A stretch of 64,000 bases of DNA from Mobula hypostoma. Lineage: Eukaryota. The stretch spans positions 45,386,001 to 45,450,000 of the forward strand of contig NC_086097.1 of NCBI RefSeq assembly GCF_963921235.1. Direction: 5' to 3'. How positions within the stretch are numbered: the first letter of the stretch is position 1; each line of letters begins with the position of its first letter. Below the pieces are notes generated by a model. That model was not told the origin of the DNA. It ran no database searches and saw only the letters and a program-made list of their open reading frames with translations. This document shows, in pieces, positions 1 to 64,000 of the stretch. The translations under genes were made by a program, and so were the position numbers.

Positions 1-465
1 CTCCTGGGATATAGGTTGATCCAATTTCCTGCAATCAACTAATGAAAGATTAGGAATATTTAATTGATCTAAAAAATTATTCATTGCAATATTGTCATTA
101 ACAGAGTCAGAACTATACAATTAGGAATAAAATTCCCTAAAAGTGTCATTAATTTCAAAGTGGTCAGTTGTCATGTCCCCATTAATTTTACGTATTTCTT
201 TAATTTGCCTCTTGGCTATAAATGGCTTCAATTGATTAGCCAGTAGCTTACCAGTTTTATCTTCGTAAATATAAAATTAACTTCTATCTTTTAAAAGCTG
301 GCTTTCAATTGGATACATTAAAAGAAGATCATATTTAGCTTTGGTTTCAATACATCTCTTATATGTTTCAGGGTTAGGTACCCAAGCATATTTAAGGTCC
401 AGTTGTTTTAACTGATTAGCTAGTTCGTTTCTCTCTTTGTTAATTTTATACAGTATTGTGTATTG
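1..465 (-). mobile_element. L1-clade LINE ORF2 fragment (EN-RT linker), decayed, runs off the window edge
   Basis: Minus-strand translation KYDLLLMYPIESQLLKDRS*FYIYEDKTGKLLANQLK...EINDTFREFYS*LYSSD resembles the fish L1 ORF2 linker (GDKxGKLLA, FxxFYxxLY); in-frame stops. Confidence 0.75.
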
Positions 466-1734
466 CATTTCACAACATATGCCAGTTATATTAAACCCAA
501 TTGTGAATCTGATTCTGAGATGATATTCTGTTCCAGATGATTTGACAGAGTAATCAGTAACAGAATACAAATGTTTCTGTGTCTCGTTCCAGCACACCTC
601 CCCCCACCCCCCACCCTCAACCACTGTCTGGCCTGACCGCAGTTTCCGATTATCTGAAAAGGACCCCAAAGAAGGTTGTTGTGAGTGGAGATTGCAGGGT
701 GGGTGTAAAGCCAGATATTATCAATATCAGCAGCTCACCAAGTGAGGGACAAAGGAGAAATCGGAGGTAATTCAGCTACAACTCTTTCTCAAAGTGGATG
801 AGGCCGCACTGCCACACAGACACTCGCCACTTCTGGCTGCTCCAGTGGAAGTCTGCCAGTCAGCATAGCGTTTAGGCGTGCGTCCTTCCTGGCTAAATAA
901 CTGGTGATATGTGCGAGGGGTGGCGTACAGCAATACGGAGAGAGTGAGGCGGAGGTAAATTTAAGGAAGTCAGGACTGATTCCCAGTTGCTGGAGAGTAC
1001 TTTAGGAGAATGACAAAGGTGTGGTACATTGTGGATTGAGTCTTGACTAGGGAGTAAATCAGGGCAGTCGATACTATTCAGGTTTGCAGTGCTTCACCTA
1101 CAAAGACGTGGGCAGCCCCAGACTTTCACTGGCCTTTTTCACTGACTACCCAATGAGAAGGGACCACAATCACCTCGCATGGTATTTCAGTGTCAGACGG
1201 GATAACTGGGGCAGCAATTTTCAGATCCCTGACTTTAACACGCGCATGGCGCACTGGAAGTTGGTGACTGATTTACTCCTTAATAACTGTCATCGAGTCA
1301 TCCAGCAGGGAATCAGGCCATTCAGCCCAATCAGTCCATGCTGACCAAGCTGCCTATCAAAGCTGGTCACTGTTTCCTCAAGCTATCTTCACTGCAAATT
1401 CTGGGCTACAACTTTGCTGACTTTTTCCCAGGGACAACAACACAGTGGCAGCATTCTGGGGCTGTCTGTATGCTGTTACTGCATGTTTCTCACAACACAC
1501 TCTGTATGCTGTCACTGCATGCTTCTTCCAGCTGCTCTACCTTCTTCACGCATCCAAGAGGGATCTGGGTTGGTGGGTTCATTCCCAGTTTTAGGGGGGT
1601 GGTAGAGTCTAGAGAAGCTGATGGGAATGTGGGGAGAATGGAAGAGGTTGAGTGCAGGATCAGTTAAAATGTGTGCTTGATGGTTGGAAAGATCTCAGAA
1701 GGCCAAAGGGTCTGTCTCCACACCCGATCTCTTA

Positions 1735-2225
1735 ATAACTCTAATAAAGGTTGGGAAAGAACAGAGAAAATTGACAAGGATGTTTCTGGGTCTGCAGGAT
1801 CTGAGTTATAAGTAAAGATTGAATAGGTTCAAACTTTATTCCTTGGAACAGAGAAGACTGAGATGACATTTGATAGAGGTATACAAAGTTATGAGGGTTA
1901 TAGACAGAGTAAATGCAAGCAGGATTTTTCCCCTGAGGTTGGGTGGGACTATAACTAGAGGTCATGGGCTAAGGGTGAAAGGTGAAAGGTTTAAGGGGAA
2001 TATGAGGGGAAACTTCTTCATGCAGAGGGTCATGAGAGTGTGGGATGAGCTGCCAGTGTAAGTGGTGCAGGTGAGCTTGATTTCAATGTTTGAGAGAAGC
2101 TTGGATAGGTAAATGGATGGTAGGGGCATGGAGGGCTGTGGTTTCAGTGTAGGTCAATGGGAGTAGGCAGCTTAAATAGTTGGCACAGATTAGATGGACC
2201 AACAGGCCCATTATGCAGTGTACTA
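1735..2225 (+). mobile_element. CR1 LINE 3' fragment
   Basis: ORF 1870-2061 IEVYKVMR...TRGHGLRVKGERFK...FFMQRV..W is the CR1 ORF2 C-terminus. Confidence 0.85.
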
Positions 2226-2646
2226 TGATTATATTTTTAAAAGCCAGAAGTTTAAAACATTATTGTATAATATATCAAAAATGAGACTTATGGCAAGGTG
2301 TAAGGTAAACACCTTGGCAGCAACGTGTAGAGAAGGCTGCCAGCCCAGTGTTCTGAGAAGACAAAGCATGAAAATGCAGACAAGCTTACCTTTCATAAGT
2401 TCATTTCCAACTCATGCTCCACCCAAGGACTACAGTTCTATTGGATCAGGTTTAGATTGCAGTCTCGGGATACTGCTCAACAGTTATGCATTTGCATAGG
2501 ATCATCAGTGTAAAGTTGTTGAAGCTGCTAAAAATAATGTTTAAATATAATTTGAGAAGTTTCAGCAACTACTCAGGACTGTTGTGACCACCTTTCGCAA
2601 CTGTCTCACCAAGCTACTCAAGACTGTCTGATAGCTGGTCCCTTAC

Positions 2647-2733
2647 ACGCACACACACACCACACACAGACACAGACACAGACACAGACACAGACACAGA
2701 CACAGACACAGACACAGACACAGACACACCACA
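2647..2733. repeat. (CACAGA)n/(CA)n microsatellite
   Basis: Seen directly. Confidence 0.95.
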
Positions 2734-2805
2734 CTTTTATATCTACCAGTTCAGCTCTCAACTGTGTTTGTTGATACTTCATGACAAACAGTGGGTCATG
2801 AACAT

Positions 2806-2823
2806 AACCGCGATGAGCCCCCA
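2806..2823 (-). promoter_or_regulatory. Putative tRNA-Pro primer-binding site next to an LTR
   Basis: Minus strand reads ...CACAACA-TT-TGGGGGCTCATCGCGGTT; 14/18 match to the tRNA-Pro PBS TGGGGGCTCGTCCGGGAT, 2 nt from the LTR end. Confidence 0.7.
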
Positions 2824-3268
2824 AATGTTGTGACTGTGAAAAGGGTCATCAGAGAGACACTGGAGCTGATGATATAGAAGTCATTATTCATCTCAACAAG
2901 CAGATATCATTCTGGAGACACTCTCGGGAGAGGCTTGCAAACCCAAAGGTACATCACATTTTTATACACTTGAGTAGCTGATGCAATACAATTTCAATAG
3001 TTACAATGTCATGTCATCTTTTCTTTCAATATTTTGGGTTGACAGTGCTTCCTTTGCATTACATATCTACCATGACAGTTACCTCTGAATGTTCAAACAC
3101 CTTTGACACAAAATAATTCACACAAATAGTCTGAAAGCTTCAGGGACAGAAATCCCAGACACAGAATATTAAACAACAGGAATTCTGCAGATGCTGGAAA
3201 TTCAAGCAACGCACATCAAAGTTGCTGGTGAACGCAGCAGGCCAGGCAGCATCTCTAGGAAGAGGTAC

Positions 3269-3309
3269 AATCGACGTTTCAGGCCGAGACCCTTCGTCAG
3301 GACTAACTG
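3269..3309 (-). ncRNA. Minimal type I hammerhead ribozyme motif in the PLE arm
   Basis: Minus strand AGTC-CTGACGA-AGGGTCTCGGCCT-GAAA-CG-TC-GATT: CUGANGA and GAAA core, GUC cleavage triplet. Confidence 0.8.
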
Positions 3310-4840
3310 AAGGAAGAATTAGTAAGAGATTTGAAAGTGGGAGGGGGAGGGGGAGATCCAAAGTGATAGGAGAAGACAGGAGGGGGAGGGATGGAGCCAG
3401 TGTCCCCCACTTTTCGTTCGCTACATCGACATCTGTCCCCCACTTTTCCTTCGCTACATCGACAACTGCATTGGCGCTGCTTCCTGCATGCATGCTGAGC
3501 TCGTTGACTTTATTAACTTTGCCTCTAACTTTCACCCTGCCCTCAAGTTTACCTGGTCCATTTCCGACACCTCCCTCCCCTTTCTAGATCTTTCTGTCTC
3601 TACCTCTGGAGACAGCTTATCCACTGATTGTCTACTATAAGCCAGCTTATCCACTGATTGTCTACTATAAGCCTACTGACTCTCACAGCTATCTGGACTA
3701 TTCCTCTTCTCACCCTGTCTCTTGTAAAAAGGCCATCCCCTTTGCGCAATTCCTCCGTCTTCGCCGCATCTGCTCTCAGGATGAGGCTTTTCATTCCAGG
3801 ACGAGGGCGATGTCTTCCTTTTTTAAAGAAAGGGGCTTCCCTTCCTCCATCATCAACTCTGCTCTCAAACGCATCTCCCCCATTTCACGCATATCTGCTC
3901 TCACTCCATCCTCCCGCCACCCCACTAGGAATAGGGTTCCCCTGGTCCTCACCTACCACCCCACCAGCCTCCGGGTCCAACATATTATTCTCCGTAACTT
4001 CCGCCACCTCCAACAGGATCCCACCACTAAGCACATCTTTTCCTCCCCCCACTCTCTACTTTCTGCAGGGATCGCTCCCTACGCGACTCCCTTGTCCATT
4101 CGTCCCCCCCATCCCTCCCCACTGATCTCCCTCCTGGCACTTATCCGTGTAAGCGGAACAAGTGCTACACATGCCCTTACACTTCCTCCCTTACCACCAT
4201 TCAGGGCCCCAGACAATCCTTCCAGGTGAGGCGACACTTCACCTGTGAGTTGGCTGGGGTGATATACTGCGTCCGGTGCTCCCGATGTGGCCTTCTGTAT
4301 ATTGGCGAGACCCGACGCAGAGTGGGAGACCGCTTTGCTGAACACCTACGCTCTGTCTGCCAGAGAAAGCAAGATCTCCCAGTGGCCACACATTTTAATT
4401 CCTCATCCCATTCCCATTCTGACATGTCTATCCATGGCCTCCTCTACTGTAAAGATGAAGCCACACTCAGGTTGGAGGAACAACACCTTGTATTCCGTCT
4501 GGGTAGCCTCCAACCTGATGGCATGAACATTGACTTCTCTAACTTCCGCTAATGCCCCACCTCCCCCTCGTACCCCATCCGTTATTTATTTATATATACA
4601 CACATTCTTTCTCTCTCTCTCCTTTTTCTCCCCCGTCCCTCTGACTATACCCCTTGCCCATCCTCTGGGTTCCCCCCACCTTGTCTTTCTCCCGGACCTC
4701 CTGTCCCATGATCCTCTCATATCCCCTTTGCCAATCACCTGTCCAGCTCTTGGCTCCATCCCTCCCTCTCCTGTCTTCTCCTATCATTTTGGATCTCCCC
4801 CTCCCCCTCCCACTTTCAAATCTCTTACTAACTCTTCCTT

Positions 4841-4882
4841 CAGTTAGTCCTGATGAAGGGTCTCGGCCTGAAACGTTGACTG
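4841..4882 (+). ncRNA. Minimal hammerhead ribozyme motif in the PLE 3' region
   Basis: AGTC-CTGATGA-AGGGTCTCGGCCT-GAAA-CG-TT-GACT; stem I AGTC/GACT. Confidence 0.8.
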
Positions 4883-5301
4883 TACCTCTTCCTAGAGATG
4901 CTGCCTGGCCTGCTGTGTTCACCAGCAACTTTGATGTGTGTTGCACAGAATACTGATGTTGTCAGGGATGTCTCTGAGCAAACAAATATCAGAAGTACAC
5001 AAAAACTATTTATTGCCTATATCTGTGACCACGTTTGATATACTAAGTGACAACATCAGTCTGGTTTGCCAGTCACAATGGTGCAAATACCTTAGCTATG
5101 TTCCCTGGTTTGATGCAGGGCAATTAAAACAATTGCATTGTCTTAACATTTGGCTCTTGCATTCGCAATCTCTTAGTCTGTGGAGCTGCTTGCAATTTAC
5201 AAAAAAAAATACAGAAGGCTAATTGCAAGCTTCCTGAACATCTGCATTTACAATAGAACTGAAGCCTGATTCTTGTTTGAATTAATATCTGCTATATTCA
5301 C

Positions 5302-6067
5302 AAAAGACCATAAGACTATACCAGATAGCAGCAGAATTAGGCCCATTGATTTTGCTCCGCCATTTCATTATGGCTGATCCATTTTCCCACTCAACCCCAT
5401 TCTTCTGCCTTCTCCCCATAACTTTTCATGCCTTGACTAATCAAGACCCTATCAAGCTTTGCCTTAAATACTTCCAATGACTTAGCCTCCATAGCTGTCT
5501 GTGGCAATGAAATCCACAGATTCACCACCCCTAGGCTAAAGAAATTCCTCCTCATCTCCGTTCTAGATGGACATTCCTCTAGTCTGAGGTTATGCCTTCT
5601 GGTCCTAGACTCCACCGCAATAGGAAACATCCTCTCCACATCCACTCTTATCAAGGCCTTTCAACTTTCAATAGGTTTCAATGAGAAAACTCTCCATTCT
5701 TCTAAATTCCTTCGAGTCCAGGCCCAAAGCCATCAAACACTGTTCATACAATAAGCCTTTCTTTCCCAGAATCATCTTGTGAACCTTCTCTGAATCCTCT
5801 CCAATGTCAGCCCATCCTTTCTTAGATAAAACTCCTCAAAATACTCCTTGTGAGTACTCACTAGTACTTTATAAAGCCTCAACATTACATCTTTTCTTTT
5901 ACATTCTAGTTCTCTCGAAATGAGTGCTAGCATTTCATTTGGCTTCTTCACCACCAATTCAACCCTGCAAATTCACCTTCAGGGAATCCTGCACAAGGAC
6001 TCCCAAGTCACTTTGCACCTAGGATTTTTGAATCTCCTTCCCTTCTAGAAAACATCTATGCTTTTGT
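5302..6067 (-). mobile_element. CR1 LINE 3' fragment nested in the LTR
   Basis: ORFs 5391-5654 and 5772-5957 match the CR1 ORF2 C-terminus; AAGACCATAAGA tail. Confidence 0.88.
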
Positions 6068-6969
6068 TAACTCCAGAATACTCCCTAACAAAGACCATGA
6101 ATGTCCACATACCCAAATATGAAGACTGCGTTAAAAACCTCCAACTGAGATGCAGACTACAAAAACCAATTTGACATTGTCAAATGAAGTAAAATCCACA
6201 AGCCCAAGTAGGAAAGATTACCAGACTCACCGGCCTCAGTAATCTTCCTTTCTGCACCATAAACCAAGAAAACTTAACAAAAATAGGCATCAAAAGCCAT
6301 TTGACTAACTTTGCTGATCTAGAGTATTCACAATTCTAATACACCTCACTTATGTACTGAGCCAAATATATTGTAACTGTGTAAAATACATGTATGCCTC
6401 TCATTGCAGAGATGGTGCATATAGGCCCTGCATCGAACAACAATCAACTGTGTGACTTTGCAGTAATTTTGAACAATCAGGACTTCTCCATCTGCTATGA
6501 TTAAGACATTGTTATGTTTATGATCCCTTAGCTGCTGCTGTAACAGGCAGTGACATCAATAAACAGAGACATACATTTAGTATTGTTTAAAGCCTTTTAG
6601 CCTTGTTTTTATCCTTTTATTAAAATATAGTCCTCGTATTAGTTTTACAAGTCAAATGCACCTCTGTGAAAAACATTCTTTTGCTGGCTTCCTGAATAGA
6701 GATTATAGTGCTGGAATTAATTAAACATCATTTTTTTAAAATAGAGTGGATTGACATTTCCACTTCCCTTTGGGATGTACAGGACTAAATGGCCATGAAC
6801 AACACTGATAACTTCTTCGAATTAAAGTTTTGATTGCGTTGGCTACATCTCTGCTCCATTCACATTATGCTAAATTTACTTGTACTAAAACGTTATATTT
6901 GTGTGTGAAAACAATTGACGCTGCTACAAATCCTGTATCTGTAAATATTGCCTTATAACAATGTAAGAT

Positions 6970-8700
6970 ACTATTTATTTAGCAATGCAGCGTGCAGTAG
7001 GACCTTCCGGCTCTTCGAGCCATGCTGCCCCAGCAACCCTACAACCCCAATTAACCCCTCCCAATCACCGGACAATTCATAATGACCAATTAATCACTCC
7101 CAATCACTGGACAATTCATAATGACCAATTAACCCCACCCAATCATCGGACAATTCATAACGACCAATCCTCCCAATCATCGGACAGTTCATAATGACCA
7201 ATTAACCCCACCCAATCATCGGACAGTTCATAATGTCCAATTAACCCCACCCAATCATCGGACAATTCATAATGACCAATTAACCCCACCCAATCATCGG
7301 ACAATTCATAACAACCAATGCTCCCAATCATCGGACAGTTCATAATGACCAATTAACCCCACCCAATCATCGGACAATTCATAATGACCAATTAACCCCA
7401 CCCAATCATCGGACAATTCATAACGACCAATCCTCCCAATCATCGGACAGTTCATAATGACCAATTAACCCCACCCAATAATCGGACAGTTCATAATGTC
7501 CAATTAACCCCTCCCAATCACCGAACAATTCATAATGACCAATTAACCCCACCCAATCATCGGACAATTCATAATGACCAATTAACCCCACCCAATCATC
7601 GGACAATTTATAACGACCAATCCTTCCAATCATCGGACAGTTCATAATGACCAATTAACCCCACCCAATCATCGGACAGTTCATAATGTCCAATTAACCC
7701 CTCCTAATCATCAGCAGTTCATAATGTCCAATTAACCCCACCCAATCATTGGACAATTCATAATGACCAATTAACCCACTTAATCATCGGATAGTTCATA
7801 ATGACCAATTAACCCCTCCCAATCATCGGACAGTTCATAATGGCCAATTAACCCCACCCAATCATCGGACAATTCATAATGACCAATTAACCCCAACCAA
7901 TCATCGGACAATTCATAACGACCAATCCTCCCAATCATCGGACAGTTCATAATGACCAATTAACCCCACCCAATCATCGGACAATTCATAACGACCAATC
8001 CTCCCAATCATCGGACAGTTCATAATGACCAATTAACCCCACCCAATCATTGGACAATTCATAATGACCAATTAACCCCACCCAATCATCGGACGATTCA
8101 TAACGACCAATCCTCCCAATCATTGGACAGTTCATAATGACCAATTAACCCCACCCAATCATCGGATAGTTCATAATGACCAATTAACCCCACTTAATCA
8201 TCGGATAGTTCATAATGACCAATTAACCCCACCCAATCATCGGACAATTCATAATGACCAATTAACCCCACCCAATCATTGGACAGTTCATAATGACCAA
8301 TTAACCCCACCCAATCATCGGATAGTTCATAATGACCAATTAACCCCTCCCAATCATCGGACAGTTCATAATGTCCAATTAACCCCTCCTAATCATCAGA
8401 CAATTCATAATGTCCAATTAACCCCACCCAATCATTGGACAATTCATAATGACCAATTAACCCCACCCAATCATCGGATAGTTCATAATAACCAATTAAC
8501 CCCTCCCAATCATCGGACAGTTCATAATGGCCAATTAACCTACCCGTGCATCTTTGGACTGTGGGAGGAAACTGGAGCAGTTGGGGAAAAGCCGAAGATG
8601 TATAGAGACTCCTTATAGAATAATGCAGGAAATGAACTCGGAACTCCGGAACGGCCCGAGCTGCTGTAGTGTCGTGCTAAGCCCCTACGCCACTGTGGCT
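6970..8700 (-). mobile_element. tRNA-derived V-SINE-like element (HE1-like) with an internal minisatellite expansion
   Basis: Head with A/B-box-like motifs at ~8625-8700; TCTTTGGACTGTGGGAGGAAAC V-domain-like motif at ~8550; CR1-like tail at ~6970-7040; homologous to the copies at 28250 and 31240. Confidence 0.65.
7045..8540. repeat. Minisatellite of 39-bp units (CAATCATCGGACAATTCATAATGACCAATTAACCCCACC) mixed with 34-bp variants, roughly 40 units
   Basis: Direct tandem repetition with no unique spacers. Confidence 0.97.
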
Positions 8701-8904
8701 TTATGTCATATAGGCAATGTTATAAGGAAATATGTGCTTCTGCAATTCTTAAAATCACTGATCTCCTTGCAAAATACTGCGTTTTTAAATAAATAAAGGA
8801 TCTCCAGACCTCAATCTCTACTTCTAATCTGTATCCTGTTTCATACCTTTCTCTATTATTAGACACTCATTGAATTTAATGCTTCAAACTCAGAATTGTT
8901 GTCA

Positions 8905-10110
8905 CAGAGTCATAGAGAAGTATAGCATAAAAACAGGCTTTTTTGCCCATCCAAAACCATTAAAGCTGTCTACTCCCATTCACCTGCACTGGGACCATGG
9001 CCCTCCATACCCCTACCATCCATGTACCTATCCAAACTTCTCTTAAACGTTGAAATCAAACTCACATGCACTGCTTGTGCTGGAAGCTCATTCCACACTC
9101 TCACGACCCTCTAAATGAAGAAGTTTTCCCTCATGTTTCCCTCAAACTTCTCACCTTTCACCCTTAAACCATGGTTGGAATCCCATTGAACCTCGGTGGA
9201 AAATGCCTGTTTACATTTATCCTATCTATATTCCTCATAATTTTGAAAACCTTAAATCTCCTCTTAGTCTACTTTCTAAAGAATACAGTCCTAACCTATT
9301 CAATCTTTCCTTATAACTCAGGTCCTCCAGACCCAGCTATATCATTGTAGAATTTCTTTGTACTCTTTCAAACTTGTTTACATCTTTCCTGTAGGTAGGT
9401 GACCAAAACTGCACACAGTACTCCAAATCAGGCCTCACCAACGTCTTATACAACTTCAACATGACATCCCATCTCCTATACTCAATGCATTGATTTATAA
9501 AGGCCAATATCCCTATCTACCTGTGACGCCACTTGCAATGAATTATAGACCTGTATTTCCCAAATCCCTTTGTTCTGGCTCACTCCTCAGTTCACTGTGT
9601 GAGATCTACCCTGGTTGGTCCTACCGAAGTGCAAAACCTCACACTTGTCTGCATTAAATTCCACCTGCCATTTTTCAGCCCATTTTTCCAGCTGATGCAG
9701 ATCCCTGTACAAGCCATGATGACCTTCCCTACTGGCCACTACACCCCTAATCTTGGTGTCATCCACAAATTTGCTGATCCAGTTAACCACATCATCATCC
9801 AGATCATTGACATAGATGACAAACAACAAAGGATCCAGCACCAATCCCTGCGGCACACATCTAGTCACAGGCCTCCAGTCAGAGAGGCAACCCTCTACTA
9901 CCACTCTCTGGCTTCTCCCACAAAGCCAACGTCTAATCCAATTTACCTGAATTCCGTGTAACTGAACCTTCTTGACCAGCCTCCCATGCAGAACCTTGTC
10001 AAATGACTTACTAAAGTCCATGTAGACAACATTCACTGCCTTGCTTTCATCCACTTTCCTGGTAACTTCCTTGAAAAAACTATAAGATTGGTTAGACATG
10101 ACCTACCACA
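8905..10110 (-). mobile_element. CR1 LINE 3' portion (RT domain to tail)
   Basis: ORF 9587-10099: VVYMDFSKSFDKV, VPQGLVLDPLLF, ISKFVDDTK. Confidence 0.92.
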
Positions 10111-10414
10111 CAAGTAGAATTGCACTTGAATTGCTCAATAGCTTTTCCTGCTCAACACCTTGTCCACAGCTCTTCTGCTTTCTGCCATTATCATTCCTCA
10201 GTCTCGTTAGAAACATCTGTGACTTCAATTACCTTGGCAGATTCTATTAGCTGTGTCTCAGTTGCTAACAATCTACCCTCTGACTTGGAAGGTCAATAGA
10301 TTAATTGCTTTTTTGCACATGAGCACAAAGTCTAAGCTAACAGTTCAGTGGTGGTGCTGTCGGTGGATGTGCCTTTTGGCTAGGTTACTAAGCCCAATCC
10401 TTGTTTACCCTTCG

Positions 10415-11381
10415 AGGCCACACTCAGGTTGGAGGACCAACACCTTATATTCTGTCTGGGTAGCCTCCAACCTGATGGCATGAACATTTACTTCTCTAAC
10501 TTCCGTTAATGCCCTTCCTCTCCTTCTTACCCCATCCCTTTATTTATTTATTTGTTTATTTATTTATTTATTTATTTATTATTCTCTCCCTCTCCCCCCC
10601 CCTTTTCTCTCTCTCTTTTTTTTCTCCCTCTGTCCCTCTTACTGTAACTCCTTCTCTGCTCTCCATCTTCCTCTGGTGCTCCCCCCCTTCTTTCTCCCTA
10701 GGCCTCCCGTCCCATGATCCTCTCCCTTCTCCAGCCTTGTATCCCTTTTGCCAATCAACTTTACAGTTCTTAGCTCCATCCCTCCCCCTCCTGTCTTCTC
10801 CTATCATTTTGGATCTCCCCCTCCCCCTCCCACTTTCAAATCTCTTACTATCTCTTCTTTCAGTTAGTCCTGACGAAGGGTCTCAACCCAAAACGTCAAC
10901 TGTGCTTCTTCCTATAGATATTGGAAGAAGTGATCCCCACAATGATGTTGTGGGGATGGAACTGGACTCTCTGATGGTGTGTCTGAAAAGAGGATGCTGT
11001 CTAAGTTGCATGCCATTTTGGTCAACGTCTCCCATCCACTACATAATGTACTGGGTGGGCGCAGGAGTACATTCAGCCAGAGACTCATTCCTCCGAGATG
11101 CAACACAGAGCGTCATAGGAAGTCATTCCTGCCTGTGGCCATCAAACTTTACAACTCCTCCCTTGGAGGGTCAGACACCCTGAGCCAATAGGCTGGTCCT
11201 GGACTTATTTCATAATTTACTGGCATAATTTACATATTACTATTTAACTATTATGGTTCTATTACTATTTATTGTTTATGGTGCAACTGTAACGAAAACC
11301 AATTCCCCCCGGGATCAATAAAGTATGACTATGACTATGCTGCCTGGCCTGCTGCATTCCAGCAGCATTTCGTGTGTGTTG
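10415..11381 (+). mobile_element. PLE 3' fragment with a decayed hammerhead motif (10861-10902), interrupted by Rex1
   Basis: Near-identical to 4460-4943; sequence resumes GCTGCCTGGCCTGCTG after the Rex1 insert. Confidence 0.88.
10945..11339 (+). mobile_element. Rex1-type LINE 3' fragment
   Basis: SHPLHNVL...STFSQRLIPPRCNTERHRKSFLPVAIKLYN; AATAAA followed by a (TATGAC)n tail. Confidence 0.85.
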
Positions 11382-13129
11382 GTTGAGTATATTTTTCTAA
11401 TGGCATCTACTTGTGGGATGTAGCATAGTGACAAATTTGCTGGAAAATCTTTCCAGAAATATAATTCTGTATCACACCACAGTGAATGAAGGATTTCAAT
11501 TGTTTAAAATGAATATGGAATAAATACTTAATATCAATAATTATGATGATGAAACTACTGGAGCATTGCAAAAACAAAACTTAAACATAAATACCTTTTA
11601 GGAAAAAACTTCTGACCATTCTTGCTTGCCTTTGCTTGTTCATGATGCCAGAATAACTTGTGGTTGTTTCTTAACTCTGAGATTCCCTATAAACTCATCA
11701 GTTTAATTTTAAATCTTTTGTCCCTATTCCATTTATTTACACATGTGTAAAGTTTTACAGCTCCCCTAGTTAACAACAGCTCCTTGGATTTACAACTGCG
11801 CTAAATCTTTTATAGAGATTTTCACCTGGTACTGAAAAAGAGAACTGCTATTTTTGCTTCTGTGTCTTAATTCAGATTATTACTTTGAGGATCTTTGAGT
11901 TCCAAAATGTGGATGCGTAAGTTTATGTAACTAAAGACCACAAAATGCAAAGTGAAAACTTGACTTGCTTGTCAACTGGTTCAATAATGTGGAAGGCCAA
12001 AAGCTGAGGAGCCGGGGTGGGGAAGTTAACAGATTGGACTGCTATCATCCAGCACTGTTTGCAGAAAATAGGTTTTGAAACTTGAAAGTTTCTGCAGGTT
12101 TTATGGAAAGATAAAATAAAACTCTCCCAGTAGAAACCAACAGGAAATAATTATAGAATCATTTTGTTAGGGAGTTTTCTGAAATATTTCACTGAAAGTA
12201 TCTTTAAAGATACTATTTTTAAAAGCGATAATAACTAGAAAGCTTTAGTAAATATACAAAAAAATTAAAGTTGAAAGTAAAAACATGTTTCATATTTATA
12301 ATTTTTCATTTAAAATGATATTATTATGTATAATTCATATATAATCATTATTTTATTTGTTACATAAGAAAAGTCATAAATGCAGCTATCACAAAGTTTA
12401 TCAAGAAGATATTTTGATTTACTTTATTTAATTGCTTTTCTCCCTTACAGAAATGAAACAAATACTATTTGCATTAACTGTATTAAAATTTGCTTTCTTT
12501 GCTGGAAAGTTTGGGTGGGATTCTTCCGTAGTTGCTTTCTATAGAGAAAGGTGTGGTTGCGTCCACACACAGAAATGTCTCCACATCACCAGTCCCTTTG
12601 TTAATCATGAAAATCATGAGACAGATAAGTACAGAGAACTCAGAGGATTCATAACTTGATAGCTTGTTGAATTCTTTAGCTGACAGCCCTGAAAACTTCA
12701 AGGAGACAAAAGCCTTTAAGGAAATATGGTTAGCTTCACCTTGAAGTCACAAAGACCCATCTGTAGTAATGAATCTCCACAGCATTACCTATAGTCAGTC
12801 AGATGTTCTGTCACTTTAGTATTATAACATGTAGTTTATATGGTGTTATTCTGCCATTAAAATTGAATTATGCTCAAAGGTGTTTGCCATTTTAATAGAA
12901 AAAATCTATTTGCTTTAAGCAAGAATTTAGTTTAATTAAATCTGGTTATGAAAATTGTAAATTGTAATGTAAAACTCCAGATCATTTAGAACTATGATCA
13001 ATTAGTTTTACTAAGTTCAAAAACTTAGATGCATGGGGTGAATGTGGGTGTCATACAATCATGTGGCAGGGAAAATGCTGAAGGTTTTTATAATAGTAAT
13101 ATCTCAGAATTCCATGAAATTATACTAGC

Positions 13130-14985
13130 CGTCTGTTTTTGTAAAGAATAGCCTGCATCAGTTTTCCTGCCACTGTTCTGTATACAGCATCTCACCATTT
13201 TTCCTGCATGTCTGCCCTCACCTCATTTCCCCCTCTCCAGACCTATGCATCCAACGAATCGTTCTCCATAACAACCACCATCTCAAACGGGATTCCACGA
13301 CCAGGGCACTTCTTCCCCCTCCCCTTACCATGTTCTGTAGGGATCACTCTCTTCATTAATTCATTATCCACTTGTCCCTCCCCACTGATTCTCCTTTGGA
13401 CACTTACATCTGCAATCACATTAAGTGTTACACCTGCCCCGATACCTCCTCCCTCATGACTATTCAGGTACGAAACAGTCTTTCAAACTCCTCACATGTG
13501 AATCAATTGATGTCATTTACTGCATCCAGTGTTCCTGTTGTGACTTCCTTTACATCGATGAGACCCGGTTGCAAATTGGAGATCATTTTGGCAAGCACCT
13601 GTTGTGACTGTGATCGAAGTCATTAGAGACACATTGAAGCTGGTGATGTAGAAGACTTTATTCAGCTCAATAAGCAGGTATCATTATGGAGAAACTCTTG
13701 GGAGAGGCTCACAAATCCAACGGTACATCACATTTTTATATCCTTAAGATCAAAAGGTAACAGCAGGTGATTCAATACAATTTCAATAGTTACAATGACA
13801 TTGTTTACTTCAATACTTTGGGTTGACAAACAGTTCCTTTGGGATAAATAGTGGAAGAACATTGTAATTAATAAGAGACTTTCGTAGGTCCAAAGACCTT
13901 TGGAAGAATCTAATTAACACAAATATCCTGAAACCTTTTGATGACAGAGAGCCAGACACTCAAAATTAATGTTGTCGGGGCTGTCTCTGAGTACACAAAT
14001 ATGGTAGGAACACAGAAACTGTTGACTGCCTACACTTGTGACCATGTTTGATATGTTAAGTGACAACATCTGTCTGGTCTGCCAGCTTGAATTCAGTCAC
14101 TATGTGCAAATAACTTAGCCATGTTGCCTAGTTTGACGCAAGCCAATTAACACAAGCCCATTGTCTTAAGGTTAAGCTTCTGCATATACAATCTCTTAGA
14201 CTGTGGAGCTGCCTGAGCTTTTAACTTCAATTGACTGCTTTCATATTACAAAAAATCTGAAGGCTAATTGCAAGCTTCCTGGACTTATTTGCATTTACAA
14301 TAAGACCGAAGATTGATTCTTGTTTGAATTAATATCTGCTATGTTCACATAACTTCAGAATACTCCCTTAGAGCACCTTCACTCCATCCACTGAACCTGC
14401 CGAGATCTCCCAGTGGCCACTTCCTACTCCCTCAACAAGATCTCTGTCCACGGCTTCCACTGCTGCTGGATAGATGCTCTATGCAGATCAGAGCAACAGC
14501 ACCTCATACGCCGCCTTGACCTTGGCAGTTTCCAATTTGATGGCATGAACATCGATTTCTCTAACTTCTGGGAATCACTCCTGCCTTTTTTTCTCCTTAC
14601 TCCTCCCTCACCCTCTCAAACTGCCAATCACCCACACATACCTCCCTCCAGTTCATCTCCTTCCCTTTATTCCATAATCCACTGTCCTCTCTTACCAAAT
14701 TCCATCTTCTTGAACCCTTTGTCACTTTCACCCATCATCTCCTGATGTCTGACATCATTTCCATTCTCTCTCTAACCCATCTGCCTATCACCCTCCTCAC
14801 CTGGATCCACCTATTACTTGCCAGCTCTTGCTCTACCCCTTCCTCTCGTCATTTTATACCAGCGATCTTTCCTCTTTCATTCCAGTCCTTGTGAAGTGTC
14901 TTGTCCTGAAATGTTGACTGTTCATTTCCCTCCATAGATGCTGACTGACCTGTTGAGTTCCTTCAGCTGCTTTGCGTGTTGCTTC
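13130..14985 (+). mobile_element. Older, decayed PLE split by a solo LTR
   Basis: VIYCIQCSCCDFLYIDETRLQIGDHFGKHL and LGSFQFDGMNIDFSNF; degenerate hammerhead at ~14883-14920. Confidence 0.85.
13600..14372 (-). mobile_element. Solo LTR, ~773 bp
   Basis: TGTTG at the left end; right end TTAGA aligns with TAACA of the other copy; 5-bp TSD GCACC at 13595-13599 and 14373-14377; minus-strand AATAAA at ~13657-13662. Confidence 0.85.
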
Positions 14986-15595
14986 CAATATGCATGTGAA
15001 CATTTAATGGAGTAATGTCAATGAATGACAGATCAAAAATGAATAATATACACAGAAAGCATCCCTCTTATATACCATATACTAATGAAGCTCCCCGTTG
15101 AGTTATTTATCCATCTTTTCACCTACTGAATTGCAAATCCAGCATGAATTATGCTTTTACAGTAAATAGTTTGTACATTCACCTCTTAATTGCCAGTATT
15201 AAGATGTTGGTCACTTAATCCAAGCAGGATTTTTGATGTGTGAGTCAAACTGTACCAATGAGTCAGGCTGTACTAGTGAATTAATTTAGTTGTGAAGATT
15301 GGTAAACAGAAGGGCCAACAAGTTGACTGGCCTGACGAATAACAAAGCAAAAATGCAGAGAATGTGGGTTTACTATGGACGCAGATCACTAACAAAGTCC
15401 AGCATTTGGAAGCTATTTGTAATCAGCAAATATTCTAGCCATCTATGGGTATGATCTATTTGACTAAGCTCCTATCTATGAATCATTTGCTCAGAGATGT
15501 GGGAGAAAGGTCTGTATCAGATGGAGAGGAGAGTTATCTTAGTTATAAACAATAGAAAGAAAGCAGGCAATGTAAACAAACGTTCAAATGTTTCT

Positions 15596-15664
15596 GGCCT
15601 GCTGTGTTCACCAGCAACTTTTATGTGTGTTGCTTGAATTTCCAGCATCTGCAGAAATCCTGTT
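15596..15664 (+). mobile_element. 69-bp PLE 3'-end insertion
   Basis: Matches the PLE terminus ...CCAGCATCTGCAGAAATCCTGTT; TSD GTTCAAATGTTTCT at 15582-15595 and 15665-15678. Confidence 0.85.
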
Positions 15665-16077
15665 GTTCAAATGTTTCTATTACTTTATTAAAATTACAAA
15701 GTTCTAACGTGCTTATCTACTTGGCAGGCTGGATTATAAAATGTTAACCTCTGCATTTTGTTTCCTATATTTGCATTTGCATTATAGTTTCTTACGGAGA
15801 TCAGAGTATTCCAGTTAACTTCCCCGTAATGTTACAGTTTGAAGGAGAGAAATGAAAATGGTAAATCAACTGATTAGGTCATCAGGCTTTGAAATCATGA
15901 CAACCAAATACTTAAAAAGTTACTTATTCCTTGGCAGAGAAGAAACTCTCCTATTAACTCTGTCACTAAGGGGTGATGATTCAGTTTAACCAAAAAAGGA
16001 ATAAAATACATTCTTGAATAGCTGTTGAGATGGGTAACAGTCTGAACAGATCTCAAAGTGTCAGCCGGTTGGAAAAG

Positions 16078-16560
16078 ATACTTTATACTTTATACTTTAT
16101 TGTCGCCAAACAATTGATACTAGAACATACAATCATCACAGCGATATTTGATTCTGCGCTTCCCACTCCCTGGATTACAAATATTAAATATTAAAAATAG
16201 TTAAAATTAGTAAATATTAAAAATCTAAATTATAAATCATAAATAGAAAATGGAAAAATGGAAAGTAAGGTAGTGCAAAAAAACCGAGAGGCAGGTCCGG
16301 ATATTTGGAGGGTATGGTCCAGATCCGGGTCAGGATCCGTTCAGCAGTCTTATCACAGTTGGAAAGAAGCTGTTCCCAAATCTTCAAGCTCCTGAGCCTT
16401 CTCCCAAAGGGAAGAGGGACGAAAAGTGTGTTGGCTGTGTGGGTCGTGTCCTTGATTATCCTGGCAGCACTGCTCCGACAGCCTGCGGTGTAAAGTGAAT
16501 CCACGGACAGAAGATTGGTTTGTGTGATGTGCTGCACCATGTTCACGATCTTCTGCAGCT
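16078..16560 (-). mobile_element. Rex/Babar LINE 3' fragment
   Basis: ARIIKDTTHTANTLFVPLPFGRRLRSL; (AAAGTAT)n tail. Confidence 0.8.
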
Positions 16561-16754
16561 CTGTTTTTCATCCCTTATCTTCTTATCCCTCGGCAGGAAG
16601 AAGTAAAATGTTTTCAACTCGACTTCAGCCTGTCAAGAAAATCAGAGCATTTGTCATCATTTAGTATTGGAGCTTTGATGAGGCTTAGGCTAAACTTCTG
16701 GTCACTTCAAATATTTTTCATAAAGCTCTAATTGTGTCTCCATATCCTTTACAG

Positions 16755-18009
16755 TATACTCAACAATTCGAATGCACAGGAATCATGAAGCTGCAGAGAG
16801 CTGTGGACTCTGCCAATACATCCTCCCCTCAGTTATTGTGTGTTATGTGCTTTACACCCTGGTTCAAAGAAACATTCTCATTTCTATATACGTTATATAC
16901 ATGTGTGTAGTTAAGTGGCAATAAGCTTCACTTGACTATCAGTATTACCTACAGGAGGAGGCGACAACTGTCATCATAGATTCCCACTATCCAACCCGTG
17001 CCATCTTCTTGCAGCTGCCAACAAGTAAGAGGAACAGAAACCTGAAGATTCACACCACCAGGTTCAAGAACAGCTACTTCCCTTCAACTATTTGATTCTT
17101 GAACAAACTGGCAAAACCCTAATCACAAACATGAGAAAGTCTGCAGATGCTGGAAATCCAAAACAACACCCACAAAATGCTGGAGGAACTCAGCAGACCA
17201 GTAATCATCTATGGAACAGAGTAACCAGTTTTGGGTCAAGACTGAGAAGGAAGGGGGAAGATGCCAGAATAAAAAAGTGAGGGGAAGGGGAAGAGCCTAG
17301 CTGGAAGGTGATAGGTGAAGCCAGGTAGGTGGGAAAGGACAAGGGCTGGAGAAGAATGAATCTGGTAGGAGAGGAGAGTGGACAATAGGAGAAAGGGAGG
17401 AGGAGGGAACCCAGGGAGAAGTAATAGGTAGGTGACCAGAAGTGAAAGGTCAGAGTGGGGAATAGAGGGGGCGATGGAATTGTTCAAAGAAGGAGCAATC
17501 AATATTCATGCCCTCAGGTTGGAAGCTACCCAGATGGAATATAAGGTGTTACTGTGGTATCATCATGGCACAAGAGGAGGGCACGGACCAACATGTCAGA
17601 ATGGGAATGGGAATCAGAATTAAAATATTTAGCCATGGTAAGTCCTGCTTGCGGTGGATGGTGCGAAGGTGCTTGACAAAGTTGTCCCCAATTTACCATG
17701 GGTCTCACCAATGAAGAGGAGGGCACATTGGGAGCACCAGACACAATAGATAGTCCCAGCAGATTCGCACCTGGAAGGACTGTTTGGGGCCCTGAATGGC
17801 ATGAGGGAGGAGGTGTATGAGCAGGTCCTGAATGGAGGTGAGGGAGGAGATGTATCAGCAGGTAACCCTAATCACTACAGTTTGGCAACATAATATCCAC
17901 TTTGATCACTTAGCACTAAAATGGATTGCATTTTTGGCTCTAATGGCATTCTTGTAAAAATTGTTCATGATTTATATTTAATTTATGCTTTTCTTATGAA
18001 CATTGCCTG
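16755..18009 (+). mobile_element. Decayed Rex/Babar 3' fragment hosting a PLE; its 3' UTR probably resumes at ~20860-20955 after the CR1
   Basis: CACACCACCAGGTTCAAGAACAGCTACTTCCC (HTTRFKNSYFP) matches the other Rex copies. Confidence 0.7.
17127..17863 (-). mobile_element. 5'-truncated PLE
   Basis: Starts with the PLE tail AAACATGAGAAAGTCTGCAGATGCTGG; FNSDSHSHSDML motif; TSD AACCCTAATCAC at 17115-17126 and 17864-17875. Confidence 0.85.
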
Positions 18010-20858
18010 TAAGACCATCAGATATAGGAGCTGAATTAGGCCATTTGGCTCATCGAGTCTGCTCTGCCATTTCATCATGGCATGCTCCCTGACACCTGGA
18101 AATTCCACCATACTGCTAGTGTCTCCCACTGATGCAAAATATTTATTTAGTTTGTCTGCCATTTTCTTGTCCCCCATTACTACCTCTCCAGCATAATTTT
18201 CTGGCATCTGATATCCACTCTCATCTCTCTTTTACACTCTATGTATCTGAAGAAACTTTTGGAATCCTCTTTAATATTATTGGCTAACTTACTTTTGTAT
18301 TCCATCTTTACCTTCTTAATAATTTTTTAGTTGCCTTCTGTTGGTATCTAAAAGCTTCCCAATCCCCTAACTTCCCACTAACTGTTGCTCTATTATATGC
18401 CCACTCCTTGACTTTCATGTTGGCTTTGACTTCCCTTGTTAGCCACGGGTGTGTCATCTTGCCTTTAGAATACACCTTCCTCCTTAGGATGTGTACATCC
18501 TGTGCTATCCGAATTGCTTTTAGAAATTCCAGCATTGTTGCTCTGCAGCCATCCCTGCCAGTCTTATTTTTCAATCAATTTTGTTCAACTCCTCTCTCAT
18601 GTCTCTGAAATTTCCTTTACTCCACCGTAATTCTGATACGTCTGACCTTAGCTTCTCCTTCTCAAATTTCAGAGTGAATTTAATCACATTATGTTCACTT
18701 TCCCCTAAGAGTTCTTTTACCTTAAGCTCTCTAATCAATCCTGGTTCATTGCACAACATCCAATCCAGGATAGCTGCTCTTAAAAAGCTATCTCATAGGC
18801 ATTCTAGAAATGCCCCCTCTTGGAATGCCACAGCAGCCTGATTTTCCAATTTGCCTGCATAATGAAATCCCCCATGACTATTGCCCTTCTGGCATGCATT
18901 TTCTGTCTCCCATTGTAACTTGTAGACCACATCCTTTCTCCTGTTTGAGAGTCCGTACATTACTCCCATCAGGGTCCTTTTACCCTTACAGTTCCTTAGC
19001 CCTACCCACAAGGATTCAACACCTATGGCACCTCTTTCTAAAGATTTACTTTCATTTTTTACCAACAGAGCCATGCCACCCCCTCTGCTTTCCTGCCAGT
19101 CTGTTCAATACAATGTGTGCCTTGGACACTAAGCTCCCAGCTATAATCTTCTTTTAGCCATGATTCAGTGATGCTTACAACATCATACTTGCTCATTTGT
19201 AACCGTGCTACAAGCTCAATGACCTTATTCCTTCTACTGTACATATTCAAACATAACACCTTCAGTCCTGTGTTCACCCTTTTTGATTTTGTCTGCCTTT
19301 TACGTTGCAACTCACAACCCATCCTGTTGACTGCAATTTTGTCCTATTGTCAGCCTATCCCTGCTAAGACTCTCACTACACATTGCCTCTGTTTGTAAGC
19401 CAGCTACCTCATCCTCAGCACTATACTCTGGTTCCCATCCCACTGCCAAATTAGTTCTAACCCACCAGAACAACTCGAGCCAACCTGCCCACAAGGATAT
19501 TGAATCCCTCAGTTTCAGGTATAGCTCGTCCCTTTTGTACAGGTTATACCTTCGCCAGTAGAGATCCCAATGAACCATAAATTTGAAATGCTGCTCCATG
19601 TGCAAGTTCTTCAGCCACACATTCACTTGCCAAATCATTATATTCTTACCCTTACTGGCACGCAGCACAGGCAGAAATCCAGAGATTACTATATCAGAGG
19701 TCCTTTTCTCAGCTTTCTACCTAGCTCTCTAAAATCTCTCTTCAGGACCTGCTCACCTTGTCTACCTATGTCATTGGTGCCAATGTGTACCAAGACTTCT
19801 GGCTGCTCCCCCTCCCCCTTGAGAATGCCTTGGACACGATCCCAGACATCCCTGATCGTGGCACGAGGGAGGCAACATACCATCCGGGTGTCTCTATCTC
19901 ACCCACAGAAGCTCGTCTCTGTTCCTCTGACTAAAGAATCTCCAATCAACACTGCATCCTCTTCACCATTCTGACCTTCTGGTCACTGTGGCTCCCCCCG
20001 GTAGGGCATCATCCTCAATAGTATCTGAAGTTATATACTTATTATTGAGGGAAAAGGCCACAGGTGTACTCTGCACTGGCTGTGCATTTACCCTCTTTCT
20101 CCTGACAGTCACCCATTTTCCTGTCTCCTGCAATCTAGGAATGACTCCCTCCCTGTAGCTCCTGTCTATCACCTCCTCATTCTCCCGTACGAGTTGAAGG
20201 TCATCGAGCTGCAGCTCCAGTTCCTTGATATGTTCTCTCAGGAGCTGCAACTCAGTGCACCTGGTACAGATGTATTTATCCAGGAGACTGGGAGCATCCC
20301 AGACTTCCCACATCCCACACACAGTACAGAATATTCTGACCCTGGAGCCATTCCCACTAATCTATTATGCCCTAACAGATGAGGAATGAACAAATACAGA
20401 GGGAGAGAGAGTAACTCACAAGACAATTTACCTCACTCAAACCTGATCTCTGATAAGCCAGTCGCTCCAAATGCCGGCACACTCACAAGAACGGCAGCTC
20501 CACTCGCACTGGAATTATTCTTATTGACCCTTTCTAATGAATCCCTCTTGCTGATTGGTCGCTTGTCAACTCAGAAAAACTGCCGTGAAACTCTGCCTTT
20601 AAGATGTCAATTGTTGTCCTGATTAAAAAGTAGCTCTTTTCACGCACCCCTGGTGTGGAATGTCCAACTCAGAGAAAACTGGCTCGAAGCTCTGCTTTTT
20701 AAATCTTGAACGCGGACCTGACTGAAAGGTAGCTCTCTATGCTCACTGTCCCTTGCTGATTGGTCCTCAAATCAGAAGAAAACTTCTGCAAAACACTGCC
20801 TTCAAAATCTTGATTGCCGCTCTGATTGAAAAATAGCTCTTTCACACACCCCTCGTTT
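18010..20858 (-). mobile_element. Internally deleted CR1: 5' UTR, ORF1 (Zn-finger/coiled coil + SGNH esterase), ORF2 endonuclease, 3' terminus; RT missing
   Basis: CGMWEV...ICTRCTELQLL..IKELELQLD; VLVHIGTNDIG; VVSITESWL, LGESEHNVI; ~70-bp 3' terminus joined to the linker at ~18080. Confidence 0.88.
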
Positions 20859-21304
20859 GGATGCTATGTGGCTGTGATGCCGCTGCCCAGTAGGCTTATC
20901 ATTGCAATTGCATGTTCATGTATTTGTGCCTGTGACAACAAACCAGACTTTGACAATGTTTTTGGTAACCACTTCCACTTACTTTATACCTTTAACGTTG
21001 ATAAGAAACGTAAGATGTTCAAGGGCTCTTTGCAGGCTCATTGTCAGGTAAAGTTAAACACTGACCACAAGAAGAAAAGGATGATGATAAAGAAGAAGGT
21101 TTCAGGAAATACACGAATTAAGGAGGGTGAGGAGTATTTAACCAGACAATTCCAGATTCCCGAACTTGGTCAGCTGAAGGCTCTGCTGACAATGGTGGAA
21201 TGAGAGCAAGTGTGGACAATTGCATCTGAGGTTGAAGTGCAGAGGTCTTCGAGGCTGATGAAGCTGTTGCAGGTTAAGGTTTAGGCAATGGAGAAAGAAA
21301 GAAA

Positions 21305-21552
21305 GAAATAAAGATTAGCTTTATTTGTCAAATGTACATGAAAGCCTACAGGGAAATGTGCCATTTGCATCAAATCAAACTGGCGAGGATTGTAATGGGT
21401 TGTAAGTGTCATCTGCATCATAGCGTGCCTTTAACTCACCAACCTTCACTGGTTGTCTTTGGAACATGGGAGAACATACGAACTCCTTACAGAAAGCAGT
21501 GGGAATTGAATCCCACTCTTACAGTTGGCACTGTAAAGTGATGCACTAACCG
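21305..21552 (-). mobile_element. tRNA-derived SINE, decayed
   Basis: B-box-like GGATTCAATTCC on the minus strand near 21505; AATAAAGCTAATC tail. Confidence 0.55.
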
Positions 21553-21554
21553 TG

Positions 21555-22228
21555 AGTATCAAGGTATTGCAGGTTGAGTCAGTGTGAGGAAGGCAAATGC
21601 CATGTTAGCATTCATCTCAAGAGGTCGAGAATACAAGAGCAAGGGTGTGGTGCTGAGGCTTTATAAGGCACTGGTGAAGCCTCACCTTGAGTATTGTGAA
21701 TAATTTTGGGCCCCTCATCTTAGAAAAGATGTGCTGACATTGGAGAGGGTCCAGAGGAGGTTCACAAGGATGATTCCAGGAACAAAAGGGTTATCGTACG
21801 AGGAACGTTTGATGGCTCTGGGTCTGTACTCGCTGGAATTCAGAAGGATGAGGAAGGATCTCATTGAAACCTTTTGAATATTGAAAGGATGTTTCCCATG
21901 GTGGGAGAGTCTAGGACAAGAGGGCACATCCTCAGGATAGAGGGGCACCCTTTCAAAACAGAGATGCAGAGAAATTCCTTTAGCCAAAGGTGGTGAATTT
22001 GTGGAATTTGTTGCCACCTGCAGCTGTGGAGACCAGGTTGTTGGGTGTATTTAAGGCAGAGATTGATAGGTTCTTGATTGGACATGGCATCAAAGGTTAC
22101 AGGGAGAAGTCTAGGAACTGGGGTTGAGGAGGAGATAGGAAAAAAGGATCAGCCATGATTGAATGGCGGAGCAGACTCGATGGGCTAGATGGTTTAATTC
22201 TGCTCTTATGTCTTATGGTCTTATGGTT
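21555..22228 (+). mobile_element. CR1 LINE 3' fragment
   Basis: Encodes LRLYKALVKPHLEYC and LERVQRRFTRMIPG; (TCTTATGG)n tail. Confidence 0.9.
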
Positions 22229-22608
22229 TTATTGCTGAACCAAGAACCAGTGTCAGTGAGTCATGGGATGCTGTGTGAAAGGAAATATGGGTACTTTCTT
22301 CCGAACATTTCTAGTTAAGAAAGTAATTGCATTATCAGACCTTGATGGTTGACTTAGCTATTCTGTAGTTATGTACAGTGATTGCTATGCTTCTGAAGGA
22401 ACAACAGATGAACGTAATTCTGATCTACAAAGATAAGAGATTTGATCTCTGGACAGTGTGTCTATCTCAGCTGGTGATGATCCCTCAGTACCCCTGGGCC
22501 TAGAATGGGGAGCACGAACCATTTGTAAAAGCCTGGTTTGTCCAGATCCTAGCTGTGAGTAGAGACCTCTGCTGGTAGGTGAACGTATATGGACACAGCA
22601 TCAACTTC

Positions 22609-22755
22609 GCAAACAACAGGAATTCTGCAGATGCTGGAAATTCAAGCAACCCACATAAAAGTTGCTGGTGAAGGGTCTCGGCCTGAAACGTCGACTGCAC
22701 CTCTTCCTAGAGATGCTGCCTGGCCTGCTGCGTTCACCAGCAACTTCTATGTGTG
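22609..22755. mobile_element. 147-bp fold-back mini-PLE with a partial hammerhead
   Basis: Inverted PLE termini joined at GGTGAAGGG; TSD ACAGCATCAACTTC at 22595-22608 and 22756-22769. Confidence 0.88.
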
Positions 22756-23433
22756 ACAGCATCAACTTCTATTGGATAGCTTACATGGGATTACCAAGGA
22801 ATTATGATTACTCGTCTGCTTTTCAGCTACCATGACCAACAGCCAACAAGAAGGGTATGAAGAAAAAAGATTCCTGGCAATTTCCAGTCCAAGAAAAAGT
22901 TATCAGAATACAACCTGTCTTAGTAGTGGTGACCGTAAATACTAGTGGATTGTTATTTAACCCTATCTAAGGTTCACTGATGTATTTCAGAAAAAAAAGT
23001 TTGCTGTCCAGACAAGGATTTGTCTGCACGCGACTCCAGACACACCCCATGTGGTTGAGTCTTAAGCTTTTAAATCTGCCCTAAATATGCTTTATATGTG
23101 GATGAATGAAACTGGTTGGACCACATGGAATTAACCTGAGCACTAATTCAAACACCACAAAGTCAGAGGGTAAATTGAGCTACTGGTCACAGAATGATGG
23201 GAACATCCTGCTGGTCTCTGAGTCATAAGCACCTGCTGATAGGGTGATAGGGTCAGGTATGAAGTGTTGGACATGAAGAGGCCCCTCATTGAGTGATAAT
23301 CACAGACCTTAACTAGAGGTGATTTCAAGCCGTGGACTCCAGAGCATCCGATCTGGTAATAATAAAATGGGAAAATTGAAACAAAGGGTTAACATTCAAT
23401 CATAAAGTAGCAGCTGATACAGCTACTGTTTTT

Positions 23434-24350
23434 AAAGTTCAAAGTTCAAAGTAAATTTATTATCAAAATACATATGTGTTGCCATATACAGTCCTGCCTT
23501 GAGATTCATTTCCTTGCAAGCATTTACAGGAAAAAGAAATACAATAGAATTTACAACAAGCTACACAAAGAATGTGGAAAAGAAGAAAGCTATGCAAATA
23601 AAAATGATATTGAGAGAATGAGTTGTAAAGAGCCCTTGAAAGTGCGTCTGTAGGTCATAGAATCAGTTCAGAGTACTGTTGTCCTTACAGATTCAGGAGC
23701 CTGATATTGTAGGGTAATAGCTGTTCCTGACCCTGCTGGTGTGGGACCAAATGCTTCCAGCCTCCTACCCGATGGTTGTAGCAAAAAGAGGGCAAGGCCT
23801 GGATGCTGGGGATCTTTGATTATGGATGCTGTGTTCCTGTGACAGTGCTCCATGTAAATATACTCAATGGTGGGGAGAGGTTTGATGGACTGGTATCCAC
23901 CACTTTCTGTAGACTTTTCCATTCCTGAGCATTGATGTTTCCACACCAGGCTGTGATGCAACCAGTTAGGATACTCTCCACTGTGCACCTATAGAAGTTT
24001 GTCAAAGTTTTTGGTCACAGGCAAACTACTAAGAAAGCAGAGGAGTAGAAGTATTGCCATGCCTTCTTTGTGCTGACTTTTATATGCTGGTCCCAGGGCA
24101 GCCCTCTGATATGTTAACACCAAGGAATTTAAAGCCACTGACCCTCTCCACCCCGATTCCCCATGACTGGCTCGTGGACCTCTAACTTCTTCCTCCTGTA
24201 GTCGACAAACTTAAATACAGCATTAGAGCTGTAGTTAGCCACACAGTGACAAGTATAAAGTGAGTAGAGCACAGGGTTAAGCAGACAGGCCTGTGGTGCA
24301 CCTCTGCTGATGGTGAGTGTAAAAGAGATGTTCCTGCTAGACCATATTAA
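23434..24350 (-). mobile_element. Rex/Babar LINE 3' portion
   Basis: TNFYRCTVESILTGCITAW; IIKDPQHPGLALFLLQPSGRR; (TTTGAAC)n tail. Confidence 0.88.
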
Positions 24351-24689
24351 TCTGGTAGTTTAATTTACTGAGGAGATAGGCCCAATGAGGATTGAATAAA
24401 CAGGATTCACTGGTAAAATATATGGAACAACATACACCATATTGAGACCACTGTTGCCTCTGCCAGGACTTCAGGCAGGCCCAAGGCATCACATACCATA
24501 CAAGAAGGTGACTAGAGATAACATGGCTGAAGGTATTGCACAGTTTACGTACCTTCAGGTAACTCTCCAAGGATGTCTCCATGATAATCAGGGGCTTAAT
24601 TAAAGCAACCTCAGTAAAGAAGCCTGGTCACCAAACCTTCAGAATAAAGGGATTTTTGTCTAACATATTATAAAACTATAAGCTAATCA

Positions 24690-25445
24690 TATCTCTCTTA
24701 ATAACTAAGGCCTTCCATTCCAAACAACATCCTCGTGAATCTCATCTGCTCTCTCTCTATTGCTACCCAATCCTTCCTATTGAACTGTACACAATAGTCC
24801 AAGTGTAGCCCAGTGAATGTTTTGTACAGCTGCAATATGATGTCCCAACTCTTATTCTCAATGCTTCAGCCTAGGAAGGCCAGAACATGCCTTCTTCATT
24901 ACCCTATCCACCTGTATCACCACTTTTAGAGAATTATGAACTTTCACCTCAAGGTCTTTTTACACAACAACACTTTTAGGGTCTTTGCTATTTACTGTGT
25001 ATGCCCTAACAGTATTTGACCTCGCACTTGTCTGAATTAAGTTCCATTTACCACTGTATGCCTTAGCTTTCCAGCTGTTTTCTGTCCCTCAGTATTCCTG
25101 GACAATCTTTACCATCGAAAAATCCTACCAATCTTTGTAACATCGGCAAATTTAGTAATCTTACTGCTATGAATCAGATATTTTCTTATCTAAGTCATGT
25201 GTATATATGACAAACAACAGTGGTCTCAGCACTGACCCCAGTGGCACTCCAGTGGTTACAAACTTCTGATTAGAATAGCATCTCTCTACCACATGCTCTG
25301 CCTCCCCAAAACAAGCCACTTTTGCAGTGTGTCAGCATACCTTGGATCCCATGCGTTTTAACCTTCTGGATCAACCATGCAGGACCTTGTCAAAAATGTT
25401 GCTGATGTCCACATGTACCATGTCTACTGCCCTCCCTTCATCAGC
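24690..25445 (-). mobile_element. Decayed CR1 RT fragment
   Basis: DEGRAVDMVHVDISNIFDKVLHG. Confidence 0.75.
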
Positions 25446-25624
25446 TCTCTCAAGGTCAGCTTCTGGATGAGAAGTTCGCACGGCTCTCTGGCCAGACGGA
25501 ACAGTGAAGTCCGCAGAGGATTGCGTTTTTGCCCGTGAGATGGTTTTCCACTTGGACCTCCTGTAACTTTCTTGATCACTAGACTTGATTGCCTCTGGGG
25601 ATGATGGTTGATGGTCCAACTGAA

Positions 25625-27285
25625 GACCTCTGACCAATGGGGTGCCCACTCAGTGTTGGGACCTCTCTTGTTCATTGTTAATAACCATAAGATATAGGAA
25701 CAGAATTCGACTATTCGGCCCATCAAGTCTTCTCCACCATTCCATTATGACTGATTTACTATCCTCTCAACCCCATTCTCCTGCCTCCTCTCCGTAATCT
25801 TCCCAGCATCCTTCTCTGGGCTATCTCCAATGCCAGCACATCTTTTCTTAGATAAGTGGCCCAAAATTACTCACAATACTCCAAGTGTGGTTTGACCAAT
25901 GCTTTATAAAGCCTCAGCATTGCACCATTGCTTTTATATCCTAGTCCTTTTGAAATGACTGCTAACATTGCATTTGCTTTCCTCACCACCGACTCAAACT
26001 GCAAGTTAACCTTTGAGGGATCATGCATGAGGATTCCCAAGTCCCTTTGCATGTCTGATTTTTGAATTTTCTCCTCAATTAGAAAACAGTCTATGCCTTT
26101 ATTCCTTTTACCAAAGTACACGACCATACACTATCTGCCACTTCTTTGTCCATTCTCCCAATTTGTCTGTCCTTCTGTAGACTCCCTGCTTCCTCAGCAC
26201 TGCCTGTCCCTTCACCTATTTTCTTATCTTCCACAGATTTAGCTTCAAAGCCATCAATTACGTTATCCATATCATTGACATATAACATGAAAGGAAATGG
26301 TCCGAATACCGACTTCTACAGAACACCACCAGTCACCAACAGTTAACCAGAAAAGGCCCCCTTTATTCCCACTCTTTGCCTCCTGCCAGTTTGCAAATGA
26401 CACAAAATTAGGGGGCCTTGTTCATAGTGAAGCAGATTACAACGAATCAGGAAGAGACTATGATCAGTTAGAGAGTTGAGGAACGGCAAACGGATTTCAA
26501 CTTGGTTAAATGTGAGGTAATGTACTTTGGACAGTCAAACTAGGGTAAGACTTATACAGTAAATGGCAAGGCATTGACAAGAGTGGAACAGAGGGACCTG
26601 GGAGCACCAGTGCACAGTTCACTGAAAGTGGATGTATAAGTGAACAGGGTGGTGAAGAAAGTTTTTAGTCTATTGTCCTTTATCAGTCAGAGCATCAAAT
26701 TTAGCAGCAGAGACATTATGTTGTGGCTTAATGTCATTGGTGAGCCGCACTTGAAGTATTGTGTATAGTTTCAGTCACTTTGTTATAGGATAGACATTGT
26801 CAAGCTGGAAAAGGTGCAGAAGAGATTTACAAGGATGCTGTCTGAACTAGAGGGCTTGTGCTATGGGGAGAGGTTGGTCACATAGGATCCTTATTCCCTG
26901 GAGCATATAAGGAGGGGTCACCTCACAGTAGTTTATAAAATCATGAGGACTATGGATAAGGTGGACATTCATACCTTCTGCCCAGATTTGGATGGCAGTC
27001 CAGAACAGGACGACACCAATACAAGATAAGAAAGTAGAGATTTAAAAGAGGCCTGAGAAGTCACTTCTTGATACAGAAAGTAGTGAGTATTTGGAATGAG
27101 CTTTCAGAGGGAGTGTTTGAACCAGTACAATTGCAACATTGAAGAGGCATTTGGATAGGTACACGGAGTGAGGGGCTTGGAAGGTTTGTTGGCCAAGTAT
27201 GGGCAACTTGGACGAGCAAGAAGAACACTGCGGTCAGCGTGGACCATTTGAGCCGATTGGCCTGTTTTAGTGCTGTGTTACTGCA
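25625..27285 (+). mobile_element. Decayed CR1 containing a nested minus-strand CR1 (~25684-26388)
   Basis: FANDTKLGG after the insert; nested ORFs LRLYKALVKPHLEYC and LYVNDMD. Confidence 0.8.
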
Positions 27286-27309
27286 TGGCCCTGTGCCATG
27301 CCAACATCT

Positions 27310-27735
27310 TAGAACACAGAACATAGAACAGTACCCCTCAGGACAGGCCCTTCAGCCAGTGATGTCTGTGCCATGCACGATGCCAAATTAAATTGATCCT
27401 ATCACCTGAATGTGATCCATATCCCTCGGTACTCTACATAATGATGAGTCTATCTAAAGGCCTCTAAAATACCACTATCATATCTGCGCCCACCATTACT
27501 TCTTTATGTTATCTTTAACATTCCTACACTGGGATAAAGATTCTGACTGTCTTCTCTATTTACACCTCTCATAAATTCATATAATTCTATCTGTTTTCTC
27601 TCAGACTCCAACATACCAGAGAAACCAACCCAAGTTTGTCCAGCCTCTCTTTATAGCTGATATCTTCTAATCCAAGCAGGATCCTTGTGAACATCTTCTA
27701 TACCCTTTACAAAGCTTCCACGTCCTTCAAGCAAG
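27310..27735 (-). mobile_element. CR1 3' terminal fragment
   Basis: AGAACACAGAACATAGAACAG tail followed by CR1 3' sequence. Confidence 0.7.
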
Positions 27736-30005
27736 GGCAATCAAGTAAAATACAGAAGTTCAAGGTACATCTTCTAAAACCATCTCACATCAAAGTGACA
27801 ATTCCAGGCCAAATTTGAATCACAGAAGGATACTTGACAGTTGTGCCAGGACTTGAATGCAATTACCTCCCACAAAGTGAAACCAAGCAACATAGGTGAC
27901 AACAAGGTTTCGTTCCCAGATGAGCTCAATGACTTTTATGCTCGCTTTGGCCGTCAAAACATGGAGGCAACTACATAGACTCCCGTAGTCCCTGACAACC
28001 CTGTGACTTCAGTCTCTGAGACTAACGTGAGCACATCCTTCAGTGGGGTGAACTCACGGAAAGTGTCCGGCCCAGATGATGTACCTGGGCAAGTACTGAA
28101 GACTTGTGCTAATCAACTGGCTGGAGTGTTCACCGATATCTTTAACTTCTTGCTTCGGCAGTCTAAGTTACCCATCTGCTTCAAGCAGGAAGAATGTGGT
28201 AACCTCCCTCAATTGCCATCGTCCATTAGCACGTACATCCACTGTGATTTATTATTTATTTATTTATTTAGCGATACTGTGTGGAATAGGCCCTTCTGGC
28301 CCTTTGACCTGATGCCGGCCCCCTAGGCCTGAGTTGACATAGTAGTAGTAGTGGCCCTTTGAGCTTTGCCGCCAGCAACCCCAGCTTTAAACCTAGCCTA
28401 ATCATAGGACAATTTATAGGGACCATTTAACTTACTAACAGCTATGTCTTTGGACTGTGGGAGGAAACGGCAACATACAGTGGAATCTCACACATTCCAT
28501 GAGGGGGAATCATACAGAGGATGCTGAGATTGAACTCTGAACTCCAACTCCCTGAGTTGTAATAGTGGCTGGCTGCCACACTACAGTGGTGCCCTTGATG
28601 AAGTGCTTTGAGAGGGTGATGATGAAACATATTAATTCCTGCCTGAGAAACAACTTGGATCCACTCCAATTTGCCTACCGGAGCAACAGGTCGAAAGCAG
28701 ATGCTATTTCATTGGCTCTTCACTCAAACCTGGAACACCTGGACAATGAAAATGCATACGTCAGGATGCTCTTCATTGACTGCTGCTCTGTATTCAACAC
28801 TATTATCTCTCAAAATGAATCAATGAGCCCCAAGACCTAGGCCTCAGTACCTTCCTCGTGCAAATGGATCTTTAATTTTCCCACTTGCAAATCCCAGTCA
28901 GTTCAGCTTGGCAACAACAATCACCACCAGCACAAGGCTGTGTGCTTAGCCCCCTGCTCTATTCGCTTTATACTTATGACTGTGAGGCTAAGCACTGCTG
29001 CAACACCATATTTAAGTTTGCTGATGACACTGCTGTTGTTGGCGAAATAAAAGGTGGTGATGAATCAACATATAGGGTGGAGATTGAAAATCTGTCTGAA
29101 TGTTGCCACAACAATGACCTCTCACACAATATTAGCAAAATCAAAGAGCTAGTTATTGACTTCGGGAAGAGGAAATGGGAGGTTCATGAGCCAGTCCTCA
29201 TCAGAGGATCAGAGGTGGAGATGGGGAGCAACTTTGAATTTTCTCAGTGTCGTCATTTCAGAGGATATATCCTGGGTCCAGCATGCAGGTGCCATTGCAA
29301 AAAAGTCATGGCAGCATCTCAGCTTTCTGAGAAGTCAGCAAAGATTTGTCATGTCACCAAAAACTTTGACAAATGTCTATAGATGCTCAGTGGAGAGTAT
29401 ACTGACTGGTTGCACCGCAGCTTGATACAGAAAAGCCATTGCCCTTGCACGTAAAAGACTACAAAATGTAGTGAATAGGGCTAGTCCGTCATTGCTGAGG
29501 GCCTCCCCACCATTGAGCACATCTACAAGGAGCGCTGCCGCAGGACAGCTGCTTCCACCGTCAAGCACCCACACCATTCAGGCTATGCTCTCTTCCCATT
29601 GCCGTCTTTAGGGAGGAGATACAGGAGCCTTGGGTCCCACCCCACCAGGGTCAGGAACAGTTCCTACCCCTCAACCATCAGGCTCTTGAACCAGTGGGGA
29701 TAACTTCAGCCACCCCAGCTCGGCACTGATTCTGCAACTTTTGGACTTATTTTCAACAGCTGTACCTCTGATGTTCTCAATATTATTTATTACTTTATTG
29801 ATTTTTATTATTTTATTTTTGTATTTGAACAATTTGTTGGTTTTTTTGCACTTGGTTGCTTGTCCACCTTTGATGTGTACAATTTTTCATTGTTTATAAT
29901 GTGTTTCTTTCTATTTACTGTGAATGCCCACAAGAAAATAAATCTTAGGGTTGTATGTGGTGACATTTCTGTACTTTCATAATAAATTTACTTTGAACTC
30001 TGAAC
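27735..30005 (+). mobile_element. Rex/Babar LINE, ~2-kb decayed ORF with RT and 3' UTR
   Basis: [54 protein letters not shown] plus TTTGAAC tail. Confidence 0.92.
28248..28590 (-). mobile_element. V-SINE-like element nested in Rex/Babar
   Basis: Homologous to 6970-8700 without the expansion; TCTTTGGACTGTGGGAGGAAAC. Confidence 0.65.
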
Positions 30006-31239
30006 CTGATTTGTACACAATTCTCTAAATGCTGCCTGAGTCATGTCAGAGAAAGTGCAATTGGTTTTGTCATATAACGTATAGCATACTTTAGAGATAG
30101 TGAATTAGCACAGAGTGGTAAATGAACCTTTTAACGAGCCTGTGAATAATTATTCAAATACAAAATCTGTTCCACACAACACATCTTTGACAACGATGAA
30201 CAAGGGAAATATTAATTAAATTTCTATCAGTGATGAAAATGGTCGGGTAATCTGGCATCTTGGCTTTGCTCCAAGGTAGTATTGTGCCTTAACTGGTTGC
30301 CATAGTGGTGTGCGCACACAGGCACACACTTTCATTTGTGACTGGATGAACGGTTAGGTTTGTATAACAATACTGATTTGCCAATGTAAGGTCAGGTCCG
30401 AGTAGGATGTTTTATCCTTGAGGGCACTGGAAATGCTTGACCATACAGGGTGGTTTAGATCACCAATTCAAGAACTCCAGCCCACCCTGCCTGGTCCATC
30501 ATTCCCATTACAATTGATATCTGCTAGTGAGGGGCCCAATGAATGGATATTTCAGCAGTTATGTGTTGGAGAAAACACTCATGAATAGCTGCTGAGCTCT
30601 CTGGAAGGTATTTGAGCAGTCAGAATCCATCTAATTAAGTCACTAAAATCAACAAGGCATCAATTAACATAGACACAGATACAATAAAAAGCATAATACA
30701 TTGTACTGCAAATGGTCTAGTTAATGGCAGCAATGGATGTAATATGCAGTGCCTGAATTGTGCACATAAAAATCATGTACTAATAGATCCAGTTTCTTGG
30801 CAAATAAACCAAATTTGGCCATAAACCACAATGTTGGCTTCACCCAATCATCAGTGAAATAATGAAAGAAGTCATCACTGTATCTACTCACTGATCATCT
30901 GATCAACAATGCTTCTATTCAATGTACTAGAACCACTTGGCAAAAACACAACAGCTTAATCCCAGATGTAAGCCATTATAGCATACCCACAAAATTAAAA
31001 TCAGTAATGGTCACTAGGAAATTATCTTGATAGCTGGAGTCTTACCAGAGGGACTAAAATATTATGTGTTACTTTTGTAGCTCCAGCTTGTCTAAACGTT
31101 TGAGCCAATATTTGTTTGAACACCTGAGTCTTGTTTTCACAATATGTGCAATGGTTTCAAGAGCTTCAGAAAATGCTTTATGTGATTATTCTCACAGAAA
31201 AACCAGTGGAAATAACTAAAAGAAATATTGAAGCAATTT

Positions 31240-32350
31240 TATTTATTTATTTTATGTTATTTAGCGATACCGCACAGAACAGGCCTTCTGACCCTTTGTA
31301 CCGCACCATCCAGCAACCCCTGACAACCCCGATTTAACCCTAACCTAATCACGGGACAATTTACGATGACTATTGACCTACCTGGTCAGGAGAAAACAGG
31401 AGTACCTGGAGAAAACTCACGTATTCCACAGGGAGGGTTTACAGAGACTCCTTACAGGGGACCGTAAACACAAAATACTCTGCAGATGCTGGGGTCAAAG
31501 CAACACTCACAACACGCTGGAGGAACTCAGCAGGTTGGGCAGCATCCGTGGAAATGATCAGTCAAGGTTTCGGGCCAGAACCCTTCGTCAGGACTGAAGA
31601 GGGAAGGGGCAGAGGCCCTATAAAGAAGGTGGGGGGAGGGTGGGAAGGAGAAGGCTGGTAGGTTCAAGGTGAAAAACCAGTAAAGGGAAAATAAAGGGGT
31701 GGGGGAGGGGAAGCAGGGAGGTGATAGGCAGGAAAGGTGAAGAAGGAATGAGGAAAACACAATGGGTAGTAGAAGGAGGTGAAACCATGAGGGAGGTGAT
31801 AGGCAGCTGGGGGAGGGGGCTAAGTGAAACTGGGGTGGGGTATGCTCATATACCTTCTGGATAGTCTCCAGCCCCTTGGTATGACCATTGAATTCTCCAA
31901 CTTCCGGTAATTCCCTCCCCCTCCCTACCCCCATCTCAGTTTCACTCTGCCCCCTCCCCCAGCTGCCTATCACCTCCCTTATGGTTCCGCCTCCTTCTAC
32001 TACCCATTGTGTTTTCCCCCATTCCTTCTTCACCTTTCTTGCCTATCCCCTCCCTGCTTCCCCTCCCCCACCCCTTTATCTTTCCCCTTACTGGTTTTTC
32101 ACCTGGAACCTACCAGCCTTCTCCCTCCCACCCTCTCCCCACCTCCTTTATAGGGCCTCTGCCCCTTCCCCCTACAGTCCTGACGAAGGGTTCTGGCCCG
32201 AAACGTTGACTGATCATTTCCACGGATGCTGCCCGACTTGCTGAGTTCCTCCAGCGTGTTGTGAGTGTTGCTTACAGGGGACACCAGTATTGAACTCTGA
32301 ACTCCAACGCCACAAGCTGTAGTAGTGTTGTGCTGGCCACTATGCTGTCT
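31240..32350 (-). mobile_element. V-SINE-like element split by a fold-back PLE
   Basis: 31240-31462 and 32271-32350 are colinear with the other SINE copies. Confidence 0.65.
31463..32270. mobile_element. 808-bp fold-back PLE (second subfamily) with ~330-bp inverted arms and two hammerhead motifs (31559-31596 minus; 32175-32212 plus)
   Basis: CAGTC-CTGACGA-AGGGTTCTGGCCC-GAAA-CG-TT-GACTG; centre encodes DSLQPLGMTIEFSNFR; TSD CTTACAGGGGAC at 31451-31462 and 32271-32282. Confidence 0.92.
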
Positions 32351-33954
32351 GAATCAGATAGGCCTGCATCCTCTCATATGCAAATAACTAGAACTCATTA
32401 ACTCCCTTTGAAGCCACAAGTCCACTGTTGCACATCTCGTCAAATTTACTTGTCTTTTGGCCTCCCACACCCATCATTTCATACCTAGACTCAATAGCTT
32501 CTTCTGCAGTTGCAGTCATTTCCAGAAGTTTATAATAATTATACAATAATGCAGCTAGATCCCCCTTTCTTTCTGTACAAAGGCTCAAGGTGAGCATTTC
32601 TATCTGCATCATTGCATGGAATTGGAGTACGTTCAGGAGAAACTATTGATAGCTAGTATTTTGGTTCTATGTTTACGGTGTTAATAAATGTGCTCACAAG
32701 GGGGTGTAGCAGGCACATCATAGGTTTTTGGAGGAAGAAGCAGCCTGCATCATATTTTACACAATTATAACAAGTATATTACAACTGAAGTCTAGTCACT
32801 GTCATAGAGAAAGCTAATTAAAATGTCAAATCGAGAAGAATGTATAATTCAACGTTTATAGAGTTTTGCTCACAAATCTACATACTTATGATATTACCTG
32901 TAACCCAGAAAGTATTTCCTCATGGAGAAGAAAAACGATTGTAGTGATAATTTACAAATTTGCATAGGAATTGGATTTAGGAATAATTTTATTCCTTTCT
33001 ACTCTTTCATGCTTTCTTTGTTCTTTCAACATTATTATAACTGAGAAAATTTGAATGAAATAAACACAAAGCTAAAGGAACCTGCTACATTTAAATAATG
33101 AACTGCTGCTGTTCAGATTCTGCAGGCTGAGGAATTGGGTGAACTCACAAACATTGAAAGAAATAGCTTCAGCTGTTTTATTAGGAATATTTATTAGAAA
33201 TTGGTGATGAAATGGCATAGGATGAGGATTTCCTCTAGTCAATTATGTGTGGTTGCTGTGCAAGTGCAGTCAAAAAGAATATATCCATAATTACTCTTTT
33301 TCTGTCATTCCTATCCATGTAGTCCTCTTCCCCTTCTTTTCCTTATATCTTAAACCTGAAACATTAACTATGTTTCTCTTCAGCAGATGTACTGAGTATT
33401 TCCAGCATTTTAAGTTTCTATTTTAGATTTTCATTTTCTTCATATATTCTTCTTGCAGGCCCATTATTGGCACCATTGAAATCGCCACGTGGGAAAACCA
33501 TGGGGATTCAGAGGATTATGGGGCAGGCACTGTGAAGTTAAAGGGATTACTAATTGGAACTGTTGAAATGTAGGAATCTGGCAATGACAGAATCGGAATA
33601 CGACTATGATTCTGCTTAGGGGAAAAAAAGTTTAATTGACTGAAATGCCAGCAGATAATGAGAGGGCATGTAATGAAAATAATTGTAAAGTTGCATGAAG
33701 GTATTCAGCTTCAGTTCATTTATTGTACATCAGAAATGTTACACTTCAAATGTCTTTGTCTTGACTCTGGTCAAGTAATGTGCTACGTGCCTAATGAGCT
33801 ACCAATAGTAATGGCATTGTTTTATCAACGCATTCAACACCTGATCCAACTTCCTGTCATCTGCAAGTGATCAGAATAGAAAAAGAAGGAGAATTTAAGG
33901 AATTTATAATTCTGAATGGAGCAAAACATTTTTCATTCTGGTCCCTGAGCATAA

Positions 33955-36140
33955 TAACACAAGAACATAAGAAATAGGAGCAGGAATAGGCTATCTGGCC
34001 CATTGAGCCTGTTCCACCATTAAATACGATCATGGCTGATCTGGCAATGGACTTTTTCCCCATATCCCATAATTTCCCTGCTATACAAAAATCTAGCTAC
34101 CTGTTTCTTAAATATGCTTAACGAGATCACCTCTACTGCTTCTCTGGGCAGAGAGTTCTAAAGATTCACTACTCTCTGGTGGTAGGGAGGGGGGAAACCA
34201 GTTTCTCCTCATCCCCATCCTAAATCTATTCCTCTGACCTTGAGCCATGTCCCCTAGTTTTACTATTTCCTATCAGTGGAAATAACTTCCCCGTCTCTAA
34301 CTTATCTATCCCTTTCATAATTCTATATGTTTCTCTAAGATCCCCTCTTATTCTTCAGAGTTCCAGTGAGTATAGTCCCAGGTGTCCCAAACTCTCCTCA
34401 TGGGTAACTCCTCATCTCCAGAATCAATCTTATGAACCTCCTCTGCACTTCCTCCAAAACCTGTATGTCTTTAATCAAGTAAGGATACCAAAACAGTACA
34501 CAGTTGTCCAGGTGCAGTCTCATCTGTTGCATCATAATCTCCCTGCTTTTAAAATTCAATCCCTCTAGCAATGAAGGTCAACATTCCATTTGTCTTCCTG
34601 ATAACCCATTGCACCTGCAACCTAATCTTTTGTGATTATGCACAAACACTCCCAAGTCCTTCTAAATAACAACATGCCACAATTTTTCACTATTTAAATA
34701 ATAATCTGATTTTCTATTTTTCTTTCCAAAGTGGATGACCTTGCATTTACCAACATTGTACTTACTTAATCTATTTATACCTCTTTGTGCATTCTCTGCA
34801 CAATTTGCTTTTCCAGTTAACTTAGTGTCATCAGCAAATTTAGATATGCTGCACTTCGTCCCCACTTCCAAATTGTTAATGAATATCATGAACGGTTGCA
34901 GGCCCAGCACTGACCCCTGCGACACTCTACACACCACTGGCTGCCAACCAGAGAAACACTAATTTATCCCAACTCTCTGCCTTCTTTTGGTTAGGTCAAT
35001 CCTCCATCCATGCTAATATACTAACCTCAGTTCTGTTCATCCTTATCTTATAGACAAGTCTTTTATGCAGCACCTTATTGAGCGCCTTCTGGAAATCTAA
35101 GTGTATAACATCTACCTCTTCCCCTCTATCCACTGTGCTGATTTCATCCTCAAAAAACTCAAGTATGTTTGTCAGTCCCTACCTCTGAGCACAACTACAA
35201 GGAGTGTTGCCGCAAGAAAGCAGCACCCATCACTAAGGAACCCCCCATCATTCAGCCATGCTTTGTTTTTGCTATTGCCATCGGGAAGGACGTTCAGGAG
35301 CCTTAGGTCCCACACCAATAGATTCAGCAACAGTTATTACCCTTCAATCATTCGGCTCCTAAACCAGTGTGACTAGCTCCACTCACCTCAACTCTGAACT
35401 GATTCCATAAACTTATGGACTCACTTTCAAGGACTCTACAACTCATGTACTCGGTATTATTTATTTATTATTACTATATTTTGTACTGCAGAGTTTGTCT
35501 TCTTTAGCAACTTGGTTGTTTGTCCTTGTTTGTGTGGCATTTACTGTATGTACCTTGATAATCAATTTACTTTGAACTTTGGACTTTGAATACATGTGTG
35601 TCTGCGCCCGTTAGAAGCACTTCTATCCAGAAGTCTCGCTACTTCTTCCATGATGATAGTTTAAAGCATTTCCCGACTATAGATGTTAAGCTAATTGGCC
35701 TATAGTTACCTGCCTGTTGCCTACATCCTTTTTTAAACAGTAGCATGACATCCACTGTCTAACACTGAGACCTTGCCAGAGTCCAGAGAATTTTGTTAAG
35801 TTATCACAAACAAATCTACTATAATTTTGCCATTTCTTTCAGTATCCTGGAGACATCCCATCAGAACCAGGGATATTGTCCACCTTTAGGCCCACCATTT
35901 TGCTCCTATCACAGCTATAACATCTCTCTTTGGTATCTTAGACATGTCCTCCACCGTGAAGACCAACACAAGATAGTTGTTCAAAGCTATGGCTGTTTCC
36001 ACATTACCTAATATTAATTCCCCCTTCTCATCTTCCAAGGGACTAACATTCACTTTAGCCGTCCTTTTCTGTTCTATATAATTATAAAAGCATTCACTAC
36101 TCTTTTTATATTTTGTGCTTGTTTACATTCATAATCTTTC
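33955..36140 (-). mobile_element. CR1 LINE (RT and 3' end) split by a plus-strand Rex/Babar 3' fragment (~35175-35590)
   Basis: VSQGSVLG, ISKFADDTK; Rex part HALFLLLPSGRTFRSLRSHTNRFSNSYYP. Confidence 0.85.
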
Positions 36141-37060
36141 TGAGCCTGAAGGTCTGTTCTGATAAATTAGTAACTGTCTGATGAAATGTCCCTGATATTT
36201 TTAATAATGTGAATTAATAATGAGTATTTAGTCTTTCAGATAATCTACAGTCCTGGAGAGGAACTACTCCCAATACTTCACGGATCCGGTAGACTCATTT
36301 GGAAGCATGTTCTGATGTGCTTCACAGGAGACAGGAAGATGTTAAACTGAAGTCTATTCCTGGGCAGGTGAGTTATCACCATTCCATGGTACAATTCAAA
36401 GAAAAGGAAGATGTATTTCCAGTGTCTAACACCTGTAACTGTTCACCTGTTTTCGTATTTCATGTTAGACTGGCTGTTGCTTTTGCACACAGAACACTCT
36501 CTGCACTGAAAAACATTATTGCAACAAATACCTTCAAGTGATAAATGTAACTCATAATATTGTACAAATACTGTTCATTAATTTTAATTGCTTATCTCAA
36601 ACAAATGGAGATTTCTTACATTGTGTTCCATTACTCTCCTTTGAAAATGAATATCACTTTTTTCAACTGGATAATTTAAAACTGAATTTGTAATGCTGAA
36701 CTTACAGTCAAGTTCCTGTGTTTACCATCCATAATCATTTGCTGCTAACTGCATCACTGTCCTCTGACTCTGTTCATCCAACTAACAGATCTCTATATAG
36801 ATTAGAAGCCATTCCTATTATTCATAGTCACATTCATTGACTCTTAGCTGCCCTTCGAAATAATCCAAAAAGCTTTGCAGTTCAGCGGCAATTTAAGAAG
36901 AGCAGTAACTGCTGGCTTGGACAGAAACAGCCACATCTTGTGAATGAGTGAATAAAGAACAACTACCCTTATTTCCAGAGAAATCCATTTACATTCTGTG
37001 TTGTTTTTTGCTTCACCCAAGCACCCCCCTGAAATGTTTGATAGAAGTCACAATTTCAAC

Positions 37061-39635
37061 GAGACAGAGACAATGGTAGTAGGATTGGACGCTGAGAAAG
37101 CTTTTGATTCGGTTAGTTGGGCATTCCTATACAGAGTGTTAGGAAGATTCGGCTTTCAAGAAAGGTTTATTAAAGTAATTCAGACTCTGTATGACAGCCC
37201 AACAGCCCGAATTAAGATAAATGGGGACCTCTCTGACTCCTTCATTTTAGAGAGAGGCACTAGACAAGGATGCCCAATTTCTCCTCTCCTTTTTGCGCTA
37301 TATATTGAACCACTTGCCCAACTAATAAGACAGAGCGAAATCGTAAAAGGTATCAAGGTGGCAGGGATTGAACAGAAAGTGGCGTTATTCGCAGACGATG
37401 TTTTGGTCTATCTGAGTGAACCAGAAAAATCATTTATAGGATTGTTTACACTGTTGGATGACTTTGGGAAAATATCAGGTTATAAAATAAATGTAAAGAA
37501 AACGCAGGTTATGTCCCTAAATTATACACCATCCAAAAAATTGCAGGATACATACGATCTTAAGTGGGAAGCTAAATCATTAAAATATTTAGGAATAACC
37601 CTGCCGAAGGATCTTTCAACACTGTCACAGGTAAATTATGGGCCATTAATCTCAGAGATAAAAGCAGATATGCATAGATGGAATCTTATCCCCTTTTTAA
37701 GTTTAAATTCAAGGATAAATACTATAAAAATGAATATTCTTCCTCGGTTATTATATCTTTTCCGTACTTTACCAGTGGAGGTGGATGATAATCAATTCAG
37801 GGAATGGGACAAATGGATTTCCCGCTTCATTTGGCAAGGAAGGAAACCTAGAATTCGATATAACACCTTAACAGTTAGGGAAGGAAAGAGGAGGTATGGT
37901 TCTTCCTTGCCTGAGAAATTATTTTTATGCCTCACAGATAACCCCTCTGTTATACTGGTGTAATAGGGAATATAAGGCTAGATGGAAGGAAATAGAATTT
38001 GGATTAGTTGACAGTTTTCCTCTTCAGGCCTCAATAGCTGACAAAGGATTGATGGCCCAGTTGGAAAAATTTAATAATGCTTGGATAAATCTTACATTAA
38101 AAGTATGGCAGAAGGTGGTTAATTCATGTGGAATTAATAACCTGCTAAAACTCTTTAGATGGTGTGCATATGATACCGAATTCCTTCCCAACAGAGGAGA
38201 TAAAAGATTTGAGCTATGGATAAAGAAAGGTCTTACAACCTACCTCTCATTTATAGATAAAAGAGTATTACAAAGTTTCCAAATCCTGCAGGACAAACAT
38301 GGCCTAGAACATAATGACTTTTTTAGGTACCTTCAAATACGAAACTATGTTAACCAGAGTTGTAGATATACAGACCTATCAACAGTAGAATTAGAATTTT
38401 TCAAGATTCTGAATTCGGCTTGCAGTTCAATACCTAGTAAATCAGTTTCTCGCCTATATAATGCACTCTCCCATGCTAAAAATGTAAATACACTGTATAT
38501 TAAAGAGAAGTGGGAGAAAGAAGCGGGGTTGGTACTTTCAGAGGAGGCTTGGGGGAAAATCTGCAGCTTTCAATGGTCCTCGACTAATTCTTTGACTTGG
38601 AGAGAACATTGTTGGAAAAACATTATAAGATACTTCAAGACCCCATATCAGGAAAAATATAAAGATACAAATGTGATGTGTTGGAGAAGGTGCGGCTCCA
38701 AGGAGGCAAATCATTTTCATATTTTCTGGGATTGCCCTAAATTAAGTCTATTTTGGGAAGGTATTAATAGAACGTTAGTTAAGGTACTTAGGTCCCAGAT
38801 ACCTCTGAACTTTGAGACGCTCTATTTGGGGCATGTATTGTTCCTTGAACAGAAGGAAGATATAAAGTTGCTGCAGGCCCTCTTAGCGGCAAGTAAGAAA
38901 TCAATCACTAGAAAATGGCTAAATCCAATACCACCTACATTAGAAGATTGGTACGAAATTATCTTGGAAATATTTAAAATGGAAAAGTTGACCTACTCCC
39001 TGAGAACTCAAAAAGAAACATTTTATCAAATCTGGAATAAATGGATTGAATATATAACCCCAATGCAAGCAGACTTTAGATGACTCTCCTAATGATTTAT
39101 ATTGCTCTTCTCATCAACACAGTAATATTGCTAACGTAAGCACCCCTAGTCTAAATGTTTGTTGTTTTTTTTTGGAAAATAGAGAATTAACACAAGTAAA
39201 GGGAAAGATTTGGGAAAGGGATAAAAAAAATGAAAAAATTAAGTAAATAAGTACATAGGGATTGGATAATTATGTCTGCGGGCAGGAACAAGCACGAACA
39301 AATTGGGATATAAACACCTACAATGGTTGGTATATAGACTTGTATGCAACATTTTGGACCAGTGGAAATGGTCCAGAAGGGTTGTATGGAAACTATTATT
39401 ACCATTTTTCTTAACAACTAATTTCATTACTTAGCCTAATAGGTTAGATTTACCACAGTACATAATTATCTATTTAAATGTTTATTTTGCTTTTATATCA
39501 TCTCAATGTGTACTTAAGAATGTATAAATAATTGTAGTTTTATACATATAAAAAAATGGAAAAGGTTATATGTGTGAAAAAAGTACATGATAATTGTGAA
39601 CTCCTTATCCAAATAAAAATAAAATTTAAAAAAAA
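37061..39635 (+). mobile_element. Young 5'-truncated L1-clade LINE: ORF2 RT + CCHC finger, 3' UTR, poly(A)
   Basis: LDAEKAFDSVSW, GTRQGCPISPLLF, LFADD, CWRRC...HIFWDC; one frameshift near 37870; AATAAA at 39612; TSD AGAAGTCACAATTTCAAC at 37043-37060 and 39636-39653. Confidence 0.95.
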
Positions 39636-39759
39636 AGAAGTCACAATTTCAACCCTTCCCCTCTTAGCACACTTTCTACGCTAATGTGGTGTTTCAGGCA
39701 CGTTTGAAATTCTGCTCCCATCCAACTCAATGTTTAACCCATACTTACATTTACCTTTC

Positions 39760-42023
39760 ACATTGATCTACTTCCAGTACTTGTGTGGCATGTGGCCAAG
39801 TGGTTAAGGCATCGGTCTAGTGATCTGAAGGTCACTAGTTCGAGCGTCAGCTGAGGCAGCATGTTGTGTCCTTGAACAAGGCACTTAACCACACATTGCT
39901 CTGCGATGACACCAGTGCCAAGCTGTATCAGCTCTAGTGCCCTTCCCTTGGACAACATCGATGGCACGGAGAGGGGAGACTTGCAGCATGGGCAACTGCC
40001 GGTCTTCCATACAACCTTGCCCGGGCCTCAGTCAACATCAAAATCGATGGACTGCCAAAGAAGAAGAAGACTTTCAGTACCGGATGGATGGTGGCCTTAA
40101 AATCACCACAGATCCTGACAGACCCATCCTTCTTGGTTACTGAGATCACTGGCAATGCTCATGTGCTCCAGTCAACCTCGGAAAGAAGTCCTTCAGCCTC
40201 CATGCAATCTACTGACTACTTTATCACAGATGGTATAAGGAACCTGACTGGCCTTGTAAAACTTGGGTGTGGCATTTTCATTTAACACTATTTTAGCCTT
40301 GATATGCATGAGTTTTCCAATGCCATCCTTGAGCACTGTGGTGGTATCATCCAATACCTTTCCTATTTTGCTTTCAGTTGACTCTGTTGCAGGGGACGTG
40401 GCGTGCAAATGGTGGATGGATCTCCAATCAAGTTGTAGTTGTTGTCTCAGCCAATCACGTCCCTACGATGCAGGTCCTTCAGTTTTTACCACATACAAGC
40501 CGAATGTGGCCTGCTGGTTGTTGTATTTCACTAAAAAAAATATAGTTCCCACAGGAGTTATCCTTTCTCCAGTATAAGTTCTTAGTTGGATATCTGCAGG
40601 CTTCAGTACAGTATATTTAAAATGCTGTTCAAAGTGGTTTTGTAGAATGACTGAAATAGCCGAGCCAGAGTCCAATTCGATTTTAATTAACTTGCTATTA
40701 ACTCCTGACGTTAGCCATATTGCTTGTCTAATGTAAATCTCACAGCTGCACAGTCCTGTGTCACTCATCATCAGGTTTTCCTCAACATCGTGCAGATTAC
40801 TGCTTTTTGAAATTGCAACTTATCTTTTTTTAAATCTTCTTCCCTTCTCTGTGCAATCCACTTATTTTTGTCTGCCAGACATGCTTTTTGTATGTGACCT
40901 ACTTTGCTGCAGTTTTTGCAAGTTCTGCTTTTAAACCTGCATTGGGCTGATGTACGTGAGCCCCTGCCACAATGGTAACACAATTTGTTTGGAGAGGCCA
41001 GTTTCTGTTTAGACATTGCAATTTTGTTCACGCTCACTTTCATTCCTGACTGCAACTCAATTGTGTCTCTGTCTGTGGTTTCCATAGGAACAGTGATTTC
41101 AACTTTTTTAAAAATGTAAGTTGTGCTTCAGTTGGCAAACATTTTTGAAAGCTTTCTTGTAAGATTCCACAAATTAAATGATCTCTTACTGTATCATTAA
41201 GCCCATTACCAAACTGACAATGCTCAGATGCTCTCTTGAATTCAGCCATATATGCTGAAATGAACTCCCCTTCCTTTTGATTCCATTTATGAAACCTGTC
41301 AATCAACAATGGCTTCAATTCTAAATGTTCCTGCATTGAAGATTCACAACATCAGCAAAGCTCGTTTCTGCTGGTTTGGTCAGAGCAATTAAATTTTGAA
41401 GCAAACTCAATGCACTCAGCAAAATTGGTACTTGTTTCTCATTGGCTATTTCATTTGCTTCAAAATACTGTTCAATTTGCTCAGTATATAAAGTCTTTTG
41501 TGTAATCAAACGTATCTATCTTTCTGATGTAGCCAGCGATTTCTGCTCTATTTTTAATGATTATTATCACCTGGTGCTCACTGTTTATGAACCTGTAAAT
41601 TCTTCTGTTTTCTGACTTTTTAAAAAATTCAATTGTGTCTTCCCCTCAAATAACACATTCTGTACTTCATTTTGTTACTCGACTGTCTCTCGCTGCAGCT
41701 GTTTTTAGTTCAGGTATCTCGTTGTGCTTCAACAGATTGGTAGCCATCTCAGGTTCATTTTAAAATACCCCATCACTATTCTTAGGTTTTGTAACTTCAA
41801 AACATTAAATTAATTCAAAGGAAGACACAGGAGTTCAAAATGTGTGTCTTACTTCAAGTTTACTTTAAGCGAGGTGCACACATATCATGTGGAAGAGTGA
41901 TGAAGTATGCAATTCACGTATTTATACATATAACCCGTAATGAATTATTTCAATGAAGAATGCTTAATCAACCATTATAAACACATGATTACTCAAGTAT
42001 TAATGAAATATTACATACACAGC
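39760..42023 (-). mobile_element. Ty3/Gypsy LTR retrotransposon, 5' half (probable LTR ~41780-42023, gag, protease, start of RT), decayed
   Basis: IEQYFEANEI (gag); CYHCG...CKNCSKVGHIQKAC (zinc knuckles); IELDSGSAISVI (protease); KKDGSVRICGDFK (RT). Confidence 0.9.
39781..40069 (+). mobile_element. tRNA-derived SINE with a CORE-like domain and (AAG)n tail
   Basis: A box TGGCCAAGTGG, B box GTTCGAG, TGTGTCCTTGAACAAGGCACTTAACC; TSD ACTTCCAGTAC/ACTTTCAGTAC at 39770-39780 and 40070-40080. Confidence 0.8.
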
Positions 42024-44449
42024 AATTAACTTATCTTGATTTATGTGTGGCATCAGAGGCAAGAGGCATAATAACAACAATATATGAAGTTGAATAACTT
42101 TATAAAGCTTTCTAACACAATGTATTGGTAACCTTCCTCAGCAGAAAGCATAAAGTCATACTGAGCTTTGATTTCATATTTGATGGCAACTTAAAGATGA
42201 CCAGGTATCCTTCCACATGTGACTTTGTCATTGGATTGTTATTCAAGTCACAGTACATCTGAATTCCAATGGCACATGCCAGCAAGAAGGACATTTTGGA
42301 GCACCATCACTTTTAGGTTCCCTTTAGGATTGTACTTCAGTCTGGCCGGGAATCATGTCAATGGTCCTTCAGCATCATAGGGTATAAATCCTGGAACTCC
42401 TTTACCTACAGTATTCTAGGAGTGTCTTCCCCAGAAGGATTGTAGGATTCAATCCATTACTTTGTTTTGACAGTTAGAGGTGCGCAGTCGATGTTGATCC
42501 ATTCTCTTAGACATAGTCACAAAAGACTTCCCTCACAAAGTAAAAAGTACTATGAAATGGATATTTGGAATTCCTTACCCAATTCTAGCATAATTTTGCA
42601 AAATCTAATCTGCTCTGTTTGGAAAATGTGATGCTATTTTCTAGGCTGATCGGGAGTCACTTTTGATAAAGCTATTTTAATAAGAAAAACTTCACCTCCA
42701 TTTACGTCACTGCAAAATGAAACATTCCTCAGCCATTTTACTTAAAGTAATCAATCATTGACAATTTTCTATAAATCATAAAGATATTAATTTGCTTTAT
42801 CTTGGATTTGCCTGAGCAAGAATAATAGGTACTGTGCTAAATTGACTTATTTAAGCAGAGCAGATCAAAAAGGAAAATATCTAGATTACCAAATTTATAA
42901 ATGTTTCTGTTACTTCTTTCACAATAATTGCCCTCATTCTTATACTCATGATAATTGGAAGTGTTGGTAAATGATCAGAATCTACAACACTAGCAACCCA
43001 CATATCGCCTCCCTAAAAATATTATTTTTTGACCTTTGCCTTCTTCATAACTATGTTTAGTTGGTGTTAAAATAGAGCCAGAACTGTTTGTACTACATGC
43101 AGAAACAACCAGAGTCTTAACATTTGTTTATATCTATTTAGTGGCTACTTTTTAAAAAAAAATTAAGGTGGCTTGATATATTACTAAGGTTATTAACATA
43201 AACCTGCCAGCAACCAACCAATAATCACTGCCAAATTCAATAATTGTTGTTCTTCTACTAAGTTCTGTCAGAAGGAGACTGGTACAAAAAAAAAAGTTCA
43301 TTGCCAACGTTGGCCCTGTGATGCCTACCCTGCTGTGAAACTGCATGAAGTTGCACATTTTAGAGGAGGCCTGTTCATTTAGATGGATTTAGATCCAAGC
43401 AGGAATACTGCTCCCCGAATGGTGCTAATGCAATCTGTTTGCTGTCCTTCTCCCTCCGCCATTGACCTCCCTACTTCTCGCTGTTTGTTCAGCCCTGCTT
43501 GTCCTTTTCTCCCAGTCACACGTCCTCACTAATGTTGCACCAAGTGTACTGTAATCACTCTTGAAAATTTGCAGGCACATGACTTAAGGGACACTCACAC
43601 TACCCGGACAATCAACATTAATAATCCCTATTTTTCACCATAAAACTCAATAGAGTATCAAATTTATTCTACAGAGTGCTCAATCTCTTCAAGTTTATGT
43701 CATCCCTTACAAACATCAATACGTTTTAAACCTAAATGTTCTTGCCCTGATTTATAAGTATATAATGCCTTGTTTCTGGAAGACAGCCAACTGCAGAGAG
43801 TATCCAGGCATGCCTAACTCTTAATATTATGTTTGGGGATAATTGTCCAAATGTGTAGAAGCAGCAGGGAACCTTGCTTATCAGTGCATATCAGTACCTC
43901 CCTGATAGGTTGGCATGAATTTGCAACAACATTGGTATTAGATGATGTTCCCCACATGTGGTACCTAATCTAATAATTATCCTTTTAATATTCCTGTTTG
44001 GCAGGTGTTAAACTGCGCAAAAAAAAATTCTGCCTGGATGAAGTCAAACATTGCAGCTATTAGTCTGAATAATGTGTACATACACCTTTAGTCCTTGTAC
44101 CCTGAGGAACAGGAATGCTTGATCTATTGCCCAGTATTACCTGAGCATATTTTCTCTGAGGTACAAATTCCCTCTGCGGATTTGCAGATCATCTTGCAAA
44201 TTGTCTTGTGTTTGCTATGCATCTAGGTAACTCAGCTTCTACATCGGGTAACTTAAAGATGCTCATGGCAGAAAGGCTAGCATTTACATATGCCAAGCAT
44301 TCCATGTAATTTTCAATACATGCTGCAGTGTTTTGCAGCTAATTAAATATTTTATAAGTGTAGTCATAATTATAAACTAGGGAAAGTGGCTACAATTTGG
44401 GCACAGCTATATTTACTCCACTTCAATGGTAACATCAAACTGTGAGAAT

Positions 44450-44570
44450 AAAAATGACCACGGTTTAATTGCTTATCTTAAAAACAGCTCCAACAGCACT
44501 AGATTGGAGTGGCAGCCAAAATCTTTAGCTAGAGTGGGACTTAATTCCACAACCTGTGACTCAGAGGAAA
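44450..44570 (-). mobile_element. Ancient DeuSINE-like remnant
   Basis: GAGTGGGACTTAATTCCACAACCTGTGACTCAGAGG head plus Deu-domain-like sequence; recognised from memory of the consensus only. Confidence 0.45.
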
Positions 44571-45262
44571 TGATCAAATTGAATTTTGTACTGAAATATT
44601 TACATAAATTGGTTGGCATTTTTAGCAGTGCTTTGCTTGTATATTAATACTGCCAGGGCCATTGAGTTAAGACCATAAGACAGAGGACATATGAGCAGAA
44701 TTTGGCCATTCAGCCCACTGAATCTGTTCAGACCAGGGTGACACAGACTGAATGCAAAGCCTGTGGATTTATGGAAAAGGCTATCTGCGGGAATTATAGT
44801 ACTATGTCTTCTGAGCTTCTGCTGTTATCTCACATCAGCAACTATTCTGTACTGTCACAACCATGGATTTTGCTGTAGAGTCCATCTGCCCTGCAGGCCA
44901 GTTGCACTGCAGGTTCAACAATTGTGCTTGTGAATATGCACATTCCAGCTAATCACTGTTTCATTATAGCGGTATTAAACTCTCTTCTTTTCATTATAAT
45001 GTTGTCGAGATTTGACCAAAAATAACAGCATTTTTACGCTCCCTCTTACCTTTGTGCTTGTTCAGGAAAGAGGCCCACCATTTTGACTGAAGCTGGAAAG
45101 GAACAGTTTTTCATTTAGTGTTTAGTATTGCTTTCAGCCACAGTGTTGGCATTCAACTTTCAGTTTGAGAATTCTAGTTAATGGCCCTGTTGTCCAAGCA
45201 TTTATAGCTTTCCTTTTCCTTTAAATCCTGCTACAGTTCTCATTTAGGTTAGTGAACTGTTG

Positions 45263-45344
45263 ATGTGTGTGTGTGTGTGTGGATGTGGATGTGTGTGTGT
45301 GGATGTGGATGTGTGTGTGTGGATGTGGATGAGGATATGTGTTG

Positions 45345-45384
<40 letters not shown>

Positions 45385-45392
45385 CTCTCTCT
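45263..45392. repeat. (GT)n/(GGATGT)n/(CT)n compound microsatellite
   Basis: Seen directly. Confidence 0.95.
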
Positions 45393-45804
45393 CCCTCACT
45401 CTCTCCCCTTACCCCCCACTCCGCCGGCCATATCTGAAAGCTCTGACACACATTGGCCTGAAAGCGGAGGCATTCAGAGCCCTTATACTTTACCTTGCTT
45501 TGTGGAGAAATGAGTTTCTGCCCAAGCTGCAAGGATGGAGTTTTCACGAGCACCTTAATCCCACAGAGAGAAAAGAAAAGGAGCTGATACAAGTTTAGTC
45601 TTCCCTTTCGTGCTTATTATTCTGTCTGATAACACTCCTATGAAGTACTTGGGCTTATTTTAATACATTAGTCAAGTGATACAAATACTACTTGTTGTAC
45701 AACAAGTGTTCCCTTAACCTTTGCTTTACTCTAATTTCAGATTGAGTATTCCATCCAGAATACAGAGCTAAGCATGCCAGGCTTGTTTGCTTTGTTAGGT
45801 ACTT

Positions 45805-46047
45805 TTCCTTCTTAAGCACATCACCCCTACTGGGTCATACGTTGGCAGCAGCTCGCCAGAGTCCTCTGTCCTTGGTCAGTCTTTCAGTCTTTCCAGGTGC
45901 AGCTCATTGACGATCCTTCCTCTCCCAGGGATGAGACCTTTGAAGCTTCTGTTGCCGTTTCTGTAGCAGAGGGTTTTTATGGGATGGGCTTGCTAGCCAC
46001 ATGCCAACTCTCCTCCATTCGCAGCAGGGCTTTGGACCGTCCATGAC
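45805..46047 (-). mobile_element. Short non-autonomous RTE-derived element
   Basis: RTE-like 3' end (GGACAGAGGACTCTGGCGAGCTGC) fused to an RTE 5'-UTR-like motif (TTGGCATGTGGCTAGCAAGCCC). Confidence 0.45.
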
Positions 46048-46439
46048 AGAATTTTGTTAGGCACGAGATAATTAAAAATAACTACACTTTGATAGACACA
46101 TTCATAATAAGCCACATTTTTGGCATCTGAAGTAATAATTGACACTTTAACCAATACATTTCCAAATCTTTCACTATAGCTATACATTTGTAATGATATC
46201 AAAAGAAGCTTTTATGAGGCATTTCATTTTTATTCAAACATGTGATGGAGGGCATTGTTGGGCAGGGCAACATTTATTGTACATCCCCAACTAGCCTTGA
46301 GGAAATAGAAGACATTCACCCTGAACTGCAGCAGTGCCAAGAGTGAAAGTAGCCTTGTGATGCTGTTAAGTTGGCAGTTCCGGTATGTTAAACTTAGTAA
46401 CAACAAAGCAAGAATATTTTATCAGCAAGTAAGAATCTT

Positions 46440-46639
46440 TGATGTTGTTCCTTTCCATGCCTTGGCAAGTATCAGGCAGAAAACTTGCTGTTTCTTTAGC
46501 ATTTTTGTTTGTTTTTTTGTGTTGCTAGTTCGACACTCAACCCAGCATGGATGGAAAGCATGCAAGGAGCCAGCTAGGTTCAAGCCCAGGATCACTCACC
46601 TCAAAGTCTGGTGCAGATGCCACTACACCACCGGCCGGC
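46440..46639 (-). mobile_element. tRNA-derived SINE inserted in an ancient LINE remnant
   Basis: Minus-strand head GCCGGCCGGTGGTGTAGTGG...GGGCTTGAACC. Confidence 0.55.
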
Positions 46640-47647
46640 AGGAATCTTTGGAAATTGGAGGGAAGACCTGAAGGTAGTGGATCCCCCATGCAGTTTCTGC
46701 TCTTGGTGTTCTATCTGGAAAATGACATCAATTTGGAAAGTACTGTATATGAATCCTTCACAAACTGCTGTACAGCATACACAACAGGCACAGTCCACGT
46801 TTGGTAGAGAGAAGAAATGTGATGGTGGTGCCAACCAAGAAAGCTGCTTTGTTGTGAATAGTGTCGAGTTTGAGTATTGTTCAGGCTCTACTCCTCCAGA
46901 CAACTGTATTTTAAAACAGTTCTGACTTGTGCCCTGCAAACTGTACAAAGGCTTGGGGAATAAGGGGGTGTATCCTTCACCACATATGCCCCGTCTGTCC
47001 CGATAGCATCTGTAGTAGCCTGATTGTTCCAGACGAGTGCCTGGATAATGCTCATACACAGGATGGTTGTGGTGTGTTATTCAATTATAAGACCATATAG
47101 CATCGCAGCAGAATTAGGCCATTTGGCTCGTTGAGTCTGCTCCACCATCCCATCATGCCTTATCATTCCTCTCAACCCATTCTCCTGCCTTCTCCCCATA
47201 ACCTCTGATGCCCTGACTAATGAAGAATGTATCAACTTTTCTTTAAATATATCCAATGACTTGACCCCCCACAGCCACCTGTGGAACTAAATTTCACAGA
47301 TTCTCTACACTCTGTCTAAAGAAATTCCTCCTCCTCTCTGTTTTAAATGGACATCCTTTTATTCTGAGAGTGTTCCCTCTAGTCCTGGATTCCCCCACAT
47401 CCACTCTGTCTAGGCCTTTTAATATTCGATAGGTTTCAATGAGATCCCTTCCCCCCCCCCAAATTCTTCTAAACTCCAGCAAGTGTAGGCCCAGAGCCAT
47501 CAAATGCTCCTCATACATTAAGCCTATCATTCCCAGAATCATTATTGTGAACTTCCTTTGCACATAATTTCTTAAAGGGGCCCAAAGCTGCTCAGAGTAT
47601 TTCAAGTGCAGTCTGAACAATGCCTTAAAAAACCTTAGCATTACATC

Positions 47648-47912
47648 AACATACATCAAAGTTGCTGGTGAACGCAGCAGGCCAAGCAGCATCTATAGGA
47701 AGAGGCGCAGTCGACGTTTCAGGCCAAGACCCTTCGTCAGGACTAACTGAAGGAAATCCCTTACTCACTCTTCCTTCAGTTAGTCCTGACGAAGGGTCTC
47801 GGCCTGAAATGTCGACTGCGCCTCTTCCTATAGATGCTGCTTGGCCTGCTGCGTTCACCAGCAACTTTGATGTATGTTGCTTGAATTTCCAGCATCTGCA
47901 GAATTCCTGTTG
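47648..47912. mobile_element. 265-bp hairpin mini-PLE with two opposed hammerhead motifs (47708-47749 minus; 47777-47818 plus)
   Basis: ~110-bp near-perfect inverted arms; TSD TTAGCATTACATC at 47635-47647 and 47913-47925. Confidence 0.93.
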
Positions 47913-49212
47913 TTAGCATTACATCCTTGGTTTTATATTCTAGTCCTCTCAAAATGAATGCTAACGTTGTATTTGCCTTCCTTATTACTGACTCTCCCTG
48001 CACAAGGACTTCTAAGTTTCTTTGCACCTTTGATGTTTCAATTTTCTCCCCATTTAGAAAATAGTATGTCTTTATTTCTTCTACCAAACTGCGTGACCAT
48101 TCTCTTTCCTACACTATATTCCATCTCTGCAGACACACTGATTCCTCAACACCACCTGCCAATCCACCCATCTTCCTATTGTCTGCAAGTTTGCCCATAA
48201 GGCCATCAATTCCATTATCCAAATCATTAACATATAACGTGAAAAGAAGTGGTCCCTACACTGACCCCTATGGAACACTATTGGTCACTGCGAGCCAACC
48301 AGAAAAGGCCCTTTAGTCAGCCGATTTCTATCCTTGCTAGTATATTTTCTGTAATACCATATGCCCAAGAGCTCCTATCTTGTTAAGCAGCCTTATCTGT
48401 GGCAGCTTGTCAAAGCCCTTCTGAAAATCCAAGCACAAACATCCACTGACTCTCCTTTGCCTATCTTGCTTGTTATTTCCTCAAAGAATGCTAACAAATT
48501 TGTCAAGCAAGATTTCCCTTTAAAGAAACCATGCTGACTTTAGCCTATTTTATCAAGTGCCTCTGCACCCTGAAACCTTATCCTTAATAATAGATTCCAA
48601 CATCTTCGCAACCACTGATGTCAGGATAACTGGCCTATAGTTTCTTTTTTTCTGCCTCCCTCTCTTCTTAAAGAGTGGAGCGACATTTACAACAGAAACA
48701 ATTACAGAATTTAATGATTCTTGAAATATCATGAATAATGCCTCCACACTCTCTCCAGCTACCTCTTTTAGAACCCTGGGGTGTAGTCCATCTGCTCCAG
48801 GTGACTTATCTACCTTCAGACCTTTCAGATTCCAAAGCACATTCTCCTTAGTAATAGCATCTACACTCACTTCTGTCCCCTAACACTCTCGAATTTCTGG
48901 CACAGTGCTAGTGTCTTCCACAGTGAAGACTGACACAAAATACTCATTAAGATTATTCGTCATTTCTTTGTCCACATTACTATCACTTCAGTATTATTTT
49001 CCAGTGGTCTGATATCCACTCTCATCTCGCTTTTACTCATATATCTGAGAAAACTTTTGGTTCTTCTTTTACATTATTGGTTAGCTTACCTCCATATTTC
49101 ATCTTTTCTCTCTTTGTGGCTTTTCAGTTGCCTTATTTTGGTTTTTAAAAGCTTCCCAATTCTCTAACTCCCCACTTATTTTTGCTCTATTATATGCATT
49201 CTCTTTTGATTT

Positions 49213-51060
49213 TAGAAACATAGAAAACCTACAGCACAATACAGGCCCTTCAGCCCACAAAGCTGTGCCGAACATGTCCTTACCTTAGAAATTACGTAGG
49301 GTTACCCATAGCCCTCTATTTTTCTGAGCTCCATGTACCTATCCAGGAGTCTCTTAAAAGACCCTATTGTGTCCGCCTCCACCACCATTGCCGGCAGCCC
49401 ATTCCATACACTTACCACTCTGTGTAAAAAACTTACCTCTGACATCTCCTCTGTACCTACTTCAAAGCACCTTAAAACTGTGCCCTCTTGTGCTAGCCAT
49501 TTCAGCCCTGGGAAAAAGCCTCTGACTATCCATACGATCAATGCCTCTCATCATCTTATATCAGGTCACCTCTCATCCTCCGTCGCTCCAAGGAGAAAAG
49601 GCCGAGTTCACTCAACCTACTCTCATAAGGCATGCCCCCCAATCCAGGCAACATCCTTCTAAATTTCCTCTGCACCCTTTCTATGGTTTCCACATCCTTG
49701 CTGTAGTGAGGTGACCAGAACTGAGCACAGTACTCCAAGTGGGGTCTGACCAGGGTCCTATATAGCTGTAACATCACCTCTCAGCTCTTAAACTCAATCC
49801 CATGGTTGATGAAGGCCAATGCACCGTATGCCTTCTTAACCACAGAGTCAACCTGCACAGCAGCTTTGAGAATCCTTTGGACTCGGACCCCAAGATCCCT
49901 CTGATCCTCCACACTGCCAAGAGTCTTACCATTAATACTATATTCTGCCATCATATTTGACCTACCAAAATGAACCACCTCACACTTATCTGGGTTGAAC
50001 TCCATCTGCCACTTCTCAGCCCAGTTTTGCATCCTATCAATGTCCCGCTGTAACCTCTGATAACCCTCCACACTATCCACAACACCCCCAACCTTTGTCA
50101 TCAGCAAGTTTACTAACCCATCCCTCCACTTCTTCATTTATAAAAATCACAAAGAGTAGGAGTTCCAGAACAGATCCCTGAGGCACATCACTCGTCACCG
50201 ACCTCCATGCAGAATAAGACCTGTCTACAACCACTCTTTGCCTCTGTGGGCAAGCCAATTCTGGATCCACAAAGCAATGTCCCCTTGAATCCCATGCCTC
50301 CTTACTTTCTCAATAAGCCTTGCATGGGGTACCTTATCAAATGCCTTGCTGAAATCCATATACACTACATCTACTACTCTACCTCCATCAAAGTGTTTAG
50401 TTACATCCTCACAAAATTCAATCGGGCTCGTAAGGCACAACCTGCCTTTGACAAAGCCATACTGACTATTCCTAATCATATTATGCCTCTCCAGATGTTC
50501 ATAAATCCTGCCTCTCAGGATCTTTTCCATCAACTTACCAACCACTGAAGTAAGATTCACTGGTGCATAATTTCCTGGGCTATCTCTACTCCCTTTCTTG
50601 AATAAGGGAACAACATCCGCAATCCTCTGGAACCTCTCCTGTCCGCATTGATGATGCAAAGATCATTGCCAGAGGCTCAGTAATTTCCTCCCTTGCCTCC
50701 CACAGTAGCCTGGGGTACATCTTGTCCGGTCTTGGTGACTTATCCAACTTTATCGTTTCCAAAATCTCCAGCACATCCTCTTTCTTAATACCTACATGCT
50801 CAAGCTTTTCAGTTTGTTGTAAGTCATCCCTACAATCGCCAAGATCCTTTTCCGTAGTGCACACTGAAGCAAAGTACTCATTAAGTACCTCTGCTCTCTC
50901 CTCTGGTTCCATACAAACTTTTCCACTGTCACACTTGATTGGTCCTATTCTCTCACATTTTATCCTCTTGCTCTTCACATACTTGTAGAATGCCTTGGGG
51001 TATTCCTTAATCTTGCCTGCCAAGGCCTTCTCATGGCCCCTTCTGGCTCTCCTAATTTCA
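49213..51060 (-). mobile_element. CR1 of a different subfamily nested in the CR1 above
   Basis: VVYMDFSKAFDKVPH, VPQGSVL, LVRPHLEYCAQFWSP; TAGAAACATAGAAA tail. Confidence 0.9.
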
Positions 51061-53435
51061 TCTGGCCTATATTTTATGTTATATTTGACTACCCTTGTCA
51101 ACCACGGTTGCGTATTCCTCCTTTTAAGATACTCTTCTTCTTTTCTGTGCCTTCCAACCTGTCCCCAGGAACTCCAGCCATTGCTGTTCTGTCATCATCC
51201 CTGCTAGTGTTCCATTCCAATCACATTTGGCCAGTTCATCACAAATACCTCTGTAATTCCCTTTACTCCACTGTAATTCTGATACATCTGACTTTCGCTT
51301 CTCCCTCTCAAACTGCAGGGTGAATTTGAACGTATTTATCATCACTGTCTCCTGAGGGCTCCTTTATCTTAAGCTCCCTGACCAAATCTGGTTCATTACA
51401 CAACACCTCATTCATAATTGCATTTTCCCTAGTGGGCTGAACCAGAAGCTGCTTTAAAAAGTCATCTCATAGGCATTCTACAAACTCCCTCTGTTGAGAT
51501 CCAGCACCAACCCAATTTTCTCAATCTACCTGCATATTGAAATCCCCCATGACTATTGTAACATTGTCCTTTTTTTAATGCCTTTTCTATCTTCCATTGT
51601 AATTTGTACCCCACGTCCTTGCTACTGTTTAGAGAATGGATATAACTCCCTTCAGAGTCTTTTTACCCTTGCAGTTCCTTAACTCTACCCACAAGGATTC
51701 TACATCTTCCGATCATACATCACCTCTTTCCAAGGATTTGAATTCATTTTTTTTTTACCAACAGAGCCACCCCACCCCCTCTGTCTACCCTCATGTCCTT
51801 TCAATACAATGAGTATCCTGGGACACTAACCTCACGACTTTGATCTCCTTTCAGCCACATCTCCTACAATGTCAAAACTGCCAATCTCTAAATGCACCAT
51901 TCCGTATACTGCATGCATTCAAATATAACGCTTTCAGTCCTGTTTTTATTACCATTTTTGATTTTACCATGTTACACTTCAACTCATCCCACTGATTATA
52001 ATTTTGCCCTATCATCTGCCTGTCCTCCCTCACAGTCTCACTATACACTGTATCTACTTGTATACCAACTGCCCCTTCCTCAGCCCTATCACTCCAGTTC
52101 CCATCACCCTGCCAACTTAGTTTAAACCCTTCTCTAAAGCTCTAGCAAACCTGTTTGCAACCCTCGAGTTCAGGTGTAACCCATCTTTTTTGTGGAGGCC
52201 ATACCTTCCCCTGAACAGATCCCAGTGATCCAGAAATAAGAAACCCTGCCCATTGTACTTATTCCTCAGCCATGCACTCATCTGCCAAATCATCCTATTA
52301 TTACCCTCACTGACTTGTGGCACATGTAGTAATCCAGAGATTACTATCCTTGAGGTTCCTGTTTTTCAGCTTTCTACCTATTCACTAATATTCTCTCTTC
52401 AGTACTTCATCCCTTTTCCTACCTGTCTCATTGGTACCAATATGTACCATGACTTCTGGCTGTTCCCCCTCACCCTGGTGCTAGAATATAGTTTGAAATG
52501 GAGCTGATTAAACCTTTCTCTATGAAGGGCAAAATGTTCTCAGTGCCGGCTTTATCACTATATCCCTTTGAGTCGGTCATTTTCTAGTAAAATGTTCATT
52601 AATAAAAGCAAACGATACAGATCAAGGCACATTTTCTGAAATGGTTCCAAAGAGAACATCATATATTCAGTGAGTAAAGAGCATTAATGCAAATTGTCAA
52701 ATATCTTCAGAACAATGTGCTCAACATTACAAATGAAAGATGCTGATTTAAATGGTAATTCAAGCTGTGATCTAACACAGACTGTAATTAAACGATTCTG
52801 ACATTAATTTTTCATGCATAAAATGGATTGTATAATCCGCACAGATGAAGGAGATGTATCTTTGGCATTTGTGTAGATTAAATAACAATGACTGGATAGC
52901 TTTGGGAGTACTATAATGTGACATTAGCCACATCAGCCAGTAGGTTGCACTCTTAGAGTGTAATAAAATCATGTAGCAGGGAAATAGTCCAATCAGCCTA
53001 ACTTGTCCATGCTGTCCAGTGGGTACCTTTCTGTATTCATCCCTCCTGCCAGCACTGAGTCCATAGCCTTCAATGCCCAAGAGGTTCAGGAGTACATCTG
53101 GGCCCTTCTTAAATGTTGGGGGTGGGAGGGAACGTCGACTCAGACCATGAGAGGCCTGCGTCGGGCATTTTCATGCCTTACAAGGCGCAGGTTGGAAGTC
53201 TGTGCTGTGCGTGACCCAGCATCAACCATTTACTCCTGTCCCAATAAGAAAGTCACCTCATTTTCCTCTTACAGCCGAGTCAGGAAATTATGGCGATAAG
53301 ACCCATTCAAGAAACAGATGCAGAATCTATACTGCTGCTCCTAGCACCTCTAAAGAAGTACTGCACTACTGGGCTCATTGTCTTTTGAATATGATGTTGA
53401 ACAGAAGTAGTGTCTCCTTTCAAATACAATTAACG

Positions 53436-53472
53436 TGGAGATGCTGGGGATTGAACACAGGACCTCATACAT
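53436..53472 (-). pseudogene. tRNA-Ala 3'-half retrocopy
   Basis: ATGTATGAGGTCCTGTGTTCAATCCCCAGCATCTCCA matches vertebrate tRNA-Ala ATGTATGAGGTCCCGGGTTCGATCCCCGGCATCTCCA at 33/37; three mismatches are CpG transitions. Confidence 0.75.
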
Positions 53473-53514
53473 TTCCTTGTGTTTGCGTCTCCTTTCAAAG
53501 GTGATTTAATAGAT

Positions 53515-53866
53515 CACTGGTCCCCATCCTCTGGGCTGCAGACCAATACATTGCTGCGAAGAATGCAGTGGTGCAGCGGTAGTTGGAATGCACACAGCAA
53601 ATCTTTAAGAAAAAAAGCAGAAATAAACAAGCTGATTAATTAGGTGCCGCCCAGCACATAAATGTCGGCCCAGATCAGAGGCGATGCAATCAGCAATCGC
53701 CTCTGATCTGGGCCAACATTTACGTGCCGGGTGGCACCTAATTAATTAGCCTGTTTATTTCGGCTTTTTTCTTAAAGATGTGCTAGGTGCGTTCTGGCTT
53801 ACCACTGCACCACTGCATGCTTCGCGAATCGGTATCAGTCTGCGGCCCGGAGGTTGGGGACCACTG
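53515..53866. mobile_element. Palindromic hAT (Charlie-like) MITE, 352 bp
   Basis: TIR CA(C/G)TGGTCCCCA; inverted along its whole length; 8-bp TSD TAATAGAT at 53507-53514 and 53867-53874. Confidence 0.92.
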
Positions 53867-54064
53867 TAATAGATCTTTTGGTATTATTTCAAAGAGGAGG
53901 CCAGTTCTTTCTGAAGTCTTAGGTTATATTTAACCCTAAACGAATATTGTTAAAAAAGAGCATCTGGACATTGTGACATTACTGTATTTGGAAGATTTCT
54001 TTGCACATGTTGACTCTTTTGCTTCCTAAGCTAAAACGGTAAATATTCTGCAAAAAAATCTTCC

Positions 54065-55092
54065 ATGCTGTATGACTCCATGAGATTGCTGGTGCCTTGA
54101 CCAATACCTTTGTGTCCTCTATAGCCACGAGTGAGGCCCAAGCGGGGACTAGCGAGTAGCCAAAGCTATTCTTTTGGTCAGGAAAGGAAATAAGGATAAT
54201 CATGGAAACTATAGACCAGCCAGTCTCAAATCAGTGGTAGGGAAGCTATTGGGGAGGTTTCTTAGGCATAGGATTTATGAGCAGCTGGAAAACCATGGCC
54301 TAATTAGGAATAGTCCACATGACTTTGTGCAGGGCATGTCATATCTTACTAACCTGATTGAGTTTTTTCCAGGGAGGTGACAATGGTGATGAATGCAGAG
54401 TTGTGGATGTTGTCCACATTAATTTTAGTAAGGCGTTTGACAACGTCCCTCAAGGGAGGCTCATCCAGAACATTCAGTTGTGTGGGATATATGGTAAATT
54501 CGCCACCTGGATTCAGAATTGGCCTGCTCATAGAAGACAGAAGAGAGTGGTTGATGGGACCTATTCCAGCTCGAGGTCTGTGACTGGGACCTTCGCTGTT
54601 TGTGATAAATATAAATGATCTGGATGAAAACAAATGCGTAACACACACAAAATTCTGGAGGAACTCAGCAGGCCAGGCAGCATCTATGGAAAAGAGTAAA
54701 CGGTTGACGTATTGGGCTGAGACCTTTCATCGGGAAGTGTTCTTCAGATGAATCATCAGATACTGCCTGATCTGCTGTGTTCCTCCAGCATTTTGTGTGT
54801 ATTAATTTGATTTCCAGCATCTGCAGATGGTTAATAAGTTTGCAAACAACGCAAAGATCGATGATGTAATAGAAGGATAGAGTGGGATATAGATCAATGG
54901 CAGATAAGGGTGGAGAAATGGCAGGTGGAGCTTAACCCATCCAAATATGAAGCACTACACTTTTGGAGAACAAATGTAAAGGGACAGTACATTTTTAATG
55001 GCAAGATCCTCAACAGTGTTGATTTGCAGAGGGATCTTGGGTTGAAGTCCATAGCTCCCAACACAGATTGATAGGATGGTAAAGACAGCACA
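54065..55092 (+). mobile_element. Decayed CR1 RT fragment containing an older fold-back mini-PLE (~54640-54828)
   Basis: GNYRPASLKSVVGK, FSKAFDNVP; insert has inverted PLE termini and a degenerate hammerhead. Confidence 0.82.
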
Positions 55093-55264
55093 TGATTTTA
55101 TATACCTCTGTACTACCATGCCCTCAGCCTCCTCATCTCCACGGCAATCAACCCCAACCTATTCAGTCTCTCTGATCTCTTCAGTGCAATCACATTGCTA
55201 CCAAAAACACACAAAATACTCCAGATGTGGCTGAACCAATGTTCTGGTAAATTTTCAACATGAC

Positions 55265-58200
55265 TATAAAACCTTAAGACATGGCAGCAGAATTAGGCCA
55301 TTTGGCCCATTGGGTCTACCCGACCATATCATCATGGCTGATCCAATTTTCCTCTCAGCCTCAATATCCTGCCTTCTTCCCATATCCCTTCATGTCCGAT
55401 CAATCAAAAATCTATCAACCTTTGCCTTAGATATACATAAAGACTTCACCTCCACAGCTGCTTGTGGGATAAAATTTCACAGATTCTCCACTGTCTGGCT
55501 AAAGAAATTCCTCCTCATCTCCATTCTAAAAGGATGCCCCTCTATTCTGTGTCCTCTGTTCTTAGACTGTACCACCATGGGAAACATCCTCTCCACATCC
55601 ACTCTATTAAGGACTTTCACTGTTCAATAGATTTCAAAGAGGTCACTTCTCATTCTTCAGAACACCAGTGAATACAGACTCGGAGCCATAAAATGCTCTT
55701 CATATGACAAGCCATTCAAATCTGGAATCATTTGTGTGAACCTCTTTTGAACCCTCTCCAGATTCAGCACATCCTTTCTAATAATACGGGGCCCAAACCC
55801 GCTCACAATACTCCAAGTGAGGCCTCACCAATGCTTTATAAAGTCTCAACATTACACCCTTACTTTTATAATCTCATCCTCTTGAAATGAATACTAGCAT
55901 TGCATTTGCCTTCCTCACAACAGACTCAACCTGCAAATTAACTTTTAGGGAATCCTGCACAAATACTCCCAAGTCCCTTTGCAACCTCAGTTCTGTGTAA
56001 TTTCTCTCCATTTAGAGAATAGTCAACCCTTACATTTCTTCTACCAAAGTGCATGACCATACAGTTCCCCACACTGTATTCCATTTGTCACCTTTTTTGC
56101 CCGTTCCCTTACTCTGTCTAGGTCCTTCTGTGGCCTGTCAACTTTCTCAAAACTACCTGCCCCTCCACCTATCTTTGTATTGTCTGCAAACTTTGGAACA
56201 AAGCCATCAATTCCATCATCCAAATCATTAACATATAACATAAAAAGCATCAATCCCAACACAGACCCCTATGGAACATCACTAGTCACCAGCAGGCAAG
56301 CAAAAAAGACTCCCTTTATTCCCACTCTTTGCCTCCTGCCAGTCAGCCACTGCTTTATCCATGCTAGAATCTTCCCTGTAATACCATGGGCTCATTACTT
56401 GTTAAGCAGGCTCACATGTGGCACCTTGTCAAAGGGCTTCTGATAATCCAAGTATACAAACATCCACCAATTCTCCCTTGTCTATCCTGCTTGTTATTTC
56501 TTCAAAGAATTCCAACAGATTTGTCAGGCAAGATTTTCTCTTGAGGAAACCATGCTGAATTAGGCCTATCTTATCATGTGCCTCCAAGTACCCTGAAACC
56601 ACATCCTTACCAATTGACTCCAACATCCTCCAACATCAACACTGAGGTCAGAAAACTGGCCTATAGCTTCCTTTCTTCTGCCTCTCTCCCTTCTTGAAGA
56701 GTAGAGTGACATTTGCAATTTTCCAGTCTTCTGGAACCATTCCAGAATCTGGTGATTCTTGAAAGATCATTACTAATGCCTCCACAGTTTCTTCAGCCAT
56801 CTCATTCAGAACCCTGCAGTATACACCATCTGGTCCAGGTAACTTATCTACCTTCAGGCCTTTCAGTTTCCTAAGAACCTTCTCCCTAGGAATGGTAACT
56901 TCACTATCTTCATGCCCCCTGACATCTGGAACCTCCCCATATTGCAATTGTCTTCCACAATGAAGACTGATGCAAAATACTGTTCATCTGCCATTTCATT
57001 GTCCCCACTCCAGTATTTTTTCCAGTGGTCTGATATCCACTCTCCCCTCTCTTTTGCACTTGTTATATCTGAAGTAACTTTTGGTATCCTCTTTAATACT
57101 ATTGACTGCCTTACTTTTGTATTCCATCTTTATCTTCTTAATGACTATTTTAGTTGCCTTCTGTTGTTATTTTAAAGCTTTGCAATCCTCTAACTTCTGT
57201 TACGTACCCCGTAACTGGGTTGCCAAACCAGCAGAAATGGATCACTCAGTTGGAGTCTGGATTACTAGAACTAAGAAAGTTTTATTAAAGAAACAAGCAA
57301 CACAGTACTCTAATCAAAAGGATAATGAATGCAACAGTTCAGCAATGATAAACATACATGTACACAGAATTCAGGATCAATCAAGCTCTATCGTTGTCTA
57401 GGGGCAAATGACCAGTTTCAAAGTGACACAAAGTTCAGTTCAATTTAGTTCAGTTCGCAGTAATCGCTGCCGTGGGAGATGGACAGTGTGGGGGAAGGAG
57501 AGAGAGCAAAACGAATGAATATTCAAAACAGCTTCCACACACAGCCCTTCGCAGTCAGCTTTCGGGCGAGCCCTTTGTGATGTCACCTGAGGTCACCGAC
57601 CGAGACCCCTCCGTTTCCAGATACGACCGTTTCACTGCGCTGAACCTGGCACCCAGGCAAGGGTGGACACACACCAGGTTCCTGCCGATAGTGCCTTTCC
57701 ACCCTGTGCGTTTATGGCTTGATCCCGCGATCAGCCGTCGAAAAGCTTTCCACCGACTTGTGAGAGACGCACCGCTTCCAGGGTCTCGTTACCTCGGGTG
57801 TCATGTGTGTCCTGCCTTAGCGAACCTGTCCCTTTTTATCCCCCTGCTGGGGTATCGCCTGTCCATCACTTCAAACAGTTCAGGGTTCAAAGGGGGAGCC
57901 ACTCTTGACAGCCCCCTCCTTCTGTTACTCTCTCTCCCGTCCCTTCATTACACATCTCCAAATGCTGCTCCATTGTTTTCCTTATCTCTCTCTCTCCTGA
58001 AGACAGGTGGCAGACCAACTGCTGATCACACAGGACAGCTAACAGCTTAATCTATGTGTATTCTTGTCACACTTCTCACTACTATATTCTTCCTCTTTGG
58101 GGTGTATATATCCTGTGCCTTTCAAATTTCCTCCAAAAGTTACAGCCAGTGCTGCTCTGCCATCATCCCTGCCAGTGTTCTTTTCCGATCAATTCTGGCC

Positions 58201-58470
58201 AACTCCTCTCTCATGCCTCTGTAATTCCTTTTGCTCCACTGTAATACTGATGCGTCTGACTTTATTTACTCCTTCTCAGAATTCAGAGCGAATTCGATCA
58301 TATCATGATCACTATCCCCTTAGTGTTCTTCTCCCTTAAGCTCTCTAATCAGTTCTGGATCATTGCACCACAACCAATCCAAAATAGCTGATCCCCTAGA
58401 GGGCTCAAACACGAGTTGCTCTAAAAAGCCATCTTGTAGGCATTACAGAAATTCCCATTCCTGGAAGCCT
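55265..58470 (-). mobile_element. CR1 LINE split by a solo LTR
   Basis: QHGFLKRKSCLTNLLEFFE, KFADNTK, VPEDWKIANV. Confidence 0.9.
57198..58071 (-). mobile_element. Solo LTR, 874 bp, second family
   Basis: TGTTAC...TCACA ends; 4-bp TSD CTTC at 57194-57197 and 58072-58075; minus-strand AATAAA at ~57281-57286; CpGs retained. Confidence 0.9.
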
Positions 58471-60640
58471 AGTCCTTTTGTTCAATGCCATACTGATGAA
58501 GGCAAGCAGCCAGTATGCTTTTTTTTAACCATCTTATCCACACTTATTGTCATTTTCATGGATGAATAGACTTGCATCCCAAAGTGCCCTTGTGGATCAA
58601 CACTCTCCAGGGCTCTACTATTTACTACTATTATAATTGTATTACAATTATTTGCCCTCCCAAAGTGTATCACTTCACATTTGTTCAGGTTAAATCCCGT
58701 TTGCTATTGCTCCATCCATACTATATTGTAAGGATCTTCAAGCTTCCTTGGTATTAGACCATAAGACATAGGAACAGAATCAGGCCATTGAGTCTGCTCT
58801 GCCATTTCATGGCTGATCTTTTTTTTCTCCTCCTCAGCCCCACTCCCCAGCCTTCTCCCTATAACCTTTGATGCTGTGTTCTATCAAGAACCTATCAATC
58901 TCTGCCTTAAATACACCCAATGACCTGGCTTCTACAGCTGCCTGTGGTAACAAATCCCACAAATTCACCGCCCTCTGGCTAAAGAAACTTCTCCACATCT
59001 CTGTTTTAAATGGACACCCCTCTATCCTGAGGCTGTGGCCTCTTGTCCTAGACTCTCCCACCATGGGAAACATCCCTCCACATCTACTCTGTCTAGGCCT
59101 ATCAACCTTCGAAAGGTTTCAATGAGATACCCGTTCATCTTTCTAAATTACAGTGAGTACAGATCCAGAGCCATCAAACGTTCCTCATATGGTAACCCTT
59201 TCATTCCAGAATCATCCCTGTGAACCTCCTCTGGACCCTCTCCAATGCCAGCACACCGTTTCTTAGGTGAGGAGCCCAAAACTGTTCACAACACTCAAGT
59301 TGAGGCCTCACCTGTGCCTTATAAAGCCTCAGCATCACATCCCTGCTCTTGTATTCTAGATCTCTTGAAATGAGTGCTAACATTGCATTTGCCTTCCTCA
59401 CCACCGACTCTACCTGCAAGCTAACCTTCAGGGTGTTCTGCACAAGGGGTCCCAAGTCCCTTTGCATCTCAGATTTTCAGATTTTCTCCGTTTAGGAAAT
59501 AGTCTGCACATTTATTTCTACTACCAAAGTATGCATGCATTTTCCAACATTGTATTTCATTTGCCACTTTCTTGCCCATTCTCCTAATCTGTCTAAGTCC
59601 TTCTGCATCCTACCTGTTTCCCCAACACCACCTGCCCCTCCACCAATCTTTGTATCATCTGCATATCATCTAAATCATTGATATACAGCATAAAAAGAAG
59701 CAGTCCCAACACCGACCACTGCAGAACACCACTAGTCACTGGCAGCCAACCAGAAAAGGATCCTTATTCCCACCCCGTGCCTCCTACCAATTAACCAATG
59801 TTCTAGCCATGCTAGTAACTTTCCTGTAATACCATGGGCTCTTAACATAGTCAGCAGCCTCATGCGTGGCACCTTGCGAAATATTTCTGAAAGTCCAAAT
59901 ATATAACATCCACTACATCCCCTTTATCCATCCTACTTGTAATCTTTTCAAAGAATTCCAAAGGGTTTGTCAGGCAAGATTTTCCCTTAAAGAAACCATG
60001 TTGACTTTGTCCTATCCTGTCCTGTGTCACCAAGTACTCCATAACCTCATCCTTAACAATTGACTCCAACATCTTCTCAACCACTGAAGTCAGGTTAACT
60101 GGTCTTTAATTTCCTTTCTGTGCCTTCCTCCTTTCTTGAAGAGTGGAGTGACATTAGCAATTTTCCAATCCTCTGGCACCATGCCAGAGTCCAATGATTT
60201 TTGAAAGATCTTTACTAATCTGATCCGGGTGACTTATGTACCTTTAGGTCTTTCAGCTTTTTGAGCACCTTCTTCCTTGTAATAGTAACTGCACTCACTT
60301 GTCTCTTCTCATACCCTTCAACATCTGGCACACAGCTAGTGTCTTTCACAGTGAAGTTCATTTGCCATCTCCTTGTCCCCTGTTATTATTTTTCCAGACT
60401 CGTTTTCTAGCGGTCCTGATTCTGATTGATTTATCACATCTCCTGCAATCACATCCAAGTCATTAATGTACATCACAAGCATTAAAAGTTTCAGCACGGA
60501 TCCTTGTGGCACACCACTGGTCTCAAATGTGTAATCAGAAAATTAATCTTCCACCATCCTCTCTCTCTCTCCTATTACCAAGCCAGTTTTGAATTCAATT
60601 TGTCAGTCTGCTCTGGATTCAATGGTCTCTAATCTTTCTT
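58470..60640 (-). mobile_element. CR1 LINE (58757-~60420) within or next to older CR1 fragments
   Basis: QSQHGFFKGKSCLTN, VIYLDFQK, ALERVQRRFT; TAGACCATAAGACATAGG tail. Confidence 0.88.
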
Positions 60641-60914
60641 TCCTGGGTCACTTTGTTGGCAAAAGCAATTAGCTTGTCATTTGTCTCCTTTGTTGTTGAG
60701 CCCTTGCATTGCTGCAATTTTACACTAAATTGGAAATGCCTACAGGGCAGAGATAATTCACTAAGTGCAAGGTATATTCTGGCCTCCTAAGGAGATGATT
60801 AATGCTGTGTAATTGTAGCTGCTTTTGCTTAACACTGCTGCACTGGTTACAGATTCCCAGTTTTGATTCTTATTATCATCATTTGATTTCAATCAGTAGA
60901 GTCATCTTCTGTTT

Positions 60915-63900
60915 TCATGTGCTGTTGGGGAGGCTTTAAACTAATAAGGCAGGGGGATGGGAACCCACACAGAAAAGAAGAGGGAAGTGATGCAGAGACC
61001 AAAGCTGGAGTTAGTGAAGAAAAAAGTAAGAGTAGAGTGCATAAAAGTAAAAATCAAAACTCACATAGGTCACTAGATTCTAAAAGGACAATGAGTATAA
61101 TGGCAGTTTATCTAAATGCCCGTAGTATTAGAAACAAGGTTAGTGAACTTGTGGCACAGATCAGTACCAAGGCATATGATTTAGTGACCATTTGCAGAAA
61201 CCTGGTTGCAAGGTGGAGATGACTGGGAATTAAATATCCAAGGGTATCAGGTAATATGGAAAGATAGGCAGGAAGTCAAAGGAGGTGGGGTGATTGATTA
61301 GGGATGAGATCAGGGCGATTGTGAGAGACGATATAAGATCTACGGAGCAGAATATTGAGTCCATCTGGGTAGAGATTAAGAATAGTAAAGTGAAAAAATC
61401 ACTGGTGGGTGTTGTCTATAGGCCACCTAATAAAAACATTGCAGTGGCAGAGGCGATTAACCAAGAAATAACTGAGGCTTGTAAGAACGAAACAGCAGTT
61501 GTCATGGGGGATTTTAACTTCCACATAGATTGGGTGAATTAGGTTGGTCAAGGAAGTCTTGAGGAGGACTTCATAGAATGCATCCATGATGGCTTTCTTG
61601 AGCAGCATGTTAGTGAGAAATGCTATCTTAGATCTAGTCCTGTGCAATGAGACACGTAAGATTAACAATCTTGTAGTCAGGGATCGTCTTGGAAAGAGTG
61701 ATCATAGTATGATTGAATTTTGCACACAGATGGAGGATGAAATAGTTAGATCTAAAACTAGTGTATTATGCTTGAACAAGGGAGACTACAACAGGATGAG
61801 GGAAGAGTTGGTAATGTGGATTGAGAGCACAGGCTATTTGGTAGGACAGTTGAGGAACAGTGGAATACTTTCAAAGAGATTTTTCACAGTGCTCAACAAA
61901 AGTATATTCCAGTCAAAAGTAAGGACAGTAAGTGTGGGGAGAGCCAGCCTTGGATAACTAAGGAAATAAAAGATAGTATCAAACTAAAAGCTCATGTGTA
62001 CAAAGTCGCAAAGAGTAGTGGGAAACTGGAGGATTGGGAAAACTTTAAAAAGCAACAGAGAACAACTAAACAAGAAGTAAGGAAAGGAAGATACAGTATG
62101 AAAGTAAATTAGCACAAAATATAAAAACAGATAGCAAAAGTTTTTATAAATATATAAAGCAGAAGAGGGTGGCTAAAGTCGATGTTGGTCCCTTGGAAGA
62201 CGAGAAGGGGAAATTGATATTGGGTGACAAGGAAATGGCTGAGGCATTGAACAACTATGGAGGACACATCTAATATGCCAAAGAAGGATGTTATGGATGA
62301 AATGGGAGGTGAGGATCTCAATAAAATCACTGTCACTAAAGAGATAGTGATGAGCAAACTAGAGGGCCTGAAGATAGATAAGTCCCCTGGTCCTGATGGG
62401 ATGCATCCCAGGGTGCTGAAGGAATTGGCGGAGGTTATACTAGACGTGTTGTTAATCATTTACCGAAATTCTCTAGACTCTGGGCAGGTCCCGGCGGATT
62501 GGAAGACAGCAAATGTCACGCCACTTTTTAAAAAAGGATGTAGACAAAAGACAGGCAACTATAGGCCAGTTAGCTTAACATCTGTAGTCGGCAAAATGCT
62601 TGAAGCTGTCATTAAGGAAGAAATAGCGAAACATTTAGAAAGGAGTGGTTCCATTAGACAGACACAGCATGGATTCAGAAAGGGCAGGTCCTGTTTGAGA
62701 AACTTACTGGAGTTCTTTGAGGACATAATGAGTGCAGTGGATAGAGGGGAACAGGTGGATGTCATATACTTGGATTTCCAGAAGGCGTTCGATAAGGTGC
62801 CGCACAAGAGACTTATAAATAAAATACAGATGCATGGAGTCAGACGAAGTGTATTGACATGGATGGTGAATTGGTTAACCAATAGAAGGCAGAGAGTTTG
62901 TATAAATGGGTGTTTCTCCAGTTGGCAGTCAGTGGTGAGTGGGGTACCGCAGGGGTCGGTGCTGGGCTCGCAGCTGTTTACCATTTACATTGATGATTTG
63001 GAAGAGGGGACTGAGTGTAGCGTAGCAAAATTTGCTGATGACACTAAACTGAGTAGAAAAGCAAATTGTACAGAGGATGTGGAGAGTCTGCAAAGGGATA
63101 TAGATAGGTTAAGTAAGTGGGCCGAGGTCTAGCAGAAGGAATACAATGTTGGCAAATGTGAGATCATCCACTTTGGAAAGAGTAATAGAAGAGCAGATTA
63201 TTATTTAAATGGTGAAAGATTGCAGCATGCTGTTGTGCAGAGGGTTTTGGGAGTGCTTGTTCAGGAATCGCAAAAAGTTGGCTTGCAGGTACAGCAAGTT
63301 ATTAAGAAGACAAATGGAATGTTGGCCTTCATTGCTAGAGGGATTGAATTCAAGAACAGGGAGGTTATGCTGCAACTATACAGGGTACTGGTGAGGCTGC
63401 ACCTGGAGTACTGTGTGCAGTGCTGGTCTCCATACTTGAGGAAGGATATACTAGCTTTGGAGGCAGTGTAGAGGTTGATTCCGGTGATGAAGGGGTTAAC
63501 CTATGAGGACAGATTAAGTCGCCTGGGACTATACTCTCTGGAATTCAGAAGAGTGAGATGGGATCTTATAGAAACATACAAAATTTTGAAAGGGATAGAT
63601 AAAATAGAAGTAGGAAAGTAGTTTCCATTGGTAGGTGAGACTAGAACTAGGGGACATTGCCTCAAGATTCAGGGGAGAAGATTTAGGACGGAGATGAGGA
63701 GAAACTGTTTTTCCCAGAAAGTGGTGAATCTGTGGAATTCTCTGCCCAGGGAAGCAGTTGAGGCTTCTTCACTAAATATATTTAAGATACAGTTAGATAG
63801 GTTTTTACATAGTAAGGGAATTAAGGGTTATGGGGAAAAGGCAGGTAAATGGAGCTGAGTTTACGGACAGATCAGCCATGATCTTATTGAATGACGGGGC

Positions 63901-63941
63901 AGGCTCGATGGGCCACTCCTGCTCCTATTTCTTATGTTCTT
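60915..63941 (+). mobile_element. CR1 LINE with nearly all of ORF2 (EN + RT), disrupted
   Basis: YLNARSIRNK, VVYRPP, VMGDFN, GKSDH; 291-aa RT ORF with LDFQKAFDKVPH, VPQGSVLG, KFADDTK; TCTTATGTTC tail. Confidence 0.95.
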
Positions 63942-64000
63942 CTCATGGCTGACTGGGACATAGGCTGCTGACTGCTGCTCACTAGATTCTTCAGTCTATC

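Follow-up and report, generated by a model that had tools for sequence, protein, structure and literature searches.

A tRNA-Ala half and the tail of a Neptune-type Penelope-like element joined within a single target-site duplication

Human tRNA/LINE-1 chimeras, described together with 5S/LINE-1 insertions, are one known system in which a retroelement end is fused to part of a tRNA: the available text of PMC13174262 counts 21 tRNA cases, reports a target-site duplication (TSD) of 9-19 bp in eight of the eight that were checked and proposes twin priming as their origin. The insertion that we study here shares with these chimeras a single TSD-bounded event, an antisense tRNA of half length and a break in the anticodon loop (PMC13174262). 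It differs in its partner, which is a 16-nt tail of a Penelope-like element (PLE) rather than an L1 3' end with poly(A), and in the part of the tRNA that it holds: the L1 chimeras mostly carry tRNA positions 1-37, whereas ours carries 37-73 and a 3' extension (PMC13174262). The words 'trailer', 'precursor' and 'pre-tRNA' are absent from the main text of that paper, and its Table S3 could hold such cases. Our insert thus works like a tRNA/LINE-1 chimera and is not an L1 product, as it has a PLE terminus and no poly(A).

The second system is the PLEs themselves. Inverted pLTR insertions of EN+ PLEs, as described in the available text of PMC8557442, have the same layout of two outward-ending arms with a tail at one end and a TSD. 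EN+ PLEs also have two RT start sites and extend both strands, and the PLE protein purified from the anole, which nicks both strands and elongates both, initiates at two sites in the tail that have no homology with the target (PMC11167929, in the text available). What sets our insertion apart is its second arm, which is a host RNA; host small-RNA templates are not described in the available text of either source (PMC8557442, PMC11167929). Host sequence inside PLE ends, a TSD and proposed template jumps are all features of the in-trans mobilisation by Penelope elements of Adineta vaga (PMC3846280). There, however, the cargo consists of long intron-containing genes framed by whole pLTRs, in pLTR-framed units, and the available text of the paper does not use the word 'tRNA' (PMC3846280), whereas the fusions seen here involve short Pol III transcripts and lie at truncation points. 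We found no report of a PLE/tRNA chimera in a literature search whose coverage excluded subscription journals and Repbase entries. An earlier sequence-only reading of this DNA knew of no description of in-trans capture in this form; our search agrees for the PLE/tRNA pairing, and the general kind, fusion of an antisense half-tRNA to a retroelement by twin priming, is known for L1 (PMC13174262, in part).

One insertion from two templates

The window, by which we mean the whole 64,000-nt stretch of DNA that was analysed, contains the 13-bp sequence GTCTCCTTTCAAA twice in identical form on the plus strand, at 53412-53424 (left copy) and 53487-53499 (right copy); the computed chance of such a 13-bp repeat within 100 bp is about 2e-6. 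Between the copies lie 62 nt made of three pieces. The first, at 53425..53435 on the minus strand, is an 11-nt piece 3' of the tRNA discriminator base that is not CCA and is either a putative pre-tRNA trailer or partly filler. The second, at 53436..53472 on the minus strand, is the 3' part of a tRNA-Ala (antisense, positions 73 to 37), which begins directly after the anticodon and is identical to tRNA-Ala genes at 34 of 37 positions. The third, at 53471..53486 on the plus strand, is the terminal 16 nt of a Neptune-type PLE in sense orientation (the tail, where the RT starts), recognised by genome-wide terminus matches. Its first 2 nt (AT) are common to the tRNA piece. Read along the minus strand, the order is therefore the 16-nt PLE end, tRNA-Ala 37-73, 11 more bases and TTT from the repeat. 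The tail follows the ORF strand whereas the tRNA reads along the opposite one, so that the RNA part is antisense to the element, as in twin priming. There is no poly(A), and no inner TSD separates the PLE and tRNA pieces; a single TSD encloses both. This is one TSD-bounded event that drew on two templates on opposite strands. The direct repeat, the antisense tRNA half starting just after the anticodon and the AT overlap had all been recognised by the sequence-only reading, and its interpretation of the whole as a PLE layout of two arms, the second of them replaced by a tRNA, gains support.

We compare four public runs over window positions 52900-54100. Run X9 has almost no cover at the site, and run X1, which may be the source sample, is not independent. 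In organism E (run X11, about 7% diverged), one contig matches the window up to 53424, continues for 7 letters and resumes at 53867. A palindromic MITE of high copy number, with inverted repeats at its termini and a TSD of 8 bp (53507-53514 and 53867-53874), occupies 53515-53866 of the window; it lies 7 bases from the chimeric insertion and is also missing in organism E. Seven is the number of window bases between the right repeat copy and the TSD of this MITE, an agreement by count only, and it is the number expected if the insert, one repeat copy and the MITE are all absent. The contig thus has a single repeat copy without the insert, and the 62-nt piece is an insertion; an empty site in a relative is the kind of evidence to which the sequence-only reading had pointed. 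Organism B (run X5), on the other hand, is contiguous across 53168-53570 with no gap and so carries the insert. Separately, an 89-bp piece of a high-copy repeat at 53114-53202 is missing in the organism E contig.

The element family that supplies the tail

The window holds its own reference case of a PLE insertion, an ordinary two-armed fold-back copy of a sister subfamily at 22595..22769 (no strand assigned) with a 14-bp TSD. The resemblance of the 16-nt piece to the PLE terminus at 22609, noticed from the sequence alone, is correct as to a PLE terminus, but the best match is the sister subfamily end GCAAACACRAGGAAAT and not the copy at 22609. This word has 8,049 matches in the genome and its reversed control has none; about 15 of 100 tail copies among the matches listed share the CpG transition of the window's tail. 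In 30 of 30 loci examined the tail word is the start of an element, with PLE sequence on one side and unrelated flanks on the other. At 13 of these loci we find a TSD of at least 10 bp within 1.5 kb, and 7 of the 13 terminate in a tailless inverted arm, which begins about 40 nt further in. This agrees with the PLE layout of inverted arms, a 30-40-nt tail at one end and a TSD. Among 28 short-tail matches, in which other sequence follows the tail, three (L049, L056 and L058) are minimal insertions, with 9-13 nt of tail alone between TSDs of 12-16 bp, so very short arms such as ours do occur.

Over about 560 nt, a long arm of the tail family (L021) shares 86-90% identity with the 3' part of copies that contain ORFs, and these linked ORFs match Pfam RVT_1 at E-values of 1.3e-5 and 4e-4, both below the gathering score. 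Inspecting translations by eye (L077, L081), we see a C-x4-C-x2-C motif between RT and nuclease; a CX2-5CxxC linker is absent from Penelope/Poseidon (PMC8557442, in the text available). The nuclease region shows, again by eye, an IY...YIGET motif, a CxxC and, further on, two His in the manner of GIY-YIG, with no Pfam match and no relevant PDB match. The core motif of a hammerhead ribozyme is likewise visible by eye only; it has no Rfam match and is not given by the MFE fold. Judged by the RT matches, the linker and the GIY-YIG-like motif, the family fits the Neptune type as defined in PMC8557442 (available text).

Several neighbouring observations concern the same family. The partner in L020, a candidate for host capture, turned out to come from inside the RT frame of the PLE itself, in the same orientation. 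In L046 (G000:C1:140523138), an intact tail and about 330 nt resembling a much older PLE relic lie inside an 11-bp repeat. Several PLEs (L189, L190 and others) sit in a common SINE at the same motif just after the B box, which may reflect a target preference or an effect of the search pattern. Elsewhere in the window, at about 6980-8460, there is a tandem array of mixed 39- and 34-bp units. The repeats of this DNA resemble those of a ray-like cartilaginous fish.

With the abundance of the tail established, one can ask whether the locus combines two separate events, a SINE fragment, or a 16-nt end that resembles a PLE by chance. About 2.5 chance matches per genome are expected for the window's tail variant, and five A-variant matches without a TSD do look like chance. 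Against this stand the single TSD that encloses both pieces with none inside, the empty allele that lacks both, the uniqueness of the tRNA-plus-trailer pattern and a chance of about 4e-9 of finding 14 tail-only bases at the exact place. We consider this explanation already contradicted and next to impossible.

The tRNA-Ala half and the insertions that resemble it

Used as a genome query, the 62-nt insert matches itself and six tRNA-Ala genes. These genes (TGC/CGC; L002-L007, called by ARAGORN) differ from the tRNA part at three positions, two of them CpG transitions and one G>T. A tRNA-derived SINE can be set aside, since the T-arm-plus-trailer pattern has a single genome match with 3 mismatches allowed, there is no A box and no SINE family contains the 62-mer; the insert is neither a SINE nor a diverged PLE arm, the two readings on which the first interpretation would have failed. 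The T-arm of the tRNA resembles the PLE tail at 13 of 19 positions, a likeness reached by 21 of 500 shuffles, hence we make no use of it.

The weak point is the 11-nt piece. We inspected 37 tRNA-Ala-like sites in the genome, the window copy included, and none of the other 36 carries it; the 3' extension matches no gene trailer as far as a T-run. The source tRNA-Ala gene with this trailer that the sequence-only reading supposed is therefore not among them, and this counts against the precursor interpretation of the window copy. A genome search for the T-arm plus trailer with 3 mismatches allowed returns the window copy only, the best two matches to the 11 nt (7/11 and 6/11) are both at chance level by a rough estimate, and we find no local template for it above chance. 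The 11 bases may derive from the trailer of a gene that is diverged or missing from the assembly, or they may be filler. Because no gene with this trailer was found, we only infer a pre-tRNA origin for the window copy, and the idea that an oligo(U) end paired with AAA is drawn from sister insertions whose trailers do match genes.

The same facts bear on a different template, namely a tRNA already processed at its 3' end but lacking CCA, or else a 3' tRNA half, in which case the 11 nt would be untemplated or scrambled filler and no oligo(U)/AAA pairing would be involved. Such a template fits the missing trailer gene, the filler seen in two sister insertions (L113, L135) and the break in the anticodon loop, which also occurs in half-tRNAs fused to L1 (PMC13174262, in part); it would alter only the tRNA-priming and 37/38-joining steps of our preferred account. 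But the piece starts with CG, as do the trailers of four array genes (L002, L003, L004, L102), and ends at TTT, and L002 likewise has an 11-nt trailer before its T-run. Moreover, trailers differ among paralogous tRNA genes and the tRNA-Ala arrays may be incompletely assembled. We judge a processed template very unlikely.

Two kinds of tRNA-Ala relic came up among these sites. L101 (G000:C78:29055791) is the decayed 3' half of a tRNA-Ala with a T-run behind it; its 301 bases contain no 5' half, TSD or PLE arm. L087, L104, L105 and L107 are old tRNA-Ala-like heads directly before a common SINE, possibly a dimeric SINE family.

Similar chimeras, on whose existence the sequence-only reading also depended, do turn up in targeted scans: besides the window insert we find four PLE/tRNA insertions (Ala, Asn, two tandem Leu and an intron-containing Tyr) and one probable 5S insertion. 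The five tRNA cases, window insert included, and the probable 5S are lower bounds from narrow patterns, since B-box scans miss tRNAs without GGTTCRANNCC, decayed copies, long arms and other PLE subfamilies.

The tRNA-Ala case, L113, brings to 2 of 37 the tRNA-Ala-like sites that are fused to a PLE arm. It is a two-armed PLE with a 13-bp TSD that holds a tRNA-Ala from position 24 to +50, 95% identical to a source gene on another contig; the copy runs 50 nt beyond the tRNA end, stops at no terminator and is accompanied by filler. L135 has the layout of the window insert, with an arm, a sense tRNA-Asn and a trailer, here with about 8 nt of filler beside the TSD (8 bp exact, 11 with one mismatch); its trailer matches genes as far as the T-run and ends there. 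In L157, two head-to-tail tRNA-Leu units, each running from -5 to the second T4 tract, lie between two arms with a 12-bp TSD (one mismatch), and the source genes are single, not tandem. L182 joins a tRNA-Tyr, with its 14-nt intron and trailer, to a tail arm; it has no TSD and a target deletion of about 5 nt, and its trailer matches the gene but ends 3 nt past the T-run. The probable case, L208, is a full-length 5S with an exact first base between two arms, in a fetched stretch that ends before any TSD; a further 39-nt piece without an assigned source adjoins the 5S. Finally, L176 (G000:C18:124594874) is a stand-alone pre-tRNA-Leu retrocopy with a leader, a 13-nt trailer and a 14-bp TSD; it has neither poly(A) nor a PLE arm and starts at -5/-4 as L157 does. 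The tRNA-Leu chimera (L175 and L157, G000:C62:56482300-56484750) has an inverted partial duplicate, 92% identical, about 1.3 kb away, and its flank is presumably Tc1-like.

These cases emerged from scans of differing depth. The B-box scan gave 5 matches (control 1), of which the window copy is the sole tRNA; a 12-nt tail-like word with a SINE and a 9-bp repeat (L041) was also seen. The arm-plus-B-box scan gave 84 matches: 25 were dropped by eye as mutated PLE-internal words, one was already known and 58 were fetched. Rfam finds a tRNA in 3 of the 58, the source of L135 and L157, and the rest looked like neighbouring SINEs or chance. We did not count L126/L181 (tRNA-Leu TAG), whose flank is gene-like and which shows no TSD over 851 nt. 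A reverse-side scan gave 63 matches, judged from 80-letter listings. Of the 9 loci then fetched, L183-L186 resemble native tRNA genes that have a PLE on their downstream side (L185 carries a TSD of its own, of 10 bp, and the other three no clear one), and L189 and L190 are PLEs inserted into SINEs. Four further scans (13, 10, 15 and 8 matches), also judged from listings, added only L182, from the tail-anchored scan with 13 matches. Scans for 5S gave 0 and 2 matches with one true 5S, and those for U6 gave 1 and 1. The U6 candidate L207 (G000:C45:10914335-10914451) is not a chimera: it is a true U6 retrocopy of full length that sits inside a PLE copy, ends in nine A and has a 10-bp TSD of its own.

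Several of the sister insertions likely begin or end at Pol III transcript boundaries. Among the five events with a source gene, two end exactly at a T-run (L135, L157) and one at 3 nt past it (L182), while L113 and L176 end at no T-run. This signal is modest, because T-runs cover 7-14% of downstream positions and only two of the five ends are exact, and read-through transcripts are needed for L113 and L157, which pass the first T4. Retention of the intron in L182 does not by itself prove an RNA template. What speaks for RNA templates is that two events start alike at -5/-4, that some ends fall on T-runs, that the 5S copy begins at its exact first base and that L157 holds a tandem pair.

The same comparison tells against a patch of DNA, by which repair synthesis after the 16-nt tail would have copied an open tRNA gene and rejoined through TTT/AAA microhomology. 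The -5/-4 start common to two independent events (L157, L176) follows a transcript boundary, as do the T-run ends of L135 and L157 and the first base of the 5S in L208, and the head-to-tail pair of L157 is absent from the source loci. Yet L113, which passes the tRNA end by 50 nt without a terminator, fits a patch equally well, misincorporation of the modification type is not evident at A58, and PLEs are known to carry intron-containing and non-coding host sequence (PMC3846280, available text). On balance a DNA patch seems improbable.

A possible route to the insertion and its meaning

We think it probable that the insertion arose in one step from two templates, with a Neptune-type PLE extending both target ends and a nascent Pol III RNA serving as second template or as jump acceptor. 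The target would be nicked on both strands 13 nt apart, presumably by the PLE endonuclease. One 3' end would be extended on PLE RNA from the start site in the tail, for 16 nt only. The other 3' end, the AAA at the 3' end of the left TSD, which normally starts the inverted second PLE arm, would here act as primer for the tRNA arm and be extended on a tRNA-Ala transcript without CCA, most likely a precursor that paired with AAA through its oligo(U) terminus. The tRNA cDNA would end at 37/38 and join the tail cDNA through the common AT. That end may be due to a block by methyl-inosine at 37, to a cut in the anticodon loop or simply to microhomology; in zebrafish, A37 of Ala-TGC/CGC is m1I and disturbs RT, with errors rather than stops reported at 37 (PMC11417395, in the text available). 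The product would be a single-copy by-product of transposition.

The sisters suggest that the same machinery may also jump from PLE RNA to the 3' end of pre-tRNAs, and once to two in series. The RTs of R2 and of group II introns are known for end-to-end template jumping. L157 and L182 resemble such jumps, made to the 3' end of a U-ended RNA that is then copied to or near its 5' end, as do the known U6/L1 chimeras (PMC13174262, in part), but the enzyme class is another and the window case is oppositely oriented. Besides the missing trailer gene, the modest T-run signal and the read-through that L113 and L157 require, several facts count against our preferred account: L176 is a TSD-flanked pre-tRNA copy without a PLE arm, L182 has no TSD, filler adjoins the TSD in L135, and in L208 the fetched stretch stops short of any TSD and 39 nt beside the 5S have no assigned source.

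The PLE RT is the putative copier of the tRNA, and sequence cannot tell RTs apart. Two enzymes could have shared the work, with the PLE making the cut and the tail arm while another RT in this genome, of LINE type, used the tRNA to extend the second end. Chimeras of an antisense half-tRNA, with TSDs of 9-19 bp, are made by L1 (PMC13174262, in part), LINE-type RT frames can be seen by eye in the flanks, and the genome holds both a TSD-flanked pre-tRNA copy that lacks any PLE arm (L176) and a polyadenylated U6 retrocopy with its own TSD (L207). However, in L157, L182 and L113 the tRNA cDNA runs on directly on the PLE-arm strand, the PLE protein alone extends both strands in vitro (PMC11167929, available text), and the window insert lacks poly(A). 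We regard a second enzyme as unlikely and retain the one-step account by the PLE.

A broader proposal is that vertebrate Neptune-type PLEs regularly take as second templates nascent Pol III transcripts that still bear leader, intron and oligo-U trailer, through priming at the second end as well as through serial end-to-end jumps. We advance this only tentatively, as a possibility that has somewhat less than even standing with us.

We see no sign of function in the 62-bp insert, a dead by-product, and its interest lies in what it may say about PLEs. The inverted arms of these elements were proposed in 2013 to arise by self-priming on antisense RNA (PMC3846280), and both strands are extended in vitro (PMC11167929), each according to the text available. 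A second arm of foreign RNA that was primed directly at the target agrees with the two ends having been primed independently; self-priming would hardly yield one. If the PLE RT jumps to U-ended pre-tRNAs, small-RNA capture in the style of L1 extends to the telomerase-related retroelements. And if Pol III templates are indeed used regularly, PLEs would give rise, so far unrecognised, to pre-tRNA and 5S retrocopies that lack a tail and are flanked by TSDs, as L176 is, and might seed SINE-like chimeras that depend on PLEs; their insertions would also record germline Pol III starts, read-through ends and the modification stop at 37.
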